From a virus (Duplodnaviria; Caudoviricetes): a stretch of DNA of 64,000 nt. This document shows, piece by piece, positions 1-64,000 of the stretch. The DNA lies in IMG/VR virus record IMGVR_UViG_3300037067_007633, positions 64,001-128,000 of that record. One strand, 5' to 3'. How positions within the stretch are numbered: position 1 is the stretch's first letter; the number at the start of each line of letters is the position of its first letter. The position numbers were made by a program, and so were the translations under genes. The notes beneath the pieces were generated by a model. It saw only the letters and a program-made list of their open reading frames with translations. It was not told where the DNA came from and did not search any database.

Positions 1-33
1 ACAACTTATTCAGATATATAGGATAAAAATAAA

Positions 34-237
34 ATGTATGAAGATGTAATAGAAATTATAAATAATGGTAAAGATGTTAACAGTCGTGCTGGTATAACAA
101 GTTTATGTAAAGATAGTTATGGCGATTTTTTCCATTTAGATAGTCCACTAACTATTCCAAATTCTAGTATAGTTCATTATGTAGAAGAAAGATATACATA
201 CAGATTTCCATTTAATTCAGGGACGCATGTTTATTAA
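34..237 (+). CDS. hypothetical protein (67 aa)
   Basis: ORF whose stop overlaps the next start (TAATG); no motif recognised. Confidence 0.5.
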   Translation: MYEDVIEIINNGKDVNSRAGITSLCKDSYGDFFHLDSPLTIPNSSIVHYVEERYTYRFPFNSGTHVY

Positions 238-776
238 TGTCTGGCAAATTTCTAAGTCGTGGTGATTTTACTTATCCATCTTCGTTAATAGATGATTATG
301 AGTGGATAGTAGATTCATTTATTGATGGTAGTCTTGGGGCAAATTGCCTATTAATTTATCCATCAAATTATAACGAATGTACAAATTGTCATTTAGATAT
401 AACAACTGGAAGATCTAATAATATTTATAAAGTTGGTGGTTCTACACCATTTGAAAACCACACCTTATGTCCTGTTTGTAATGGAGAAGGTAGATTAACT
501 ATTAATGTTACCGATAGTATTAATCTACGAGTTTATACTAATCCTAAAGATTGGCAAAAAACTGGTTTTAATATTAATTATCCAGAAGGTTCAGCACAAA
601 TAATAGGATATTGGACTGATTTTCCCAAAATACAGCGTGCAAAATTTATTATGATAAATTCTGATTTGTCTGGTTTTAAAGAATTTAAATATATTATAGC
701 TAGCGAATCTTTGCCGTGGGGTTTAAGGGGAGATAGATATTTTGCTATGATGATTAAGCGTACAGGAGGAGATTAA
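237..776 (+). CDS. putative head-tail joining/neck protein with CxxC...CxxC zinc motif
   Basis: CTNC and CPVC pairs; position upstream of the tail tube/tape measure module; function from gene order only. Confidence 0.45.
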   Translation: MSGKFLSRGDFTYPSSLIDDYEWIVDSFIDGSLGANCLLIYPSNYNECTNCHLDITTGRSNNIYKVGGSTPFENHTLCPVCNGEGRLTINVTDSINLRVYTNPKDWQKTGFNINYPEGSAQIIGYWTDFPKIQRAKFIMINSDLSGFKEFKYIIASESLPWGLRGDRYFAMMIKRTGGD

Positions 777-777
777 C

Positions 778-1437
778 TTGAAGTTTGGTTTTACCGTTAC
801 CAGTCAGAAGATTCAGTTTAGAGATTTTGTATTACAATCTTTAAAAGAAGAACTTACTGGCAAGTTGGGGACTATAAAAGATAAATTCAAGTTTATTGCT
901 ATTTCTATTATTGGAGAAGCAATTAGAAATTCTGAAACATATTCGTCAATTACTAATGGTATTTTGATGTACCAGTTAGGATTAACTTATCCTGCCGATA
1001 GAATAGAAAAAATAATAGAAACGTGGATTAACAATATAGATTGCAGAGTAGTAAAAAGATTAAGTAAGACAAAAGAAGGATTAAATTTTGAATTAGAATT
1101 AAATGCTATACAAGCTGATTTTTCAGACGTTTTAGATTTACCACAAAGTAGATATAAATCTTTTAATTCTAAAGGGATAGTTACTGAAATACCGTGGTTA
1201 CAATGGTTATTATTAGAGGGTGATAGAATCATTGTAGCTAATTTTAAAGTTGAATATAAAACTAGTCCATTTTCTAGAACAGAAGAGGCTTTAATGGTAA
1301 AGACAGATATGCAAGGGTGGAAAGTTCCATCTGAATATTCTGGTACGATATCGTACAACTTTGTTACTAAGGCAGTGGATGATTTTAAAAATAAACTTCA
1401 AGACGCTTTATTATTAGAAGTTCAGAAAGCAATATAA
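778..1437 (+). CDS. putative neck/tail-completion protein
   Basis: 219-aa ORF, TTG start with GGAG SD, tightly coupled in the morphogenesis operon. Confidence 0.4.
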   Translation: MKFGFTVTSQKIQFRDFVLQSLKEELTGKLGTIKDKFKFIAISIIGEAIRNSETYSSITNGILMYQLGLTYPADRIEKIIETWINNIDCRVVKRLSKTKEGLNFELELNAIQADFSDVLDLPQSRYKSFNSKGIVTEIPWLQWLLLEGDRIIVANFKVEYKTSPFSRTEEALMVKTDMQGWKVPSEYSGTISYNFVTKAVDDFKNKLQDALLLEVQKAI

Positions 1438-2405
1438 TGAGTTATCCAGATTATACAAAACTTAAAGGTATTACTCAAATAAATAAGGATTTTGTTACAA
1501 ATAACTTATTATATGGAATTATAGATTTTTATAATTGGGGGCTTTTAGAGATTGGCGGATTTCAAAATATTACAAAAAATCCGTCTACTTCTGGAATTTA
1601 CGGTGGAAATAAAGCTAGATTACATCCAGTTGAAGATGAAAGATATTCAGATGGTTGTGTGTGGGAAGGTTTTAGAACAAACTGGGTTTGGGAAACTGGT
1701 TTAGATTATAGTGTACAACCAATAAGGGTTTCTGGAGTTTGGGTTAGCAATATCTTTTATGATATATCTACTTCTGGATCTTATTCTCATTATGTAGATT
1801 ATCCAAACGGTAGAATAATTTTTAATACAGCTATTTCAACAACAAAAATTGTAGAAGCCTCATTTTCTCCAAGGAATGTTTACATATTACCGTCAGAAGA
1901 TAATATAATTAGATCTTTATTATTCGATAGTCATAGAGTTGATAGAAGTGATTATTTAACTTTTGGGTCTGGAAATTGGAACGGTATGAAATTTCAATTA
2001 CCAGTTGTTGGTGTGGAAGTGTCAAAATCAACAACATTATCTCCATATCAAATAGGTGGTGGTCAAAATTGGTTTCAAGATGTTTTGTTTTATATTGTGG
2101 CGGATAATCCTAATGATAGAAATAATTTAAAAGATATATTTACAAGTCAAAATGATCGTCAAATTTTTATACCAAATCGTTCTATTATTAAAGAAAGTCC
2201 AAACTATCCACTAAGTTTAAATTATAAAGGTAGTCCGGTTCCATCCGCTTTACAATATCCAGATTTAATTGACGAAAACAGTGGATATAGGTGGGGTGGA
2301 GTTTATTTTAGTGATACACGGGCTCAAGATTTAGAATTACAAAATCCTAATTTATTTGGTGTCGTTGTTCGCACAAAAATACAAATTATTTTAGAAAATA
2401 TATAA
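1437..2405 (+). CDS. putative tail terminator/completion protein
   Basis: 322 aa, immediately upstream of the tail tube candidate; VDYPNGRIIF segment typical of virion proteins. Confidence 0.45.
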   Translation: MSYPDYTKLKGITQINKDFVTNNLLYGIIDFYNWGLLEIGGFQNITKNPSTSGIYGGNKARLHPVEDERYSDGCVWEGFRTNWVWETGLDYSVQPIRVSGVWVSNIFYDISTSGSYSHYVDYPNGRIIFNTAISTTKIVEASFSPRNVYILPSEDNIIRSLLFDSHRVDRSDYLTFGSGNWNGMKFQLPVVGVEVSKSTTLSPYQIGGGQNWFQDVLFYIVADNPNDRNNLKDIFTSQNDRQIFIPNRSIIKESPNYPLSLNYKGSPVPSALQYPDLIDENSGYRWGGVYFSDTRAQDLELQNPNLFGVVVRTKIQIILENI

Positions 2406-2407
2406 AG

Positions 2408-2416
2408 GGTGTATAT
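2408..2416 (+). promoter_or_regulatory. candidate phage late promoter motif GGTGTATAT
   Basis: Same motif recurs in rare intergenic gaps at 3564, 21518 and, on the minus strand, 58417-58425. Confidence 0.5.
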
Positions 2417-2467
2417 TGGTGTAGGATAGTTAAATACTATATTAAGTACAAATAAAGGAGAATAACA

Positions 2468-3556
2468 GTGGGTGCTAATAAACGTGTATTTTATGCTATA
2501 GAAAAGGCTGGTATTGCACCATTAGGTAGTACCACATATACAAGTATTCGAGGTTTACAAACAATTGGATTAAATACTACATTTAATCTAGAACAAGTGA
2601 TGGAGTTTGGACAAGCAACAATTTATGAAAATGTTGAAGGTATTCCTAATGTGGAAGCAACATTAAATAAAGTGTTAGACGGGTTTTGCCCAATGTATTT
2701 ACTAGCTACTCAATCTGCTCAAGCAGCCAATTTGTTAGCTAGGGCAAATGCTTCTGCTTGTTCATTTGTTATTGGTATTTATAGTGACCAGCAATTAGCG
2801 GCTTCTGGTAGCGTATTAACCGCTGTTACATGTTCTGGTATGTATGTTTCATCTGCTTCTTACAAAGTTGGAGTTGATGGTAATGCTACAGAAGATATAA
2901 CTTTAGTTGGAAACAATAAACTATGGTCTGGTAGTAATCCAACTATTAATGATACTGCTGGTGGTGCAGGCACTATCTTAACTGGTGATGATAGTCCATT
3001 GTCTATTACCGGGTCTGGCGGTGTTAATAGACGAGAAGATGTTTTAATTGGCTCACTTGGATCTATTTTCCCATCAGAAATTCCAGGAATTAGTTCTAGT
3101 GGATATTTAATTATAAATAGTGATGGTAGTTTACCAACACATTTACGAAGTATTTCTGTAACTGCTAATTTAGGTCGAGAAGATATATTTGAATTAGGTC
3201 GTAAGGGTAATTATTATCGTTATGTTAAAATTCCTGCCGAAGTTACTTCTGAAATAGGCGTATTATCTTCATCTGGCGATATGATTTCGGCACTTGAAGA
3301 AGGTGCGTATTCAGAAGGTGGTAGTTGCGGTCGTTACAATCTAACAAATCAGCGTATTGTTCTAAAAATGTGTGAAGGTTTAATTGTAGACGCTGGAGAT
3401 AAAAACAAATTACAATCTGTTAATTGGAATGGTGGTGGTACTGATGGTTCAAACCAAGAATTAGTTTATAGTTATAGAAACTTTAACGATTTTATTGTTT
3501 ATCATCCACAAGATCCAAACGCTGGAACTTCAACATTTCAATATCCTGGAGATTAA
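2468..3556 (+). CDS. putative major tail (tube) protein
   Basis: Strong SD (AAGGAG), GTG start, Gly/Ser/Thr-rich beta-type sequence, REDIFELG motif, followed by a terminator, three genes before the tape measure gene. Confidence 0.65.
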   Translation: MGANKRVFYAIEKAGIAPLGSTTYTSIRGLQTIGLNTTFNLEQVMEFGQATIYENVEGIPNVEATLNKVLDGFCPMYLLATQSAQAANLLARANASACSFVIGIYSDQQLAASGSVLTAVTCSGMYVSSASYKVGVDGNATEDITLVGNNKLWSGSNPTINDTAGGAGTILTGDDSPLSITGSGGVNRREDVLIGSLGSIFPSEIPGISSSGYLIINSDGSLPTHLRSISVTANLGREDIFELGRKGNYYRYVKIPAEVTSEIGVLSSSGDMISALEEGAYSEGGSCGRYNLTNQRIVLKMCEGLIVDAGDKNKLQSVNWNGGGTDGSNQELVYSYRNFNDFIVYHPQDPNAGTSTFQYPGD

Positions 3557-3563
3557 TAATATT

Positions 3564-3572
3564 GGTGTAAAT
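3564..3572 (+). promoter_or_regulatory. candidate late promoter motif GGTGTAAAT
   Basis: Variant of the recurring motif, directly before the terminator hairpin. Confidence 0.35.
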
Positions 3573-3608
3573 AAGAGTGAGGGGAATTTTCCTCTCACTC
3601 TTTTTTTT
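3573..3608 (+). terminator. Rho-independent terminator
   Basis: Stem GAGTGAGGGGA/TCCTCTCACTC (11 bp, one G-U), loop ATTT, followed by 8 T. Confidence 0.9.
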
Positions 3609-3622
3609 ATAGGATTATTAGG

Positions 3623-4657
3623 ATGAAAAAAGATAAGGATTATACATATCTGATATTTCGTATTTTATCTGGTAAAATTCCCGTACAATATAATTCTCAA
3701 CAATTTTATATTGTTCAACCAGATTTTTCTCAATTAGCTCATTCAGAGTTAATATATCAAGAGTCATTATCTAAATCTTCTTTATTGGGTTGTTTAACTT
3801 ATGAACAAATGTTGGACGAATTACTATATAATGATATATGGACTCCTCAATATCAAAAAGAATTAGATGATATCCCTCAAACTATTAGTGATATACAGAT
3901 TGAATTATATAACGCATATGTTTCTTTTAGAAAACAGGATATTATTAGGAAAAAATTAGAAAATCTTAGAAAAAGAGCTACTGTTTTAAACGAAATATTA
4001 AACACACATTTTGTTTATACCGCTGAAGCCATAGCTAATTCAGAGCGTTTAAAGATGAATATTTATTATGGATTAAGAGATATAAACAATGAAAAAATAA
4101 ATATTTCTTTTCCCCTTATTAATGATTCTTTTTTAAATAATGTTACGCATCAATATATTAATTCCAGGGTTGATAGTTTAGAATTAAGGGAAATTAGTAA
4201 AAGTCAAACTTGGAAATTAAAATGGTTAAATTATAAAGCTATATCTTCCTTTCCTATTAATACTAGTTTAATGACCGACGAACAAGAATTATTAGTTATG
4301 TGGTCAAGATATTATGATAATATTTTAGAAAGTACAGAAGTTCCGCCATCAGTTGTTATAGCAGACAATGATATGCTTGATGGATGGGCTACTTTACAAA
4401 TGAAAAAGAATGAAAAGGAAAAATCTCAAATTGGAACAAACACCAACGCTAAAGAAGTATTTATAGTGGCTGATACAAAAGAAGACGCTCAAAGAATTCA
4501 TTCTATGAACGATTCATATGCTGATATGATAAGAAAACAAAAATTAGCACTTGTTGCTAAAAAAGGCAGTATAGAAGATCAACATTTACCAGATTCTAGA
4601 AGGGAAATTATTTCTCAAGCAATGGAAAATGAAAGGAAAAAGATGAGTAATGGATAA
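3623..4657 (+). CDS. hypothetical protein in tail-assembly-chaperone position
   Basis: 344-aa helical ORF between tail tube and tape measure genes. Confidence 0.45.
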   Translation: MKKDKDYTYLIFRILSGKIPVQYNSQQFYIVQPDFSQLAHSELIYQESLSKSSLLGCLTYEQMLDELLYNDIWTPQYQKELDDIPQTISDIQIELYNAYVSFRKQDIIRKKLENLRKRATVLNEILNTHFVYTAEAIANSERLKMNIYYGLRDINNEKINISFPLINDSFLNNVTHQYINSRVDSLELREISKSQTWKLKWLNYKAISSFPINTSLMTDEQELLVMWSRYYDNILESTEVPPSVVIADNDMLDGWATLQMKKNEKEKSQIGTNTNAKEVFIVADTKEDAQRIHSMNDSYADMIRKQKLALVAKKGSIEDQHLPDSRREIISQAMENERKKMSNG

Positions 4658-5021
4658 ATTAAACGACGTACAACTTGTTAAAATGCAAAAACAAATTAGA
4701 GAAGCTAATCAACAAAAGTATTTAGAAGCTTGTAGGAAAAGATTAGATACTATTATTTCCACAAAAATAAAAACTACTTTTATTGGTTCTATTGATGTGT
4801 TTGAAAAAGTTTTTGGTTTTTTATGGGGACAGGGAAAAAATGTAGAAGAATTATCAAAAGATGAATTAAAATTTTATCAGCTATTTCAAAAAGCTAGAAC
4901 AGATATACTTAATTTAGGTAATACTCAATTAAGAGGAGCTAAAACGGAAATTGCTAATCAAACAATTAGTTGGAATAGATATCACACAGAATTTAAAGTT
5001 ATAGGAAAACAGGAGAATTAA
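4650..5021 (+). CDS. hypothetical protein in tail-assembly-chaperone position
   Basis: 123-aa helical ORF overlapping the previous gene. Confidence 0.5.
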   Translation: MDKLNDVQLVKMQKQIREANQQKYLEACRKRLDTIISTKIKTTFIGSIDVFEKVFGFLWGQGKNVEELSKDELKFYQLFQKARTDILNLGNTQLRGAKTEIANQTISWNRYHTEFKVIGKQEN

Positions 5022-5026
5022 TTATT

Positions 5027-5833
5027 ATGAATCATATAAAGAAAGTTTTTAAAACTAAAATTGATGACAAAGAAGTAGAATTAGCTGTAAAAAGTCCAGA
5101 CAGAGGAATTGCACAGGAAGCACAATTTCATTTTGGAAAAGTGTTTTCGCAAGCATTAAAAAATGGTGCTATTCTTAAAACTCGTCTTGAAGATTATATG
5201 AAAGAACAAGGTGTTTGGAATAAAGAAAAACAAAAAGTATTAGATAAATGTAATAGAGATATTTCTGACGGATCGTTAAAATTACAAAGAGGCGGAATTA
5301 AATTAAGTGAAGCTAAAAAAATAGCTCTTGAAATTCGTGACGCAAGAAATAAGCGTTTAGAAGTTTTATCTGAAAGAATGGTGTTAGAAGCAAATACTGC
5401 TGAAGGTCAAGCAACTAACTCAAGATTTAACTTTATGGTATCTAAATGTTTGGTGTATAATGATTCTGGAAACCCTGTTTTTAAAGATTTTGACGAGTTT
5501 TTAGAACATATTACTGATGATTGTGTTGTTAAAGCATGTGAATTATTATCTTCTATTCTTTGGAATTTAGATGAAAATTTTGATAGAGATTTACCAGAAA
5601 ATAAATTTTTATTAGAATGGAAATTTATTGATAGTGAATTACGACTAATTAATAAAGATGGTCATTTAGTAGATTATGATGGTCGCCTTATTAATAAAGA
5701 CGGAAGATTTGTTAATGAAAAAGAAGAACTAATAGATATTAATGGGAATTTAATAACCGAAGAAGGTAATTTAGTTATAGATAGTAAGCCATTTTTAGAT
5801 GATGATGGGAAACCAATAAAATCATCTAAATAA
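5027..5833 (+). CDS. putative tail assembly chaperone with C-terminal 7-residue repeats
   Basis: 268 aa, last gene before tape measure; C-terminus INKDGHL/VDYDGRL/INKDGRF/IDINGNL/ITEEGNL. Confidence 0.5.
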   Translation: MNHIKKVFKTKIDDKEVELAVKSPDRGIAQEAQFHFGKVFSQALKNGAILKTRLEDYMKEQGVWNKEKQKVLDKCNRDISDGSLKLQRGGIKLSEAKKIALEIRDARNKRLEVLSERMVLEANTAEGQATNSRFNFMVSKCLVYNDSGNPVFKDFDEFLEHITDDCVVKACELLSSILWNLDENFDRDLPENKFLLEWKFIDSELRLINKDGHLVDYDGRLINKDGRFVNEKEELIDINGNLITEEGNLVIDSKPFLDDDGKPIKSSK

Positions 5834-5855
5834 TGTATAGATAGTTAAAACGGAT

Positions 5856-5906
5856 AGGTTAAACCGGATAGAGTAAATGTTTATTCTGATGGTTTAACCT
5901 TTTTTT
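5856..5906 (+). terminator. terminator/attenuator hairpin upstream of tape measure gene
   Basis: AGGTTAAACC (5856-5865) pairs with GGTTTAACCT (5891-5900); inner stem AGAGTAAA/TTTATTCT; followed by a T-run. Confidence 0.75.
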
Positions 5907-5923
5907 ATACTTAAAGGTAAAAA

Positions 5924-8900
5924 ATGGCAAAAGAATTTGTATTAACAACTAGACTTAGACTTTTAGGTCCAGAAACAGCACAAATTGATTCTGTTTTAAA
6001 TACTATTACTGATAGAATTCGTGCTAAAACAGTAAGTTTAGGTGTTGTTATTGATCCTAATTCTATCGCTATGGTTTCACAGTTAAATAGTCAATTAAAA
6101 GCTACTGTTGGAACTATGAATCAATTGAAATCTACTGGTTCTACAGTATCAAATTCTTTTAGTACTATTAGTAATGCTGTTAATCAAACTACTGTTGCAA
6201 CAAAAAAAGCTACTAGTTCTCAAAACGAATTTAATAGTTCAATGGAGCAATTTGGACATTTATCAGCGTTGGCTATTCGTAGAAACCTTGCTTTTACAAT
6301 TACTGCTTTTGCCGTATATGGAGTTGGTCGATCATTACATACTGCTGTTGGCGAAGCTATTATGTTTGATAGAGAAATGGTTAAATTAAGACAATTATCA
6401 AGTGAAAGCGATGTCGTTTTAAAAGGGGTGGAAAGTACTATTTCTCAATTATCTATGTCATTAGGAGTGTCTTCTAATGCCCTTATTAAAACTAGTAATA
6501 CATTAATTCAGGCTGGTTATAGTGTTGGTGATACTAAAGTAATGATGGACGCATTAGCAAAAACCACTCTTGCTCCAACATTCGGAGATATTAAAAACAC
6601 AACCGAAGGATTAATTGCTATTTTACATCAATTTAATTTAAAAGCATATCAATCAGAACAAATTTTAGGTTCTATTAATAAAGTTGCTGCTGATTATGCT
6701 ATGGAATCTTCTGACGTTATTGAAGCCGCTAAAAGATCTGGTAGTATTTTTTCTTCTTTGGGGGGGAATTTTAATGAGTTCATTGGTATTTTGACAGCGG
6801 TTAGACAAACAACTCGTTTAACTGCTGAAACTATTGCCACTGGTATGAATACGATATTTGCTAGAATGCAACGTCCGGCAACTCTTAGAATGCTTGAAGA
6901 ATTGGGTATTAAATTACAGGATGTAAACGCCGCTGGTCAAAAAATGTTTGTTGGACCAATGGAATCTATCCGAAGAATTAGTGATGGATTAAAAAACATT
7001 GATCCTAGAACAGAATTATATTCTAAAGTTATAGACGAACTTGGAGGAATTCGTCAATTAAAAGTTGTTATTCCTATGATTAGACAAAGAGTATTAGCCG
7101 AAGAAGCTATGCAAAAATCTATGGATGGAACTAGTAGTTTGTCAAAAGACGTAGTTGAATCCCAAAAAGCATTAAGTATTCAATTTGATAAAGTTAAAGA
7201 AAAATTCTTAGATATGACACGAACATTTGTTGAAGGGGGAACTTTTCGTAGTTTAGCTACCGGTGCTATGACTTTTGCAAGGGCTTTAATTGATGTGGCT
7301 AATGCTTTACAAACAATAGCTCCACTATTAGCTGTTTTAGGTGGGGTTTCATTAGTTAATTCTGGTTTTAAATTTATGGGAGGACAAGGATTTTTAAGAA
7401 CTTTTACAGGCAAAAAAGCCGCTACTGGCGGTATGATTCCTGGAACCGGAGATACCGATACTGTTCCTGCCTTATTAACTCCTGGTGAATTTGTAATAAG
7501 AAAGTCTGCTGTTAAGGCTATTGGCAGGGGTCCACTAGAACAGTTAAATAGGTATGCAAGTGGTGGTATAGTTACAGGCGGAAGATATAATTATGGTGTT
7601 AAAGATCCTGATTTTATTGTCGATTCTTCTGGAATTATACAAAAAATTAATTTACCAACCATAATTTCTCAGCCAAAGGTTTCTACTGATAGTTTAATTA
7701 ATAAAAAAAGATATAATAATAATCAAGATATTATAAATAGAGATATAGCTATACGTTCTCAGATTAATAGTATTTCTAGAACTATATCAATGATGAATAA
7801 TACAAAAATGTCTAAGAGAGATTTAGACAGATATGTAGTAGAAAGTGGTCAAGCCAGTGATTATATTACGTCTAGTGGGAAAAGCGATTATAGTAAATCT
7901 TCTGGGTGGTTTGGTGGATTAAAAAGATTAGCCATTGAAGAAGAACAAAGAAAATATGGAGATTTTAGTAATTCTCCTTATTTATCTAATACTCCACAAG
8001 CTCAAACTAGACAAAGACGTGGATTTTTTAATAGTATGGGCTTACGTTTAAAGCAGTTTGGACGCAATATGAATTTTGTTGGTGGAAATGTTCCTACAAT
8101 TAATACTTCTGGAGGTGTCTCACAATCTATAGGTGGTGGTAATGGAACATCATTATCTGGTGGTGGTTTTAGTGGCGGTCGTGCTATGATGGTTGGTTTA
8201 GGTTTATCTATGCTATCATCTGTTGGAACCGCTAATATTTCTAACGAGAACCCTAGAGCTAAAGGTGCTTTTGCCGGTCTTTCTACTGGCTTAGCAACCA
8301 CTGGAAGTATCGCTATGATGAGTGGAGGAAATCCAATTATTTTAATTGGTGCTGCACTTGCTGGATTAGCTCATGGTGTTTATGCTTATACTCGTTCTAT
8401 TAAAGAAAGTAATGACGAATTAAAAAGAGTAGATATAGAAAAAAGTTTTATAAATTTAACAAAACATTTAGAGAGTTTTCAAAAAAGTGGCAAATGGACT
8501 TCTGAAGGTGGAGAGTCATTAAACACTGCTGTTAATAAGGTACAACAAAGAATATCTGAGTATCAATTAAAGTTTTCTGATAAAACTATTGATAAACAAG
8601 CTGTCCTTGCAAGATATGGTGCTGGTTCTGATTTTATGGGTGCTGCTGTTCCAAAAGGTAATTTTTTAATGTCTGGAGATATAGAAGAATTAACAAAAAA
8701 ATATCAAGAAAATAAAGATCAGTTTACTAAAAATGGAACACTAGATATTGTTAATTCAGATATTGAAAGAAGAATTGCTAGTGGTAGTATTAAAAACATT
8801 AAAGATTTAGGGAATTTAAAAGACGTAGGAGGTGCATATAAAGAAATATTTTTAACCAAACATATGACTGCGGAACAACGTGCTGGTGCTGAAGGGCTTA

Positions 8901-10747
8901 AATCTCAGGGTTTAAATGCAGATATTATATACAACGAAGTTTTTCTAAATCAAAAAAAACTTATAGATTTTCAAGTCCAATATACTCAAGCAGTAATTAA
9001 AGCTAATAACGCTGTAGAGTATTCAATAACACGTATTAATAATTTAGCAGATTCTTTTTCATATATTACTGAACAAGCTGAATATTTTGATAATAGATTA
9101 GAGCGACTTTCTGATGTAATGTCCACTTCTACAAAAACTTACAAAGTAGATACTTATGGATCTTCAACATTAAAATATCCTAATATTAATCCTGCTGGTG
9201 CTGCCAGTATGGCTAATACTTTATTGGGTGGCGGTCAAATAGCATCTATTGGACAACAAGCAACTTTAATAAAGGGTATATTACCTGGAATTATAGAACA
9301 ATTAGGAAAAGAAAATAAGATACAGGGAGCGGAAGGTGCTGCTAATACTGGTAGTGAATTATTTAATCGTTTATATGTAGAATTAGAAAGAGTACTTCCA
9401 GGTCAAAGTATTAATAGAGATTTACTTACAACGGTTACTAATAATATTGAAAAATCTATTTCTTCGGGTCGCCAATCTGATTTTGGTGCATTAACTCATA
9501 ATCCACAAGAATTAGCTAAAAGGGGTACTGAAGGCGTTATAGATAGTTTTAATGAATCCTTATTAAAATTAGCTAATCAAATTGAAAAAGCCCAATCAAA
9601 ATATATGGAAATTCTAAATGAAGGAAATAAAATACGTGATAAAATTACGGAACAAAGAGAAGTTACTTTACAAAAAGGGTTTGGGTTTACTGCTGAAAAT
9701 CGTAAAACTGGATATGAATTAGGATTAATAAATTCTCAGTTTGTGACACCAAACGAAGCCAGAAGTAACTTTGCTATTACTCAGCAAAATTTGGGTGTAA
9801 AACCAGGACAAGAAAATAATGTTAATTATATAACTAGTAGGATGAATGCTTTATCAGAATCTACATCACAATTAGACCTTGCTTTTAGATCAATACAATA
9901 TGATCCTAAAAATATTGGTGAAGCTGAAAAATTAGCACAGCAAATTAACAATAATAATGCTGTTATGGCTGATTTTAATAAAGCCCTATTAAATTGTGCA
10001 AATAGTACTGAGGTTTTATCTACAATTCAAGGAAGATTAGGAGAATTAGAAAAAGCTAGAAGTGCTGCCTTTGGAGTGTGGATGGGTAAATTAGGTATGA
10101 CTAGATCAGAAAGAATTAAAGCTGAAAGAGAAGATGAAGTTAGAAACCGAGTTTTTAAAGAAGGAATTAATCCTGAAAGTTTAAGTATTAGAGAACAAAA
10201 TATGTTGTCAAGATCTTTAGGTAGAACTGGAGGATTATTAAATAATACTAATCCTCAATGGACTAATGAACAAGCGATGAAGTCTATGTTTAATAGAACT
10301 AATCAATTACCTCAAGAACAAACAAACTTATATGGGCAGAAAAAAAATGCAGAATCAGATATTATTAATGCTAACAAAGCTATTGAAGGAAGATATGGAA
10401 AAGCATATATAGAATACAATCAAATGCTAAAAGCTAGATCTGGATTTATTCAACAGAATTTGCAATCACAACAGGCAACATTTAATATCGCGGAGTTTAA
10501 TGTGGGTGTAGGTAATTTTTCTTCTGCTGTAAACAATTTTGTTACTAAAGGGGATGAAATTGCAACCAAGTTAGCTTCTGCAAAAGATATGAATGTAACC
10601 GCAACACACAAAATAGAAGTTAATGTTTTAGGTCTTGCTGGAATTAGTGACGTTATGCAAAAGATTGCAACCGATGCGGTTAATAAGGCACTTGGAATGA
10701 AGAACAAGGCATTAAATCAAGATAAACCTGCGTCTATGGTGAGTTAA
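5924..10747 (+). CDS. tail tape measure protein
   Basis: 1607 aa, mostly helical; TP901-type core (AVRQTTRLTAETIATGMNTIFARM, LEELGI), GG..PG.G.TD.VPALLTPGEFV motif, hydrophobic Gly/Ala segments; canonical position. Confidence 0.9.
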   Translation: MAKEFVLTTRLRLLGPETAQIDSVLNTITDRIRAKTVSLGVVIDPNSIAMVSQLNSQLKATVGTMNQLKSTGSTVSNSFSTISNAVNQTTVATKKATSSQNEFNSSMEQFGHLSALAIRRNLAFTITAFAVYGVGRSLHTAVGEAIMFDREMVKLRQLSSESDVVLKGVESTISQLSMSLGVSSNALIKTSNTLIQAGYSVGDTKVMMDALAKTTLAPTFGDIKNTTEGLIAILHQFNLKAYQSEQILGSINKVAADYAMESSDVIEAAKRSGSIFSSLGGNFNEFIGILTAVRQTTRLTAETIATGMNTIFARMQRPATLRMLEELGIKLQDVNAAGQKMFVGPMESIRRISDGLKNIDPRTELYSKVIDELGGIRQLKVVIPMIRQRVLAEEAMQKSMDGTSSLSKDVVESQKALSIQFDKVKEKFLDMTRTFVEGGTFRSLATGAMTFARALIDVANALQTIAPLLAVLGGVSLVNSGFKFMGGQGFLRTFTGKKAATGGMIPGTGDTDTVPALLTPGEFVIRKSAVKAIGRGPLEQLNRYASGGIVTGGRYNYGVKDPDFIVDSSGIIQKINLPTIISQPKVSTDSLINKKRYNNNQDIINRDIAIRSQINSISRTISMMNNTKMSKRDLDRYVVESGQASDYITSSGKSDYSKSSGWFGGLKRLAIEEEQRKYGDFSNSPYLSNTPQAQTRQRRGFFNSMGLRLKQFGRNMNFVGGNVPTINTSGGVSQSIGGGNGTSLSGGGFSGGRAMMVGLGLSMLSSVGTANISNENPRAKGAFAGLSTGLATTGSIAMMSGGNPIILIGAALAGLAHGVYAYTRSIKESNDELKRVDIEKSFINLTKHLESFQKSGKWTSEGGESLNTAVNKVQQRISEYQLKFSDKTIDKQAVLARYGAGSDFMGAAVPKGNFLMSGDIEELTKKYQENKDQFTKNGTLDIVNSDIERRIASGSIKNIKDLGNLKDVGGAYKEIFLTKHMTAEQRAGAEGLKSQGLNADIIYNEVFLNQKKLIDFQVQYTQAVIKANNAVEYSITRINNLADSFSYITEQAEYFDNRLERLSDVMSTSTKTYKVDTYGSSTLKYPNINPAGAASMANTLLGGGQIASIGQQATLIKGILPGIIEQLGKENKIQGAEGAANTGSELFNRLYVELERVLPGQSINRDLLTTVTNNIEKSISSGRQSDFGALTHNPQELAKRGTEGVIDSFNESLLKLANQIEKAQSKYMEILNEGNKIRDKITEQREVTLQKGFGFTAENRKTGYELGLINSQFVTPNEARSNFAITQQNLGVKPGQENNVNYITSRMNALSESTSQLDLAFRSIQYDPKNIGEAEKLAQQINNNNAVMADFNKALLNCANSTEVLSTIQGRLGELEKARSAAFGVWMGKLGMTRSERIKAEREDEVRNRVFKEGINPESLSIREQNMLSRSLGRTGGLLNNTNPQWTNEQAMKSMFNRTNQLPQEQTNLYGQKKNAESDIINANKAIEGRYGKAYIEYNQMLKARSGFIQQNLQSQQATFNIAEFNVGVGNFSSAVNNFVTKGDEIATKLASAKDMNVTATHKIEVNVLGLAGISDVMQKIATDAVNKALGMKNKALNQDKPASMVS

Positions 10748-10748
10748 T

Positions 10749-11489
10749 ATGGCTATTAGAAGTTGGTCAAATTTTACTGTAGATGAATTTGGTAGTTTTA
10801 CAACTACTGAATGGGATGGTTTTTTACTAGATCCAACAAGTGGTGTTTATGATGGATACGAAGGATATGTTTATGGGACCGGATATATTGAAGGAGATTT
10901 TTATACATCTAAATTATTAAGCGGAAATATTGCTGGAACTGGATATTTTAGTTCCGATATTTCTTTAGATAAAAATTTTGGCGGTGTTTGTTCTGGAGAG
11001 GTATTTTTTGAATCTTTTATGGAAATTAATAGGCAATTTGAGGGAAATATTAGTGGGTATTTGAATATTTTAGGTAATTTCAAATTATCTGATAGTGGCA
11101 GTTTAGCATTAACGACATATTGTGTTATGGAACAATATGATTATATATCATTATATATTAATTCTAATCCTTTAATTGCCGATAATCAAATTCCATTATT
11201 TTTATGTAATTATAATTCATATAATAATCTTGACCTTATAATTAAAGGCGATGGAGATATTCAGGGATCTATACCATTTGATGATTATATAACATTATTT
11301 ATTGGAAATAACCATTTAATCAATAATTCATTTTCCCTATTTATAAAATCATATATAGAATCTACAACGGGAAATTTAGATATGTTTATAAAATCAGCAA
11401 ATGTTGTAAGTAGTGGGTTGGATTTATTAATAGGTTCTTCATCAGATGAAATAAACTACAATTTATCATTATTTTGTTATGGATATTAA
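10749..11489 (+). CDS. putative virion structural protein
   Basis: 246 aa, acidic/aromatic, repeated L-x-L-F-I segments; follows tape measure gene. Confidence 0.5.
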   Translation: MAIRSWSNFTVDEFGSFTTTEWDGFLLDPTSGVYDGYEGYVYGTGYIEGDFYTSKLLSGNIAGTGYFSSDISLDKNFGGVCSGEVFFESFMEINRQFEGNISGYLNILGNFKLSDSGSLALTTYCVMEQYDYISLYINSNPLIADNQIPLFLCNYNSYNNLDLIIKGDGDIQGSIPFDDYITLFIGNNHLINNSFSLFIKSYIESTTGNLDMFIKSANVVSSGLDLLIGSSSDEINYNLSLFCYGY

Positions 11490-12988
11490 TTATGACAGTT
11501 ATATATGATGGCAAAAAAATAATTCCAGCACCATTAGTAGATATTAGTAAAGAATATACTAAATCTAACGATGGAACTATTATTGGTGCTAATTTTACTA
11601 TTACGCTAAATGGTAAATTGTTTCCATGCAAAGGTTCTCCAAAAATAGACGGAACCTTTTATGACGGTGCTGGATATCCAGCCGACGAAACTACGTCAGA
11701 CACTTTTCAAGCTTTGATGCAAAAAACAGACGCTTTACGTCGTCTATTTAGTAATCACGGTAGGGCTTTAGAATTTCAATCTTACTATGGTAGTAATCCA
11801 ATAAAATGTTATCCAAAAATTAAAGATATAAAATTTCCAGAAGGACAATGGGTAAATGTGTTACCTTATACAGTTACTTTTGAAGCTCCGTTTGTTTATG
11901 GTGCATTAATAGGAGATAGTGAAGATTTAGGAAAATCAGAATTTTTTGGTTTAAATGGAATTAAGCTTTTATTATTAGATGCTAGTGAAGACTGGAGTAT
12001 TGAAGAAAACGAAGCAATATATGATATTGCAACGAGACATCCGACTTATAAAGTTTCCCATAGTATTAAAGCTGTAGGAAAAGACGCTTTTGATGGAAGT
12101 GGAAGTTTAGGTAAAGGATGGCAACACGCCAAATTATGGGTTGATTCTAAGTTAGGATTAAATAATACTGATTTAAGTTACAATGATTTAAATATGCCGA
12201 TTTGTTATAATGGTTTTAATCACATTAGAGTAAATTCTTTAGATAAATTTGGTGGTTCTTATACTGTTAATGAGGCGTGGATATTAGCAAGCGGTGGGGC
12301 TACTGAAGACTTTAGTGTCTCACTTAAAAAATCCACAGAAAATAATCTAAATGTTGTTACTGTTGATGGTTCTATTAACGGTTTAGAACAAAGGTCTTTG
12401 GATTATTCTAATATTTTATGTACTAAATGGGGCAACGCTTTATCAAGATGGAATATATTATATGGTAGCGGTTTAAGTAATACAATTTACAATAGGGCTT
12501 TAACATATGTTGGATTGACGTGGCTTAATCCAGAACCTTTAAATACAACAATTGGAAAAAATCCAACAATAGGAACCATAAGTTATTCTTTTGAATATAA
12601 TGATAGACCATCCAGGTTTATTACAAATTCATTAGCCGAAAGTATTCAAATACACAATACTTATCCAGCCAATGTTTATGCTAAAATTCCCGTACTTGGT
12701 AGGGTTGCTGGTCCAGTATTACAAGATATTGGAAGTATAACAGAAAGAAGAAGGTCAATTTCTATTGAAGTTGTTATGCCAATTTATAGTGGTACTTTGC
12801 CAAATACTGTTGTTGGTATGACGGAAATGATTAATGCTGCACCCACAGGACAAATCAATATTTTAATACAAGCCTGTTATGATGGATTAAAAAATACATA
12901 TGCCCAGGTTTTTAAAGATGAAGATAGCGATGATTGGAATCCTTTTAATGGACATTATACTAGAAATACTGCTTGGACGTATCAATAA
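11474..12988 (+). CDS. putative distal tail/tail-tip protein
   Basis: About 500-aa beta-rich ORF after tape measure; true start probably ATG near 11492 (MTVIYDG). Confidence 0.55.
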   Translation: MLWILIMTVIYDGKKIIPAPLVDISKEYTKSNDGTIIGANFTITLNGKLFPCKGSPKIDGTFYDGAGYPADETTSDTFQALMQKTDALRRLFSNHGRALEFQSYYGSNPIKCYPKIKDIKFPEGQWVNVLPYTVTFEAPFVYGALIGDSEDLGKSEFFGLNGIKLLLLDASEDWSIEENEAIYDIATRHPTYKVSHSIKAVGKDAFDGSGSLGKGWQHAKLWVDSKLGLNNTDLSYNDLNMPICYNGFNHIRVNSLDKFGGSYTVNEAWILASGGATEDFSVSLKKSTENNLNVVTVDGSINGLEQRSLDYSNILCTKWGNALSRWNILYGSGLSNTIYNRALTYVGLTWLNPEPLNTTIGKNPTIGTISYSFEYNDRPSRFITNSLAESIQIHNTYPANVYAKIPVLGRVAGPVLQDIGSITERRRSISIEVVMPIYSGTLPNTVVGMTEMINAAPTGQINILIQACYDGLKNTYAQVFKDEDSDDWNPFNGHYTRNTAWTYQ

Positions 12989-13009
12989 TACAATGGAAAA
13001 TAATATATA

Positions 13010-16000
13010 ATGCCTACACTAGACTCTACTATAATTGGACCTTTTACACACACATTATTTTTAGGTGCTAGTATTACTAAGTTTTCAGCCAACATTGGTT
13101 GGAATAGTAGTCCTAGTGAGGTTACTATTGAATTGGTAGAAGATACTAAGCCTGGAATTAAAACATATTATAATGGTTATGGAAATTCTTGCGTTCACAG
13201 TGGACCAGACAGATTTAATCCCCCCGCTTTAGGTTCGCCGGTATATTTTAAATTTGGTGTTTTTGAATTTATGGGGATTTTACAAAACTGGCAAGAAAGA
13301 GATGGGTCGGACGGAAAACTCTATACAGTAAAAATAAATAGTCCACACGATATATTAGAGGGGACACATATACTATTAGACGCTTATAGCGGTCCCGTTT
13401 ATAATATTCCTAACATTATTAATGTTTTTGGATATCTAGAAAGTTCTGGTACTTATTTAAGTCCAACAAAACCAATTAATGTTGATGATGAAGTTGAAGC
13501 AATAGTTGGATATGAAATCTCTACAGGTTTTGGTGGTGCTAGAAAAAATTCTGTTGGAATTCCTTGGATAAATATTAGAGACTCTTTATCTAACATTATC
13601 AACAATATGACTTTTGGAGATATTCAAAAAAGTAGTTGGAATATATCTAAAAGAGAAGATAATAAATATGGAAGTTGTTTAGCTTTACGTGACCATACAT
13701 ATATTTTTGACGTTACTTCATTACCAGTTTTAGATAATTCCCTAAGATTTAGTGAAGAATCTCTAACATTATTAGATTTAATTACCAAAGTATGTGAATA
13801 TTGTGGGGCAGACTTTTTTGTTGAATTGGTTTTAGTTGCAAATCCGACTATGACAGGGGCGATTTATAGAACATCTAATACAATTGATGATAATCCTTAT
13901 CCAGAAGGGTCTGTGTATTGGGCTAATTATTTTGCGGGGCACATTCCAACCGACGGTGTTTTAAAATTTGTTAAAGTATTTCCTGTTACTAGATTAGACC
14001 AACCAGCACCCGCTCAATTATTAGATTCAAGCATAGGCTCTCCCGTCACGCTAAGGCTAGACAATCTAGGGGCTATTACCTCTGCTATTAATAAATATGC
14101 TATACCAATGTCTAATCGTAATCGCGGATTAGAATTTAGAAACGAAACCACAAATTGTTTTCTTGTTGGAGATTATAGAGAAGATATATGGCAAGTATTT
14201 TGTGATAGCGGTGTTGAAGTTGGTATTCCTACTGGTATTATTACTGTTTTAAATGGAGTACAAATTAGTGGTGTTAGATCATATCGTAATGGCAATATAT
14301 ATGACGATGCCATTTTTCCATATTGGGGGAAAAACGATGATGGTGTACCAAATTATTCTGAAAAGTTAGCAAGTGAGCATGTAGTCACCTTAGATTTAAA
14401 AGGTAAGTTTGATGAACGCCTGACTGTTAAAATATTACAATATTGTGATAATGGCTTATATATGTTAGGTGCATCAGAAATGTCAGCTTTATTAACTGGA
14501 AGTAAGGATGTATGGGAGGCTATTGTACAAGGGAAAAATTATCCATATTCAACACAACAAAAATTATACATTGGAGAAAAAGACAATGATGGAAATGTCA
14601 TAAGTAAGGGTATTGGATATATTAATGCTTTTGGTGCAAATGAATGGTTTGGAAAAACATTGTGGTTAAAAAATGGTAAAGGTAAACCTTATTATGTTCA
14701 TATGACAAATAATGAATCTGCTTATAATGCTGGCTTAATTTCTGCCGGTGGCATAAGTGAAGATTTTGTTAGTATGGAAGATACAATATTTGAATATTTA
14801 AAAAGTATTGTCAGTACATATTATGGTAAAAAATTTATGGTAAAACTACCAAGTGATGCTTGTGGTATAGTGTTAAGTGATGAACCATTTTCTATTAAAA
14901 CTAACTATGATGTTATTGATTCTGCATGGACTAATTTTGATACAGTTTTAGGATTAAATAATAACGAATTACCATTGTCTATTTTTAAGAATGAAGAAGA
15001 TGGTAAAATACAATGTTTTGTACATGTTCAAGCACCTACTGGTTCTGTAGATTTAAGTATGTTGAGCAAAGAAGATTATTATTTAAGAACTGGTGGTGAT
15101 GGATATATAAAAGCAGATGTTGAAGAAATAGTTTTTATAGATATTAGTGGAATGAATTATCCTAGAGCGGTAATATCATTACCACAACCAATTTTCCCAT
15201 TTGATATTTTTCTACAAAAAAATACAATAACTGGTGATGTGTACGTTAAACGAGACTGGAGAAGTGCTGCAAGTGATGAATTAGGTGTTAGTTTAATATT
15301 TGGTCCGGGGCAAGATACTGCTAATACTTATCCATTTATGCCATTTCCTTTAACTCCTAATGCTGTAGCGTTGCCATTAAGAAATAATATGGCTTGTTAT
15401 GGTCCGTGGTATGCTAATAATGGTAATATTGGAGCTATAGGCAAAACTGAATTTATAAGAGATACTAATTTAGTTCCATGGAATTTTGGAAGTGACGAAT
15501 TAATGAATGTTGCTGGACAAACACAGGTATCATCTAGAATAATGCAACATCAACTTTCAGAAGTTGGCGGATTTACTATGCCTGGTGCTCCAATTATTAG
15601 TTTAGGAAGAACTATTATTAATAATGGTCCACAAGTAACCAATTTAGATGTTTCTGTTGGTAGTGACGGTGTTCAAACTACTTATCAAATGAGAACATTT
15701 ACACCTAACTATGGTAGTTTTGCTAAAGCTAAATTAGATCAAATGTCTAAAGTTGGTAAGGATAATTCAAAATATTCTAGAATGTTACAACAAGCACGTT
15801 ATGATGAAATTGTTAATAGGAAGAATGTTAATGTTGCGGGAATTAGTGTTTGGAGTAAATCAGATAGGTTTTCTAGGTCATCTTCAAGTAATTTTCTTAC
15901 CGCCTCTGCTGAAAAAGCATATATTCCTAATGGGTCATACTATAATAACGAAGGAGTATATGTTGAAGGTGTTGGATTAGTTGATTGGACAACATTTAAT

Positions 16001-17392
16001 GGTAGTGGTGAATTAGTTGAAACTAGTGGAGTTTCTAATGTTGTTGTACAGACAGATTTGAGAAAGGGAATTCCAGATTTATGTGGTCACGATAATAATA
16101 TGTATTTAAAGAAGGCTGGAATTGAACAGATTGGGTTGTTTAGACCGTACACAACACTTTCTGGTTCCCTATCTAATATGGCTGAAATGCCTATTTCAAC
16201 AGTAGTGGAAGGTAGTATCAGCGGGTGGTGTCCAGATGGTACTTATACAGATACAACAAATAATAATATTTCCCATTTTGGTATTCCTCCTCTTTATTCT
16301 GGTTATTTTCCACCTATTTGTGCTACTACCCTTAATCCATTTTTAGTTCCAGTTTCAGGAAAAACTCGTGGGGGATGGCAATTAACTTCTGGAGTTGATG
16401 CTGCCGGTCATGATATAGACTATGTTGTTAGAGATAGCGGTTTTCCATCTGATTTAGCTATTCTTCCTACTAATGATTATAGTCAATATGATTGGTATAG
16501 GGCTGTTGGATTTAAATTACCAATGGTTTTAGTAGGTTGGGGATATGATATTGATGGGCGTCCTGTTCCTAATGCTAAAGTAGATGCTTCCGGAAGAGGA
16601 ATGACACAATATTTTGAAGATGATTGGTTAAGAAAACCACAAAATTGGAAGGCTGGTCCATTAGATGTAAGATGGGATCAAGAAAGGGGTGTTTGGGCAC
16701 CACCACAATTACAAACCATGGTAAGAATTCAATGTACTCAAGATTATAATGATTCTAGGGAAACTTTTAGAGCAGAAATGCAAAATATTCCTAGTGGTTA
16801 TGCTTATGATAAAGATGGAAATAGATTACAATATCCTTGGATTGAAGTTTACAACCCATGGAAACAAGCTATTTGTAGCGGAATGGTTGGGTGGGCATAT
16901 TATAATCCAAACTTAGACATTGCTAGTAATGGATATAAATTATCTAAACACCAAAAATATGAATTAGTCAAAATTGAATCTCCTATTGCTACTCTTTATA
17001 CTACTGGTGGTGGTAGTGGTACAATATATTCATTAACAATGTCTCCACCAAATGCTAGTGTAGATTTATCTAGATGGCACACCGTCAAAATATTGAATGC
17101 CCCAGATGTTAGTGGTTATTATATTACAGCACAATTAACAAGTATATTAGCAGATATTAATCCAAGTTTAAGTGGACACTTAGTTTTTGTTCCAACCGAT
17201 TTTCCAACTCCTATTGAAGGGGCAAGAATGATTTCTGCTTTAGAAGCTAGGTTTGATAGAACCGGAGATATAAGAACAATTAGAAATTCTTTAAATGTTG
17301 CTGTTGGATTTAAAGTTAATATTCAATGGAATGGTAATGAGTGGATTACTGTTAATACTGAAGGTTACAACACCCCAATATTAGGATTATAA
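13010..17392 (+). CDS. large tail hub/baseplate-type protein
   Basis: 1460 aa, beta-rich, tail-tip position; function by gene order. Confidence 0.55.
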   Translation: MPTLDSTIIGPFTHTLFLGASITKFSANIGWNSSPSEVTIELVEDTKPGIKTYYNGYGNSCVHSGPDRFNPPALGSPVYFKFGVFEFMGILQNWQERDGSDGKLYTVKINSPHDILEGTHILLDAYSGPVYNIPNIINVFGYLESSGTYLSPTKPINVDDEVEAIVGYEISTGFGGARKNSVGIPWINIRDSLSNIINNMTFGDIQKSSWNISKREDNKYGSCLALRDHTYIFDVTSLPVLDNSLRFSEESLTLLDLITKVCEYCGADFFVELVLVANPTMTGAIYRTSNTIDDNPYPEGSVYWANYFAGHIPTDGVLKFVKVFPVTRLDQPAPAQLLDSSIGSPVTLRLDNLGAITSAINKYAIPMSNRNRGLEFRNETTNCFLVGDYREDIWQVFCDSGVEVGIPTGIITVLNGVQISGVRSYRNGNIYDDAIFPYWGKNDDGVPNYSEKLASEHVVTLDLKGKFDERLTVKILQYCDNGLYMLGASEMSALLTGSKDVWEAIVQGKNYPYSTQQKLYIGEKDNDGNVISKGIGYINAFGANEWFGKTLWLKNGKGKPYYVHMTNNESAYNAGLISAGGISEDFVSMEDTIFEYLKSIVSTYYGKKFMVKLPSDACGIVLSDEPFSIKTNYDVIDSAWTNFDTVLGLNNNELPLSIFKNEEDGKIQCFVHVQAPTGSVDLSMLSKEDYYLRTGGDGYIKADVEEIVFIDISGMNYPRAVISLPQPIFPFDIFLQKNTITGDVYVKRDWRSAASDELGVSLIFGPGQDTANTYPFMPFPLTPNAVALPLRNNMACYGPWYANNGNIGAIGKTEFIRDTNLVPWNFGSDELMNVAGQTQVSSRIMQHQLSEVGGFTMPGAPIISLGRTIINNGPQVTNLDVSVGSDGVQTTYQMRTFTPNYGSFAKAKLDQMSKVGKDNSKYSRMLQQARYDEIVNRKNVNVAGISVWSKSDRFSRSSSSNFLTASAEKAYIPNGSYYNNEGVYVEGVGLVDWTTFNGSGELVETSGVSNVVVQTDLRKGIPDLCGHDNNMYLKKAGIEQIGLFRPYTTLSGSLSNMAEMPISTVVEGSISGWCPDGTYTDTTNNNISHFGIPPLYSGYFPPICATTLNPFLVPVSGKTRGGWQLTSGVDAAGHDIDYVVRDSGFPSDLAILPTNDYSQYDWYRAVGFKLPMVLVGWGYDIDGRPVPNAKVDASGRGMTQYFEDDWLRKPQNWKAGPLDVRWDQERGVWAPPQLQTMVRIQCTQDYNDSRETFRAEMQNIPSGYAYDKDGNRLQYPWIEVYNPWKQAICSGMVGWAYYNPNLDIASNGYKLSKHQKYELVKIESPIATLYTTGGGSGTIYSLTMSPPNASVDLSRWHTVKILNAPDVSGYYITAQLTSILADINPSLSGHLVFVPTDFPTPIEGARMISALEARFDRTGDIRTIRNSLNVAVGFKVNIQWNGNEWITVNTEGYNTPILGL

Positions 17393-20300
17393 TGACTACT
17401 GCTAGTGGATATCATCGTTTTGATTCTTCATTAACAGGACTATTAACTATTTATAGTCTTGGTGATAATGATCCAATTTATAAAAACGATTTGTGGTTTC
17501 AGTGTAATGGAATACCTTTGATGGATTCTTTTGATTTTCCAAGCGGATTTAATTATACTAATCCGTCAACTGGATTATGGAGGGTTGATTCTGGAGATTG
17601 GAAAGTTGTAAAACCTGGAAGTGGTGACGGTGATGGAGTTTTAAGAACCAGTGATGCTGGAGCTAGTATTTCTTTTTATAATAATTATCCTAGTCCCGGT
17701 TGTTTTTTTGGAACATGTGTTATTAGTTATGTAGACAATGATTTACCAACTAATGGAAGTAGTAGTTATGAAAGAACACTATTTAGTATTAATAATTTAG
17801 ATTGTAAATTATTAGGACACGATTTATATGCACAATATATAAATAAAAATAATAGTAATATATTAGAAGACCCAGAAGATGAGTCTACTTTGGTTGCAGC
17901 GTTGATTTCTAGAGATACTGGTGCTGCCATTGGTGTTGGTTTAGGATATTTAAGCCAAGGAATACTTTTAGAGTATCAACAATGGAATAGCGAAAGATCT
18001 TTTTTGACTATACGTACTATATCTGAATCACATTACTTTACTAATAATGTTAATTCATATAAAGAACCAGTACAAGAAAATTTTAATTTTGTAATTGGAG
18101 ATGGCTTTGTTCATCCTAGTGGATATTTTACTATTAAAGAAATAAAATATACAAAGCCTGCATATAATGGACAAAAATATAACCCAATATTTAATGATGG
18201 TTCTACATATAGTATACATAATTCTTATAGTGATAGTAAAATATATCGACCGATTAATTATAAAATTGGACCAAATTATGGATTATTAGACAGTGGAAAT
18301 AATATATCTGCTATTGAAGTTACTTTAGGCGGTTTTTCAGATGTTACTAATCCACACCCTGGATTAAAAGGGTTTTTTACTCACGGTGATTGGACGATAG
18401 TACCAACAATTATGGGAAATAGTACTGGACAATGTATAAAATTCGGTGAAGAAGAAGAACTTTCTGTAAGAATAGATCCTGTTTGTTCAATTAGCGGTGG
18501 AGTTGGTGCAGGAGGATTTTATTTTAATGGGACAGAGGGGGAAATGTCTTCCCACACTTATTCAGAAATACCTGGATGGCTTCCGTGTACTGGCATATAT
18601 ATGAATGTGAATTATATACAATCTGCTGTAGCGTTCGTTCTTAATTCAGATGGCACAGTAAAAAATGTTACCTTGCCGGTTTCAGGAGATATCGTTAGAG
18701 TTACACTAGTTTCCAGTGGGGATTGTTATTATAGTCACGGCGTATTATTAGATAGTGATACTAAAGAACAACTTACTTCAGTAGATGAATTGTTGATTGG
18801 AATGGTTGTTGTTCGCCCTGGTCGTGGTGGATGTACGGAAGAATGGGTTTTAGATTGTTATAATCCACCAGCTTATCCACACAAACTGGTTAGAAAAAAC
18901 TGTTGTAATCCTGTCGCTACTGGTAGGTGTGATGATGACTTATGTAACTATGGTTTTCCTGGAAGTATTGCGTATTATTCTTATTTTGGTAGTTATTTAG
19001 GAACACCTATTACTGATAGTATATACGCTTTTCCCGGATTAGCTGCTCAAGTTAATGGTACTCATATAGTTCCATTTAGTGGTTATAGTGTTGGTATATC
19101 TAGTTTATTAATAGCTAGCGGTCAATCCGACAATCAATTTTGTTGTATTCCTAATAATAGTTGTGTTGATCAACATATATATTTACACGTTTACTTACAA
19201 AATAATGTATCAAGTGCTACTGCAAATGTAAATACAGGAAGTATCTCAAGAAATATAGATGTCATATTAGATGCTACAAATACAGATTTGTCTTTTTTTG
19301 ACAATTCAATTTTTACTAATGTAAGTTTTTTTAAAACGTATAGTAGGACTGGACCATATTTAGAATTAACTGATAGTTCAAGAAATTCACCTGTTTATTT
19401 TACATTTGATGGTACTTCTGTTTCAATTCCATCTTTTAGATATATAACACCATCTAAAGAGGTAGAATTTCCCGCAGCAACAATTGAAATTCCATCTGGT
19501 GTTTTTGGATATAACAATATTCGATTTCAAATTTTTGGTATGGTAGATAAAGCAGAAGATGATTTTGGTATAATAAAGGGATTTTATACATCATTTTATA
19601 GTGAGGGTGGGCTTATGCCACCCAGTTCTTTAGTTCGTTTGGTTTCATTTGAACCAGATAGTTATGAAGCATTGTATGAAGAAACTGGTGGATATTTAGA
19701 GTGTTATCCAGATCCTTTGGTATCAGACGCTCTTTATACATCCCAATATATTGATGGATATGCTCATGGAACTTTTAGAGTTGGAACACCATATACTACT
19801 TTATCTAATGATAAATTGTCTATTTATGTTAGCGGATTAAAATATTATGACAAAAATAATATTTGGCATAAAAATTTGCCAACATGGTATGATATTCCAG
19901 TTAATCTAGCTACTGGTATTCATAAGGTTTATATGAATGAAGACAATGAATTTACAACGGGTTCAACTAATTCATATAATTTAAGTGTTGATAATAGTAG
20001 TTTCAACACTGAAGATCATATTGCTATTTGTGATTTAGTAATAAATGATAGAATAACTAATGTAAGTGGATTATGTATTACACTACAACCATATCAAGAT
20101 AAATTAAATTATAGATTTTTGAGTCCTATAGACGCCGCTAGATTCATAGTATTTAGTGGTTGTGGCATTCAGGATATATATTCTACACACACATATTCTT
20201 CAAATAGCAATTATCCTTATAATTTATTATATGAAAGTATTTCTGGAATTCCTATTACAGTATGGACTGGTTCCGGTAATAATGATAGTGTAAAATATTT

Positions 20301-21159
20301 TAATAGTTCGGTTTGGGATATTTCATACAATATAAGATCAACTGGTACATATTTTCATTGTGGATATAGAAAAAGATTATTAAATTATGATGGATCAATT
20401 AATAACACGTATGATTATTATGATACTAATTTAGTTAACGACCCAGCATCAAAAAGTATTATAGGTTTTCCTATTGCAACATGTTATTTATCTAACGGTA
20501 ATTTAAATGTTATTGATGACAGAGAACAGTGTAGTAATATTGAAATTTTTGGTATTCAATCTGGATTTCCAGATTGGGGTAATTTTAATCAAGTCTATAA
20601 AGATACATATCAAGGCGGTTATAGTAGATACTACGAATGGAATTTATTAGACATTTCATGTATTAGAAATTCTGGAGATATGGAATTTATTGTTGACTAT
20701 TCTAAACCAAGAACTGTTTCTGCTAATAAACGAGCTTCTCCATCTTATTATGATTATTGGGTTGAAAACAAAAAATATACAGAGTGTGATTTACCTAAAA
20801 AATTTACTATGCCAATACAAACTGGAGTTTATTCAATATACTATAATAATAGTGGAATAATGAATTTAATTTTTGGAGAAAATATTCCTCCGTCTAGTTT
20901 ATCAATGATTAAATTTGAATTTGTTAGAGAACGTAGTTCGTATCCTAGTTTAATTTATAATAATGATGCGTTTTATCCTTACATAGGATATTCTATTACT
21001 AATGAATATCAACCATTAGATAATTCTACTTTTAATAATTTACAATTGCGTAAAAAATATAATGCGGCGGCAGTAAGTCCTGGTGTAAGTCCAAATCGTT
21101 TTTTCCAATATTTACAAGGAACAAATCCAACATGTCAAGTGACGATAGTTCAAAATTAA
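17392..21159 (+). CDS. large tail fibre/receptor-binding-like protein
   Basis: 1255 aa, Ser/Gly/Tyr/Asn-rich with Cys clusters; coupled to previous gene. Confidence 0.45.
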   Translation: MTTASGYHRFDSSLTGLLTIYSLGDNDPIYKNDLWFQCNGIPLMDSFDFPSGFNYTNPSTGLWRVDSGDWKVVKPGSGDGDGVLRTSDAGASISFYNNYPSPGCFFGTCVISYVDNDLPTNGSSSYERTLFSINNLDCKLLGHDLYAQYINKNNSNILEDPEDESTLVAALISRDTGAAIGVGLGYLSQGILLEYQQWNSERSFLTIRTISESHYFTNNVNSYKEPVQENFNFVIGDGFVHPSGYFTIKEIKYTKPAYNGQKYNPIFNDGSTYSIHNSYSDSKIYRPINYKIGPNYGLLDSGNNISAIEVTLGGFSDVTNPHPGLKGFFTHGDWTIVPTIMGNSTGQCIKFGEEEELSVRIDPVCSISGGVGAGGFYFNGTEGEMSSHTYSEIPGWLPCTGIYMNVNYIQSAVAFVLNSDGTVKNVTLPVSGDIVRVTLVSSGDCYYSHGVLLDSDTKEQLTSVDELLIGMVVVRPGRGGCTEEWVLDCYNPPAYPHKLVRKNCCNPVATGRCDDDLCNYGFPGSIAYYSYFGSYLGTPITDSIYAFPGLAAQVNGTHIVPFSGYSVGISSLLIASGQSDNQFCCIPNNSCVDQHIYLHVYLQNNVSSATANVNTGSISRNIDVILDATNTDLSFFDNSIFTNVSFFKTYSRTGPYLELTDSSRNSPVYFTFDGTSVSIPSFRYITPSKEVEFPAATIEIPSGVFGYNNIRFQIFGMVDKAEDDFGIIKGFYTSFYSEGGLMPPSSLVRLVSFEPDSYEALYEETGGYLECYPDPLVSDALYTSQYIDGYAHGTFRVGTPYTTLSNDKLSIYVSGLKYYDKNNIWHKNLPTWYDIPVNLATGIHKVYMNEDNEFTTGSTNSYNLSVDNSSFNTEDHIAICDLVINDRITNVSGLCITLQPYQDKLNYRFLSPIDAARFIVFSGCGIQDIYSTHTYSSNSNYPYNLLYESISGIPITVWTGSGNNDSVKYFNSSVWDISYNIRSTGTYFHCGYRKRLLNYDGSINNTYDYYDTNLVNDPASKSIIGFPIATCYLSNGNLNVIDDREQCSNIEIFGIQSGFPDWGNFNQVYKDTYQGGYSRYYEWNLLDISCIRNSGDMEFIVDYSKPRTVSANKRASPSYYDYWVENKKYTECDLPKKFTMPIQTGVYSIYYNNSGIMNLIFGENIPPSSLSMIKFEFVRERSSYPSLIYNNDAFYPYIGYSITNEYQPLDNSTFNNLQLRKKYNAAAVSPGVSPNRFFQYLQGTNPTCQVTIVQN

Positions 21160-21512
21160 TACCAGATTGTATGGAACAGGTTGGTATTAATCAATATAAA
21201 TGTAAGAAATTAGGTTTTGTTATTCAGACTAATACTTTGCCTATTCACTGTACACTGTGCGGTTCGGTAAAAATGCCTAGTGTGTTAGATATGGCTAAAA
21301 ATGCTACTAAAGCCGCCGTTAATTTTGTTAAAGATGGATTTAAAAGAGTCACAGAAGAACAATACAAAGAAAGAATTGAACAGTGTAATAAAAACGAATG
21401 CGGTCAATTTGTAAATGGAAGGTGTGCTAAATGTGGGTGTTTTCTTACTTTAAAAGCTTGGGCACATAGCGAAGAATGCCCTTTAGGGTTTTGGAAAAAA
21501 TTAGAGAATTAA
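21132..21512 (+). CDS. Cys-rich protein, DUF6171-like
   Basis: C-terminal RIEQC...C...GRCAKCGCFLTLKAW...ECPLGFW pattern. Confidence 0.55.
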   Translation: MSSDDSSKLIPDCMEQVGINQYKCKKLGFVIQTNTLPIHCTLCGSVKMPSVLDMAKNATKAAVNFVKDGFKRVTEEQYKERIEQCNKNECGQFVNGRCAKCGCFLTLKAWAHSEECPLGFWKKLEN

Positions 21513-21517
21513 AAGAT

Positions 21518-21526
21518 GGTGTATAT
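21518..21526 (+). promoter_or_regulatory. candidate late promoter motif GGTGTATAT
   Basis: Identical 9-mer to 2408, in the gap before a gene with strong AGGAG SD. Confidence 0.5.
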
Positions 21527-21567
21527 GTTATTGGAAGATATAATATAAATAGGAGATTAAAAATATA

Positions 21568-22212
21568 ATGACCGCACAAGTTAATTTTTACGCTAATCCA
21601 AATTCAGATTCTTTTAATTTAAAAATTAGTGGGTCTGGACTAGGTTTTTATGGAAATGCTGGTTTTGGTGCTGCTGTAGCGGTTGGTTCTTGGAATGAAA
21701 GGACATATATTACCGATCCTAACGGTGTTGTGCAGGGTGCAGAAGCCCAAAATGTTAAATGGGTGCATCCAAACAGTGGAGTATTAGGGCAGACCGGAAG
21801 CGGAATTTCCCTTCTTAATATTCCCAATTATCAATCAACCCTAGAAATAAGATTTACTAATGATGCCGCTGTACAAGTTGAAAATGCAACCGTTTATATC
21901 TATGATAGATATAATATAGCAAACCCCGCTTCTGGGGTGACGTGTAAAGTGGCAGAAATACTACATCCCTCAATATTGCAAACGGATGTAGGTTCGGGGG
22001 ATTCTAGTTGGATTACATCAACTTTGGATGGTGCGGTTGTTCCCATTTCGTTAGCTAATTCTCCTGGTGTTAGTGGGTTTTATGCCGGAAGTGGAAATAG
22101 TTCTACAGAATCTAGTCTTGAGCATTCTTGGTATTGTGCAATTTCTTGTAGTCCAGACAGTGTAGGATCTAAAACTAATTTTGGTTTATATTTTAGTTGC
22201 GAATATTTATAA
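21568..22212 (+). CDS. putative virion structural protein
   Basis: 214 aa, Ser/Gly-rich, strong SD, last gene of the + strand block. Confidence 0.55.
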   Translation: MTAQVNFYANPNSDSFNLKISGSGLGFYGNAGFGAAVAVGSWNERTYITDPNGVVQGAEAQNVKWVHPNSGVLGQTGSGISLLNIPNYQSTLEIRFTNDAAVQVENATVYIYDRYNIANPASGVTCKVAEILHPSILQTDVGSGDSSWITSTLDGAVVPISLANSPGVSGFYAGSGNSSTESSLEHSWYCAISCSPDSVGSKTNFGLYFSCEYL

Positions 22213-22893
22213 TAAGTCTTTTAAGTTGTTATTACCACGTTTTGGTATAACTGTTAATATTTCTTCGTTGGTTAGATTAGATTTTTTTATTATACGATAA
22301 TATAAAGTATGATAATTTTTAATTTTGCATCTTATATCTCTAGTCCATTCAGCAACAGTTTTAGTATCTCCAAAAGCTGTTATTAATTTATTATTATTTT
22401 TATTATTTGCTTGTATATAAGTATCTACAAGTCTACAATTAGATGGTTCATAATTACCATTATTATCTATACGATCAATTGTTAAATTCTTATTAAAATT
22501 ATTTTGTATTGCCCATTCATAAAAATTTTGAAAACTATCTTTCCATTCTTTACAAACTATAATATTTTTATACGTTCTACTTCTTAGTGTTGATGGTTTA
22601 TTACATCTATTATTCATTTCACGCCATCTTTGATATAACATTGTCCTATATGGCATTTTATTTCTAGGTTTACTTCCTATCCTTTTCCCGCTTTCTATTC
22701 TTAAACATCCACAACTTTTCGTTTGACTTGTTCTAATATTTCTATATAAAACTTTTATTTTATTTCCACACGCACAATTACAAAACACAAAATAAACACT
22801 TCCAGTTCTTTTATTAATATGTATTAATTCATAAGATTCTATCGTTAGTCTTTCAAAAATTTCTCCAATTTTTGGTATATATTTACGTTTCAC
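22207..22893 (-). CDS. HNH-family homing endonuclease-like protein
   Basis: CNCACG...TKSCGC zinc module and LTIDRIDNNGNYEPSNCRLV motif. Confidence 0.8.
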   Translation of the reverse strand: MKRKYIPKIGEIFERLTIESYELIHINKRTGSVYFVFCNCACGNKIKVLYRNIRTSQTKSCGCLRIESGKRIGSKPRNKMPYRTMLYQRWREMNNRCNKPSTLRSRTYKNIIVCKEWKDSFQNFYEWAIQNNFNKNLTIDRIDNNGNYEPSNCRLVDTYIQANNKNNNKLITAFGDTKTVAEWTRDIRCKIKNYHTLYYRIIKKSNLTNEEILTVIPKRGNNNLKDLL

Positions 22894-23240
22894 TACTCAT
22901 TTACTCCCTTTTCTTTATTCCATTTTAACCAACCTTTATTATTTAACCATTTTGTCTTTCCATCTTCACCTTCCTCCCTACGTTTGGGGAATAATGTATC
23001 GCCCTTTTTGTGGCATCCAAAAGATAATCGAGCACCACATTTTTGGCAAACTAATTCGTAGAATTTATCCTCATCCTTATTTTCACGTACTACAAATTTT
23101 ATGTCATTAGACTTACATTTATCACAACACTTTTCGCCAAAAACCTCTTGTGCTTCTGCTAAAGCCTTAAAAACATCCTTTTGATTTCTTTCTTCAATTT
23201 CAATTAATAGCTCTGGACGTACACGAAATGATATTTTCAT
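22893..23240 (-). CDS. zinc-ribbon hypothetical protein
   Basis: CDKC and CQKC pairs. Confidence 0.6.
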   Translation of the reverse strand: MKISFRVRPELLIEIEERNQKDVFKALAEAQEVFGEKCCDKCKSNDIKFVVRENKDEDKFYELVCQKCGARLSFGCHKKGDTLFPKRREEGEDGKTKWLNNKGWLKWNKEKGVNE

Positions 23241-23241
23241 T

Positions 23242-23787
23242 TTAATTCTTCCTTCTTAAAAAATCTTGTTTAGTAAATTTACCGCTCGCGTATCTTTCTG
23301 ATAACTTCTCAAAATTTCTTTGTTTAACTTCTTCAATATTAATACAATATGTGTGACAAACATATAGTAATGCCACTAGAACTTTTGATAATTGATATTT
23401 TAGTGTTTCAACACATAAATCTTTTCCGTGATATAAATGTTTTTTAATAGTTTCGCAAACTTTACCAATATTAATAACTAATTGTTTTGTTGCTATAGTT
23501 GGTTGAAGTAAATTTTTATCAAATAACACATTATCATCTATGTCAAATAAATCGTTGATTTGTATTTCTAATACTACACATCCAAAAGTAATATACCACA
23601 ATACATCCCCCAACTCCTTTATTAACTTATCCTTATCATAAAATGTTAATACTTCAAATACTTCTCCAACCTCTCCAGCTAAGCCAAGTCCTAATGTAGA
23701 TAACTTAGACTGTTCATCTTTAAGAGATAATGGGGAAATTAGATTTTTAACGAAATTTTGATAATCTATATCGTTGATGTACGCCAT
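23242..23787 (-). CDS. MazG-like nucleotide pyrophosphohydrolase (tandem domain)
   Basis: GLAGEVGEV...KELGDVLWY motif, C-terminal NFEKLSERY. Confidence 0.8.
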   Translation of the reverse strand: MAYINDIDYQNFVKNLISPLSLKDEQSKLSTLGLGLAGEVGEVFEVLTFYDKDKLIKELGDVLWYITFGCVVLEIQINDLFDIDDNVLFDKNLLQPTIATKQLVINIGKVCETIKKHLYHGKDLCVETLKYQLSKVLVALLYVCHTYCINIEEVKQRNFEKLSERYASGKFTKQDFLRRKN

Positions 23788-24545
23788 GATGCGTCATAAT
23801 CTCCTAATGTGGCATGTTTTTCACGTATTTTTTGTTGTATTTCATTTAAATATTTAATTAATTTAAAAGATACTGAACTAGGAACTTTTTCAATATTATC
23901 ATACTTAGTTTTTCCAATATTAATTAGATCAATTACACTTACATTACATCGTTGGCACATTATATCTAAAAGATTAGCCTGTTCCTCCGTTATTAATTCA
24001 TCTATTTCTAAATTTTCATTATGAACTGTTTCAGCTTTATTTTTTTCAATAACGGATTTATCAACAATTTCTTCTGCCGCAACAACCTTGTGAAGTCTAA
24101 GAATTTTACGTAAAGCCCTAGCTTCCGCTCGGGTTTCCGCTGTTGCCGTTTGATGCAAGCTAAATGGCGACTCTACGTTATATTCTCCACAATCCGCCGA
24201 AGCGTCTTCCGATATAGAGTTAATTTCTCTACAATTAAATAGGGAAATTCCATCATTGACGTGGAAAACTATGGTGACTGAAACAGTGGCAATTCCATGT
24301 TTATCTTTAGGGGCTTGAATTATGTGGGTGGATTTTCTAATAATTGGACCTATTAAATACTCGGCAATTCGTCGTAAACCGTCGCGAGTTGGATTATCTC
24401 CAAACTTATCATTATCGCCTAAAAGTGATAATACATAGTCGCTCCATTCTTTATCATATACTTTTGGAGTTTGTATTTCTTCAGATACTTCTCTATCAGA
24501 TTTTTCATCCTCGTCTGGTGTTACTACAAAATCATCATCTAACAT
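23766..24545 (-). CDS. putative Rad52/Sak-like single-strand annealing protein
   Basis: ATAETRAEARALRKIL motif and C-terminal ITEEQANLL helical domain. Confidence 0.5.
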   Translation of the reverse strand: MLDDDFVVTPDEDEKSDREVSEEIQTPKVYDKEWSDYVLSLLGDNDKFGDNPTRDGLRRIAEYLIGPIIRKSTHIIQAPKDKHGIATVSVTIVFHVNDGISLFNCREINSISEDASADCGEYNVESPFSLHQTATAETRAEARALRKILRLHKVVAAEEIVDKSVIEKNKAETVHNENLEIDELITEEQANLLDIMCQRCNVSVIDLINIGKTKYDNIEKVPSSVSFKLIKYLNEIQQKIREKHATLGDYDASWRTSTI

Positions 24546-24562
24546 ATTTAATTTACCTTTCT

Positions 24563-25333
24563 TTATATTTCAATTTCTATTAATCGTTTTTCTAATGGTG
24601 GAAAATTTGAAAATATATCTTTTAACATTGTTAATACTTTTTGTGATATCATTTTCATTCTAATTTTTGATATTGATTTGGTGACTTGCTTAACTCTAAT
24701 AATGACAAATCCGGCAGATAATATTAGACCGTTTTTATCCATATCCGCCCTAATAGTTTTTTGTAAAGCTTCTTCCCCCCAAATTGGTAAAAAATGAGAG
24801 GGACCATCTATTTCAATTATAGTTAAGTGTTCTGGTAAAAATAGATCTAAATGAAGTTTGTGATTTGCTATCAAATTATCTTTATGATATTCTACATTTA
24901 TTTTTTCATTTGTCAAGTATTTATAAATATATTTTTCTAACTTTGATCCTTCTTTAGAACTTCTGTGTATACCTTCTGTAGATGCTTTGTTAAATTTTTC
25001 CTTTTCCGTTTCAGATCTATTATTCCAATTTTCTCTTGCTGTTTCCGACTTTTTTTTCTTATCTTCTTTCGACATATTATTCCACTTATTTACTAATTTA
25101 ATAGCAATCTTATCTTTAATTTCTTGACTTCGTTTTTTACCTTCTGTTGGATGTTTAGCTCTACCACTTTGAATTGCTATTTCGTGGGCATCAGATTTAT
25201 TTCTAGGAATTACTCCATTAGCAATAGCTATTCTACGTATAGCATTTGGAAATGTTCCTAGCTCATCAGCTATACTCTTAAAGCTTCTTTTTTTATTAAC
25301 ATATTGTTCTACTACGTATATAGAGTCTATCAT
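24563..25333 (-). CDS. Vsr/DUF559-like endonuclease with N-terminal HTH and NUMOD3-like basic repeats
   Basis: SKLE...HLDLFLP...IIEIDGPSH...D...GFVIIRV; GKKRSQEIKDKI motif. Confidence 0.75.
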   Translation of the reverse strand: MIDSIYVVEQYVNKKRSFKSIADELGTFPNAIRRIAIANGVIPRNKSDAHEIAIQSGRAKHPTEGKKRSQEIKDKIAIKLVNKWNNMSKEDKKKKSETARENWNNRSETEKEKFNKASTEGIHRSSKEGSKLEKYIYKYLTNEKINVEYHKDNLIANHKLHLDLFLPEHLTIIEIDGPSHFLPIWGEEALQKTIRADMDKNGLILSAGFVIIRVKQVTKSISKIRMKMISQKVLTMLKDIFSNFPPLEKRLIEIEI

Positions 25334-25791
25334 AATGATATCACTTTTTGTAATGTTTTTATATCAAATTCTGGAACTATTCCAGCTACTTTATTGTTGA
25401 AATTGTTCTCTATTAATTTTGCGTGATTTTCACATCTTGCAATAATTTTTATATCTTTATTATTATATACCTTATTATATATATCAAAAATTCTTTGTTG
25501 ACCTCTTAACCATTCAACATCCCAAACATAGAAGAATTTTTTAGACGGTCCTGGAAATTCAATTAATTTCAAAGTCGTATTAATATCTGTAGAAATAGTA
25601 ATACCATGTTGTGCCCAAGCTTCAAATATTTGGAACATTGGGAAAATAGGTGGAATTAGAAATCTTGTTATATTTTCATAGAATATAATTACATCTAAAT
25701 TTGATTGTCTTGTTGACAAAGATCTAGTTAGAGAATATGTGAATTGATCTGGTCCAAGATAATTTACTAATATGTTTAGTTGTTGTTGCAT
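25330..25791 (-). CDS. hypothetical protein, resembles a glycosyltransferase N-terminal domain
   Basis: KKFFYVWDVEW motif; lies in the sugar cluster. Confidence 0.4.
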   Translation of the reverse strand: MQQQLNILVNYLGPDQFTYSLTRSLSTRQSNLDVIIFYENITRFLIPPIFPMFQIFEAWAQHGITISTDINTTLKLIEFPGPSKKFFYVWDVEWLRGQQRIFDIYNKVYNNKDIKIIARCENHAKLIENNFNNKVAGIVPEFDIKTLQKVISL

Positions 25792-26678
25792 AATATTTCG
25801 TCTATTGCTTTCTCTATAGCTTGTTGACTATTTAAATAGGGAATAAAATATGGATGTTTGATTAATATATTTGGATTATCTCCAGAAAAATTTGTTCCCG
25901 TCCATAACTTTTCTTTTTTAATATCACATTTTTCCATTACTATATCGGCTATTTTGTCTATACTAATATTATCTTTTGGAGCTATATCGGCTGTTGTTGA
26001 GAAGTTTAGTTTTTCTATTGAATAAATTATATTATCAATTACATCATCTACGTGTATATATGGCTTTATACTTCCAGGTTTATTTCCTAGTATTGGAAAT
26101 GTTGGATTTTTATTTTGTGCTTTAATTATAAAATCTTTTAATACCCCATGAGTTAAACCCGTTCCAACCATTGCACAAAAGCGTAGATTGATATTAATTA
26201 GTCGTTTTTGATAAGCATATACATTTAATATTTTTTCCCCAGCTAATTTACTAGCTCCATATAAAGATGTTGGTTCTTCTTTTAGTGCGGGTTTACCATC
26301 AGCACACGTATCACCATATACAACTATACTTGAAAGAAAAATAAACTTACAGCCCTTCGGACAATAATGGGCTAAATAATGGGTTCCGCAGATATTGATA
26401 TGGGAAAAATCTGTCCATCTATTTTCATCTATATTTGGACTTGATAAAGCTGCTGTATGAATAATTACATCTGGTTTAAATTGTTTAAAAAGACCAATTA
26501 CACTAGGCATATAAGAGATGTCACAAGTCGATTTAATAACTTTATTATAAACAACTTCGTTGTTTTGTGTAGCTGTATCTATTGCATATATTTCAGATAT
26601 ATTATTTTGTTGATCTAATTTTTTAAGTAGATGTTTTCCTAGAAATCCACCACTTCCTATAACCATTATTTTAGTCAT
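25776..26678 (-). CDS. NAD-dependent epimerase/dehydratase (extended SDR)
   Basis: GSGGFLG, SSIVVYG, YGASK, YIHVDD. Confidence 0.9.
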   Translation of the reverse strand: MTKIMVIGSGGFLGKHLLKKLDQQNNISEIYAIDTATQNNEVVYNKVIKSTCDISYMPSVIGLFKQFKPDVIIHTAALSSPNIDENRWTDFSHINICGTHYLAHYCPKGCKFIFLSSIVVYGDTCADGKPALKEEPTSLYGASKLAGEKILNVYAYQKRLININLRFCAMVGTGLTHGVLKDFIIKAQNKNPTFPILGNKPGSIKPYIHVDDVIDNIIYSIEKLNFSTTADIAPKDNISIDKIADIVMEKCDIKKEKLWTGTNFSGDNPNILIKHPYFIPYLNSQQAIEKAIDEILCNNN

Positions 26679-26818
26679 GTATGATCCTCGATTACTTGAA
26701 GTACAACTAGACCAATCCCTATTTCTCCCATTACTACTGGTATCATATATCTAATATCTGTAATTCCACATATAGCCCCTGATAAACAAACTAATACTGT
26801 TCCAATTATATTATACAT
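26675..26818 (-). CDS. small hydrophobic protein (47 aa, not in ORF track)
   Basis: Hand translation MYNIIGTVLVCLSGAICGITDIRYMIPVVMGEIGIGLVVLQVIEDHT; fills the gap exactly, ATGA overlap with next gene. Confidence 0.6.
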   Translation of the reverse strand: MYNIIGTVLVCLSGAICGITDIRYMIPVVMGEIGIGLVVLQVIEDHT

Positions 26819-26827
26819 AATATTTTC

Positions 26828-27010
26828 CTATTTAATTTTTCTTTTTCCGCACTTAGAACATCTTTGAATAAATGATCCTTCGCGAATAAGAATGTGAGTT
26901 GGTGGTGGCGGTTTTTTACCATTACTTTCTTGTGATGTCATAGGTTTTTTATAATATTCACAATCGCATGGAATATTTTGATTATCTTTTGATTTTTTAC
27001 TCTCTGTCAT
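26828..27010 (-). CDS. small Cys-containing hypothetical protein
   Basis: CDC and CSKC; fills gap on the coding strand. Confidence 0.5.
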   Translation of the reverse strand: MTESKKSKDNQNIPCDCEYYKKPMTSQESNGKKPPPPTHILIREGSFIQRCSKCGKRKIK

Positions 27011-27011
27011 T

Positions 27012-27959
27012 TTAGTTTACTTTGGCTTTTGTTAAATACCAATCTATAGTTTTCTTTAAGCCATCTTCCAGTGAAGTTTTAGCTTCAAATCCTAATACTC
27101 TTTTTGCCTTATCACTATTCATAGATTTACGCATTTGCCCATCCGTCTTAGTTGTATCCCAAACAATTTTCCCATTATATCCAACAATTTCACATACTTT
27201 ATATACTAATTGTGCAATACTAGTTTCTTCATCGGTAGTAATATTAATAAGTAATTCATCTGTATTGCTCTCTATTAATTTCAAAATTGATAAAGCAGCA
27301 TCTTCAACATAGGTAAATTGACGTGTTGGTTTTCCAGTTCCTAAAAAAGTAATTTCGGACAAATTGTTTTGTTTTGCATCAACAACTCTTTTGATAGTCG
27401 CCATTACCACTTTAGTTTTATCCATATCAAAACTATCATAAGGACCATACATGTTATTTATAATTGGACATAAGAATTTTATATTTGGAAATTGCTTATT
27501 AAGTGCCATTGAATAAATAATAGCATTTCTTTTTTGCATTCCGAAATAGAAAATACTTTTATTTGGTGGACCTTTAAATATAGATTCTTCTCTAATATCT
27601 TCATTAATATCGGGATATGCACAAGAAGAAATTGTGCTAATTACTTTTTCAACACTTTGGATTTGAGAAGCCGAACTTAATAAATTTAATGTCATCAACG
27701 TGTTATCGTGAAAAATTTTATCACAATTATTTTGATTCCAAATAATACCACCACTAAAAGCTGCTGCGTTAACAATAATGTCTGGAAGTTCTGATGATAA
27801 TAAACTATCCACTTCTGTTTTATTTAATAGATTACATCTTCTTCTAGTCATACAACTTAAACGGTGTTGTGTTGTATTTTTAATAACATTTTTAATATGT
27901 TCTGCAAAAAATCCGCCATTTCCTAAAAGTAATATATGTTTTTTCATTATAACTCCCAC
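27012..27959 (-). CDS. fcl: GDP-L-fucose synthase-like epimerase/reductase
   Basis: AAFSGGIIWN, SSCAYP, NMYGPYDSF, GTGKPTRQFTYVED, WDTTKTDGQMRK; probable start ATG 27947; catalytic YxxxK region atypical (YFGMQK). Confidence 0.8.
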   Translation of the reverse strand: MGVIMKKHILLLGNGGFFAEHIKNVIKNTTQHRLSCMTRRRCNLLNKTEVDSLLSSELPDIIVNAAAFSGGIIWNQNNCDKIFHDNTLMTLNLLSSASQIQSVEKVISTISSCAYPDINEDIREESIFKGPPNKSIFYFGMQKRNAIIYSMALNKQFPNIKFLCPIINNMYGPYDSFDMDKTKVVMATIKRVVDAKQNNLSEITFLGTGKPTRQFTYVEDAALSILKLIESNTDELLINITTDEETSIAQLVYKVCEIVGYNGKIVWDTTKTDGQMRKSMNSDKAKRVLGFEAKTSLEDGLKKTIDWYLTKAKVN

Positions 27960-28633
27960 CTTGAAGGTTTTTCTAATTGACTATGTTCTATATAACTATA
28001 TCCAGATTTTTGTGTAACAATAGAGGGATAAATTGCATAACATTTGTGAGTTTGATGAATAAACTTATTACAAACTTCATCCATTGGTCCTATAGGTCCA
28101 TATTCTAACATCAAGTCAAAAATTCTATTATGAATTAAAACACAATGAAACCCCGCACTTCCATTAACTTGTCTAACATAATTATTCGCCATAGGCGAAC
28201 TGGTATTTTTATGATATGCCCCAAAATAAATCATATCCCATTTACTTTGTAAAAGAAAAGATTCGGCTTCTTCAAGTATTTCATCAAAGTCATTTTCTAT
28301 AAATGCGTCGTCCTCAACTATTAGTAGATTTTTTCTTTTTTCTAATAGGGCTTGTTCAATCATTTTTTTGTGGCATAAATAAGCGTTATAAGCATTAGGA
28401 TATTTACGCCAAGACGTTAATTCTTTTGTTGTGAATTTTGTTATTGGGGGACTTTCTATTAAATCTATGTGATTATAGTCTAAATCAATATTTTTACCAT
28501 TTCCAGCAATAAATGGAATTAAGTTAATTCCCTTATTAATAAAAGATAATTGTGTTGTACTTATCCATTCAATATAACGTTTATCTAATATTAAACACTG
28601 TGCTTTATCTATTTGTTCAATTAATTTAGACAT
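27947..28633 (-). CDS. glycosyltransferase, GT25-like
   Basis: AYLCH...LLIVEDDAF...WDMIYFG, Q..GYSYI. Confidence 0.75.
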   Translation of the reverse strand: MSKLIEQIDKAQCLILDKRYIEWISTTQLSFINKGINLIPFIAGNGKNIDLDYNHIDLIESPPITKFTTKELTSWRKYPNAYNAYLCHKKMIEQALLEKRKNLLIVEDDAFIENDFDEILEEAESFLLQSKWDMIYFGAYHKNTSSPMANNYVRQVNGSAGFHCVLIHNRIFDLMLEYGPIGPMDEVCNKFIHQTHKCYAIYPSIVTQKSGYSYIEHSQLEKPSRWEL

Positions 28634-29495
28634 TTTTAAATTTGTACTCCACTTCTCTATGTGAACTCCATACTTGCTTACATTGAGTTAAAATATAATC
28701 TAAATCTATAACTTCGTTGTTAAGATATTTATCATTTAATTCTTTTAATGAATAAGGAAATTGTGTACCTGAGATCATAGGGGGATCTTGAACACAATTC
28801 GAGGGAATGTTAAAGAGAACACTATCGGGAAATGATGCCATCATTGGTTTACTTGTAAGGTGGCGAATTATCATTGATAGTTCACCTTCCCACTGACGTA
28901 GACAAGTAAATTGTTTATGTGTGGATATTTTATATAACTCTTTAGCGTGGTATATATGCCCATCTAGAGAGGGGTTGTATCCGAAATTTTGAAATTGATT
29001 TCTGACTTTCCAATTCCATTTTATCATTTTTATTTTATTTAATGATAATTGTTTTATCATTTCATCATCATTGATTAATGAAGGTTGTAATTCTCCAGTC
29101 ATATAATTTTGGACTATCGTATTAACACCAAGACGAAAACTAAAACAAAATACGTCATCTGTAAAATATTTTTCAATTTCTGATGAAGAAACATTAATAG
29201 GGCGGTAAAATAGACAATCATCAGTTAATCCACATATTAATTTTGTATTACATTCTAATATTCCTAAAAGAAAATCGGAATAAAACTCTTTTTCTTTTTG
29301 CCAAGTGATTTTAGAACAAAATGGTATTTTTTTGTTGTTAATTAGTTTTTCATACCCTCTTTCATATTCTTCATTAGAGGCTTTATAGATTATTTTAATT
29401 TCATTAAATAAATGTGGGCAAAAACGAGAAATACTTTGGAAAAGTAAATCTAGTTGTTGAGCACGGTCTTTAGATAATATTAGGGTGTTTATCAT
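28626..29495 (-). CDS. putative GT-A fold glycosyltransferase
   Basis: ILSKDRAQQL start, GLTDDCLF DxD-like motif. Confidence 0.55.
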   Translation of the reverse strand: MINTLILSKDRAQQLDLLFQSISRFCPHLFNEIKIIYKASNEEYERGYEKLINNKKIPFCSKITWQKEKEFYSDFLLGILECNTKLICGLTDDCLFYRPINVSSSEIEKYFTDDVFCFSFRLGVNTIVQNYMTGELQPSLINDDEMIKQLSLNKIKMIKWNWKVRNQFQNFGYNPSLDGHIYHAKELYKISTHKQFTCLRQWEGELSMIIRHLTSKPMMASFPDSVLFNIPSNCVQDPPMISGTQFPYSLKELNDKYLNNEVIDLDYILTQCKQVWSSHREVEYKFKNV

Positions 29496-29498
29496 ATT

Positions 29499-30440
29499 TT
29501 ACTCGTATTGATGTCTTATATTTAAAATTTTACTTGCCTTTAACAATTCTTCAATTCCTTCTTCAATACTATATTGACACTTAAAACCTTCACTATTCAA
29601 CCTTTGATGCGAAACAGAATAATCACGACAATCCAAATCTTTAGAAAATTCTGCATAATTTACAACACAATCTGTTTTCTTAGCAATATATTCTGCAACT
29701 TGTCTCTTCGACCAATTTAAATTATCATCACCACAATTATATAAATTATATCTTAAAGTATCTATATGTTCTAATCCCCAAATAATACTTCTACAAAAAT
29801 CTTTAATATGGATAAATGTTCGTTTAGCATCTGGTTCAAAAATTACTAAACAGCGTTCACTTACAGCACGATATACTAAATCGTTAATAAGGAGATTAAC
29901 CCGCATAGATGGACTGACACCAAAACAAGTTGCAAAACGGTAGGATAAAACATTTGGTTGGTTGGTTAAAGTTACTATGTGTTCTGCTTCTAGCTTGTGT
30001 CTTCCATATAATGATTGTGGATTTGTTTGACTTTCTTCCGTACAAATTTCTTCTAATTTTCCATAAACACTTCCCGTAGAAGCAAAAAATAATGGAATGC
30101 TATAACTAATTAAATTACGAGCTTCTAAAATATTTTTGGTCCCATTAACTGTTACATCATAAGAAAGCGACGGTTGTTTTTTACAGGCTGGAAAACCCAC
30201 TATACCAGCTAAATTAACTACACAATCACAATCTTTAATATTATCACGACAAACTTGTAAATCACAAACACTACCATTCACAAACTCAAAATTAACATTA
30301 TTAATAATGCTTAGTAATGCATCACATTGACCTTTATGGAAATTATCAACACACTTAACAGCATATCCACGATCTAAATATTGGCGGCATAAAACATTTC
30401 CGATATAGCCACCACCACCAAAAATTACTACCTTTCGCAT
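29499..30440 (-). CDS. NAD-dependent epimerase/dehydratase
   Basis: GGGGYIG, LAGIVGFPAC, STGSVYG, YGRHK, RFATCFGVSPSMR. Confidence 0.9.
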   Translation of the reverse strand: MRKVVIFGGGGYIGNVLCRQYLDRGYAVKCVDNFHKGQCDALLSIINNVNFEFVNGSVCDLQVCRDNIKDCDCVVNLAGIVGFPACKKQPSLSYDVTVNGTKNILEARNLISYSIPLFFASTGSVYGKLEEICTEESQTNPQSLYGRHKLEAEHIVTLTNQPNVLSYRFATCFGVSPSMRVNLLINDLVYRAVSERCLVIFEPDAKRTFIHIKDFCRSIIWGLEHIDTLRYNLYNCGDDNLNWSKRQVAEYIAKKTDCVVNYAEFSKDLDCRDYSVSHQRLNSEGFKCQYSIEEGIEELLKASKILNIRHQYE

Positions 30441-30454
30441 ATTATTTTCCCCTA

Positions 30455-31102
30455 TTAACCTATTGATTTAACTCTAAATAATGTTTGTATGTGAGGAGGT
30501 TGACCAACTTTATACAATTGCTTCGCAACCACATTATATTTCTCCATCATTTCTTTATGTGCTTTACTTTCACCAGCTTCAAATTCTTTATGTTCGGTCA
30601 TCGTACCCCCCCAATCGTCGTACCCAATTAGGGTGCCAGGTATTACAAGTTTATTTCTAAACATAAAGTCTAGCGACAATATAGCGGAGCTATAAATATC
30701 TCCATCAATATCTATATAGGACGCTGGTTTCATGTTATATCGACTGACAAGTTCGTCAACTAATACTGCGTCCCAAAATCCAGGAATTAAACAAATATTT
30801 GAATGTAATGGTGATAATCTTTCTTCAACATATCTTATAGCTTTTTCTTTAGTACAATTTAAAGTTTTAGCAGCACTACAAAAACCAACCTTCCATTCAT
30901 CCCTATTAAGTTTATCAAGCTTTTCTTCTGGAATACCTTCAAATGAGTCAAAACCGAATATTTTACGAATTGGAATTGCCACAGAATCTAAATCTTTAAT
31001 TAGAAATTCTATAGATCCACCGGTAAAAACTCCAAACTCGTAAATATCACCGTTTGGCTCTATGTAGTGTTTGACGATACTTCTCCAACTCATGCTTCGC
31101 AA
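30455..31102 (-). CDS. TylF/MycF-family O-methyltransferase
   Basis: EFGVFTGGS, GFDSFEGIP, IDGDIYSS, GYDDW. Confidence 0.85.
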   Translation of the reverse strand: MRSMSWRSIVKHYIEPNGDIYEFGVFTGGSIEFLIKDLDSVAIPIRKIFGFDSFEGIPEEKLDKLNRDEWKVGFCSAAKTLNCTKEKAIRYVEERLSPLHSNICLIPGFWDAVLVDELVSRYNMKPASYIDIDGDIYSSAILSLDFMFRNKLVIPGTLIGYDDWGGTMTEHKEFEAGESKAHKEMMEKYNVVAKQLYKVGQPPHIQTLFRVKSIG

Positions 31103-31117
31103 TCCTTTTTATAAAAA

Positions 31118-32065
31118 TTATTGTAATTCTGTAAACATTTTAACGTATTGTTGTGGTGGCTCTATTGGATAAATAGTTAATAATATACTTCTTTTTATTA
31201 AAAGTTTATCATAATATTCTTTTACTTCTTTTTCTTCTTTTGTATCACGACATATTTTTTTATTTAATAATTCTATTGTTAATCTTTCGGTTGTATTTGG
31301 ACTTAATTTATAAATACCTACAAGGTAAGATACTTGATTCATATCATTTGGTTTTTCCCTATTTGGTATTTTAACCACTTTATTAATAGAAGGATAAGAT
31401 AATACTAATATTTCATGATCTATTAACTCTTGGTTAATATTTATTTTAAAAAATTCTACATTTCTTGGTTTATAATTATGTGTGCATATTTTAACAGTAT
31501 AGTTAATTCCAACCCTAGAATTATATTTATCACTAAAATCATCAACTCCCCATTCATTTACTTTTCCAGGAAGAATTCTAGAAGTTGCGGTGGGAGCCCA
31601 ATCATCTAAGTGTAATGACGGCAAATTATTTCCACAGTGTTTCTTGTTGTATTTTTCTGGATCAATTTTAAACATTTCCTTATTAATTTTTTCACCAATT
31701 ATTGGTAATTCCCAATCTTTATCTGGTCTTTTTATTGGTTTAATATTAATATATTCTTTTTTACTTTGGCGAATTATTTCTAAACGTATAATCTCACTTC
31801 GTTGAATTTCATCAATAATATTTAATACTGTTTTAACAGGCTTATCATTTACGGTTAAAATTATATCACCTATTAATAATCCGCTTTGTTGTGCCGGTTG
31901 TCCTTTTACCAAATCGCAAACAATTAATTCCGCATTCTTTTCTTTAGTATAAATACGCAAGTCATCACTAACTGGCAAAAATCCTGCACCGATCCATTTA
32001 TCTCCAGCTAATGTTAATGCAGAAAGTAAAATAAAACTAATTGTTAATATAATTTTCTTAAACAT
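31118..32065 (-). CDS. secreted PDZ-domain protein
   Basis: Signal peptide MFKKIILTISFILLSALTLA; PAQQSGLLIGDIILTVND PDZ signature. Confidence 0.7.
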   Translation of the reverse strand: MFKKIILTISFILLSALTLAGDKWIGAGFLPVSDDLRIYTKEKNAELIVCDLVKGQPAQQSGLLIGDIILTVNDKPVKTVLNIIDEIQRSEIIRLEIIRQSKKEYINIKPIKRPDKDWELPIIGEKINKEMFKIDPEKYNKKHCGNNLPSLHLDDWAPTATSRILPGKVNEWGVDDFSDKYNSRVGINYTVKICTHNYKPRNVEFFKININQELIDHEILVLSYPSINKVVKIPNREKPNDMNQVSYLVGIYKLSPNTTERLTIELLNKKICRDTKEEKEVKEYYDKLLIKRSILLTIYPIEPPQQYVKMFTELQ

Positions 32066-32079
32066 TTAAAATATCCTAT

Positions 32080-32838
32080 TTATATTTTTACAACAGCATG
32101 ACATTTTCGACAAATAATATCCGAATTTTCCTCATTCATCAATTTAACAATCCATTGATAGTTAATATTAGAATGTATATCTTCCCATCTTTCTTCTAAT
32201 AAATTTCCCAGTTTATTTTCTAGTGAATAGTCCATACAACAAAGATAAACATCACCATTCGGTAAAACAATATTATTGTCTAGTTTTTGAAGATTGGAAA
32301 CTGAACATCCTATTTTTCCCTTAACATAGTTACTATTAATATCATTTAAATTTCCAGCCCTACTATGAGGATTATGTATCGTTGTTCCAACGACGTTTGT
32401 AGGACCAAGAGCCATCAACTTGTGTGGAATTCGATATTGTTTGAACAAACTGTATTTTTCTTTCCACTTACTGTAATTGTAAACAAAATATTTATCGTCT
32501 GGGGCATGTATTACACAATCAACCAATTGTCTTTTAGATAATTTTTTATAATCATCTTCGTTACTTCCAATTAATGTTGTATATAAACAAGTTGGATAGC
32601 CAGAGTCAATACTATATAATATAAGGTCGATAGCATGTTGGTTGAGAAAAATTTCACAAAATCCGGAAAACAAAATCATTACATTTTTGGGTACATGATT
32701 AAGAATTATTTTAAAGTCTTCTAATGATAAAGTTTTTTTACTATCACTATAGGTAGAGATTAATTTTAATTGAGGGCAACATTTGCACCAATTTGAACAT
32801 CCAATTTTTCCGGTAATTTCTAGTGCTGGTTGGGACAT
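32080..32838 (-). CDS. radical SAM/SPASM domain protein
   Basis: CSNWCKCC (CxxxCxxC), FSGFCE, VLPNGDVYLCCMD...CRKC. Confidence 0.85.
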   Translation of the reverse strand: MSQPALEITGKIGCSNWCKCCPQLKLISTYSDSKKTLSLEDFKIILNHVPKNVMILFSGFCEIFLNQHAIDLILYSIDSGYPTCLYTTLIGSNEDDYKKLSKRQLVDCVIHAPDDKYFVYNYSKWKEKYSLFKQYRIPHKLMALGPTNVVGTTIHNPHSRAGNLNDINSNYVKGKIGCSVSNLQKLDNNIVLPNGDVYLCCMDYSLENKLGNLLEERWEDIHSNINYQWIVKLMNEENSDIICRKCHAVVKI

Positions 32839-33749
32839 GATAAACTTTCTAAAGTTTTTACAATGTATTCCATTCTAGCTTTCTCAGTATGCCATTGCAA
32901 GCAATAATTGAAATTATCTTCCGCTTTTTCTTTACAAAATTGTGGTTCATATAAATATTGTCTAAGTCTTTCTTCTAATTCTAACTCATTACCAACTGTA
33001 TACTGAATTACATTTGAGAGCGGTTTTAAATAGGGAACAAATAGTTTGTCAACGAAAACCAGACAGCCATTAGCAATAGCTTCCCACAATCTTGAATCAC
33101 CTTCCCATTGTGTTGGATTGCATGTAACAACAATTTTGGTCTTTTTAAGAAAACTTAAATATTTGGAATCAAAATAAGTATTTTCTTTTTTGCTTCTTGT
33201 TTCATTACTGACCGGTCCAATATGACAATGATAACCTTCCTTATTTAGTTTTTGGAAAATATTATAACAGGCGTTTATTACCCACTTTCGATTTGCACAA
33301 GTATCTCTTAGATAACATCCAACATCAATAATTCTTTTTTGATTAGATTGATATTGAAATTCTTTCATTATTGAATACCAAAAGGGAAACATATTTTTTG
33401 GTCTATCAATAGGGTATTTTTCTTTAACAATAAAAGACATATTTTTAGGAAAAACCCAACTTCGTTTAAAATAAGCGAAGTATTTATCATATAAAATATA
33501 GTCGGGTTCATCAGTCCAATCAATAATGACCAGCTTCGCTGGATCATAGCGAGAAATTATTTCCGAACTTTTTATCCCGTTAAAATGGGGTACATAAGAA
33601 TGAATTATGAAATCGGCTTCGTCTGGATTGTCAACAATTTTAACTTCATTTATTAATCTAAGCCCCCTGTTAACAATCTCTGTACCACGAGGACAACACC
33701 AAAAATAATTAAATCCTTTATCTGGATACGGGACTATAAATATATTCAT
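32820..33749 (-). CDS. putative GT-B glycosyltransferase
   Basis: YFKRS, DSRLWEAIANGCLVF. Confidence 0.7.
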   Translation of the reverse strand: MNIFIVPYPDKGFNYFWCCPRGTEIVNRGLRLINEVKIVDNPDEADFIIHSYVPHFNGIKSSEIISRYDPAKLVIIDWTDEPDYILYDKYFAYFKRSWVFPKNMSFIVKEKYPIDRPKNMFPFWYSIMKEFQYQSNQKRIIDVGCYLRDTCANRKWVINACYNIFQKLNKEGYHCHIGPVSNETRSKKENTYFDSKYLSFLKKTKIVVTCNPTQWEGDSRLWEAIANGCLVFVDKLFVPYLKPLSNVIQYTVGNELELEERLRQYLYEPQFCKEKAEDNFNYCLQWHTEKARMEYIVKTLESLSCPNQH

Positions 33750-33994
33750 TTTTTTGATTCTTCTTCTAATTGTTCTAATGCTTTACCTATAGCTTCTTCG
33801 CGTTCTTCTTCTGTGGTTGGGGTAAATGCCATACTAACAACTTTATTTAATGCCTTTTTTGTTTTTTCCCCAAGCGTTTGAAACCAACAAGAAGCACACG
33901 TTCCACGTTTAGCTTCAGAAACAGAAAGTAGTAATTTTCCACATTCACAAATATTCCACACTTCTATTGTTTCTTTTTTTCTTTCTATACTCAT
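33746..33994 (-). CDS. zinc-finger hypothetical protein
   Basis: CECG...CASC. Confidence 0.55.
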   Translation of the reverse strand: MSIERKKETIEVWNICECGKLLLSVSEAKRGTCASCWFQTLGEKTKKALNKVVSMAFTPTTEEEREEAIGKALEQLEEESKK

Positions 33995-34638
33995 TATTTT
34001 CTCCTAAAACATAACATGTGTGATATATCTTTACAGTCTTCTCGTATACAAATTTTCCCAAAAGGATTAATAAATTCTTCAAATCCATATTGTTTAAATT
34101 TATTTATCCACCAATGTTTATTTTGAATAGTTCTGTGTCCGTGCATTGGTAAAAAAGAAATTTGGTGAATTGCTAATCCGTTATTGGATAAATTTCTAGA
34201 CATATAATAAATTGTTCTATTTACTTCTTCTTCTTTTAAGTGTTCAAACATTTCTGATGATAATATTACGTCAAAGTATACACGTTCCATTCTATAATAA
34301 AATTCATACGCTTGAGAAATATCCATTACAAAAAAATTATTTGGATACCAATTCCATCCAACTTGTTTAATACTGGTTGTATATTCTCTTGTTATATCTA
34401 CTCCGATACCTATATGTCTATCTTTTATAATATCACAAATTAATCCACCATTTCCACATCCTAAATCTAATATTGTAAGTCTTTTATCAACAGGAAACAA
34501 AGAGTATAAAATTTCTAAAAATGGTTTATTCTTTATTATAGTTATAATATTGTTTGGTGGAGGTGGAAAAAATTTATATTGTGGAGTATTATACAAACTA
34601 TTAGAAATAAGAGTTTTAAGTAAAACTATATCATTCAT
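33994..34638 (-). CDS. class I SAM-dependent methyltransferase
   Basis: ILDLGCGNG, FDVILSSEMFEH, HRTIQNKHWW. Confidence 0.85.
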   Translation of the reverse strand: MNDIVLLKTLISNSLYNTPQYKFFPPPPNNIITIIKNKPFLEILYSLFPVDKRLTILDLGCGNGGLICDIIKDRHIGIGVDITREYTTSIKQVGWNWYPNNFFVMDISQAYEFYYRMERVYFDVILSSEMFEHLKEEEVNRTIYYMSRNLSNNGLAIHQISFLPMHGHRTIQNKHWWINKFKQYGFEEFINPFGKICIREDCKDISHMLCFRRK

Positions 34639-35606
34639 TATGAAACTATATTGTGTTTAACCAACAATCTATATAATTGTTTGTCAATAGTATTGTCTTT
34701 AGCCCACTGTTTTTGTGATTTTAAAATTGTTAAATATAATTTCTTTTCTTCTTTTAATATCTTAGCCAACTTTAATATTTTCTCAAAATCTCCATATTCA
34801 TAATTCGGAATTATATGTAGTGGAAAAAGTTCTTTAACATTTGGGTGATTATCATATATTAATAGGGAGTTTAAGATGGGACCAATCCAATCCCTAAAGC
34901 CTTTCATAGTCCCCTCTTTTGTTAATTCCGGTCTATTGTGAGAAGTAGTACCAAGAGTAAACCAACTAGATATATACTTTCTATATATTTTTTCTAGATT
35001 TCCATCATTATGTCCTGTTCCACCACCTTGACTAAAAGTATATCCATTATCTTTGATATATTTTATCATGTTGTTTCTATAAGACCCAACATTACTTATA
35101 GAACAGGGATGATAAACTCCAATAAAATCATTGTCTTTAATTGAGAAATCAAGTGGACCAGCTAAGACCATTAATTCATCTATTAATTTGTCTGAAATTG
35201 TCCACATCCACAAATCATTTTTTATTCCCTTTTCATCAAACCAAAACCTACAATTAGAATTTAATTCAAGTGTTAATTCTATTTCTTCTTTTTGATCTGG
35301 TAATTGTAAAGGAAGGTTGTTTTTAATATAATACATTGTGTCGCAACACAACGTAATAAATTTAGCGTTTGGAAACCATTTGCGTAAATCTTTAGCGGTT
35401 AATCCAGCATGTTGAGGATAACCAATTTCAAATATAAATAATACATCATTACTTTCATCCCTATTAATTTTTCTTAATTTCATATCGGAAAAAGAAATAG
35501 TATGAACTGCACAATCTTTAATATATTTAGATAGTCCTTCTATTCCATAGTTTACACTTACTACTTCAAAAGGAACATCAAAATCCGTAACAGTGTAAAT
35601 TTTCAA
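34638..35606 (-). CDS. hypothetical protein, possibly GT-B glycosyltransferase
   Basis: 322 aa in sugar cluster; weak resemblance of MKGFRDW...NT segment to CgeB-type C-terminal domains. Confidence 0.4.
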   Translation of the reverse strand: MKIYTVTDFDVPFEVVSVNYGIEGLSKYIKDCAVHTISFSDMKLRKINRDESNDVLFIFEIGYPQHAGLTAKDLRKWFPNAKFITLCCDTMYYIKNNLPLQLPDQKEEIELTLELNSNCRFWFDEKGIKNDLWMWTISDKLIDELMVLAGPLDFSIKDNDFIGVYHPCSISNVGSYRNNMIKYIKDNGYTFSQGGGTGHNDGNLEKIYRKYISSWFTLGTTSHNRPELTKEGTMKGFRDWIGPILNSLLIYDNHPNVKELFPLHIIPNYEYGDFEKILKLAKILKEEKKLYLTILKSQKQWAKDNTIDKQLYRLLVKHNIVS

Positions 35607-36176
35607 TTAAAATCCCTTTCCTAATATTTTCATGTATGAGGCACCATTAGATGATAAAGAAATATCATTGCCGAAACATTCTAATACGGCTTGTCTTACT
35701 CCACCAGAACTACTATAATCATGCCCAAATATATAGGAGTTTTCTTTCATTTTTGGTAAAAATGCCCTAATTTCATTTACTGTGTGGGGATAACAATGAT
35801 CACCGTCTAAAAATAAAATATCTATTGAACTGTTACCAAACTGTTCGGCAAACTTTGTTGATTCTCCAATTAATGGTTTAACTATACGATCTACTCCAGC
35901 TTTTTGTAAGTTTTTAATAAATTCGTCAAAATATTCAGAATAACAATTAGCTTGTTGTTTTGACTCTGGAGAAATATTTTCACATAACCAATTATCTATT
36001 CCATGAATTTTAACATCTATTCCCAACTCCTTTATTAATTGTCCTACTAAACTAATAGTACCACCAACCCAACAACCAACCTCAACATATGTCATACCAT
36101 TAGTCATACGACGAACAGTATTTTCTAAAAATTCTCTTCGAGTTTCAATATCAACCAATGTTGGAATTTCAATCAT
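35607..36176 (-). CDS. SAM-dependent methyltransferase (Methyltransf_24-like)
   Basis: VEVGCWVG, IDNW, LFLDGDH, GHDY. Confidence 0.85.
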   Translation of the reverse strand: MIEIPTLVDIETRREFLENTVRRMTNGMTYVEVGCWVGGTISLVGQLIKELGIDVKIHGIDNWLCENISPESKQQANCYSEYFDEFIKNLQKAGVDRIVKPLIGESTKFAEQFGNSSIDILFLDGDHCYPHTVNEIRAFLPKMKENSYIFGHDYSSSGGVRQAVLECFGNDISLSSNGASYMKILGKGF

Positions 36177-36191
36177 ATAATTATTTCCTTA

Positions 36192-37253
36192 TTAATTTTT
36201 TATCTTTATATTATATTTCTGCTTACAAATTTCTATATAGAGTTGTGATATTTTTTTATGATCTGGTTTATCTCTCAATTTTGAGTTTGTATACAAATTA
36301 TTTAACCGCAAGTCTAAATTTTCCGCCACCTTTTCAATATCTTCATATTTCCATTCACCCCTTAGAATACCTTTTAATTCTTCTGCATCTGGTCGTTTAA
36401 CAATTACTTTACCATCACGTAATATTTCTTCTGACATTCTTATTAAACGAACTAAGTGCATAGCATGTTTAACATCATATCCATATTTTCTTTCTAGTTC
36501 TTTTCTAAAAGGATTTCGTTCTTTATCCCATTTTTGATAGGATGACCATATTTGTAATGCAGAAGCGTATTGTTTTTCTTGTAATACTTGTTCTTTAATA
36601 TTATCAGAAACAAATTCTATAGGCAAACTATGTATAATATTTTGATGTTCTTTTGATATTTTACTATTTTCAGATAAACCAAAATCTTTACGACTCGGTT
36701 TACACTTTGGTGGATTTAATAGATATCCACGATGAATACGAATTCTTTTTAATTGTTGAATTGCATATCCTGAAAATGTCCATCGTGCTTTTTTAGATAA
36801 AAACAAATGCCTATTTTCTTTAATTTTTTCCCATTCTGGTTTACAAATATCAATTAAATCATCAATATATAAGAATTCTATAATGTTTGGATTACAGTCT
36901 GCGGCTAATTTTAAAAATTTCCTTAATTCATGTAATTCTTCGTCACCTTCAGTAGAATGTACCGTTTCAACCGACAAAGATAAATCTCCGCGATCTGATT
37001 GTAATGCTGACTCAATACAATTTTTACACCCTGTTAAATCAGCATTATTAATACAATCTAGTGCAGAATGTAAATTTTGTTTTATTGTTCCGTGTCCGAT
37101 GAAACTTGTTTTAAATAAATCAAACGCATAATTTAAAGGGGCAATAAACACACCTCTTATATCAATATCGCTATTTGGTCTATTGGTTCCGTATTGATGA
37201 GAACCGGAAGTAAATTTAAAAATACAATTATCAAGTGCTTCTTTGTAATTCAT
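36192..37253 (-). CDS. Pol-beta superfamily nucleotidyltransferase (RlaP-like)
   Basis: GSHQYGTNRPNSDIDIRG, NPNIIE, GYAIQQ, YDVKHAMHLVRL. Confidence 0.85.
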   Translation of the reverse strand: MNYKEALDNCIFKFTSGSHQYGTNRPNSDIDIRGVFIAPLNYAFDLFKTSFIGHGTIKQNLHSALDCINNADLTGCKNCIESALQSDRGDLSLSVETVHSTEGDEELHELRKFLKLAADCNPNIIEFLYIDDLIDICKPEWEKIKENRHLFLSKKARWTFSGYAIQQLKRIRIHRGYLLNPPKCKPSRKDFGLSENSKISKEHQNIIHSLPIEFVSDNIKEQVLQEKQYASALQIWSSYQKWDKERNPFRKELERKYGYDVKHAMHLVRLIRMSEEILRDGKVIVKRPDAEELKGILRGEWKYEDIEKVAENLDLRLNNLYTNSKLRDKPDHKKISQLYIEICKQKYNIKIKN

Positions 37254-37896
37254 TGAGTTTTTCCAAATCTTTATAATAAATACATTTTTTTAATCCTATA
37301 AATAGCTTCTTTATAGGGTCTTTTAGAAGTGGCTCTATTTTTGAAAATTCCACAATAGCTTTTACCACTCCTATATTATACATCATATTTTCTAAATAGA
37401 CAAGTATAACCAGTTGTTTATTTTGATTGTTTTTTAATAATGTGTCTTTGCCGCCACAAATATCTTTATTAGCGTTTTGAAACGTCCAACTATAGTCTTT
37501 ACAAAAATCTAAAGTTTTTTTATTACAAGATTTAACGTGGATATCAATATTATCATATTGTAAATCACATTTCCACTTTTTAGCTTTTCCTTTTCTAATT
37601 TCTAAATCTGGCTCTAGTAGGGGTAAACCATATTGAAATAAAGCTTGTGCTGCTATAAACTCGGCTTTTTTACCTAAAAATATATCGTTAAAAATTTTCT
37701 CCTTTTGGGCATTTCTGTGTTTTTCATAATATTCAGCGGATTGATTTTTCCCGCTCATTGCTTTCACAAATTCTTCACATTTACTATTTATTTTATCATT
37801 TTCTTCTTTACTAAAAGTTATAATAATATCATTTATGTATAATATATTCATTTTTTTCCATATATTCATGTAATTTACAGGATACATGTATTTCAT
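37231..37896 (-). CDS. putative PD-(D/E)XK-fold nuclease
   Basis: GKKAEF...CDL...IHVKS; true start likely downstream (e.g. ATG 37851). Confidence 0.45.
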   Translation of the reverse strand: MKYMYPVNYMNIWKKMNILYINDIIITFSKEENDKINSKCEEFVKAMSGKNQSAEYYEKHRNAQKEKIFNDIFLGKKAEFIAAQALFQYGLPLLEPDLEIRKGKAKKWKCDLQYDNIDIHVKSCNKKTLDFCKDYSWTFQNANKDICGGKDTLLKNNQNKQLVILVYLENMMYNIGVVKAIVEFSKIEPLLKDPIKKLFIGLKKCIYYKDLEKLNELQRST

Positions 37897-38662
37897 TTAT
37901 TTTTGCCCATGAATACATAGATTTTACTTCTGGACAAATATCATAAGAAAGTACCCATTGTGATTTTAATTGGCTCAATATTTGAGATAACTTTTTATGA
38001 TTATCTGGTGTTAAATTTATTTGATATATTTTTTTTTGATTAATGTGTGGAGGGTCTAAATAAACAACGTCGTTTTCTTTTACATTTTTTAAAACATCCT
38101 CGAAAGATAGATTGGTAATTATTACGTTTTTATTTCTTAATGTTTTTTTAATTTTTCTTAATTTACTAAATACTCTATGTGGATTCCAAATCATATTGAT
38201 TTTATACATAGAATTTTGTCTTTTTCCACCTTGTGGAGAAGTCATATATTCACCATAACCTTTATACGACCATCTATGTACGGCTATTTTTTGAAAACCA
38301 ATATCAACTATTTCTTTGGTTGATGTTGGCATTCTTTTTAAATCTAATATGTTGTTTCTATATTTATAAAATAATTGAGGTGATGGTTTAACTACGTATA
38401 ACATTTTTTGTAAATCTGATAAATGTTCAATAATAGCCTTCCACATACAAGTGACTGCTATATTTTTATCATTTATCCAGATATTATTTACTTTTATGCC
38501 ATTGTTTTTATATCTTTTATCTAAATACTTTAATCCAACAGCTAAACTTCCAGCAAACGGTTCCACATATGTTGTGTTATCGTAAACGGGAAACTTATTT
38601 ACATATGGCATTATTGTTTTGTAAAGATAAAATTTACTGCCTGGATATCTTATAAGTGTCAT
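37829..38662 (-). CDS. Dam-like (D12 class) DNA adenine methyltransferase
   Basis: RYPGSK, VEPFAGS, IND, YLDPPH, VLSYD. Confidence 0.85.
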   Translation of the reverse strand: MTLIRYPGSKFYLYKTIMPYVNKFPVYDNTTYVEPFAGSLAVGLKYLDKRYKNNGIKVNNIWINDKNIAVTCMWKAIIEHLSDLQKMLYVVKPSPQLFYKYRNNILDLKRMPTSTKEIVDIGFQKIAVHRWSYKGYGEYMTSPQGGKRQNSMYKINMIWNPHRVFSKLRKIKKTLRNKNVIITNLSFEDVLKNVKENDVVYLDPPHINQKKIYQINLTPDNHKKLSQILSQLKSQWVLSYDICPEVKSMYSWAKINEIHVSCKLHEYMEKNEYIIHK

Positions 38663-39648
38663 TTTTCAATATAATCCATTAACTCCGAAACTCTATTTTT
38701 ATAAGTATGCTTTCTCATAACTACCGAATATGCTTTATTTATATATTCTTCGCGTTTTTCTGGATTTTTTAAGAAATAGTCAATTAAACCAAAGAAATCT
38801 TGCGGGTCTTTTACCATTAACAATTCATTGTTTGTAAAAATATCTTTTTCTAGGCTTTCAACATAATCAGAAATACAAAAACCCTTACAAGCTATAATAT
38901 TAAATATACGTGGGACAACATCAAATCCATACTTATTAGAATGTGGTTCGTGAATATTTGGGCATATAGTGGAAGAACATATTAGATTTCTTATATTTTC
39001 ATCTGAAGCAAAACCTAAATATTGAGGAACTGACCAATGTTGATTTCCAAAAATTTTAATCTTATATTTTCCAATTGGATAACAAAGCGGAACAATATAC
39101 TTGTCTAAATTTTGTGCTTTATATTCCCAATAACCACCAATAAAAACAATATCACTTAATAATTCTTTATTAATAGGAACTTGATAATATACATTAGTGT
39201 CTACGGCAGGCAAAAAACCCCAAATTTTATATCCCAATTCTTTCCAGCCACCAATAACATAATCTTTACGATTTTCATGACAATAATTAAATAAAACTAT
39301 TCTATCTTTATTTTCTATTTGATCTACCAAGTTTTTTTCTTGGTCTGTTGCTATTAAAATTGGATATTTTTCTTTATCATATTCTGATAAAAATTCTTTA
39401 CTATCTATACCAACTTTTAAAACAACCTTAATATCTTTATTATTATTTAAACATTTAATAATAGATCTGTCAAGGTTATACCCTTGCCCGATAAATACGT
39501 CTGGTTTTACTTGATTAAAAACATCAAAAGCACAGTTTTGATCTTTATCCCAAAAACCAAACTGATTTTCCCTTTCTACTATAGCACTACCTAAACCCTG
39601 ATAGATATAATGAGACGCCATTTTTTCATGTTGGCATATAAATTTCAT
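38659..39648 (-). CDS. glycosyltransferase, CgeB-like
   Basis: DIVFIGG, PNIHEP, RIFNIIACKGFCISD, HTYKNRV. Confidence 0.8.
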   Translation of the reverse strand: MKFICQHEKMASHYIYQGLGSAIVERENQFGFWDKDQNCAFDVFNQVKPDVFIGQGYNLDRSIIKCLNNNKDIKVVLKVGIDSKEFLSEYDKEKYPILIATDQEKNLVDQIENKDRIVLFNYCHENRKDYVIGGWKELGYKIWGFLPAVDTNVYYQVPINKELLSDIVFIGGYWEYKAQNLDKYIVPLCYPIGKYKIKIFGNQHWSVPQYLGFASDENIRNLICSSTICPNIHEPHSNKYGFDVVPRIFNIIACKGFCISDYVESLEKDIFTNNELLMVKDPQDFFGLIDYFLKNPEKREEYINKAYSVVMRKHTYKNRVSELMDYIEK

Positions 39649-40383
39649 TTAGTTAATTACTCCAGAAATTTTTTCAATATCTTTTGGTGTATCTATTTCA
39701 ACTATTTTCATTCCGGTGGGTTCTTCTGCAACAATATTACCACCTTTTTCTATTACCTTATTTAGTATTTCATATCCATATAAATTGCTATAGTCTGAAT
39801 TCATTACCATTTGTTCAAATAAGAATAATTCTTTGTTTTGTAAAGAAACAATTTGTCCCCACTTGTTTGGTATATCATAAGCCAAACTTAAAACTTTATT
39901 GTCATTGTAAATTATTCCAACTGTATCTGTGTTTAATCTTTTATGGGTGTCTATTATTGTTTTTGATTCATTGACGGAAACAATATTGTTGATAGTTTCC
40001 CTATTAAAAACCAAATCTCCATATATAATAATTACGTTATCTCTTACGGATGAATATAGTCCTAACGCTATACTATATACTACATTAGTATTTTCATATT
40101 GATTATTTAATACAAATCTAACAGGATATTTTCTTTTTAATAATTTATAAATTTTATCAGCGTAAAATCCAATAGTAATAATAATTTCTGCATTAGGATA
40201 TAATTCAAGAATTAATCTAATTTGTCGTTCTATGAGTGTTTCGTTTGTATTTGAAATATCTATAAGAGCTTTAGCACCAACATATTTCATTCTTTTTCCT
40301 GCTCCAGCCGCAGGAATAATTACAGATATTTTTTCATTATGTATGTTATATATGGATTTAGCTGGTACTGTATAACTATTCAT
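39649..40383 (-). CDS. NTP transferase (LicC/sugar-phosphate nucleotidyltransferase-like)
   Basis: IIPAAGAGKRM, YENTN, IIYGDLVF, EIDTPKD. Confidence 0.85.
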   Translation of the reverse strand: MNSYTVPAKSIYNIHNEKISVIIPAAGAGKRMKYVGAKALIDISNTNETLIERQIRLILELYPNAEIIITIGFYADKIYKLLKRKYPVRFVLNNQYENTNVVYSIALGLYSSVRDNVIIIYGDLVFNRETINNIVSVNESKTIIDTHKRLNTDTVGIIYNDNKVLSLAYDIPNKWGQIVSLQNKELFLFEQMVMNSDYSNLYGYEILNKVIEKGGNIVAEEPTGMKIVEIDTPKDIEKISGVIN

Positions 40384-41167
40384 TATTAGTTAGTTGTCCT
40401 GATAATTTTTGTCGAATTCTATTCCAATTTTTATTCCACACAGCCTTGTCAACCGTAAAAGAAGAATTAAAGCCTGTAACTGTATAAATATGTAGTGGTT
40501 CTGGAATATGAATTGCTATAAATTGTCCAGTAATTCTTAACCACAAATCCCAATCTTCACAAGTTCTCATTTCTTCATCATACAAACCTACAGCTTGAAG
40601 AGCTTTTTTATTAATGATAGATGCACTTGGAATAATATCTTCTTGTTCTAATCTCAACCTATTAAAAGGTTCTCTAAGTTCTAAAATAGTTTTTCCACTT
40701 CTCGAATCATTAATTAGCACATCATTATATACTATACCAATATGAGTTAAATCTGTCTTCATCATTTCTACACAATAACTAAGTTTATTAGGTAGAAAAC
40801 GATCATCTGCGTCTAAAATAGCAAATATGTCTGTAATTTCAAATGTGGTTTTAATTGCTTTGTTTCTAGCTGCCGATGGACCCATTGGTTTATCATTATT
40901 TAAAATCATAACTGATAAATTGCCAAAAGTTCCAATAATAATATCTCTGTTTTCTTCTTCTATTTTAATAAGAGATTTAATTATTTCTAAAGAATTATCT
41001 GTAGATCCATCATTAACAATAACGGCAGACTTAAAAGGATATGTCTGTGTTTGTACTGACTCAAGACATTCTTTAATCATATTACCGTGATTATGACAAG
41101 CAATTACAACGGTAACTTTTATGTCATTAATACTTTTAGTGGTATTTTTTGTGATTGTTTGTTGCAT
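40376..41167 (-). CDS. glycosyltransferase family 2
   Basis: VVIACHN, VNDGSTD, GPSAARN, LDADD, EDWDLWLR. Confidence 0.92.
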   Translation of the reverse strand: MQQTITKNTTKSINDIKVTVVIACHNHGNMIKECLESVQTQTYPFKSAVIVNDGSTDNSLEIIKSLIKIEEENRDIIIGTFGNLSVMILNNDKPMGPSAARNKAIKTTFEITDIFAILDADDRFLPNKLSYCVEMMKTDLTHIGIVYNDVLINDSRSGKTILELREPFNRLRLEQEDIIPSASIINKKALQAVGLYDEEMRTCEDWDLWLRITGQFIAIHIPEPLHIYTVTGFNSSFTVDKAVWNKNWNRIRQKLSGQLTNNE

Positions 41168-41865
41168 TCTTTTTCCATAAATTTAATGTTGTTATTACAT
41201 AATTTAAACATTACTTTTTGTGCTATAAGAATATAATTTAAATCACCAGATAATAACAATATCTTCATTAAGTCATTAATATAGAAATTAATATTACTGA
41301 TCAAATTATGATTAAGATATATTCCAGCATTTATAAAAATAAAATATTGACCATTTAACCTGTTTGTGATTAAGGATAAACAGTCCTTTCTATCTAGATT
41401 TTCTTCTATTATTATTTCTAAAGTCCACTTATTTGTAAAATTAATATTAGCTATTGTTTGAATTTCACTAGGTTTAATGTTAGCTTTATTATTAATAATA
41501 ATTACTTTATTAGCAGTAATTTCAGAATAATTTATTGAAGATATTGTTTTCTCTAAATCATATTTAGTGTTTTTACTATCTAAATATACAATTACGTCGC
41601 ATTTTAATTTTGTTTCTTCTTTTAATTTTTCTAAAATTTTATCAGAATATAATTTAGCCCATTCTTTAGTTCTATGGCAAACGCATGTTTTAGATTTAAT
41701 AACAAAAAATTCTTTTTCATTATCATAAGCTTCTAAAATTTCTATATTTGCTTTGCGAAATTTGCTTAGTTTATCTAAGTTGCAATCTATTTGCGTATTT
41801 TTATCGTATTCCGCAAAACAACAATCTTTACAGGATGTATCCATTTTCTTTTCCTCTATATTCAT
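41119..41865 (-). CDS. hypothetical protein, Cys-rich N-terminus plus degenerate GT2-like domain
   Basis: CKDC...C...C-x-C, then LEKTISSI...KVIIINN...YFIFINAG lacking DxD. Confidence 0.45.
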   Translation of the reverse strand: MNIEEKKMDTSCKDCCFAEYDKNTQIDCNLDKLSKFRKANIEILEAYDNEKEFFVIKSKTCVCHRTKEWAKLYSDKILEKLKEETKLKCDVIVYLDSKNTKYDLEKTISSINYSEITANKVIIINNKANIKPSEIQTIANINFTNKWTLEIIIEENLDRKDCLSLITNRLNGQYFIFINAGIYLNHNLISNINFYINDLMKILLLSGDLNYILIAQKVMFKLCNNNIKFMEKECNKQSQKIPLKVLMT

Positions 41866-42055
41866 CTAAAAATTCTAATGCTTCAGTCCAATAACCAAAG
41901 GTATAAAACCATTGAAAGTTGGTTAAATTATTTGTTGTTCCCAAATTTTTCATATTTTCTGAAAATTCATCTAATGCTGCTTTAGTTTCTTTAACAAACT
42001 CATCAATCGTTAATGGTCCATGTTCAAACCATTCTCTTGGTCCTGGTTTTCCCAT
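41828..42055 (-). CDS. hypothetical protein (75 aa)
   Basis: Coupled ORF on the coding strand. Confidence 0.55.
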   Translation of the reverse strand: MGKPGPREWFEHGPLTIDEFVKETKAALDEFSENMKNLGTTNNLTNFQWFYTFGYWTEALEFLDEYRGKENGYIL

Positions 42056-42522
42056 TATATTCTTTGAGCCTCTACAATTACACTAGTATTATCAATCTTT
42101 TGTTTTAGTATTTTTAAGCCCTTAGATCTTAGAAATTCAATTATGGCAAACATTGACGGACACGAGGATTTATGAATAATTTCGTTTATAGAGAACAATC
42201 TCTTGTTTATTTCATCGTTATTTATTCGCCCACTACTATATTCATTTAATAGGATGTTGATATCATCTTCTATTATTATAATTTTCCCCCCAATACTCAA
42301 CTTAGCCAACCACTTATCAATTACTGAATATAACATAGTATAAGGAAAACATGGTAGAATATCCTCTATTAATATTTCTTCCGCTTCACCATTATCTACA
42401 TATTTATCTAGATTTAATGGATCACATTGTTTTGTATTTGCGGTTTCTATCTTAACTAATGGAAGCAAATTAAGATAGTTGTCTAGAATTTTTGCTGAAT
42501 TTGTTGTTAAATGAATTTTCAT
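42055..42522 (-). CDS. degenerate methyltransferase-like protein
   Basis: WLAKLSIGGKIII and HKS motifs of short MTases, no Gly-rich SAM loop. Confidence 0.45.
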   Translation of the reverse strand: MKIHLTTNSAKILDNYLNLLPLVKIETANTKQCDPLNLDKYVDNGEAEEILIEDILPCFPYTMLYSVIDKWLAKLSIGGKIIIIEDDINILLNEYSSGRINNDEINKRLFSINEIIHKSSCPSMFAIIEFLRSKGLKILKQKIDNTSVIVEAQRI

Positions 42523-42537
42523 ACTTTGTACTCCTTG

Positions 42538-42735
42538 TTATAATTTTTTATACCACAAACCGCACATATGTTTATTTTCAGTCTTACAAACAGGGCATTC
42601 TATAATTATATAATTATATTTATTATCACATAAGTTTGCTTCTTTTCCTTGAAATTCAAACTTTGTTCCACATGTTTCACATCGATGTTCAAATGTCATT
42701 TCTTCTCTATTCAACGCCTTTTTAATAATCTTCAT
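42538..42735 (-). CDS. zinc-ribbon protein
   Basis: CETC and CPVC. Confidence 0.6.
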   Translation of the reverse strand: MKIIKKALNREEMTFEHRCETCGTKFEFQGKEANLCDNKYNYIIIECPVCKTENKHMCGLWYKKL

Positions 42736-43108
42736 TTTTTGGGAGTCCTATTATATTTTTTCCTCGTTGTATTGATTTTCCTAATATCCAAATATATCCT
42801 GGGTTATTTTTTATATGTTGATATATATTAATATATCCAAGCGTATATGTTTCTTCATTTTCGTTTGTTAATAAAATACAAAGATTTTCATTTTTTGTAA
42901 TATTTAAAATTGTTATTTGACCTGGAGAATATTTTCCAAGTGTGTAAGGTTTACCGTCTTTTAAATAACGAATTAACAATGTATGATTCGTATCATTATA
43001 TATACCACATTTTTGATATTCCACTGGATAATAAATATAAAATATGGTGGCGACCGCAATACATGACAAAATAGCTGGAGATATTTTCAACAAAGTTTTC
43101 ATTTTCAA
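42722..43108 (-). CDS. membrane-anchored hypothetical protein
   Basis: N-terminal hydrophobic helix. Confidence 0.55.
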   Translation of the reverse strand: MKMKTLLKISPAILSCIAVATIFYIYYPVEYQKCGIYNDTNHTLLIRYLKDGKPYTLGKYSPGQITILNITKNENLCILLTNENEETYTLGYINIYQHIKNNPGYIWILGKSIQRGKNIIGLPKNEDY

Positions 43109-43114
43109 AATCCT

Positions 43115-43204
43115 TTATTTAAACAGATATACCAAAAACATAAATATAAGAATAATTTTTAACATTATTATTGTCGCAAAGTCAACTTCATCCATTTTAC
43201 ACAT
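43115..43204 (-). CDS. possible 29-aa single-TM peptide (not in ORF track)
   Basis: Hand translation MCKMDEVDFATIIMLKIILIFMFLVYLFK fills the gap. Confidence 0.35.
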   Translation of the reverse strand: MCKMDEVDFATIIMLKIILIFMFLVYLFK

Positions 43205-43206
43205 AT

Positions 43207-44220
43207 TTATTTAATAACCAACTTTAGAAGGTTATCCCATTCTTTTGTAAATCTTTCTTTAGAAAAGTCCGTCAACATTGTTTTTCTAGCATTTTCTCCA
43301 AGATGTTTATACTTGTTTGGATTTTTTAGAATGTCTACTAACATTTCTCTTGCTTCTCCAGGTCTATCTGGATTAAATAACAAACCATTTTCACCGTGTT
43401 TAATTACTTCTGGCAACATACATGTATTTGTGCTAACTACTATATTTCCACACGCCATTGCTTCCAAAACCACTGTAGGTATTGGGGAAATTAGAGAAGT
43501 GTTTAAAAATATTAAAGATTCATTGTAGGAATCTCTTAATTCTTCAATGTTTTTTGCCGCTTTGGATAAACCAGGAGTATTACCTAATACCTTAAACGGC
43601 AACTGTTCTTTAGATTGTGGTCTAATAATATTTGCCCATAACTGGAAACCACAAGGAATATTTCTATTTATCCAATCATTACACACTGATAATATTTGCG
43701 GTTTTCTTTCTATGTTTGATGGTCGAAAAAAATCGCTGTCAACACAATGTTTTATAACTTTAGCATTTGTATTATCCCATCCCCATTCTTTCCTATTAAA
43801 ATCCGATATAAATACTTGTTGCTTAATAACACTATCTAATTGTTCTCGATTTTTACGAAGTATATTTGGCGGAATTTTTTGTAATGGTAAAACGTGGAAT
43901 AAATTAATAATGGGAATATTATATTGTTGTTTTAGTTGTACGCATAGATTTATATGGGCAATATTTTGACATAAGATAGCGTCAAAATCTATATGTTTTG
44001 GAAGTTCGTTGCTGGGTAATAGGTAGTGATTGGTTGGCACTTTTCCATATTCATGATTCCATGGTTTAATATTATCTTTACTGTGGAACATATAAAAATT
44101 AGCATTTATATTATCCATACCCCCCTGATAGCGTTCGTGGATCGCCATAGTGAGTATATTATATGCTTCGTCATCTTGTTTTGTGGTTTTGCGAAGTATT
44201 GTACTAACGTGTTTATTCAT
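43207..44220 (-). CDS. glycosyltransferase family 4
   Basis: FLNTSLISPIPTVVLEAMACG, EVIKHGENGLL. Confidence 0.9.
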   Translation of the reverse strand: MNKHVSTILRKTTKQDDEAYNILTMAIHERYQGGMDNINANFYMFHSKDNIKPWNHEYGKVPTNHYLLPSNELPKHIDFDAILCQNIAHINLCVQLKQQYNIPIINLFHVLPLQKIPPNILRKNREQLDSVIKQQVFISDFNRKEWGWDNTNAKVIKHCVDSDFFRPSNIERKPQILSVCNDWINRNIPCGFQLWANIIRPQSKEQLPFKVLGNTPGLSKAAKNIEELRDSYNESLIFLNTSLISPIPTVVLEAMACGNIVVSTNTCMLPEVIKHGENGLLFNPDRPGEAREMLVDILKNPNKYKHLGENARKTMLTDFSKERFTKEWDNLLKLVIK

Positions 44221-44533
44221 TAATTTTCCCTATATTTATCATATCATTTTTTATTAATATAGAAGTTTTTAGTGGTATATAAATAAAAATACCGAGATAA
44301 GCATTATTATATGTATTTTCATCAACAATCCATTTATTATAATTACCCAAATGGTCTATAACTAATATATATTGTGTTGGTTTATTTATTGTTATTTCGT
44401 TATTTATTATTTTAAAAGTATTTACTGTAGTATTAATTTTTATTTTTGATTTTACAAAACCTTCATTGAGATTATAATAATTAGAACAACCAATTAATAA
44501 AGATGTTAACAATAATAATATAAAATATTTCAT
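44213..44533 (-). CDS. predicted lipoprotein
   Basis: MKYFILLLLTSLLIGC lipobox. Confidence 0.65.
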   Translation of the reverse strand: MKYFILLLLTSLLIGCSNYYNLNEGFVKSKIKINTTVNTFKIINNEITINKPTQYILVIDHLGNYNKWIVDENTYNNAYLGIFIYIPLKTSILIKNDMINIGKINE

Positions 44534-44706
44534 TTTCTTTTTCCTATTTCATAAAATAAATTATCTTCAACATTTACTTTGTAATGTCTATATCCAACCA
44601 ATTTGCTAGACTTAAATTCATGTATTTCAATTTCTTTTTGGTCTTGATAATTATTACAACCGACAGTTAATGAAAATGTCAACAATAAAAACATAAAATG
44701 CTTCAT
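44530..44706 (-). CDS. predicted small lipoprotein (58 aa, not in ORF track)
   Basis: Hand translation MKHFMFLLLTFSLTVGCNNYQDQKE...; ATGA overlaps at both ends. Confidence 0.65.
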   Translation of the reverse strand: MKHFMFLLLTFSLTVGCNNYQDQKEIEIHEFKSSKLVGYRHYKVNVEDNLFYEIGKRK

Positions 44707-44948
44707 TGTGGTAATGAATCTCCAGTATTTTTCCTATGTTGTCGTCTACTTTTTTGAATATCTGGTATTTCACAAATTGTAGAATATATTTTAGCTACAA
44801 CCCATCCGTCTACCCAACATCCATTTTCTGATTTAATTTTTAGTACAGTATTTAGTATAGCAAGTTTAGTTGGAATATAACAGGTTTGTGCAACTAAGCC
44901 AGATTGTAATCGTTGTTCTAATGTACACTGAGTATAAGTTTGCAACAT
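44703..44948 (-). CDS. hypothetical protein (81 aa)
   Basis: Coupled ORF on the coding strand. Confidence 0.55.
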   Translation of the reverse strand: MLQTYTQCTLEQRLQSGLVAQTCYIPTKLAILNTVLKIKSENGCWVDGWVVAKIYSTICEIPDIQKSRRQHRKNTGDSLPQ

Positions 44949-44949
44949 T

Positions 44950-45498
44950 TTAAATCTCCGTTTTGTTATTTCTTATTACTTGTCCTCTTAATATATCTAT
45001 AGCGTTTTTTGAACAATTTTTCCACGAATTTAACTGTTTCGACATTCTATCAATTACTGGTAATAGATCGCTCTGATTTGTAGCTATTGCACGTTCTTTG
45101 CAAACTTCTGGTGGAGTATCAACGATTAGATAATCCGCATTCGGATCAATATAAAGAAGTTCTTTAATATGTTCTAATAATGTGTTAGTTCCGTCTACTA
45201 TTACATCAAATCCTCTATTTAATAGGGATTTAATCATAACTTTTTGAATTGCGTGAATAAAACCCTCAGTATTAATATTAAATCGTTCACCAGTAAGAGC
45301 TAGGCGAATATCGTCAGAACAAACAATTACCCTTGGCGATTCTGAAAATATTTTAGTTAAACCTTTTCTATTATATGTGGAATTATTTGCAATATCTATT
45401 TTATAGTTTATCCAATCATTACAAATAGTTGACTTACCACTTCTTGGTGGTCCAATAGCAATTATTAATTTTCCTTTATTCATAATATTTAATTTCAA
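44950..45498 (-). CDS. P-loop kinase (AAA_33, polynucleotide-kinase-like)
   Basis: GPPRSGKS, SDDIR, VDGTN, PEVCKER. Confidence 0.8.
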   Translation of the reverse strand: MKLNIMNKGKLIIAIGPPRSGKSTICNDWINYKIDIANNSTYNRKGLTKIFSESPRVIVCSDDIRLALTGERFNINTEGFIHAIQKVMIKSLLNRGFDVIVDGTNTLLEHIKELLYIDPNADYLIVDTPPEVCKERAIATNQSDLLPVIDRMSKQLNSWKNCSKNAIDILRGQVIRNNKTEI

Positions 45499-45683
45499 GT
45501 CCTATATTCAACATTATTAGTTCCCAATAATACTTTTAATCTGTTTTGCAATTCTATTATTCTAGAACAATAAGTACAACATTTACTTTCTGATATATTT
45601 CCAACTACTAATCTACCATTACAGTAATGATTTTGTAAATCAAATAATTCGGCTTTTATTTTAGTTATTTCATCTATATTCAT
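45495..45683 (-). CDS. hypothetical protein (62 aa)
   Basis: Overlap-coupled ORF. Confidence 0.5.
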   Translation of the reverse strand: MNIDEITKIKAELFDLQNHYCNGRLVVGNISESKCCTYCSRIIELQNRLKVLLGTNNVEYRT

Positions 45684-46795
45684 ACTAATAAGTCTTTCAT
45701 AATTTGTCCAACTTTCGCGTAAGCGAAATCATATCTACGATTAATACATGCTTCTCTTTTTTGTTGATATAACTCTTTATTTTCATAAGCTTGTCTCATT
45801 GCATTACGTAGCAAATTAATATCAATAGAAGCCCACTTTTCATTTCCGCAATATAGTTGAGGAAATTGTTGGGTCATTCCATAAACTGGCTCTAATTGAT
45901 AATCTATTAACCAACCACAATCATTAGATTTAAAACCGTTTATTAAAAAATCGTATGGACCACCTATTCGTGTAGCAATAACAGGATTACCAAATCCCAT
46001 ACTATCAAAAGCTTCCAAGTTCCAACTTTCCCCATAAGAAGGGGAAACAAAACAATTACAAGATTGGTGCAAAGCACTTAATTGTTCTTCTGATAGAAAC
46101 GCGGAAATTATTACTTCTCGACTTTTTTGATTTAACTTTAGATTTTTTCTTACATCGTTACAAAATTCCAACATGTTTTTTCCAGCTTGTTCTGGACTAC
46201 ATCCAGGTTGATTAATTTTTAACAATAAAGAAACTGGATCACTGATGTTAAATTCTAAATAGAAAGCTTCTACTAATGCTTTCAAGTTTTTCCTTGGTTG
46301 ATTTTCTCCTATAAAATAAAATACGAATTTATCTTGTATTTCGGGAATTTTTAGTTTAGGATAAGTTTTTTCATACTTTGTTGTATCACACGGAATAGGA
46401 ACAATTTTAATAGGAACTTTTACTTGGGATTTGATTGCGGCGTCTTTCATTTGATCACAAGTTACCCAGACTTCATCCATTAAGTTAAGGTGATACTGCC
46501 AATTAGAATTTCTAAAATGGTCGGTTTCTGAATAATAAATTCCAATATTCTTTTTGAAGTTCCCATTGTATTCCATTTGCCAGGGGAGAACGTGTTGAAT
46601 TACAACATTACAATCTTTCTCTGATTGTTTTTCAAGCTCTAAAATTCTTTGTGGAACTTCTGCTTGAATATTGTTTAATTTAATAAAACGAGGAACTACG
46701 GAAATTCCTACGGAGTCTAAAGCTAGTATGTTATGAATACTAGAATTTCCCCAACCGGTCCCGTCTTTTCCGTTGCACACATAAAGTATTTTCAT
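45680..46795 (-). CDS. glycosyltransferase family 4
   Basis: RKNL, FVSPSYGESWNLEAFDSMGFGNPVIAT. Confidence 0.9.
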   Translation of the reverse strand: MKILYVCNGKDGTGWGNSSIHNILALDSVGISVVPRFIKLNNIQAEVPQRILELEKQSEKDCNVVIQHVLPWQMEYNGNFKKNIGIYYSETDHFRNSNWQYHLNLMDEVWVTCDQMKDAAIKSQVKVPIKIVPIPCDTTKYEKTYPKLKIPEIQDKFVFYFIGENQPRKNLKALVEAFYLEFNISDPVSLLLKINQPGCSPEQAGKNMLEFCNDVRKNLKLNQKSREVIISAFLSEEQLSALHQSCNCFVSPSYGESWNLEAFDSMGFGNPVIATRIGGPYDFLINGFKSNDCGWLIDYQLEPVYGMTQQFPQLYCGNEKWASIDINLLRNAMRQAYENKELYQQKREACINRRYDFAYAKVGQIMKDLLV

Positions 46796-47581
46796 TTAAT
46801 TTAATATGCTCTTTAAATTTGAATAAAGTGTATGAGGATTATTTTCCGATAAACCGCTCATTGATCCATCATTAATTTCAATTAATATCCATTTACCTTC
46901 TACGGTTTCTGCAACATCTAAAACAAAAAAGTTAGTATATTGAGATGCTATTTTAGCTATTTTTTGTGCAAATTCTATTGCTTTTGGTGAAATCTGATTA
47001 GGAATATATTCTGATATTGACCAGTAATATCCATATGAAAGTAAATGGTTTTTGTAAAAGAAAAATCTCCACTCGTTAGCAAAAGGTAATCCATTTAAAC
47101 CAACTTCATATGTTAATAACGGATAATATTTACGATATAAAACTCCTTGAGTTGCTATTAGTTCATCATTCATTAATTCACAACCAATTTTTAAAGCATC
47201 AATTTTGGTTTTTGCAAACATATGAGTATTCCATCTATATTTGCGTGAATTAGTTTTTCCTTTAACTACAAATGGTCCATCATATTTACAATAACGAATT
47301 GTTTCATCATCCCATGTTTCTGGTGTGTATTCTTTAAGTACATTATAATATTCAAAATCAGCAATCCACTTGTGTTGTTTATATGAATTTAATAAATAGG
47401 CGAGATTTTTATCTAAATCATATACTAATTCTTTATAAAATGGTAAAGTAGAATATCTTCCTATTACTGTAGAGTGCCGTGGTATATCACTACGTTGGGT
47501 ATATACATCAAAGTATTTTTGTGCTATTTCGTATTCGCCGTCATCAGCTAACGATTTTCTAAATAATATACAAGTGTTCAT
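46796..47581 (-). CDS. ATP-grasp domain protein (R2K/DUF4343-like)
   Basis: FVVKG, NEWRFF, FFVLDVA...WILIEINDGSMSGL. Confidence 0.75.
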   Translation of the reverse strand: MNTCILFRKSLADDGEYEIAQKYFDVYTQRSDIPRHSTVIGRYSTLPFYKELVYDLDKNLAYLLNSYKQHKWIADFEYYNVLKEYTPETWDDETIRYCKYDGPFVVKGKTNSRKYRWNTHMFAKTKIDALKIGCELMNDELIATQGVLYRKYYPLLTYEVGLNGLPFANEWRFFFYKNHLLSYGYYWSISEYIPNQISPKAIEFAQKIAKIASQYTNFFVLDVAETVEGKWILIEINDGSMSGLSENNPHTLYSNLKSILN

Positions 47582-47922
47582 TTATCAAAACAACTTTTGG
47601 GTTTTACTATTTGTATATAGTTACATACTTTTGATAATTCTGTTTCATCTAAGTATTCATAACATCCATCTGTATCATTTTTATTACTTTTATAGTCTGT
47701 ACATACCACATCAATACAATTTGTTCCAGCTTGTACAATTATATTTGGAAATATTGCTTTTCCATATTTTTTTGTAATTTCTTCTTGTTCTTCTATTATT
47801 TTTTGATCAAATGATACCGATATCCAATAACTTCTTTTAAAACAATCTCTTTGTTTCCAAAAACACAAATTATTTTTACATTGTTCTGTTAAGTGACACT
47901 GAAACTGAAACAATAAAGCCAT
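47578..47922 (-). CDS. hypothetical protein
   Basis: 114-aa Cys-containing ORF. Confidence 0.5.
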   Translation of the reverse strand: MALLFQFQCHLTEQCKNNLCFWKQRDCFKRSYWISVSFDQKIIEEQEEITKKYGKAIFPNIIVQAGTNCIDVVCTDYKSNKNDTDGCYEYLDETELSKVCNYIQIVKPKSCFDK

Positions 47923-48001
47923 TTTTACAACCTATTTATAATTCTTCGTTTATTTTTATTACTTTTGTTTTTAAATTAATATTTTCATCATCGTTTGAAT
48001 A

Positions 48002-48769
48002 TCATATTTTCTTTCCAAATAAATAGTAAACTTTAGTGGGATAAAACACCTTATTTAATCTTTCATTCTCTATTAATTGCCACTCCACATTCTTTTTGTG
48101 ATACATTAATTCTTGAAAGTAATCATAGTTGTGAATAATATCTTCAAACGACGAAGAAAAACCAATTAAATACCTTTCAGCGTCAACTTTGTCAAAAATT
48201 TCATTACGTTCATCATAAGGCATTTCACTAATAGACCATGTTCCTATTAATAAATCTACTTTTGTAGTTTCTATCTTGGTGTGCCACTTGACTCTGTTAT
48301 CTAACTTATGATAACCTAAGTAATATTTTGATATTTCGCAAACTTGTGGTAGATCTAAAATATGATATTGTCCTGGAATTCCAAGTTTACTTAAAATAAT
48401 TCTAGCTAAATTTCCATATCCGGCACCTACTTCATAAATATCATAAATATCTTTAAATAAATCGCAATGTTTTATAAACTGATAAAGATGATAGGCATTA
48501 TGAACGGTATTACCACTTGTAAACTCAAACTTTGGAAGTAGTAAGTGTTCTGGTAAAAATGTTGTTTCTAAAATTCTGTTATGCCAACCGTCTTTTTCTA
48601 ACTCTTCAAGTTCTTCATAAACAAAAGATTGGGTTCCGGTAAACATGGTCATGTGAATAGAATTCCATTCTAGAAATCTTTCTATTCCATATGTATTTTT
48701 ACAAATTTCTATATCGTTAGATATTGATTTCCAAAATTTATGCATTTTAAAATTCCTCCCTTTTCGCAA
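48002..48769 (-). CDS. putative sugar O-methyltransferase
   Basis: YEVGAGYGNLA, ILDLP, TWSISEM; probable start ATG 48745. Confidence 0.75.
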   Translation of the reverse strand: MRKGRNFKMHKFWKSISNDIEICKNTYGIERFLEWNSIHMTMFTGTQSFVYEELEELEKDGWHNRILETTFLPEHLLLPKFEFTSGNTVHNAYHLYQFIKHCDLFKDIYDIYEVGAGYGNLARIILSKLGIPGQYHILDLPQVCEISKYYLGYHKLDNRVKWHTKIETTKVDLLIGTWSISEMPYDERNEIFDKVDAERYLIGFSSSFEDIIHNYDYFQELMYHKKNVEWQLIENERLNKVFYPTKVYYLFGKKI

Positions 48770-50429
48770 AACGAATAATAGGTTTAACTTCCTCTTGTAT
48801 TAACCCACATCTTCTTTTTTCCCAATAATTAATTTTTTGTCGCATATCGTATAAGTGATTAAACAAGTCCTTCGGACTAAATGGTCTATAACGCGGCTGA
48901 GAGCCTAACATAGAATCTTCGTTAATGTAGTTGCCACCATGCACTATTTGAGAAGCCCCATAATTTAAGTCACGAATTAAACGTAGGGCAAAATAAGAAT
49001 TAAGTTTTTCCGGTTGTCCTAATATGTTTATAATTGCCCATTCAACCAGTTTACTTGGTGGAAGATTTTGTGGTGGTTCTGTTACGGGATTAAAAATTTG
49101 AGGGGGAATATTCCATAAGTTTTTGTGTTGTGTTTTGTCAAAATATTTCATCCAACTATTAACTGTATAATCCCACAAATAATGTTTTTGAACACCAATT
49201 AAAGCTTCTCTTCCCTTTTTAGCTCTAAGGCTTGGTGGAAGATTACAGAATTTTGTTAGCTTATCAGCTAAATCTTTATTGTCCGGATAAGCTCTAAGTG
49301 TTCCTGTTTCTGCTTCTCTAAAAAATCTTTCTACTTTAATAGGGTAACCATTTAAATTTTTTACTATATCAGACATAGCAGAATAATCAACAGACATAAT
49401 TGGAACGCTACAAGCACCAGCTTCTAATTGAGAAATTCCGCAGGCTTCGCAAATTGCGTATTGTACGTAAACATCCATCAAATTATATATTTCACATAGT
49501 ACGTTTTCAGAAACTCCGTTTTGTGTACTTGGAAATCCAGCCGATAACTTTTTACATTTAGGACATAGTGTTTTACTATCTCTAAAAAAGTTAACATGAA
49601 CGTGTTTACATTCAGAACATATATATGTTAGTAAAATATTATTTGCTATACCAGACTCTTTAATTAGCCGAGGAATGTTCCAGCCCATGTCTGGATATGA
49701 AGTGTGTAAATAGAGAAAACATTTATGTCTAATATTAGGATTTTGATCTAAAAATAACTTAAAGGCTTGAATTAGGTCTGGAAATAGTTTGCGTTTTTGA
49801 TTACGCATAACTGTTCCAACTATAATAACATCACTTGGTAAATTATATTTCTTCCTTAATTCAATCTTGTTATTAATAGGGAAGAAAACCTTGTTATTTA
49901 CACACGGGGAAGCAAGACCTTGAAAATTAATTTTATTTTCAGATTGTTTTCGTAATGTATCTTCACAAAATTGCGAATAACATAATATTCCATCGCAACC
50001 CATATACATATCAATCCAACTACTTTGTTGTGGGGCACTATCTACGGTAGGCATTAGAAGTAAATTAAAATATTTACGTAAATGAGATTCTGGCTCAAAC
50101 GTCATCCATGCATCTCTTATATCACAAACAATATCAGGTTTCCAGTCTAATACAACTTCCTCGAACCGCCACGCCCCAAATTGGTTAATCGGATTACTGC
50201 CATATTCTTTTTCTTCAGCTTCATTAGTGGGAAAATTAGAATAAATAGTCCATGGAAATTGTTGAATTGCCGGATTATCGAATTTGTTATAACAAGCCAA
50301 TTCTGCTATATGATATTTACCCGTACTATGTAGTCTACTTAATAATTCTCTACCATAAAGGGAATATCCAGTAAAAAGGTTTGAGGATTCATTAACAAAT
50401 AATAATCTCTTTTTATTCTCTGGCATCAA
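48747..50429 (-). CDS. GT4 glycosyltransferase with inserted zinc ribbon
   Basis: MRNQKRK, LYLHTSYPD, CSEC...CPKC, EACGISQLEAGAC. Confidence 0.85.
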   Translation of the reverse strand: MMPENKKRLLFVNESSNLFTGYSLYGRELLSRLHSTGKYHIAELACYNKFDNPAIQQFPWTIYSNFPTNEAEEKEYGSNPINQFGAWRFEEVVLDWKPDIVCDIRDAWMTFEPESHLRKYFNLLLMPTVDSAPQQSSWIDMYMGCDGILCYSQFCEDTLRKQSENKINFQGLASPCVNNKVFFPINNKIELRKKYNLPSDVIIVGTVMRNQKRKLFPDLIQAFKLFLDQNPNIRHKCFLYLHTSYPDMGWNIPRLIKESGIANNILLTYICSECKHVHVNFFRDSKTLCPKCKKLSAGFPSTQNGVSENVLCEIYNLMDVYVQYAICEACGISQLEAGACSVPIMSVDYSAMSDIVKNLNGYPIKVERFFREAETGTLRAYPDNKDLADKLTKFCNLPPSLRAKKGREALIGVQKHYLWDYTVNSWMKYFDKTQHKNLWNIPPQIFNPVTEPPQNLPPSKLVEWAIINILGQPEKLNSYFALRLIRDLNYGASQIVHGGNYINEDSMLGSQPRYRPFSPKDLFNHLYDMRQKINYWEKRRCGLIQEEVKPIIRFAKREEF

Positions 50430-50629
50430 TCACAATCTCCCCATTTAAATTTTTGAAAGCTATTTTTCATTTCTTCATTGCACGGATGACATTTATGACA
50501 ATGCCAATAGTTTGGTTTATATGGAATACCCCATTCTTTAGCTTGTTCTGGTCCCCATACAGTTGGGTAACATCTATATTTATAATGTATCCAACTACAA
50601 AACAACCATTTATATAAAAACTTAAACAC
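50426..50629 (-). CDS. small Cys/His/Trp-rich hypothetical protein
   Basis: Coupled ORF; HCHKCHPC. Confidence 0.5.
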   Translation of the reverse strand: MFKFLYKWLFCSWIHYKYRCYPTVWGPEQAKEWGIPYKPNYWHCHKCHPCNEEMKNSFQKFKWGDCD

Positions 50630-50633
50630 TCTA

Positions 50634-51404
50634 TTATAATTCCTTTATATTTACACGTTCTTGAATCCTATTATTTATTATATCAAAATATTCTTGTTCT
50701 TTTTCTATTAAAATATAATTGCGTTTTGTATTTATACATGCAATTGCTGTTGTTCCAGAACCAGCACAATTATCTAAAACTATGTCGTTTTCTTTTGTAT
50801 ATGTTTTTATCAAGTATTCAAATAAATCAACAGGTTTTTGATTTGGGTGATTTAATTTTTCTTTACTGCGATTAAAAACTGTTTTAAATGTTAATACATT
50901 GTTTGGATATTTTAATTTTTGATCTTCTCTATTAGGTGTTTTATTCCATTTCCTATTATCAATTTCTGTACATGTTGTATAAACTGATTTTTTTGAAAAT
51001 CTTTTTAATTCTTCTTCTGTTCGTTCTGTCATTATTGGATAATATTGTGGAGTATTTTTATAAAATACACTAATAGTTTCTATAGATCTTAATGGTTGTT
51101 TTTTAGCTAACATTGTCCCGCTTGGTCTATTTTTATACCAATAAAAATCGTACTTGTAATTTTTGTTACTCAATCTTAAATAACTACTAAATTTTTCACT
51201 TCCAAATAATAAAATTACTGCGTTATTTTTACAAATTCTATTGTATTGTTTCCATAATTTATCTAATGGTATAATAATATCCCATTCGCATGACGTTATA
51301 CCATAAGGTAAATCACATAATATTAAATCTATAGACTTATCGTCTATATCTTTCATTACCTCTAGACAATCTCCTTTATAGACATTGTTAATAAGAAGTG
51401 TCAT
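50634..51404 (-). CDS. beta-class N6A/N4C DNA methyltransferase
   Basis: GDCLE, CDLPYG, HPNQKP, VLDNCAGSGTT. Confidence 0.92.
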   Translation of the reverse strand: MTLLINNVYKGDCLEVMKDIDDKSIDLILCDLPYGITSCEWDIIIPLDKLWKQYNRICKNNAVILLFGSEKFSSYLRLSNKNYKYDFYWYKNRPSGTMLAKKQPLRSIETISVFYKNTPQYYPIMTERTEEELKRFSKKSVYTTCTEIDNRKWNKTPNREDQKLKYPNNVLTFKTVFNRSKEKLNHPNQKPVDLFEYLIKTYTKENDIVLDNCAGSGTTAIACINTKRNYILIEKEQEYFDIINNRIQERVNIKEL

Positions 51405-51739
51405 GATGGAAACTCAAACTTTTCAACACGAAAACGTATAAGATTAAATTTACGCCCAGTTTCAACGTCTTCATAAAATTCATTGCGTGCCGACGCATTA
51501 GTAATAATAATGGTGTCGTTTTTACGAAAGTTATTAGCTACTACTTCTGCCGCAGTATCCCAAACTTCAAAATCTAAAAAGTTGGTCTGTGTTCCAGATT
51601 CACCAGAATTTTTCTTAAATTTTCGGGAAATTGCTAGACGAAAATTAACAACACTTGTTTCTGGTTCGCCATCAACACGCGGAACCTTCTTTAATTCTGG
51701 ATCGTGTACAAATTTTCCAATAAAATGGCATGTATTCAT
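51401..51739 (-). CDS. ssb: single-stranded DNA-binding protein
   Basis: MN...IG....DPELK, NFRLAISR, FLDFEVWDTAAE; lacks an acidic tail. Confidence 0.85.
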   Translation of the reverse strand: MNTCHFIGKFVHDPELKKVPRVDGEPETSVVNFRLAISRKFKKNSGESGTQTNFLDFEVWDTAAEVVANNFRKNDTIIITNASARNEFYEDVETGRKFNLIRFRVEKFEFPS

Positions 51740-51747
51740 AATTTTTG

Positions 51748-52245
51748 TTATTCCTTAAAAGTGTAAGTTTGAAAACATAAGTCGAACATCTCATAAACAC
51801 CCTTTTCTTTAGCTTGTTTTTTTAATTTTTTCAAATCTATATTATTATCTTTTAAATATTCGTGGATTAAAAATTCTAAAGATTCTTTTTTGCCTCCTTC
51901 TTCTTTTGTTAATTGTGTTAATTTAGCAACTTGCTCAAAAAACGTATCAAAATCAACATCTTTGTTTTTATACATCCACACAATAAAATTTGGATTATAA
52001 TATCTTATAAGACATTGTTTCATTATATATAGAAACAAAAATTCTTTTATAGCATAATTTTCTACAAAATACTCAATATCATTTATAATAACTTTTGAAT
52101 TATAAATAGTGATTTTGATTGTTGTTTGTTGTAATTTTGGATATTCTAATTTCTCTGGTAGTTGTAATTCTACAGTATTGTGTTTTATTGTTGCTATAAT
52201 TAAATATTCGTGCTCAATCAATAATTTTTTTATATTTGAAAACAT
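51748..52245 (-). CDS. hypothetical protein
   Basis: 165-aa ORF overlapping the dnaE C-part stop. Confidence 0.55.
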   Translation of the reverse strand: MFSNIKKLLIEHEYLIIATIKHNTVELQLPEKLEYPKLQQTTIKITIYNSKVIINDIEYFVENYAIKEFLFLYIMKQCLIRYYNPNFIVWMYKNKDVDFDTFFEQVAKLTQLTKEEGGKKESLEFLIHEYLKDNNIDLKKLKKQAKEKGVYEMFDLCFQTYTFKE

Positions 52246-53828
52246 TGTTTAATGATATATCCTTGTCTTCCTCTTGCTTTTTCTAATTGAATTAACGCCG
52301 TGTTTCCTGGATATAAAATAGCCTTCATTTCAACCCATTGGTTTGGAAAACATATAATATTCTCTATTGCTGATGTTCCGTCTGATATTACTAAAAACGC
52401 CATTTTTTGTCCATTTTTTGTTGTTATTTCTCTGGCGGCAAAAATCTCCACAGCAACTACAATATATCCACTTTTCCCATCCACTACTTCTTTACATGTA
52501 CAAGTAGCTGATATTGAATTATTGCACCCATCAACTTTACTGCATGATATTGGGGCTCCTAAATATTCTTTCTCTGTCCACGAAATCCAATCTGGAGTAT
52601 CATTTAGTAAATGTGGGGGGTTGTTAAGTGAAGAGACAAAAGACAACAGTTTCTCTTTACGCTTTATTATACAACCATTTTCAGAACAGTCAAGTATAGA
52701 ATCTTTTAAATTTTTATCTTTGTGTTCTTGAATATATTTTTTCTCTTTTGGTGTTAATTTATTCCAAATATCAAACTCAAAGAGCATGATATTACGATTT
52801 AACAAGAAATAATCTAAAGCCCCAGATGAAATAAATGCGGTGTTTGGTCTAGACCCAATATTATCACTAAAGAATATTAAATAATCTAGCCATACCCAAT
52901 CCTTTATTTTCTTCCCTATTAATATTTCCGCTTTAATTCGTGCTTCTATTATTTTATTTAAAGAAGATTCTCCAACATTTTTAAGATTTGAAATTCCAAA
53001 TCTAATATATTTATTATCAACTATATGAATATTAAGTTTTTCAGATCTAAAATCTGGAACCATAACACTAATATCTTGTTGTTTAGCGTCTGTTACTAAT
53101 TCAAATATTTCCTCGTGTGGTTTTTGTTTGGATTTGGCAAATTGTAAATAGGAACAGTAAAATTGTAGGGGAAAATGGGCTTTACAATAGGCGGAATAAT
53201 AGGCGTCGATTGCATAACAAACGGCGTGACTTTTATTGAAGCTGTAACGCTGACTTTCTTGTATCCATCCAAATATTTCTTCAGCTTTTTTATCATCAAC
53301 AATTCCTGTCTTTTTACATCCTTCTAAAAATTCAATCTTAACTTTTGCCATTACTTCTGGTAGCTTTTTTCCAATAGCTTTTCTGAGTGAATCCCCCTGT
53401 TCGAGGGAGAAGCCGGCAATCTCTTTAGCAATTAAAATGGCGTTCTCTTGATACACCATGATCTGATATGTATCTTTAAGAATAACATCTAAAGATGGAT
53501 GTAAAGATTCAACTTTTTCAATACCATTTTTTCTATCACAATATCTAGCAGTCATGCTTTTAGGTGGACTACCAGAGAGGGATTTCAAACACCCCGGACG
53601 GAGGATACTAACTAAAGCTGCTAGGTGTTCTATGTTCTCTGGCTTCAACTTATTTGCCCACACTTTTCCTAATGGACTTTCAAGTTGGAAAACTCCCTTT
53701 GTTCTTCCGCTTGATAATAAATCCCATGTCTTTTTACATGTAAGTGGAATATTATCAAAATCCAATAGAATATGACCCTTTTCATCTAATTGAAATTCAC
53801 AACCACAATCTAATAACTTTGTTGTCAT
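52230..53828 (-). CDS. dnaE: DNA polymerase III alpha subunit, C-terminal part (fingers/HhH/OB)
   Basis: TKGVFQLES, RPG, VYQE, LRKAIGKK, YSFNKSHAVCY, IRFGISNLKNVG, TKNGQKMAFL. Confidence 0.92.
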   Translation of the reverse strand: MTTKLLDCGCEFQLDEKGHILLDFDNIPLTCKKTWDLLSSGRTKGVFQLESPLGKVWANKLKPENIEHLAALVSILRPGCLKSLSGSPPKSMTARYCDRKNGIEKVESLHPSLDVILKDTYQIMVYQENAILIAKEIAGFSLEQGDSLRKAIGKKLPEVMAKVKIEFLEGCKKTGIVDDKKAEEIFGWIQESQRYSFNKSHAVCYAIDAYYSAYCKAHFPLQFYCSYLQFAKSKQKPHEEIFELVTDAKQQDISVMVPDFRSEKLNIHIVDNKYIRFGISNLKNVGESSLNKIIEARIKAEILIGKKIKDWVWLDYLIFFSDNIGSRPNTAFISSGALDYFLLNRNIMLFEFDIWNKLTPKEKKYIQEHKDKNLKDSILDCSENGCIIKRKEKLLSFVSSLNNPPHLLNDTPDWISWTEKEYLGAPISCSKVDGCNNSISATCTCKEVVDGKSGYIVVAVEIFAAREITTKNGQKMAFLVISDGTSAIENIICFPNQWVEMKAILYPGNTALIQLEKARGRQGYIIKQCFQI

Positions 53829-54094
53829 ATTATTTTAGTCAATTCAATTAAACATTGTTTGCATATATGTGTTCCAGTTTCATCATTTAGAAGCAAACAC
53901 GGTTTTATTATATTTTTAAAAAATTCTTGATAAATTCTACTATATTCCTTATATTTTTCTTCTGTATAATCACCGACCCAATCGTTTTTGGTATAAATAT
54001 GAGAAACAAGTTTGTTGAATTCTTTAGTGTATTTTGGATCATAACAAAAATCACAAATATCGTCTTCTACAATCAAATCATTTTTTATATTCAT
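53825..54094 (-). CDS. zinc-binding hypothetical protein
   Basis: CDFC...HICKQC. Confidence 0.55.
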   Translation of the reverse strand: MNIKNDLIVEDDICDFCYDPKYTKEFNKLVSHIYTKNDWVGDYTEEKYKEYSRIYQEFFKNIIKPCLLLNDETGTHICKQCLIELTKII

Positions 54095-54318
54095 ATTTTC
54101 AAATATCCTAAATTAATAAGGATTTTAATTCCAGTAGGAGTTATAAAATTCCATCCATTTACTTGTTTGACATATCGACATTTTACCAAATTGTTTCTTG
54201 CGGACTTTGAGATTAAATTTCCATCCCATGTGACTTTAGTTAATTGTATTAATTGTTCTATGTTATTTTTTAATATATATTCTGCTACTATTTGGTTTGC
54301 TAACTTTTTATTATCCAT
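54091..54318 (-). CDS. hypothetical protein, possible winged helix
   Basis: LVKCRYV...FITPTG pattern. Confidence 0.5.
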   Translation of the reverse strand: MDNKKLANQIVAEYILKNNIEQLIQLTKVTWDGNLISKSARNNLVKCRYVKQVNGWNFITPTGIKILINLGYLKI

Positions 54319-54322
54319 TATA

Positions 54323-54574
54323 TTATTCCTTCCATTCTAAAGATGTTTTTCCGGTTTTGCTATCTACTACGTAATGCATAACATCATTATTAACCAAAAA
54401 ATTATTAAAACCATGCATATCTGCCATTACAATAAAAAGAAACATTGTACAACACAAAAGAATTAAAGTAATAAATATTGAGAAACGAATTTTGTCATTA
54501 AAATATAAGCTGAGTAATGTTAAGTGAATTAAAAATAGAGACGTAATAGCAATACTCGCACATAACAAAGTCAT
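54323..54574 (-). CDS. small two-TM membrane protein
   Basis: Two hydrophobic helices. Confidence 0.55.
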   Translation of the reverse strand: MTLLCASIAITSLFLIHLTLLSLYFNDKIRFSIFITLILLCCTMFLFIVMADMHGFNNFLVNNDVMHYVVDSKTGKTSLEWKE

Positions 54575-55254
54575 TATTTTTCCTCCTTATTTCGTAGACA
54601 ATTTTTAAATTGTAATCTTGCAGTTCCAGTTTCTTCTCGTGTTTTTGTGAGATACCTTGATGCTGTAAATAGTTTTACTAACATTTGATGACACATTTTA
54701 CAATCAAAAAGTGCATCGTGTGAATTTTCTAGGGTCGCTGTACTCATTCCCATATATTCTAATACTATAGATAATTTTAATTTAGGTAATTCTGGATTAT
54801 TTTCATTCCAATATAACATTAAATAATAAAGATCAAAGAAATTTACTTGATTAAATAATTTTTGTCTACCAGATTTAGCATCCCAAGGTCCAAATCTTTC
54901 ACAGAACCTAGAAATTATAGGTAAATCAAACCCTAAAATATTATATCCAGACATTATTGGAGCAGTATATGTGGAATTACCACGATTATATTTCCCAACC
55001 CAAGCACAAAATTGTTGAAAAACAAGTTTGATATCAGGAGCATTGTCTAATATTTCATGATTAAGTTTATTTACAGCTAACGCTCCAGGTTCAACAGTGT
55101 CCCAATTTTCTGGTTTTATGTAAGAACAAAACCCATCTTTGATTTCTAAAGTTCTAGGATCTAACATTAAACCAGCTATCTGTAAAATTTGTGCTGTTGA
55201 AATGCTAGCACTCGAAGTTTCAATATCCACAATGCAAATATGATTGTAATTCAC
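54574..55254 (-). CDS. DEDDh 3'-5' exonuclease (DnaQ-like)
   Basis: VDIETS, GYNILGFD, SHDALFD. Confidence 0.88.
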   Translation of the reverse strand: MNYNHICIVDIETSSASISTAQILQIAGLMLDPRTLEIKDGFCSYIKPENWDTVEPGALAVNKLNHEILDNAPDIKLVFQQFCAWVGKYNRGNSTYTAPIMSGYNILGFDLPIISRFCERFGPWDAKSGRQKLFNQVNFFDLYYLMLYWNENNPELPKLKLSIVLEYMGMSTATLENSHDALFDCKMCHQMLVKLFTASRYLTKTREETGTARLQFKNCLRNKEEK

Positions 55255-55460
55255 TTTTGATCTCCATTGTTTAATTTATCCATAGCGTCTGCAATTCTAC
55301 GAAGTTGTTCAGAAGTAAAATATCCATCTAAACACGATATAGTTTTGTCTAATGAAAAATATTGTTGTTCTCTAATATCAGATAATTCTTCATTTAATTC
55401 TATATTATTTTCCATTTTGATTTCCTTATTCATAATTGTTAACCAATCTACAAACTTCAT
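55251..55460 (-). CDS. hypothetical protein
   Basis: Short ORF; real start probably ATG 55433. Confidence 0.5.
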   Translation of the reverse strand: MKFVDWLTIMNKEIKMENNIELNEELSDIREQQYFSLDKTISCLDGYFTSEQLRRIADAMDKLNNGDQK

Positions 55461-57311
55461 GTAATTTATCTAGTAATGATATACCAAGTATATCCAATTT
55501 TATTACTCCAAGTGCCTCCAAATCTTTAAATTCCATATCACATATTAAAGATTCGGTTCCCTTATCATAAGCCATAGGACAAAGTTCGTTTAACGGAATG
55601 TGAGAGATAGCTATTCCAGAAGCATGGCGGCTTTTATTACGTCTCGTTCCTTCTAAACGTATTGATTGGGAAAACTTTTTACACAAAGGTCCATCAAGTT
55701 CCCCATCTTCTCTAATAAAACACCATTGTTTTAATTCTTCTTTATGATTTTCTAGTGCCCATTGCACTATCGAGGCATCACCAGTTTCTTCACGCATTTC
55801 TTGTAATTGATCAATTATTTCAGCTTCGTCTGGAATATATTGACTTATTAAGTTCATTTCTTCAAACGATATTCCGCCATGTACCCTTAGCACATCTTTG
55901 ATCGTTGAACGCCCTTGCATTCTACTAAACGTACTAATCTGTGCTACCTTATCTTTTCCAAACTTTTCTTTAATATAAGAAATAATATTATCTCTAAAGT
56001 CTGATTCAAAATCCATATCAATATCAGGTAAAGATATATTATCTTTTGTATTTCTTCCTTTATTGTAAAATCTTGAAAATAGTAAATTGTATTGTAATGG
56101 ATCAGCTTTTGTAATACCAAGCAAATATAGTATTAATGATCCCCCAGCACTTCCACGCCCTACTCCAGTTAATTTATTATTTCTTCTTACATAGTTAATA
56201 ATATCATAAACAATAAGAAAATAATCTTCTAATCCAACCTCTTTTAATATTTGGTATTCCTCATTAAATCTATCAACATATTCTTTAATAGGAATTCCAG
56301 TAGACTCAATTTTACTTTTAAGTTTTTTCCAACCCTCCCTACATAGTTTTCTTAAATACTCAATAGAAGAGGAACCATCGGGGGTAATATATTTGGGTAA
56401 TTGGGGTTGGTTGGTAATGTCATATTCCTCACAAAGTTCGGAAATTTTAACAGTGTTATCTAATTCCTCTTTGGTGTGAATTAGTTGCATTTCTTCGTTA
56501 GAAGGAATATGGTAAGAATCAGATATAAAAAATTGTTTTAACGCAATATCTTCCCCATTTAATTGTTTTTTCTGCAATTCTTGAAAAGTTGTTTGTAAAC
56601 TAGAACATAAAACCACCCTTTGATCTTCCGCATCTTCCCTACGGCAATAATGGGCATCTGGAGTAGCCACAAGTGGTATATTATATTTCCTCCCAATTCC
56701 CCTCATTATTTCCGCTATCTGTTTTGCTTTTGGATTCTTATCTTGGTCAATTAATTGGACTTCAAGGAAAAAGTTTTCCTTTCCAAATGTGTCCCACAAA
56801 TCATTAATAAGAGATAGGCAATTAAGTTCGTAAGCATCCTTTAAAGTGTCATCATCGTTGAAAATCCTGGAAGTAAATAGGGAACCTAAATGTCCGCAAA
56901 TAGCTATGATATTTCCCCTATTAATTTTCGCTATTTCCACTAGATTTAATCTTGGCTTATAATAGAAGTTTTCCGGCTTATTTGACGTGCTAACAATCTT
57001 TATTAAATCTTTCCAACCCTCTTTATTCTTCGCAAGAAGAACAATGTGTTGAAGTTTACGTTGTTGTTTTAACTTAGGATCTTCCTCACAACAATACGCT
57101 TCAATTCCCAAGATGGGTTTTATCTTAGCTTTTTTCATTTCCTTGAAGAAACTTACAGCACCAGAAATATTTCCATGGTCTGTTATGGCACACGAGGTCA
57201 TTCCTAATTCTTTACAGCGTTTTGCAATATCTTTAGGTTTAGATATGCCATCCAACAAACTATAGGTAGTCCACACCACCCTTAAGTATGGACGTGAGTG
57301 GGTATATACAA
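55426..57311 (-). CDS. dnaE: DNA polymerase III alpha subunit, N-terminal part (PHP plus palm); inferred 622 aa across a 17-nt gap at 57268-57284
   Basis: YSLLDG, TDHG, GIE, DAHY, GRGSAGGS, PDIDMD, RHASG, KLDILG; the missing MYIPTHVHT is encoded from TTG 57311 in another frame. Confidence 0.9.
57268..57293 (-). other. candidate translational bypass element (17-nt coding gap plus hairpin)
   Basis: Minus strand GTC CAT ACT | TAA GGGTGGTGTGG ACT | ACC TAT AGT; matched ACT codons; stem GUCCAUAC/GUGUGGAC. Confidence 0.7.
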
Positions 57312-57313
57312 TG

Positions 57314-57326
57314 ATTTATTCTCTAC
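57314..57326. repeat. 13-bp direct repeat, copy 1 (ATTTATTCTCTAC)
   Basis: Exact match to 58442-58454. Confidence 0.9.
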
Positions 57327-58393
57327 GTCCATAATTTTAGGTGGTCCTCCTTTCCAGCTACTAATGCTGCTAAAAATTTATAATATTGCATATCTAAATT
57401 TTTCCTTGATTGATTGACAGTTTTATGAACCCATTGTAGATTGTTTTCAACATATTCTAAATTATTATCTATGCGATCTAATGATGCTGTATTTATACAT
57501 TTTATATATTCTTGAGAATTGTTTGGTAATATAATTTTTTGTCCTGTTATAGCACAACACCCATTTTGTTTTATAAATAATTCTAAAGCATATTCTTTAT
57601 CAATTTCAAAATTAATTTTCCGTTTTTTAGCATTATATATAATATCTTTCCAAAAACTTTTATATATAATTAAATTATTGGTGTTAACACTATTTTGTTC
57701 TATTAGCGGATTTTGTATTAATTTACATAAATTGATAAAATCTTTTATTGATAATGAAGCTTTTATTTTGTTTATATCTTTATGTAACCACTGAACATTA
57801 TCTAAAGAATATCCTAAAGAACTATCTTTTCTATCTAATGAAGCTGTTTTAAAATTTTGTTCTAATGATATTGGTAAATCACTTAAAGCACATTCATTAT
57901 TTTGTTTTTCAAATAAATCCCAAGCTTCCTTTATAGTAATATTAAAATTTATATTTCTATTTTTAGCACAACATTTTATACTAGACCATAAATTTCCACT
58001 TATACCACCGTGCCCCTTCCATAAATGATTTTCTATGCCGTATTTATATGTACATTTACCACAAGATTTTACATTACCATTTTTTAATAAAGATACATGA
58101 ACATTTCTTTTTTTGCCACATTCACATTCACACTCCCAAATTGTTGTACCATTTTTACTTTTACCAACTTTTTTTATTACAGTAAGTTTATTAAATTTTT
58201 GTCCAGCGACATCTAAAGCAGAACCAAAATCTATTCTAGGTATATTATATTTATCTATGTAATTATATATAGTGTGTACAGTAGCACCAACCATTTTAGC
58301 AATATAATATGGTCCCTTTTTATTTTTAGTATATTCTTCTTCTAAAAATTCTTTAGTTAATATTTTATCAAACTTCATTTGATTAATCTCCAT
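57323..58393 (-). CDS. HNH-like homing endonuclease with HTH, zinc module and two tandem nuclease domains
   Basis: WECECECG...VKSCGKC; two copies of KQN..CA...TASLDR.D....Y...N.QW.HK..N; probable start ATG 58378 with GGAG SD. Confidence 0.8.
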   Translation of the reverse strand: MEINQMKFDKILTKEFLEEEYTKNKKGPYYIAKMVGATVHTIYNYIDKYNIPRIDFGSALDVAGQKFNKLTVIKKVGKSKNGTTIWECECECGKKRNVHVSLLKNGNVKSCGKCTYKYGIENHLWKGHGGISGNLWSSIKCCAKNRNINFNITIKEAWDLFEKQNNECALSDLPISLEQNFKTASLDRKDSSLGYSLDNVQWLHKDINKIKASLSIKDFINLCKLIQNPLIEQNSVNTNNLIIYKSFWKDIIYNAKKRKINFEIDKEYALELFIKQNGCCAITGQKIILPNNSQEYIKCINTASLDRIDNNLEYVENNLQWVHKTVNQSRKNLDMQYYKFLAALVAGKEDHLKLWT

Positions 58394-58416
58394 GATAATG
58401 TAATGGTAATATTTAC

Positions 58417-58425
58417 ATATACACC
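58417..58425 (-). promoter_or_regulatory. candidate late promoter motif GGTGTATAT upstream of the endonuclease gene
   Basis: Identical to the motif at 2408 and 21518, oriented toward the endonuclease. Confidence 0.5.
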
Positions 58426-58441
58426 ACTACATTGGCATATA

Positions 58442-58454
58442 ATTTATTCTCTAC
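58442..58454. repeat. 13-bp direct repeat, copy 2
   Basis: Exact match to 57314-57326. Confidence 0.9.
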
Positions 58455-58629
58455 AAAAATTAACTAACTTTTCAAAATCCCAAAATACTTCTGACCAACA
58501 ATCAGAAAAATTTTCCGTACATACTTCTTCCCACCAATACTTTTCTTTACAGTTTGGGCATTCTCCATATTCCCATTCTTTAGCTTCAAATTCCGTATTA
58601 CAAAAAGGGCATATAATATCTATCATCAT
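58444..58629 (-). CDS. small zinc-ribbon protein
   Basis: CPFC and CPNC. Confidence 0.65.
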   Translation of the reverse strand: MMIDIICPFCNTEFEAKEWEYGECPNCKEKYWWEEVCTENFSDCWSEVFWDFEKLVNFCRE

Positions 58630-59078
58630 ATTTTAATATATTTAGTATTTGGTTTTATATTTTTGTCGAAGACAACTATTGCTGATGGAAAAGGAGCGGG
58701 AACTTTTGATTGGGAAAATTTTAATCTCCCCTTAATAAATCTAATTTCCCCCTTAATACAATATTCGTGCCACCATTTAGTATCTACTCTAGCGGGAATT
58801 AGAAATACACAGACGGTTCCTTTTAGAGATTCTTTATATCCTTTTTGTATAAACTTCCCTATTAATCTTCCATATGGAGGATTACAAAATACTACTTTAT
58901 ATTTTGACCAATCTTGAATTAATGAGTTATCATCTTTGGTGTAAAAATTATCACATAAGTTGTTCTCTGTGGTTGCGGCTGCATCTAATTCAAAGCAAAA
59001 TTCCGCGTGTAATATGTCAAAAATATGTGGTGGAGTTTCCCATTCATTTGATTTAGAACTTAATAATGAATTATTCAT
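58626..59078 (-). CDS. phage N6-adenine DNA methyltransferase
   Basis: EWETP, LDAAA, FCNPPY, LIPARVDTKWW, GRLKF, APFPS. Confidence 0.9.
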   Translation of the reverse strand: MNNSLLSSKSNEWETPPHIFDILHAEFCFELDAAATTENNLCDNFYTKDDNSLIQDWSKYKVVFCNPPYGRLIGKFIQKGYKESLKGTVCVFLIPARVDTKWWHEYCIKGEIRFIKGRLKFSQSKVPAPFPSAIVVFDKNIKPNTKYIKI

Positions 59079-59500
59079 ATTGTTGAAACTTTTTCTGCAA
59101 CTTTAAGAACTGCTAATAATTTTTTGTCAAAATTCAAACTTCTAAACTTATATTTGTTTAAAAATTTTATAAGTAATTCTTCTGAATTTGTATAAAAATT
59201 TAGTTTATGTGGTGGTTCACCATTAATATATGATTTTCCTAATATTAAACTTTCTATAAAAGATGTTGAATTACCCATTATTGTTATATTACCTTTTGCA
59301 TAATTCGGAATTACACCAACTGGAAATATTCTGTATTTTGGAGCATTATCATAATCATATAGAGTATGAATTAATATTGTTGCATCACAATCTTTTGTCC
59401 ATTCTAAAACTTTAGATATTGTTTTATTTTCTTCTACAATATTTTTTCTTTGTTCTTTAAGTTTTAAGATTTCTTCATCAATTTCTTTAATTGTTTTCAT
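59075..59500 (-). CDS. hypothetical protein
   Basis: Coupled ORF. Confidence 0.55.
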   Translation of the reverse strand: MKTIKEIDEEILKLKEQRKNIVEENKTISKVLEWTKDCDATILIHTLYDYDNAPKYRIFPVGVIPNYAKGNITIMGNSTSFIESLILGKSYINGEPPHKLNFYTNSEELLIKFLNKYKFRSLNFDKKLLAVLKVAEKVSTI

Positions 59501-59985
59501 TTTATTGTTTCTTCCTCTATTTTTACATTAGAAAACGATTGATAATATCCGCCATACCACATTAAATACCAATCTGATTCAAAAGTGTTTTGATTATATA
59601 AATATTTTGATACTATTTTATAAGCCATTTTATCAACACCTTCTTCAGTATATTTTTCATAATTTCTATGTTGTTTCCAATGTATTAATTCGTGAGTAAT
59701 TGTATGTAAAACATATGGAATATTATCCCTAGCCGCAACAACTATGCATATTTTATGTTGTTTATTATAAGCACTTCCATGAGTAGTAAAAAATCCACCT
59801 ATAGAATATTTGCGACAATCACGAAATTTTAATAATGGATATGTATGTTTACTTAGTGTCGCAGTGTTAACAAAATATAACCCTAAATCTCCCTTAATAT
59901 TAAAATAAGATTCACAATATTTTAAAAATTTTCCTATTTTTCTTTGAAGTGTTATATCAACATATTTTTCTATATATACATTCAC
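59497..59985 (-). CDS. putative zinc metallopeptidase (HExxH)
   Basis: TITHELIHWKQ with downstream EE. Confidence 0.6.
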   Translation of the reverse strand: MNVYIEKYVDITLQRKIGKFLKYCESYFNIKGDLGLYFVNTATLSKHTYPLLKFRDCRKYSIGGFFTTHGSAYNKQHKICIVVAARDNIPYVLHTITHELIHWKQHRNYEKYTEEGVDKMAYKIVSKYLYNQNTFESDWYLMWYGGYYQSFSNVKIEEETIK

Positions 59986-59987
59986 TT

Positions 59988-60959
59988 TTATGCCCCAGGG
60001 TTTTGATAATAACTTACACTATGACCTGATACTGTTTCTTCTTCAATTGTTTTTTCAATACCATCTTTCTTAATTTTTTCGTGTATTCTTTTACAATCCC
60101 CACTACGGGAGTAGCTACATACGGATTTACAAAACCAATGCTTTCCCCCACCTTTCAAAGTTGGATTTTTACAACCTTTAATATCCTCAAATGTTTTCTT
60201 CAACATCAACTTGGTGTCTCCAACATCATTATTACTTAAAGGTATCGTAAACGGTCCCCCATCATTACAATAAAATATTGTTGGGAAAAACTGCTTAACG
60301 TGTGGATATAATCTCATCATAGCCATATGGTAAATTCTAAGTTGTGGATCAACCATAAATTTATCAACAGTTTTTTCTTCACCTGTTGACCAACTTATTC
60401 TTCGTCCAGTTTTCCAATCTATTCCCTCATAAATCCCCTCTCTAACTTGCGTTATTAAGTCTATGGTTCCTTTTAGTCTTAGTTGTCCTAAATCATTCTC
60501 TCCATAGTCATATTGTGCCCATCTATCTTCTACTTCAAAGTTAAACGGTGCCTCCACTTCAACAATAACCCTTTTACGAGGATCAAATAAACCATTGTTA
60601 AAGTTAAGTGTTTTGTATACCCATTCTCCAATATTTTTTAAATCCGCATTTGTAAAAACATGGTCGGATTTATCTTTATAATGTATAAAAACTTCCCCTA
60701 TAATTCTTCCTATTAATTCTGGATTGAACATTTCGGAAGCTTGTACTTTACCGCAAATATCATCATCATAAATAGATAGGTTGTTTTGTAGTGTTTTTTT
60801 GCATTGTGCGAGAATTTCTAAAACTTTATGGGTCATTGTGCCCAAAATAGCCTTGCGTCCAGTCTTTTGGGGGATGCCTAATACGTAATTAAGAGTATAT
60901 TGCATTTCGCATAAATCAAAACAATTTAAACTAGAACTACGAATATAAGTAATTTTCAT
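59988..60959 (-). CDS. PD-(D/E)XK exonuclease, AddB/Cas4-like
   Basis: SSSL...C, GTMTH, LKGTIDL, IDWKTG, QLRIY, C-terminal CxxxC...C. Confidence 0.85.
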   Translation of the reverse strand: MKITYIRSSSLNCFDLCEMQYTLNYVLGIPQKTGRKAILGTMTHKVLEILAQCKKTLQNNLSIYDDDICGKVQASEMFNPELIGRIIGEVFIHYKDKSDHVFTNADLKNIGEWVYKTLNFNNGLFDPRKRVIVEVEAPFNFEVEDRWAQYDYGENDLGQLRLKGTIDLITQVREGIYEGIDWKTGRRISWSTGEEKTVDKFMVDPQLRIYHMAMMRLYPHVKQFFPTIFYCNDGGPFTIPLSNNDVGDTKLMLKKTFEDIKGCKNPTLKGGGKHWFCKSVCSYSRSGDCKRIHEKIKKDGIEKTIEEETVSGHSVSYYQNPGA

Positions 60960-61769
60960 TTAGTTTTTGTACCATTCCCATTCTATTAATTTTTTCATAA
61001 TAGCCTCACTCTGTTCAACAATCGTCATATTAGAGTTATCAATTATGGCATCGAATTTTGTTTGATCAAAGTTTGATGGATCTAATGCTGTTTCACTAAT
61101 ATGATTATCTTCAATTGGTTTTCTTAATAATTTTATGACTTTAGCACCAATCTCTTTAGATAATAATACTTCGTTGTCGAATCTACAATCTGTAATTATA
61201 GCTAACGCTGGATTATCGTCCTTAATTTTCTTTAAAGTAGCCAAAACCCAGCAATCACTATACATTTTACGACAAATGTTTGTTCCAAAGAATTGTAATA
61301 ATTCGCGGGCAGATAAATATCCTGGTAAGTGTCCTGTTAATTTATCCGAAAATCTTGGTGGAACTTTAATTTCGGCGTCTACAATAGTAGGCATATCTTC
61401 CCACTTTAACTTCGTTAAAGAGTTTTTATCTTCATCAGACCCATAACATTGAGCATAGCTCAATCCAAACACATTAATACAAAACTTTTTAAGTTCGTCA
61501 GCATAACTATATGGTTTAATAAAAGGATATAAAGTTTCTTCGAGAAATTTTTGTTTAGTTGGAGATTGATCATCTAAATCTAAAACGCCAAATTTGTATT
61601 CAGATTCTCCTTTGTCGTTTTTAAATTCTGCTTTAACTACAATTTTTCCAAATTCATTTACATATGCATCGTAACCTAAATTACAAAGCTCATTTATGAT
61701 TAATACGTTAGCTGCGGAATTTTTTCCAGAATTTTTACGACCAGAAAATACTAATATATGATTATTCAT
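60960..61769 (-). CDS. deoxynucleoside monophosphate kinase
   Basis: SGRKNSGK, YADELK, RELLQFFGT, ITDCRFDNE, HISE. Confidence 0.88.
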   Translation of the reverse strand: MNNHILVFSGRKNSGKNSAANVLIINELCNLGYDAYVNEFGKIVVKAEFKNDKGESEYKFGVLDLDDQSPTKQKFLEETLYPFIKPYSYADELKKFCINVFGLSYAQCYGSDEDKNSLTKLKWEDMPTIVDAEIKVPPRFSDKLTGHLPGYLSARELLQFFGTNICRKMYSDCWVLATLKKIKDDNPALAIITDCRFDNEVLLSKEIGAKVIKLLRKPIEDNHISETALDPSNFDQTKFDAIIDNSNMTIVEQSEAIMKKLIEWEWYKN

Positions 61770-62316
61770 TATAAAATTTCTCCTTTAAACAACCTTTACA
61801 TACTATTTTACCATCTACTCTAAATAAGTCATAATAACTATGTTTATCACATAAATTTTCATTTTTCTTTTGTGTAGCGTAATCAATTTCTTCACCAAAA
61901 ACCCCTAATTCGGGATACCAAAAAGAAAATTCTTCTGGTAAATTAAATTCACAATAAAATCTTTCATCATATTCATATCCAGCATTCTTTGCTTTTTCTT
62001 TAATTTTTTTGGGATAATCATAACTAATTTCTATGAAATTTCCGAAGGAATGATTATTACATGTACTAACTACATAATAATCTTCTATGCGACAAATATA
62101 AGTATCAAAGTTGCACGTAGAGAAACAAACATTACTATTCGGATCTATTCCATCCACCTTGTCTTTGTCTATTTTCTCTATTAATTTATCGTCACTATCC
62201 CAACCACGGCAAGTAATCATGTGTTGTGCTAATTCAAACACGTCTTTGTATGCTGTAGTTGGTACTGTAAAACTTGTAGAAGACGAATTACTTACAAATC
62301 CTGTTCTTATTTTCAT
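61762..62316 (-). CDS. MKIRxxFVSNSSSxSF-motif protein of unknown function
   Basis: N-terminus MKIRTGFVSNSSSTSF; C-terminal CxxH...CxxC. Confidence 0.7.
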   Translation of the reverse strand: MKIRTGFVSNSSSTSFTVPTTAYKDVFELAQHMITCRGWDSDDKLIEKIDKDKVDGIDPNSNVCFSTCNFDTYICRIEDYYVVSTCNNHSFGNFIEISYDYPKKIKEKAKNAGYEYDERFYCEFNLPEEFSFWYPELGVFGEEIDYATQKKNENLCDKHSYYDLFRVDGKIVCKGCLKEKFYNE

Positions 62317-62795
62317 TTTGTAAAAACAAAAAACCTTTCATCTAAAAATTTGTTAATAGAAGGTTTAACAACATTATCCCAACTTAATCCACCTAGATCA
62401 CATCCGGGTCTAGGAAGATAAATTCTATTCCACTCTAAAGCATTAGCTATAACAATTAATTGTTTTATTGATTTTATAATTAATTGGATATCAGAAGGAT
62501 CTTTGAAGTGATACTTTGTAGGAAGACTTACCAAATTATCAAATTTGGAAAAACTATCCATAGCGTTTACTAAAACACAAGAGCTATTTTCACCATACCT
62601 ATCTTTATTCTTTTGCACTCTGTATCCCCAATCTTCTGGAATATGTGGATATTTGAGAGCAAATGTTTTTGCAATTCCTGCCCCCATTACCAAATTTCCG
62701 TTAGGTTTTATTATAGTATTTGTAGTTATACATAAAGCATCTACATGAGAAACTTCATCTAATAAATCAAAAATATCTCCTCTCAACTCGTTCAT
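62313..62795 (-). CDS. macro domain protein (ADP-ribose binding/hydrolase)
   Basis: GDIF, TTN, MGAGIA, LPTK, PRPGCDLGGLSW. Confidence 0.85.
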   Translation of the reverse strand: MNELRGDIFDLLDEVSHVDALCITTNTIIKPNGNLVMGAGIAKTFALKYPHIPEDWGYRVQKNKDRYGENSSCVLVNAMDSFSKFDNLVSLPTKYHFKDPSDIQLIIKSIKQLIVIANALEWNRIYLPRPGCDLGGLSWDNVVKPSINKFLDERFFVFTK

Positions 62796-63040
62796 TAGAA
62801 CATTATCTCCTTAAAATAATTAAATATATACTCTATTAAATCTAGAAGTAAAAAAATACAATTTAAAATTAATGAGAGTGGAGATAATAGCCATATTACC
62901 ATCATATCAGTTCTTACATCTCCAAATTGGAGTTCATAGTATGGATTATTTATTAATTGTGGCATTAATATATATTTAAGTATGAAATAATTTATAATAT
63001 ATGATATAATAATATAAATAATAAATATTGTTAAAATCAT
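62795..63040 (-). CDS. small membrane protein
   Basis: Two hydrophobic segments. Confidence 0.55.
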   Translation of the reverse strand: MILTIFIIYIIISYIINYFILKYILMPQLINNPYYELQFGDVRTDMMVIWLLSPLSLILNCIFLLLDLIEYIFNYFKEIMF

Positions 63041-63999
63041 AATAATGGTATTATCCTTTCTTTCAAATATTCTGGCGTCATATCGCCCAGATCATTATAT
63101 TTATCAAAATCTACGACCTTAATGTTATATTGTCGTTTCAATAGTTTATAAATGTTTTCATTTGCTTGTCTTCCAGCTTCGTCATTATCCATAATTAAAG
63201 TAATATAATTAATAGACAAAGTAAGAAGTAATAATCTTTGATTATCTGTTAGATTACTACCATATAAAGCTAAACAATTTGTTATCCCACATTCGACTAA
63301 ACGCCATAAATTACCCGGAGATTCTACTAAGATAACTCTTCCAGTCTTTTTTATTTCTTCTTTTGCAAACCAGTAATTATATAGGCTGTCACCTATATTA
63401 AAATTTGGGGAATGATTCCATTTGTAATATTCTCTAGCGGGACTTGGACATAATACATTATGGTTGTGAAACAACCCGCACTTTTCACACTTTTCAAAAA
63501 TACTTCTTCCCGTAAAACCTACAATAAATTTATACTCGTTATCATAAACAGGAACGACAATCCTATTCTTTTTATTATACAAGCCAACATCATATTTGTC
63601 TAGTATATCTTTAGAGTATCCTCTTTTAAAATAATATTCGGCTGGAATTTCTAATTTTTGACGTATAGAATATCTATTCCAACCGCTCGGTTTATCTTTA
63701 GGAATAACAGACAGCGAGTTATATTGTTTAAATAATTCGCGTTTTTTTAGCGTATTCTCGTCTGGAATACGAATATCATTAATGTTTTTAAATCCACAAA
63801 ATTTGCAGAGCCAATTTACAGCTTCGCCAAACCCAACGTCTTGATTTTTTTCCTTTGACAAAACTCCTCTTACAAGTCCTATTAATGTTTTTTTATATTT
63901 ATTTTCGCAATGATGCGTTCTACAATACCACAAACATTTCGGCTCACTTTCTGGATATAAATTAAATGCTGTTGAATTATCAGCACCGTCATGTATTGG
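63037..63999 (-). CDS. dnaG: DNA primase (DnaG-like), 5'-truncated by window edge
   Basis: Frame open to the edge: PIHDGADNSTAF...WYCRTHHC zinc finger, RIVVPV, VGFTGR, Toprim VESPG...MDNDEAG...DLGD. Confidence 0.85.
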   Translation of the reverse strand, partial: PIHDGADNSTAFNLYPESEPKCLWYCRTHHCENKYKKTLIGLVRGVLSKEKNQDVGFGEAVNWLCKFCGFKNINDIRIPDENTLKKRELFKQYNSLSVIPKDKPSGWNRYSIRQKLEIPAEYYFKRGYSKDILDKYDVGLYNKKNRIVVPVYDNEYKFIVGFTGRSIFEKCEKCGLFHNHNVLCPSPAREYYKWNHSPNFNIGDSLYNYWFAKEEIKKTGRVILVESPGNLWRLVECGITNCLALYGSNLTDNQRLLLLTLSINYITLIMDNDEAGRQANENIYKLLKRQYNIKVVDFDKYNDLGDMTPEYLKERIIPLL

Positions 64000-64000
64000 G

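What the first reader, a model, noticed from the sequence alone, without database searches (positions are those of the whole stretch)
57259..57311. Candidate programmed ribosomal bypass: 17-nt coding gap inside the PHP H-x-H motif of phage dnaE
Seen: the minus strand reads TTG TAT ATA CCC ACT CAC GTC CAT ACT [TAA GGGTGGTGTGG ACT] ACC TAT AGT TTG TTG GAT GGC. The first nine codons (MYIPTHVHT) are the canonical DnaE start but hit a stop; the rest of the gene is in another frame. Skipping exactly 17 nt (57284-57268) gives MYIPTHVHTTYSLLDG, with the correct H-x-H-x-x-Y-S-x-L-D-G spacing. The codon before the stop (ACT, 57287-57285) matches the last codon of the gap (ACT, 57270-57268). The segment folds into an 8-bp stem (GUCCAUAC/GUGUGGAC) with the stop in the loop. 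The gap is very G-rich for this AT-rich genome and resembles an SD (UAAGGGUGGUG versus UAAGGAGGUG). The other PHP metal-ligand motifs (LDG, TDH, GIE, QH, GH, DAH) are intact, so the H-x-H is probably needed. Established: matched take-off/landing codons, an adjacent stop, a hairpin and a mini-SD define T4 gene 60 bypassing (50 nt); matched codons and a hairpin also mark Magnusiomyces mitochondrial byps. Inference: a minimal hop after only 9 codons, so without a long nascent-peptide signal, in a replicative polymerase. Alternative: RNA-level excision of ACTTAAGGGTGGTGTGG gives the same protein and obeys group I splice-site rules (cut after a U in a U-G pair, ending in G), but it would need a trans-acting catalyst.
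Basis: partly seen in the sequence, partly recalled or inferred. Interest (0 to 1): 0.95.

Follow-up and report, generated by a model that had tools for sequence, protein, structure and literature searches.

The report
Ribosome-hop gap in phage dnaE
The only DNA polymerase gene of this uncultured 160-kb phage is broken after 16 codons by 17 real bases that begin with a stop codon, and some 35 related versions of the same break show that ribosomes most likely hop over it, a very rare way of reading a gene that is still untested at the bench.

Summary
On the minus strand a 16-codon ORF (ATG 57332, MDVENKSLYIPTHVHT) ends in ACT-TAA. Then 17 nt later, after a second ACT, the 617-aa DnaE body resumes with the spacing seen in gapless relatives. 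Two independent landfill metagenomes hold the identical sequence, so it is not an assembly artefact.

The closest relative (73% aa) keeps ACT, a stop, 17 nt and ACT. It has a TAA in the body frame just before the landing codon and no start codon for 46 conserved codons (dN/dS 0.17). That excludes a -1 frameshift and a restart there.

A pattern scan found 66 more IMG/VR dnaE genes with HVHS, a stop and a gap. The 33 junction types have gaps of 6-17 nt in all three frames, and 24 have matching take-off and landing codons. Two mRNA hairpins flank the take-off codon and show compensatory changes.

The gap belongs to an HNH homing-endonuclease cassette, which is intact upstream in this window. A near-isogenic gapless/gapped pair shows the cassette replacing the dnaE 5' end.

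Best reading: a short programmed translational hop, a counterpart of T4 gene 60, at about 0.65. Main rival: a micro-ORF plus restart at GTG.

This scan had already noted the same phenomenon in at least 11 other genomes. I found no paper that describes it.

The parts
57323..58393 (-). Free-standing HNH/EndoVII-type homing endonuclease gene (356 aa). Its last codons (..K L W T stop) overlap the SD and the first 10 nt of the short dnaE ORF.
   Evidence: PHROG endonuclease families phrog_3322 (1e-31), phrog_1035 and phrog_374. Relatives in cultured phages are annotated HNH endonuclease. Homologues of 44-46% identity sit at the same place, overlapping ORF1 by 10-17 nt, in L090, L100, L115, L118 and L129.
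57346..57355 (-). Shine-Dalgarno region GGAAAGGAGG for the short ORF, 13 nt before the ATG.
   Evidence: Read from the sequence. GAAAGGAGGA is conserved in L082. Other alleles have AAGGAG 7-9 nt before the ATG.
57285..57332 (-). ORF1: 16 codons, MDVENKSLYIPTHVHT. It encodes the first PHP strand with the H-x-H metal ligands.
   Evidence: Homologous 13-16-codon ORFs are present in all 72 gapped loci.
57321..57332 (-). 5' arm of the 5' hairpin (AUGGACGU-A-GAG), which includes the start codon.
   Evidence: MFE fold (-12.5 kcal/mol, z -3.8). Family helix 98.1% paired, with compensatory changes AU/GC and GC/AU.
57288..57298 (-). 3' arm of the 5' hairpin (CUC-ACGUCCAU, the H-V-H codons). It ends on the base before the take-off codon.
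57285..57287 (-). Take-off codon ACT (Thr).
   Evidence: ACT also in L082. TCN in the other 35 alleles.
57282..57284 (-). Stop codon TAA immediately 3' of the take-off codon.
   Evidence: A TAA or TAG follows the take-off codon in L082 and L086. In the 66 scan loci a TAR stop there was part of the search pattern, so its presence in them is not independent.
57268..57284 (-). 17-nt coding gap TAAGGGTGGTGTGGACT (stop through landing codon).
   Evidence: Identical in independent metagenomes. Unique in the genome.
57264..57281 (-). 3' hairpin GGGUGGU-GUGG-ACUACCU. It can extend by UA/UA (57284-57283 with 57262-57261). The landing codon opens the 3' arm.
   Evidence: -9.3 kcal/mol, z -4.4. In most other alleles the equivalent hairpin starts at the stop codon and pairs with the Ser-Leu codons, with covariation.
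57268..57270 (-). Landing codon ACT, which matches the take-off codon.
   Evidence: ACT in L082. 24 of 33 junction types share the first two bases with the take-off codon.
55426..57267 (-). Body of the DnaE N-terminal half (resumes at ACC 57267-57265): PHP and pol III alpha domains.
   Evidence: Pfam PF02811 and PF07733. Alignment to Taq DnaE 2hpi. dN/dS 0.16 against L082.
57274..57279 (-). Two in-frame GTG codons inside the gap: possible restart sites for the rival two-ORF reading. The only SD-like bases are 0-1 nt upstream.
   Evidence: Absent in L082.
57269..57293 (-). It excludes both conserved hairpins.
   Evidence: -10.6 kcal/mol. Not present in L082. One apparently compensatory pair (57291/57271) in a low-depth variant contig.
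52230..53828 (-). DnaE C-terminal half (finger and HhH domains), a separate ORF.
   Evidence: Pfam PF17657 and PF14579. The same split occurs in gapless relatives.

Best explanation
The 17 nt are the coding gap of a short programmed translational bypass, and the gap is part of a homing-endonuclease cassette that replaced the 5' end of dnaE. Ribosomes start at AUG 57332 and make MDVENKSLYIPTHVHT. They then pause with peptidyl-tRNA(Thr) on ACU (57287-57285) and UAA in the A site. Instead of terminating, the peptidyl-tRNA leaves its codon, the mRNA slides 17 nt, and the tRNA re-pairs with ACU at 57270-57268. Decoding resumes at ACC 57267, giving one polypeptide with the intact H-x-H-x-x-Y-S-x-L-D-G motif.

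Two mRNA hairpins are the likely signals. The first is a 5' hairpin whose 3' arm (the H-V-H codons) ends on the base before the take-off codon. It can re-form only as the ribosome moves forward, so it may act as an exit-side driver. The second is a 3' hairpin made from the gap itself.

The gap probably exists because it interrupts the endonuclease's target in dnaE and so protects the carrier genome.

Shown: the gap is real, conserved and family-wide; the gene is under purifying selection; the hairpins covary; the cassette structure. Inferred: the hop itself, its efficiency, the roles of the hairpins, and the target and immunity of the endonuclease.
For: (1) The gap is real: identical contigs in two independent studies.
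(2) dnaE is the only polymerase found in the 160-kb record. All nine PHP ligands are kept, but H-x-H lies only in ORF1.
(3) L082 (73% aa) keeps ACT, a stop, 17 nt and ACT, although 7 of the 17 gap bases differ. Its body frame has TAA directly before the landing codon, and there is no ATG/GTG/TTG for 46 codons that evolve at dN/dS 0.165.
(4) All 66 of 66 IMG/VR hits to an 'Y-V/I-P-x-H-V-H-S/T-stop' DNA pattern are dnaE 5' ends with a gap. A sister pattern gave only 13 chance hits in the larger metagenome set.
(5) There are 33 junction types, with gaps of 6-17 nt in frames +0 (7), +1 (12) and +2 (14). Landing and take-off codons share their first two bases in 24 of 33. Of those 24, 19 have no restart codon.
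(6) Start-less gapped genes evolve at dN/dS 0.02-0.12 over dS 0.5 to >2.
(7) 5' hairpin: 98.1% of cells paired, double compensatory changes at two pairs, 0 of 500 shuffles reach the score, and slid registers give 30-58%. G-U pairs place the structure on the mRNA strand.
(8) 3' hairpin: its 5' arm starts at the stop codon, with covarying arms TAGTGA/TCACTA, TAACGA/TCGTTA, TAGCGA/TCGCTA and TAGAGAAT/ATTCTCTA.
(9) Cassette: an intact HNH endonuclease lies upstream here and in five other alleles, with remnants elsewhere. Gapped alleles are scattered over the DnaE tree (21 changes). The near-isogenic pair L094/L153 (98.5% aa) is identical up to the old ATG AAY. Then come an endonuclease remnant, SD, ORF1 and a 10-nt gap, then about 50 nt of diverged sequence, then identity again.
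(10) The architecture parallels the published signals of T4 gene 60: matched codons, adjacent stop, 5' stem-loop, A-site stem-loop, mini-SD and the mobA cassette (bioRxiv 10.1101/2024.12.09.627546; 10.1101/2022.08.31.505936).
Against: There are no protein or RNA data, so the hop is inferred from sequence alone. In this window two GTG codons in the body frame lie inside the gap, so a restart cannot be excluded here. Nine of the 33 junction types have a non-matching 'landing' codon (ACT or GCY after TCN). Eight of those nine have an ATG or GTG at the right place (Fisher p = 7e-4, not corrected for phylogeny), which suggests that part of the family may restart rather than hop. The nascent peptide (16 aa) is too short to carry a gene 60-type signal. 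In this window the landing codon sits in the 3' arm of a stable hairpin, which must melt before landing. The SD of ORF1 is 13 nt from the ATG. My scan pattern required H-V-H, S/T and TAA/TAG, so constancy of those features is partly built in.
Confidence: 0.65

Rival explanations
1. Micro-split gene. ORF1 is released at TAA as a free 16-aa peptide. The same or another ribosome restarts at GTG 57279 or 57276 and makes a DnaE body without H-x-H. The peptide either supplies the first PHP strand in trans or is dispensable.
For: Two in-frame GTG codons lie 2 and 5 nt after the stop. In the family, 8 of the 9 junction types whose landing codon does not match have an ATG or GTG exactly where a restart would be needed. 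dnaE is already split into two polypeptides in this whole family.
Against: L082, the closest relative with the same 17-nt gap, has no restart codon and a body-frame TAA before the landing codon. Its 46 start-less codons are still under purifying selection. Nineteen junction types have no restart codon, and their genes evolve at dN/dS 0.02-0.12. The GTGs here have no usable SD spacing. A free 14-16-aa peptide acting as a core barrel strand is unprecedented for PHP domains (my own knowledge).
Confidence: 0.17
2. Programmed -1 (or +2) ribosomal frameshift at or before ACT-TAA, giving HVHT-LRVVW-TTYSLLDG with six extra residues.
For: In this window the -1 frame is open from 31 nt upstream of the stop through the gap.
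Against: There is no slippery heptamer. L082 has TAA in that frame inside the gap. Family gaps fall in all three frames, and several alleles carry body-frame stops (L109, L094). The insertion would break the conserved H-x-H-x-x-Y-S spacing.
Confidence: 0.03
3. RNA-level removal of the 17 nt (a micro-intron or other processing) before translation.
For: The excised product would encode the same protein. The gap lies in a hairpin.
Against: No Rfam family matches within 14 kb. Homologous gaps are as short as 6-7 nt, far below any known self-splicing or enzyme-spliced intron. The conserved requirement is a stop codon directly after a codon that matches the last codon of the gap, which is a translational signature rather than a splicing one.
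Confidence: 0.04
4. Non-functional scar. The cassette broke dnaE, and the phage is defective or relies on the host replicase.
For: The record is only 85% complete, and the function of the gene is untested.
Against: Strong purifying selection acts on gapped genes over long divergence. ORF1, both hairpins and the matched codons are conserved. The identical allele occurs in three samples from different habitats. No other polymerase is found in the record.
Confidence: 0.04

Closest known systems
Phage T4 gene 60 50-nt translational bypass with the mobA HNH homing-endonuclease cassette (Huang 1988; Bonocora et al. 2011; Manning & Atkins bioRxiv 10.1101/2022.08.31.505936; 10.1101/2024.12.09.627546)
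   Same: Matched take-off and landing codons. A stop codon directly 3' of the take-off codon. A stem-loop upstream that can form only as mRNA leaves the ribosome. A stem-loop that begins at the stop or A site. An SD-like stretch in the gap. A free-standing HNH endonuclease gene directly upstream that overlaps the start of the short ORF. The cassette carries its own copy of the replaced host-gene segment. Patchy, mobile distribution in an essential replication gene.
   Different: The host gene differs (dnaE, not the topoisomerase II subunit), and there is no sequence homology. The gap is 17 nt here and 6-12 nt in most relatives, against 50 nt (20 nt in one gene 60 clade). Only 13-16 codons precede take-off, so the KKYK-type nascent-peptide signal cannot exist. 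The 5' hairpin abuts the take-off codon instead of lying 9 nt upstream. The take-off tRNA is Thr or Ser, not Gly. There is no experimental proof.
Low-level stop hopping in E. coli (Weiss et al. 1987, forward hops of +5/+6; O'Connor 1989; Kane 1992), as cited
   Same: Peptidyl-tRNA moves from a codon followed by a stop to a matching or synonymous codon a few bases downstream, whatever the frame. The 6-nt alleles (TCT TAA TCT) have exactly this form.
   Different: Those hops are unprogrammed, about 1% efficient and found in synthetic or over-expressed genes. Here the arrangement is conserved in an essential gene, with flanking structures.
Magnusiomyces mitochondrial byps (Lang et al. 2014) and the Streptomyces phage phiHau3 terminase bypass (PMC10732093)
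   Same: Natural coding gaps with matched or similar take-off and landing codons and a local hairpin.
   Different: Byps are repeated GC-rich mobile elements in many genes of one genome. This 17-mer is unique in its genome and is tied to one site of one gene. The phiHau3 bypass is triggered by a rare UUA codon, not by a stop.

Membership tests
Programmed translational bypass (gene 60 type) | Matched take-off and landing codons that flank a non-coding gap | tested here: met
   ACT/ACT in the window and in L082. 24 of 33 junction types match in their first two bases.
Programmed translational bypass (gene 60 type) | Stop codon immediately 3' of the take-off codon | tested here: met
   TAA at 57284-57282. 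TAG in L082 and L086. In the pattern-derived loci the stop was required by the search.
Programmed translational bypass (gene 60 type) | Stem-loop beginning at the stop or A site | tested here: inconclusive
   A predicted hairpin in the gap (-9.3 kcal/mol). Family hairpins start at the stop and covary. In the window the arm pairs with the landing codon rather than the Ser-Leu codons. Function is untested.
Programmed translational bypass (gene 60 type) | 5' stem-loop that forms on the exiting mRNA | tested here: met
   An 11-bp hairpin at 57332-57321/57298-57288. Family helix 98.1% paired with compensatory changes. A role as driver is inferred.
Programmed translational bypass (gene 60 type) | Nascent-peptide signal about 14-30 residues before take-off | tested here: not met
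   ORF1 has only 16 codons (13-14 in relatives), and no KKYK-like motif.
Programmed translational bypass (gene 60 type) | One polypeptide made from two ORFs | not testable with these tools
   No proteomic or RNA data. No RNA run was listed.
Programmed translational bypass (gene 60 type) | Homology to the gene 60/mobA element | tested here: not met
   The host gene is different. The 2022 survey of gene 60 homologues does not mention a polymerase.
Homing-endonuclease cassette | Free-standing endonuclease gene next to the interrupted site, with patchy distribution and replaced or co-converted flanks | tested here: met
Homing-endonuclease cassette | The endonuclease cuts the gapless allele and spares the gapped one | not testable with these tools
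   Needs a cleavage assay.
Programmed -1/+1 ribosomal frameshift | Slippery site and a fixed frame relation between the two ORFs | tested here: not met
   No slippery heptamer. Gaps fall in all three frames, and L082, L094 and L109 have body-frame stops.
Self-splicing or enzyme-spliced intron | Recognisable intron RNA structure and adequate length | tested here: not met
   No Rfam hit. Gaps are 6-17 nt.
Mitochondrial byp-type mobile elements | Many related copies inserted in different genes of one genome | tested here: not met
   The 17-mer and its core are unique in the 160-kb genome.

The most novel reading that the evidence does not exclude
Uncultured phages carry a whole family of minimal bypass cassettes (6-17 nt) in their essential replicase gene, spread by an HNH homing endonuclease. 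In these cassettes a 13-16-residue nascent chain, a stop codon, a matching codon and two flanking hairpins are enough for an efficient ribosome hop. This would mean that programmed bypassing needs no long nascent-peptide signal, and that it arose independently of T4 gene 60 as the standard way for a homing cassette to protect its own target site.
Probability: 0.5. Interest if true: 0.9.

Novelty: new variant of a known kind. Interest (0 to 1): 0.8.

Why it matters
In bacteria and phages, natural programmed bypassing rests on T4 gene 60 and its homologues, plus one Streptomyces phage candidate. A second, unrelated family in an essential polymerase gene would show that the mechanism is a recurrent evolutionary solution and not a one-off. 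It has about 35 natural variants in gap length, frame, codon pair and hairpin sequence. That gives a ready-made mutational series for asking which signals are truly needed for take-off, sliding and landing, including whether a nascent-peptide signal is dispensable for short hops. It also matters for annotation. Gene callers truncate these dnaE genes: about 25 of the 120 closest database proteins start inside or after the PHP motif. The apparent second class, with a restart codon and a mismatched landing codon, may record a transition between hopping and gene splitting.

Tried and rejected
- blastn of the region against 50,697 phage records: no match. Protein search: no cultured relative above 35% identity.
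- Rfam scan of 14 kb at E<=1: only a chance miRNA hit.
- Repeats of the 17-mer or its core in the genome: none, so it is not a multi-copy byp-like element.
- RNA evidence: no RNA holder was listed among the public runs, so retention of the gap in mRNA could not be checked.
- Metagenome-wide scan for more Thr-type (ACN) take-off alleles: 13 hits, all chance matches with no dnaE. The window's own clade therefore stays at two full alleles plus one fragment.
- The fragment is X1 record 5 (197 nt, depth 2.6). By hand it reconstructs to ACT TAA GGTGGTGTGA ACC ACC TAT, a 16-nt gap with landing ACC and a body-frame TGA. Only 14 of its 17 substitutions were listed, so I treat it as a lead and not as evidence.
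It excludes the two conserved hairpins and is absent in L082.
- A phage-encoded suppressor or special tRNA: the genome has only tRNA-Lys, Met, Leu and Ile.
- Other copies of the endonuclease in the genome: none.
- A clear 3' cassette boundary between the window and L082: not found; identity is about 75-90% throughout the first 900 nt.
- Complex prediction was not used, because the ORF1 peptide is below the tool's 30-residue minimum.
Full report
**What is there.** The window is part of a 160-kb IMG/VR virus record (85% complete, 30% GC). On the minus strand, an SD (GGAAAGGAGG, 57355-57346) and ATG 57332 open a 16-codon ORF, MDVENKSLYIPTHVHT. It ends in ACT (57287-57285) followed by TAA (57284-57282). 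After GGGTGGTGTGG and a second ACT (57270-57268), the frame of the 617-aa DnaE N-terminal half continues with ACC TAT AGT TTG TTG GAT GGC.

The long ORF carries PHP and pol III alpha domains but starts at profile position 6 of PHP. Aligned with Taq DnaE, it holds seven of the nine metal ligands. The H-x-H pair is encoded only in the short ORF. Skipping 57284-57268 restores the spacing seen in 20 distant relatives and in 95 gapless members of the same family.

dnaE is the only polymerase detectable in the record. As in all relatives, it is also split into N and C halves around a DnaQ-like exonuclease gene.

**Is it real?** Contigs from two other studies (landfill metagenomes; the window's likely source is groundwater) cover the site with no difference and no gap: 898 nt and 301 nt. 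An assembly artefact is therefore excluded. The 17-mer is unique in the genome.

**The closest relative.** The nearest database protein (P0006, 73% identity) had been called from an internal ATG. Its contig L082 reads MDVENNILYVPLHVHT, then TAG, then GTGGGATATAA ACT, then ACG CAT TCG CTT CTT GAT. So take-off ACT, an adjacent stop, a 17-nt gap and landing ACT are all kept, although 7 of the 17 gap bases differ.

In L082 the body frame has TAA directly before the landing ACT, and no ATG/GTG/TTG follows for 46 codons. Those codons evolve at dN/dS 0.165, and the whole body at 0.16 with dS 1.2. A -1 frameshift and a restart are both impossible there, yet the region is clearly translated.

**The family.** A DNA pattern for Y-V/I-P-x-H-V-H-S/T-stop found 66 stretches in IMG/VR, and every one is a dnaE 5' end with a gap. 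A sister pattern in the larger metagenome collection gave only 13 chance hits, which calibrates the specificity.

With four further loci, this gives 72 loci, 37 alleles and 33 junction types:
- Gap lengths (stop through landing codon) are 6, 7, 8, 9, 10, 11, 12 and 17 nt.
- The frames are +0 (7 types), +1 (12) and +2 (14).
- The codon before the resumed reading shares its first two bases with the take-off codon in 24 of 33 types. Examples are TCT TAA TCT, TCG TAA A TCG and TCT TAG CGA TCT.
- Of those 24, 19 have no restart codon, and several carry a body-frame stop just upstream.
- Start-less gapped genes evolve at dN/dS 0.02-0.12 over dS 0.5 to more than 2.

A mechanism that ignores frame and needs no start codon is required. 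Re-pairing of the peptidyl-tRNA on a matching codon fits. The scan pattern fixed H-V-H, S/T and TAA/TAG, so the constancy of those features is partly built in.

**RNA structures.** Two hairpins flank the take-off codon in nearly all alleles.
- *5' hairpin.* The first nine bases of ORF1 pair with the nine bases of the H-V-H codons, ending on the base before the take-off codon. On 42 distinct sequences, 98.1% of cells pair. Two pairs show double compensatory changes (AU 39/GC 2; GC 29/AU 11/GU 2). No shuffle of 500 reaches the covariation score, and slid registers give 30-58%. G-U pairs place the structure on the mRNA strand. This explains why ORF1 has a fixed length and a conserved MDV/MGV/MDM start.
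- *3' hairpin.* It starts at the stop codon and pairs the gap with the Ser-Leu codons of YSLLDG. Its arms covary: TAGTGA/TCACTA, TAACGA/TCGTTA, TAGCGA/TCGCTA and TAGAGAAT/ATTCTCTA.

In the window the 5' hairpin is AUGGACGU-A-GAG/CUC-ACGUCCAU (-12.5 kcal/mol). Because the Ser codon here is AGT, the 3' hairpin is re-made as GGGUGGU-GUGG-ACUACCU (-9.3 kcal/mol). Together they form the MFE fold (-21.8 kcal/mol).

**The cassette.** The ORF directly upstream (57323-58393) is an HNH/EndoVII-type endonuclease, and its last codons overlap the SD and start of ORF1. Homologues (44-46% identity) sit in the same overlapping position in five other alleles, and truncated remnants occur in more. The remaining loci have the normal PD-(D/E)XK neighbour gene upstream. 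Gapped alleles are scattered through the DnaE tree, with 21 state changes among 150 sequences.

A near-isogenic pair settles the structure. L094 (10-nt gap) and the gapless L153 are 98.5% identical in protein. Their DNA is identical up to the old start, ATG AAY. L094 then has the last 38 codons of the endonuclease, an SD, ORF1 and the gap, followed by about 50 nt of diverged sequence and then identity again. The net insertion inside the motif is exactly 10 nt. L082 likewise keeps about 30 nt of the endonuclease 3' end. The gap is therefore brought in by a mobile element that replaces the dnaE 5' end with its own copy.

**Mechanism proposed.** These steps are inferred:
1. The ribosome translates 16 codons and stalls with tRNA(Thr) on ACU and UAA in the A site.
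2. The peptidyl-tRNA unpairs.
3. The mRNA slides 17 nt.
4. The tRNA re-pairs on the second ACU.
5. Decoding resumes at ACC.

The 5' hairpin can form only once its 3' arm has left the ribosome, so it would favour forward movement. This is the role now proposed for the 5' and extended stem-loops of gene 60. The 3' hairpin occupies the position of the gene 60 A-site stem-loop. The G-rich gap may also pair with the anti-SD. The gap would protect the carrier from its own endonuclease, as shown for mobA and gene 60 (cited).

**Caveats and rivals.** There are no protein or RNA data. This window has two GTG codons in the body frame inside the gap, so a restart that yields a body without H-x-H cannot be excluded here.

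Family-wide, nine junction types have a non-matching landing codon (ACT or GCY after TCN), and eight of those nine have an ATG or GTG at the right place (Fisher p = 7e-4, uncorrected for phylogeny). Part of the family may therefore restart, or may tolerate a first-position mismatch. Frameshifting, RNA excision and a dead gene are each contradicted by several observations; see the rival explanations.

**Comparison and novelty.** The arrangement works like T4 gene 60 with mobA. It is not a member of that family: the gene is different, there is no homology, the gap is much shorter, and there is no room for the nascent-peptide signal. The papers I could search describe natural bypassing only in gene 60 and its homologues, in the phiHau3 terminase gene, and in yeast mitochondria. 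None mentions dnaE.

Earlier notes of this scan had already flagged the same phenomenon in at least 11 other genomes, with gaps of 4-68 nt. I re-derived their main claims independently here. The window adds the Thr-codon, 17-nt variant with an intact endonuclease and a re-made 3' hairpin.

Noticed in passing
window 52230-57332 (minus strand): dnaE is split into an N half (617 aa) and a C half (532 aa). They are separated by five small ORFs, including a DnaQ/RNase T-like exonuclease (54574-55254). The same split, with the exonuclease between the halves, occurs in gapless relatives, so it is ancestral to the family and independent of the gap.
   Followed up: partly
L082:4397-6476: In the closest relative, the C half of dnaE carries Pfam hits for an intein splicing domain and a LAGLIDADG endonuclease. 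This is a second kind of selfish element in the same polymerase gene.
   Followed up: no
window 57323-58393: The endonuclease here has 356 aa against about 240 in its homologues. It contains two copies of the ASLDR-D...N-QW-HK-N nuclease motif (about residues 143-214 and 298-332), which suggests an internal duplication.
   Followed up: partly
L083-L152 (family table): Alleles whose landing codon does not match the take-off codon almost always have an ATG or GTG exactly at the resumption point, and matched alleles mostly have none. This may mark two decoding modes, hop and restart, or a transition between them.
   Followed up: partly
window 57203-57354, run X1 record 5: A 197-nt, low-depth contig from the groundwater sample is a relative about 86% identical. 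Its gap seems to be 16 nt, with landing ACC and a body-frame TGA. Only 14 of its 17 substitutions were listed, so the reconstruction is incomplete.
   Followed up: partly
window 58626-59078: A Dam-type N6-adenine DNA methyltransferase gene (Pfam PF05869, 1.9e-31) lies upstream of the endonuclease. In most relatives a PD-(D/E)XK nuclease gene occupies the position upstream of dnaE.
   Followed up: no
database proteins P0013-P0124: About 25 of the 120 closest database proteins are called from MYSLLDG, MTHYSLLDG, LLDG or out-of-frame starts such as MSILRWAMYSLLDG. Gene callers therefore systematically mis-annotate the gapped dnaE genes.
   Followed up: partly

Follow-up and report, generated by a model that had tools for sequence, protein, structure and literature searches.

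To our knowledge, efficient programmed bypassing is represented by a single well-studied case, gene 60 of phage T4 and its homologues, all of them topoisomerase genes, together with the byps of yeast mitochondria. Short hops over stop codons were reportedly obtained in E. coli reporter constructs by Weiss, Gesteland and Atkins in the late 1980s, and candidate bypassing is said to have been proposed for Streptomyces phages. Free-standing phage endonucleases like T4 MobE at nrdA/nrdB, SegG and others home without introns. Translational bypassing of T4 gene 60 has been described by Agirrezabala et al. (2017, PMC5462505). According to Manning and Atkins (bioRxiv 10.1101/2022.08.31.505936), who also cite the work on nicking by MobA, the T4 MobA element has an N-terminal extension encoded in overlap with the endonuclease ORF, a homologous region substituting for the target and a bypass at the 3′ end, and its endonuclease has frequently disappeared where the bypass is retained. 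In contrast to the published T4 case, an endonuclease-linked bypass gap in dnaE was not described in any paper that we found.

The window, i.e. the whole 64-kb stretch of phage DNA analysed here, contains an endonuclease/dnaE locus of comparable architecture (Table 1), in which the minus strand is the coding strand of all genes. The polymerase is split; Pfam assigns PHP (PF02811, 8e-36) and DNA_pol3_alpha (PF07733, 3e-66) domains to the N-terminal half of DnaE, and the C-terminal half with the finger domain is encoded at 52230-53828. When the 17 nucleotides of the gap are spliced out, the sequence ...HVHT-TYSLLDG is restored, and the spacing of the motif H-x-H-[ST]-x-[YF]-S-L-L-D-G is the same in 39 homologous loci and in 67 further ungapped loci. 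The original prediction had dnaE begin at TTG 57311-57309, 11 nt behind the endonuclease gene, and the gap follow at about 40 nt. The first distance is exact and the second amounts to 38 nt between the endonuclease stop codon (TAG at 57325-57323) and the TAA of the gap. The start codon itself had to be revised: comparison with the closest relative, L195, and with gapped relatives makes ATG 57332-57330 more likely to be the conserved start. The replacement dnaE start overlaps the endonuclease ORF by 10 nt, out of frame, and its Shine-Dalgarno sequence is kept in L195 and in all gapped relatives.

Table 1. Features of the endonuclease/dnaE locus in the window, in order of transcription.
Feature	Position	Strand	Remarks
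13-bp direct repeat, upstream copy (minus strand GTAGAGAATAAAT)	58442..58454	-	
TATATGCC AATGTAG, possible decayed remnant of original dnaE start (Y-I-P ... H-V)	58427..58441	-	proposed
Promoter-like motif TGGTGTATATG	58416..58426	-	~25 nt upstream of endonuclease start
Free-standing homing-endonuclease-like gene, 356 aa	57323..58393	-	PHROG matches, alignment, model, annotated relatives
Shine-Dalgarno AAGGAGG of replacement dnaE start	57346..57352	-	within endonuclease ORF end
Replacement dnaE start, 16 codons, MDVENKS + LYIPTHVHT	57285..57332	-	
13-bp repeat, downstream copy	57314..57326	-	codons 3-7 of replacement start; includes endonuclease stop codon
Predicted 5′ stem-loop, AUGGACGU (57332-57325) pairing with ACGUCCAU (57295-57288)	57288..57332	-	
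Putative take-off codon ACT (Thr)	57285..57287	-	
Coding gap, 17 nt, stop TAA (57284-57282) first, putative landing triplet ACT (57270-57268) last	57268..57284	-	
Predicted 3′ stem-loop, GGGUGGU pairing with ACUACCU, loop GUGG	57264..57281	-	holds landing triplet and next codon
Remainder of split DnaE N-terminal half (PHP and Pol III alpha palm/NTPase), from ACC after gap	55426..57267	-	

Gaps at this position are widespread among related phages. L195, a Logan assembly from an independent run with a polymerase 73% identical to that of the window, is interrupted at the same codon by a gap that is also 17 nt long. The sequence there reads CAT ACT TAG plus 14 nt ending in ACT, and 7 of the 17 bases differ from the window, while the 12 nt preceding the gap are identical. 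Over the 44 codons after the gap, 11 synonymous and 5 non-synonymous codon changes separate the two phages. In about 65 dnaE genes of more distant phages, this place holds a gap of 7-12 nt. The gapped relatives comprise 11 of 78 related IMG/VR loci, three ENA/Logan contigs and 62 loci from a pattern scan; in all three sets the gaps of 7-12 nt follow H-V-H-S and TAA or TAG always comes first. Gap lengths across the dnaE family cover all three frame classes. The landing triplet is identical or synonymous to the take-off codon in 22 of 27 distinct gap variants. Five variants (29 loci) have TCC or TCT at take-off and ACT or GCT at the gap end, so that re-pairing would there involve two of three bases only. 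A gap-less close relative was not found for the clade of the window, which therefore has no donor/recipient pair. Near-identical contigs of this phage occur in other samples, the gap region lying outside them. Neither blastn of the region against cultured phages nor an Rfam search at E <= 1 gave a match.

It is likely that positions 58454..57264 of the minus strand represent a homing-endonuclease cassette that was once inserted into the 5′ end of dnaE together with a bypassed gap. Such a cassette would be composed of the promoter-like motif, the endonuclease gene and the replacement dnaE start overlapping its end, with the 17-nt gap as the 3′ joint. The replacement start would bring its own Shine-Dalgarno sequence, ATG and a short new N-terminal extension specific to the cassette, followed by a copy of the conserved Y-I-P-x-H-V-H-T start codons. 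Comparison of loci supports the earlier view of endonuclease gene and gapped dnaE start as one composite MobA/gene 60-type unit. Homologous endonuclease ORFs overlap the gapped start in five loci (L283, L292, L320, L309 and L325), and in L287 only the last ~100 nt of the endonuclease gene are left before it. L292 and L287 share a 176-nt tract across the endonuclease end and the gapped start with 99% identity, whereas identity is 70-76% in their polymerase bodies. Three loci have truncated original dnaE starts upstream of the endonuclease (MKNYIPLHVHAH-stop in L325, MKNYIPLHAHSH-stop in L283 and MNTYFPLHVHSHY... in L242). As these fragments end at the H-S-H-Y codons, which correspond to the gap position, the cassette appears to have entered dnaE there. 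Their place is occupied by 58427..58441 in the window, where a decayed dnaE-start look-alike and the 13-bp repeat seem to be all that remains of the displaced original copy. The motif TGGTGTATATG also precedes the homologous endonuclease genes of L325, L283, L309 and L242.

Comparison of the loci shows that endonuclease and gapped start share their descent and have been lost in steps. The polymerase tree has gapped alleles in scattered positions, for which at least 8 gains or losses are needed. In L195, the terminal ~30 nt of the endonuclease ORF of the window are retained and no endonuclease is present there; L195 can be read as an endonuclease-deleted cassette. A P0027 contig probably carries a 238-aa endonuclease beside a gapped start.

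The link between endonuclease and gap is loose. When co-occurrence was checked as the original prediction had proposed, 6 of 56 gapped loci had an adjacent endonuclease, compared to 2 of 67 among the ungapped loci. The association is not significant (Fisher p = 0.14), and most gapped loci (about 50 of the 56) have no adjacent endonuclease. Moreover, L242 and L210 possess the endonuclease and no gap; hence a gap is not the sole way to live with the endonuclease. One could therefore regard the gap as a genuine recoding signal and the endonuclease as an unrelated neighbour by coincidence, since its family lands all over the replication module. It is sporadic among otherwise collinear relatives, being present or absent at the dnaE start, has a second hotspot after the dnaE N-half (L195, L115, L210, L243 and L300) and is also found upstream of a PD-(D/E)XK gene (L282, L292, L328, L332 and L336). 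In this genome it is present as a single copy. Nevertheless, we consider a chance neighbourhood unlikely. An endonuclease gene abutting a gapped start always runs through the Shine-Dalgarno sequence and ATG of that start, the nearly identical tract of L292 and L287 covers the endonuclease end as well as the gap, and the truncated original starts point to insertion at the gap position.

The 356-aa protein is predicted to comprise a helix-turn-helix at the N terminus, a Cys-rich ribbon and a beta-beta-alpha nuclease-like domain in two tandem copies. It matches PHROG families of endonucleases, endonuclease VII and HNH proteins with E values of 1e-31 to 1e-20, and its relatives in cultured phages are annotated as HNH endonucleases. 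Pfam returned nothing usable, and no HNH match, for this protein and its 239-aa homologue in L292, and a PDB sequence search had no match. The structure model is confident over residues 1-227, with strands at 184-188 and 200-204 and a helix at 205-213; the best Foldseek matches were PacI, the HNH domain of a Cas9 and the Gme HNH nickase, all of them weak (E 0.04-0.3). Invariant residues among 17 aligned family sequences include D187, R188, N199, N208 and K211, and no invariant catalytic His was detected among these sequences. Judged from the alignment, the Asn positions would fit HNH metal ligands, and the general base would be a residue other than histidine. As there is no invariant His and no Pfam HNH match and the structural matches are weak, nuclease activity is assumed from family behaviour and annotation. 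The enzyme may cut gap-less dnaE near the H-S/H-Y codons, where the insertion joints fall, and the gap may protect the DNA of its carrier from cleavage.

The 13-bp direct repeats had been taken as a trace of the insertion. ATTTATTCTCTAC indeed occurs exactly twice in the window, 1128 bp apart, and the reported echo of the dnaE start was found as well (TATATGCCA after the upstream copy, TATATACCC after the TTG). The upstream copy spans the final codons and the TAA of a 61-aa zinc-ribbon-like ORF (58444..58629). Of dinucleotide shuffles, 26% contain a 13-bp direct repeat somewhere in 1.4 kb of such AT-rich DNA, and the window contains 417 pairs of this length. Only 0.3% of shuffles have one that lies within 70 nt of each ORF end, and 2 of 1000 align the two flanks locally as well as the real sequence does (15 of 16 nt). 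The repeat is probably genuine but carries little information. Collapsing the two copies to a pre-insertion allele, as had been suggested, is plausible. The reconstruction is not secure because the downstream copy sits in a start region shared with L195, which lacks the endonuclease and has 11 of the 13 bases at the same place. Homologues of the 61-aa protein might have revealed that allele in another phage, but none were found beyond this phage itself; two other contigs with its gene are the same phage and both end before the gap. A plus-strand look-alike of the dnaE start (58418-58453) was compared with the gap-less sequence of the window and discarded, as the match was at chance level (253 of 1000 shuffles).

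Ribosomes most likely hop over the stop-containing gap in dnaE, as far as sequence comparison can tell. In this scenario, the ribosome would translate 16 codons up to ACU and arrive with UAA in the A site, where a hairpin starting right after the stop would hinder termination. The peptidyl-tRNA(Thr) would release ACU, the mRNA would slide by 17 nt, aided by the 5′ hairpin re-forming behind the ribosome, and the tRNA would re-pair with the second ACU. Translation would resume at ACC and yield a single DnaE N-half with an intact H-x-H motif. A hop is the only reading that fits all gaps because these fall into three frames, begin with a stop, end with mostly matched triplets and are accompanied by two covarying hairpins.

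Computational analysis predicts conserved mRNA hairpins on both sides of the take-off site, with compensatory changes in relatives. The 5′ hairpin has the start codon in one arm and the H-V-H codons in the other. In an alignment of 42 sequences 98% of its cells are paired (slid controls 31-56%), and one pair is compensatory (GC in 30, AU in 9 and GU in 3 sequences). Fold z-scores range from −3.3 to −6 in relatives; the window's own element, at z = −1.3 only, is weakly set apart from shuffles. In the 3′ hairpin, the arms covary within the family (GTGA/TCAC, GAGA/TCTC, ACGA/TCGT, GCGA/TCGC), and the mean MFE of native pairings is −5.9 kcal/mol compared to −3.1 kcal/mol for chimeric ones. Its register in the window differs from that of the main family. 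We also considered that the two hairpins form a transcription attenuator, the 3′ hairpin being flagged as terminator-like, and rejected this for the lack of a start codon after the hairpin in L195.

Alternatively, translation could terminate at the gap and re-initiate, giving two products, a 16-codon leader peptide and a DnaE lacking H-x-H that starts from GTG 57279 or 57276. These two in-frame codons lie inside the window gap with a G-rich AAGGG before them, gene callers begin DnaE at them, and an ATG is found behind the gap in the L196 type. However, most gap variants have no in-frame start codon, and L195 is devoid of ATG, GTG and TTG in the 44 conserved post-gap codons. Furthermore, the polymerase motif Y-[IV]-P-L-H-V-H-[ST] is retained across all lineages, although a sequence serving only as a leader peptide could do without it. 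Re-initiation is therefore improbable. Even less probable is a −1 (or +2) frameshift at ACU-UAA, which would add five or six residues (LRVVW...) to the motif. The path is open in the window, but the same path meets TAA in L195, and 9 of 27 distinct variants, L195 included, have a stop that closes the path for frameshifting or read-through. There is no slippery sequence, the relatives would require +1 shifts, −1 shifts and read-through in turn, and motif spacing is invariant in 106 ungapped homologues. Although the window derives from a single metagenomic record, a broken gene or an assembly artefact is extremely unlikely because L195, an independent dataset, has its 17-nt gap at the same codon, homologous gaps occur in about 65 other contigs from many samples, and the 613-codon frame after the gap is intact in the only dnaE N-half of the 160-kb record.

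Hopping across the gap would place the locus closest to T4 gene 60/MobA. In both systems, a free-standing endonuclease gene is inserted in an essential replication gene, the cassette supplies a new start that shares nucleotides with the endonuclease ORF in another frame, and the displaced target codons are present as a copy ahead of the gap. In both, a stop directly follows the take-off codon, the landing triplet corresponds to the take-off codon, and there are two hairpins, one 5′ of the take-off site and one beginning at the stop. The endonuclease is often lost with the gap kept, and some relatives have the cassette without a gap. The target, in contrast, is the PHP H-x-H motif of dnaE rather than the large-subunit gene of topoisomerase II, and the gap measures 17 nt, or 7-12 nt in relatives, instead of 50 nt. 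Take-off would come after no more than 14-16 codons, leaving no room for a long nascent-peptide signal; the 16 residues of the nascent chain in the window are far below the length of the gene 60 signal. Conserved in the leader are M-D-V... and Y-[IV]-P-L-H-V-H, for which RNA pairing or the polymerase motif could account. The dnaE start codon itself is part of the 5′ hairpin, the upstream target fragment is a useless 12-codon stub and not a functional subunit, and the endonuclease belongs to another family without detectable similarity to the Pfam HNH model. The hop in dnaE is predicted from sequence. By analogy, the dnaE cassette would work like the MobA/gene 60 cassette; it is not a member of that element family, since its target is dnaE and the PHROG families matched by its endonuclease are different ones, with no match to a Pfam HNH model.

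Homing of the MobE/SegG type shares with the dnaE cassette the sporadic occurrence between conserved genes, the same hotspots in related phages and conversion tracts that carry flanking markers, but those elements place no untranslated gap in a reading frame. The stop-hops in E. coli and the Streptomyces candidates resemble the proposed hop in that the peptidyl-tRNA detaches at a codon before a stop and re-pairs a few bases downstream with a triplet that matches. They are low-efficiency or candidate events, whereas here an essential polymerase would depend on the hop, and the hairpins are conserved with compensatory changes.

Taken further, endonuclease-borne bypass cassettes might form a natural series in phage dnaE, a possibility that we advance tentatively. 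Efficient hops of 7-17 nt after 14-16 codons would then use a stop, a matching landing triplet and two hairpins, and the gap would split the recognition site of the endonuclease and immunise each carrier, a second, simpler and independent solution compared to T4 gene 60. If true, this second family, with another essential gene, another endonuclease family and gaps down to 7-17 nt, would make the combination of endonuclease and bypass a recurrent route by which selfish DNA enters an essential gene in its most conserved region and leaves it functional. With their compensatory hairpin changes, the 27 natural gap variants provide a ready mutational series for the requirements of ribosomal take-off, slide and landing. 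Many polymerase entries in databases begin at MYSLLDG; gene callers truncate gapped polymerases, and annotation pipelines consequently miss the metal-binding H-x-H motif.

Skipping the 17-nt stop-containing gap near the 5′ end of the dnaE N-half (57284..57268, minus strand) yields H-V-H-T-T-Y-S-L-L-D-G, a spacing that is invariant in 39 + 67 ungapped homologues. The closest polymerase in a search of 5.8 billion proteins, P0002 (73% identity), is called from an internal Met, and its contig L195 stems from a separate, independent sequencing run. It reads CAC GTC CAT ACT TAG, 14 nt ending in ACT, and ACG CAT TCG CTT CTT GAT. Its gap is also 17 nt long, ACT serves as both take-off and landing triplet, and the stop directly follows take-off, as in the window. 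Seven of the 17 gap bases differ between the two sequences, and all 12 bases before the gap are identical. Of the codon changes that separate the 44 post-gap codons of the two sequences, 11 are synonymous and only 5 non-synonymous; these codons are therefore translated. Frameshifting is ruled out in L195 by a TAA in the downstream frame immediately 5′ of the landing triplet, and re-initiation by the lack of ATG, GTG or TTG among these 44 codons. Judged from this comparison, the gap is genuine and older than the phage of the window. Every gene around it lies on the minus strand of the window, which covers bases 64001-128000 of a 160-kb IMG/VR virus record.

Genes around the coding gap in transcription order, and endonucleases at a second hotspot
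Feature	Location	Strand	Remark
Dam methylase	58626..59078	minus	first
61-aa zinc-ribbon-like ORF	58444..58629	minus	second
356-aa ORF (endonuclease-like)	57323..58393	minus	third
PHP + Pol III alpha palm ORF	55426..57279 as called	minus	Pfam 8e-36 and 3e-66
Second-hotspot endonuclease	L195:2466-3149
Second-hotspot endonuclease	L115:7023-7667
Second-hotspot endonuclease	L210:2136-2807
Second-hotspot endonuclease	L243:5526-6125
Second-hotspot endonuclease	L300		~2 kb downstream of gapped start

Many dnaE homologues with 52-56% identity are called from MYSLLDG or with odd N-termini, and the same break is visible at the DNA level. It reads TCT TAG GTGGGCT ATG in three ENA/Logan contigs and spans 7-11 nt in 11 of 78 IMG/VR loci; a pattern scan revealed 62 further gapped loci. 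The common layout is a Shine-Dalgarno sequence, ATGGACGTG, 21 nt, CACGTCCAT and a Ser (or Thr) take-off codon, followed by TAA or TAG, a short gap and x-[YF]-S-L-L-D-G. The 27 distinct gap variants measure 7, 8, 9, 10, 11, 12 or 17 nt and thus represent all three frame classes. Under a frameshift model, some variants would need a +1 shift, others a -1 shift and still others read-through, and 9 variants have a stop in that frameshift or read-through route. A peptidyl-tRNA hop from take-off codon to landing triplet would be a single mechanism accounting for all 27; in 22 of them the gap's final triplet either repeats the take-off codon or is synonymous with it. With its Thr take-off, 17-nt gap, longer 5′ loop and intact two-domain endonuclease, the window represents the most divergent clade in these data.

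In 29 loci (L284, L289, L290, L280, L306, L287 and others) the gap ends without a Ser triplet after a TCC or TCT take-off codon. TCC alleles mostly end in ACT and one TCT class in GCT; re-pairing there would use two of three bases, or one additional residue would be inserted. Gene callers are unable to cross the gap, so that many dnaE proteins deposited for these phages (P0010, P0015, P0017, P0023, P0026 and others) start with MYSLLDG or carry spurious N-termini.

The gap is framed by two hairpins. In the 5′ hairpin, ATGGACGTG, comprising the start codon and the two following codons, is the reverse complement of the H-V-H codons CACGTCCAT. Across 42 distinct sequences 98% of cells are paired (31-56% in slid controls); one pair occurs as GC 30, AU 9 and GU 3 times, and the remaining changes are G-U wobbles. 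The 3′ hairpin begins at the stop codon; its arms, formed by the first part of the gap and the Y-S-L codons, covary (GTGA/TCAC, GAGA/TCTC, ACGA/TCGT, GCGA/TCGC), and native combinations fold at a mean of -5.9 kcal/mol versus -3.1 for chimeric ones. The window forms AUGGACGU/ACGUCCAU and GGGUGGU/ACUACCU, the latter including the landing triplet. Whole-element folds reach z-scores of -3.3 to -6 in relatives and only -1.3 in the window. At 57264-57281 (minus strand) the 3′ hairpin followed by AUAGUUUGUU was flagged as terminator-like, and in relatives UUUUGG follows this hairpin; some transcription attenuation may occur at the gap.

The original prediction described endonuclease and gap as one mobile cassette with 13-bp direct repeats, and every sequence detail it gave was confirmed. 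The endonuclease indeed ends 11 nt ahead of the TTG at 57311-57309 and 38 nt ahead of the TAA at 57284-57282, and the echo TATATGCCA of the dnaE start TATATACCC is present. In five loci (L283, L292, L320, L309, L325) a homologous gene of ~240 aa adjoins the gapped start and extends through its Shine-Dalgarno sequence and ATG, as in the window. In L287 only the final ~100 nt of the gene remain. From this remnant to ~30 nt past the landing site, it differs from L292 at 1 of 176 positions, with polymerase bodies only 70-76% identical, which points to a recent transfer of exactly that unit. L195 has no endonuclease at its gapped start, but ~30 nt with homology to the 3′ end of the window's 356-aa ORF persist there. 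Truncated original dnaE starts lie 5′ of the endonuclease in L325 (MKNYIPLHVHAH and a stop), L283 (MKNYIPLHAHSH and a stop) and L242 (MNTYFPLHVHSHY...). They end at the H-S-H-Y codons, the gap position downstream, which means that the cassette inserted into dnaE and supplied a replacement start. The dispersed distribution of gapped alleles on the polymerase tree, requiring at least 8 changes, also favours a cassette.

The predicted association is not tight. Among loci with enough upstream sequence, the endonuclease adjoins 6 of 56 gapped versus 2 of 67 ungapped loci (p = 0.14). The two ungapped carriers, L242 and L210, show that the cassette can exist gap-less, and the endonuclease family also occupies other replication-module sites. 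In both ungapped carriers the replaced start (L242:2650-3530, L210:1-300) encodes H-C-H (CAT/CAC TGT CAT); every gapped start has H-V-H (GTC), and truncated originals H-V-H or H-A-H. H-C-H might confer immunity in another way, or the difference may simply reflect the 5′ hairpin's need for GTC. A second hotspot of the family lies directly 3′ of the dnaE N-half; L195, although gapped, has its endonuclease there rather than upstream.

Within the window, the 13-bp repeat ATTTATTCTCTAC is confined to two sites, 57314-57326 and 58442-58454. Repeated 13-mers are common in this DNA, but one so placed arose in only 0.3% and 0.2% of cases in two shuffle tests; chance is therefore unlikely. Given the truncated starts in L325, L283 and L242, the repeat is best read as the remainder of a duplicated target, with the original copy upstream and the cassette copy downstream of the endonuclease. 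In L195, where the 61-aa gene is absent, the replacement start contains 11 of the 13 repeat bases. The downstream copy thus predates the split from L195, though the window's copies are still identical. The proposed collapsed allele, with the stop of the upstream gene four bases before a TTG start, resembles the closely packed starts found in ungapped relatives.

The 356-aa protein matched PHROG endonuclease, endonuclease VII and HNH families (1e-31 to 1e-20), but no Pfam model and no PDB sequence; its cultured-phage relatives carry HNH endonuclease annotations. An AlphaFold model based on 17 sequences, confident for residues 1-227, predicts a helix-turn-helix followed by a beta-beta-alpha unit and a Cys-rich ribbon in the same part of the protein. 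Its best structural matches (PacI, a Cas9 HNH domain, the Gme HNH nickase) are weak (E 0.04-0.3), and invariant residues in the alignment of 17 sequences include D187, R188, N199, N208 and K211 but no histidine. We therefore regard it as a putative homing endonuclease by behaviour and as HNH-like only. In the intact window protein the nuclease-like domain is tandemly duplicated (~residues 125-226 and 243-340), both copies retaining the D-R-x-D, N, W and N positions; the ~240-aa relatives have a single copy. The two-domain protein could cut both strands, and single-domain relatives only nick.

Our comparison documents, at the sequence level, the anatomy of the element, its conservation, compensatory changes and stepwise endonuclease loss. 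For T4 gene 60, hindered termination is ascribed to a hairpin located at the stop codon (Agirrezabala 2017, PMC5462505), and the hairpin at the dnaE stop might act likewise. By the same analogy, the 5′ hairpin would re-form behind the ribosome and favour forward sliding, and the gap would interrupt the endonuclease target, just as the site of MobA is split by the 50-nt insert. Gene 60 cassette features are enumerated in a preprint by Manning and Atkins (bioRxiv 10.1101/2022.08.31.505936). The architecture agrees point by point with the MobA element, but target gene, endonuclease family and gap length all differ, and the dnaE cassette has no long nascent peptide. Hence, it would work like the MobA element without belonging to it. 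A full-text literature search found no paper describing dnaE bypass.

TGGTGTATA, a candidate phage promoter element, occurs three times in the window (0.7 expected) at 5451-5459 (+), 21517-21525 (+) and, upstream of the endonuclease, 58418-58426 (-). In L325, L283, L309 and L242 it likewise stands 5′ of the endonuclease gene. The plus strand at 58418-58453, YTPLHWHIIYSL, is an inverted look-alike of an ungapped dnaE start and overlaps this promoter-like motif and the upstream repeat copy. Its nucleotide match to the window's own sequence was not above chance (253/1000 shuffles); a role as operator for the endonuclease is possible.

The window's dnaE is split (52230-57332, minus strand): the N-half carries PHP and palm, the C-half (52230-53828) finger and HhH, and a DEDDh exonuclease gene (54574-55254) and a 69-aa ORF separate the two. 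Distant relatives keep this arrangement (N-half, ~64 aa, exonuclease, C-half, SSB). In a 47% identical relative (L002:1743-4001) the N-half itself is interrupted: the first ORF (455 aa) has ...FLKFIGA as its end, and the second (296 aa) begins one base later with ~70 unrelated residues before the conserved S-L-P-D-I-D-M-D motif. In the dnaE C-half of L195 (4397-7338), weak or faint Pfam matches in three successive called genes suggest an intein with a LAGLIDADG endonuclease, which, if true, would be another selfish element within the same polymerase.
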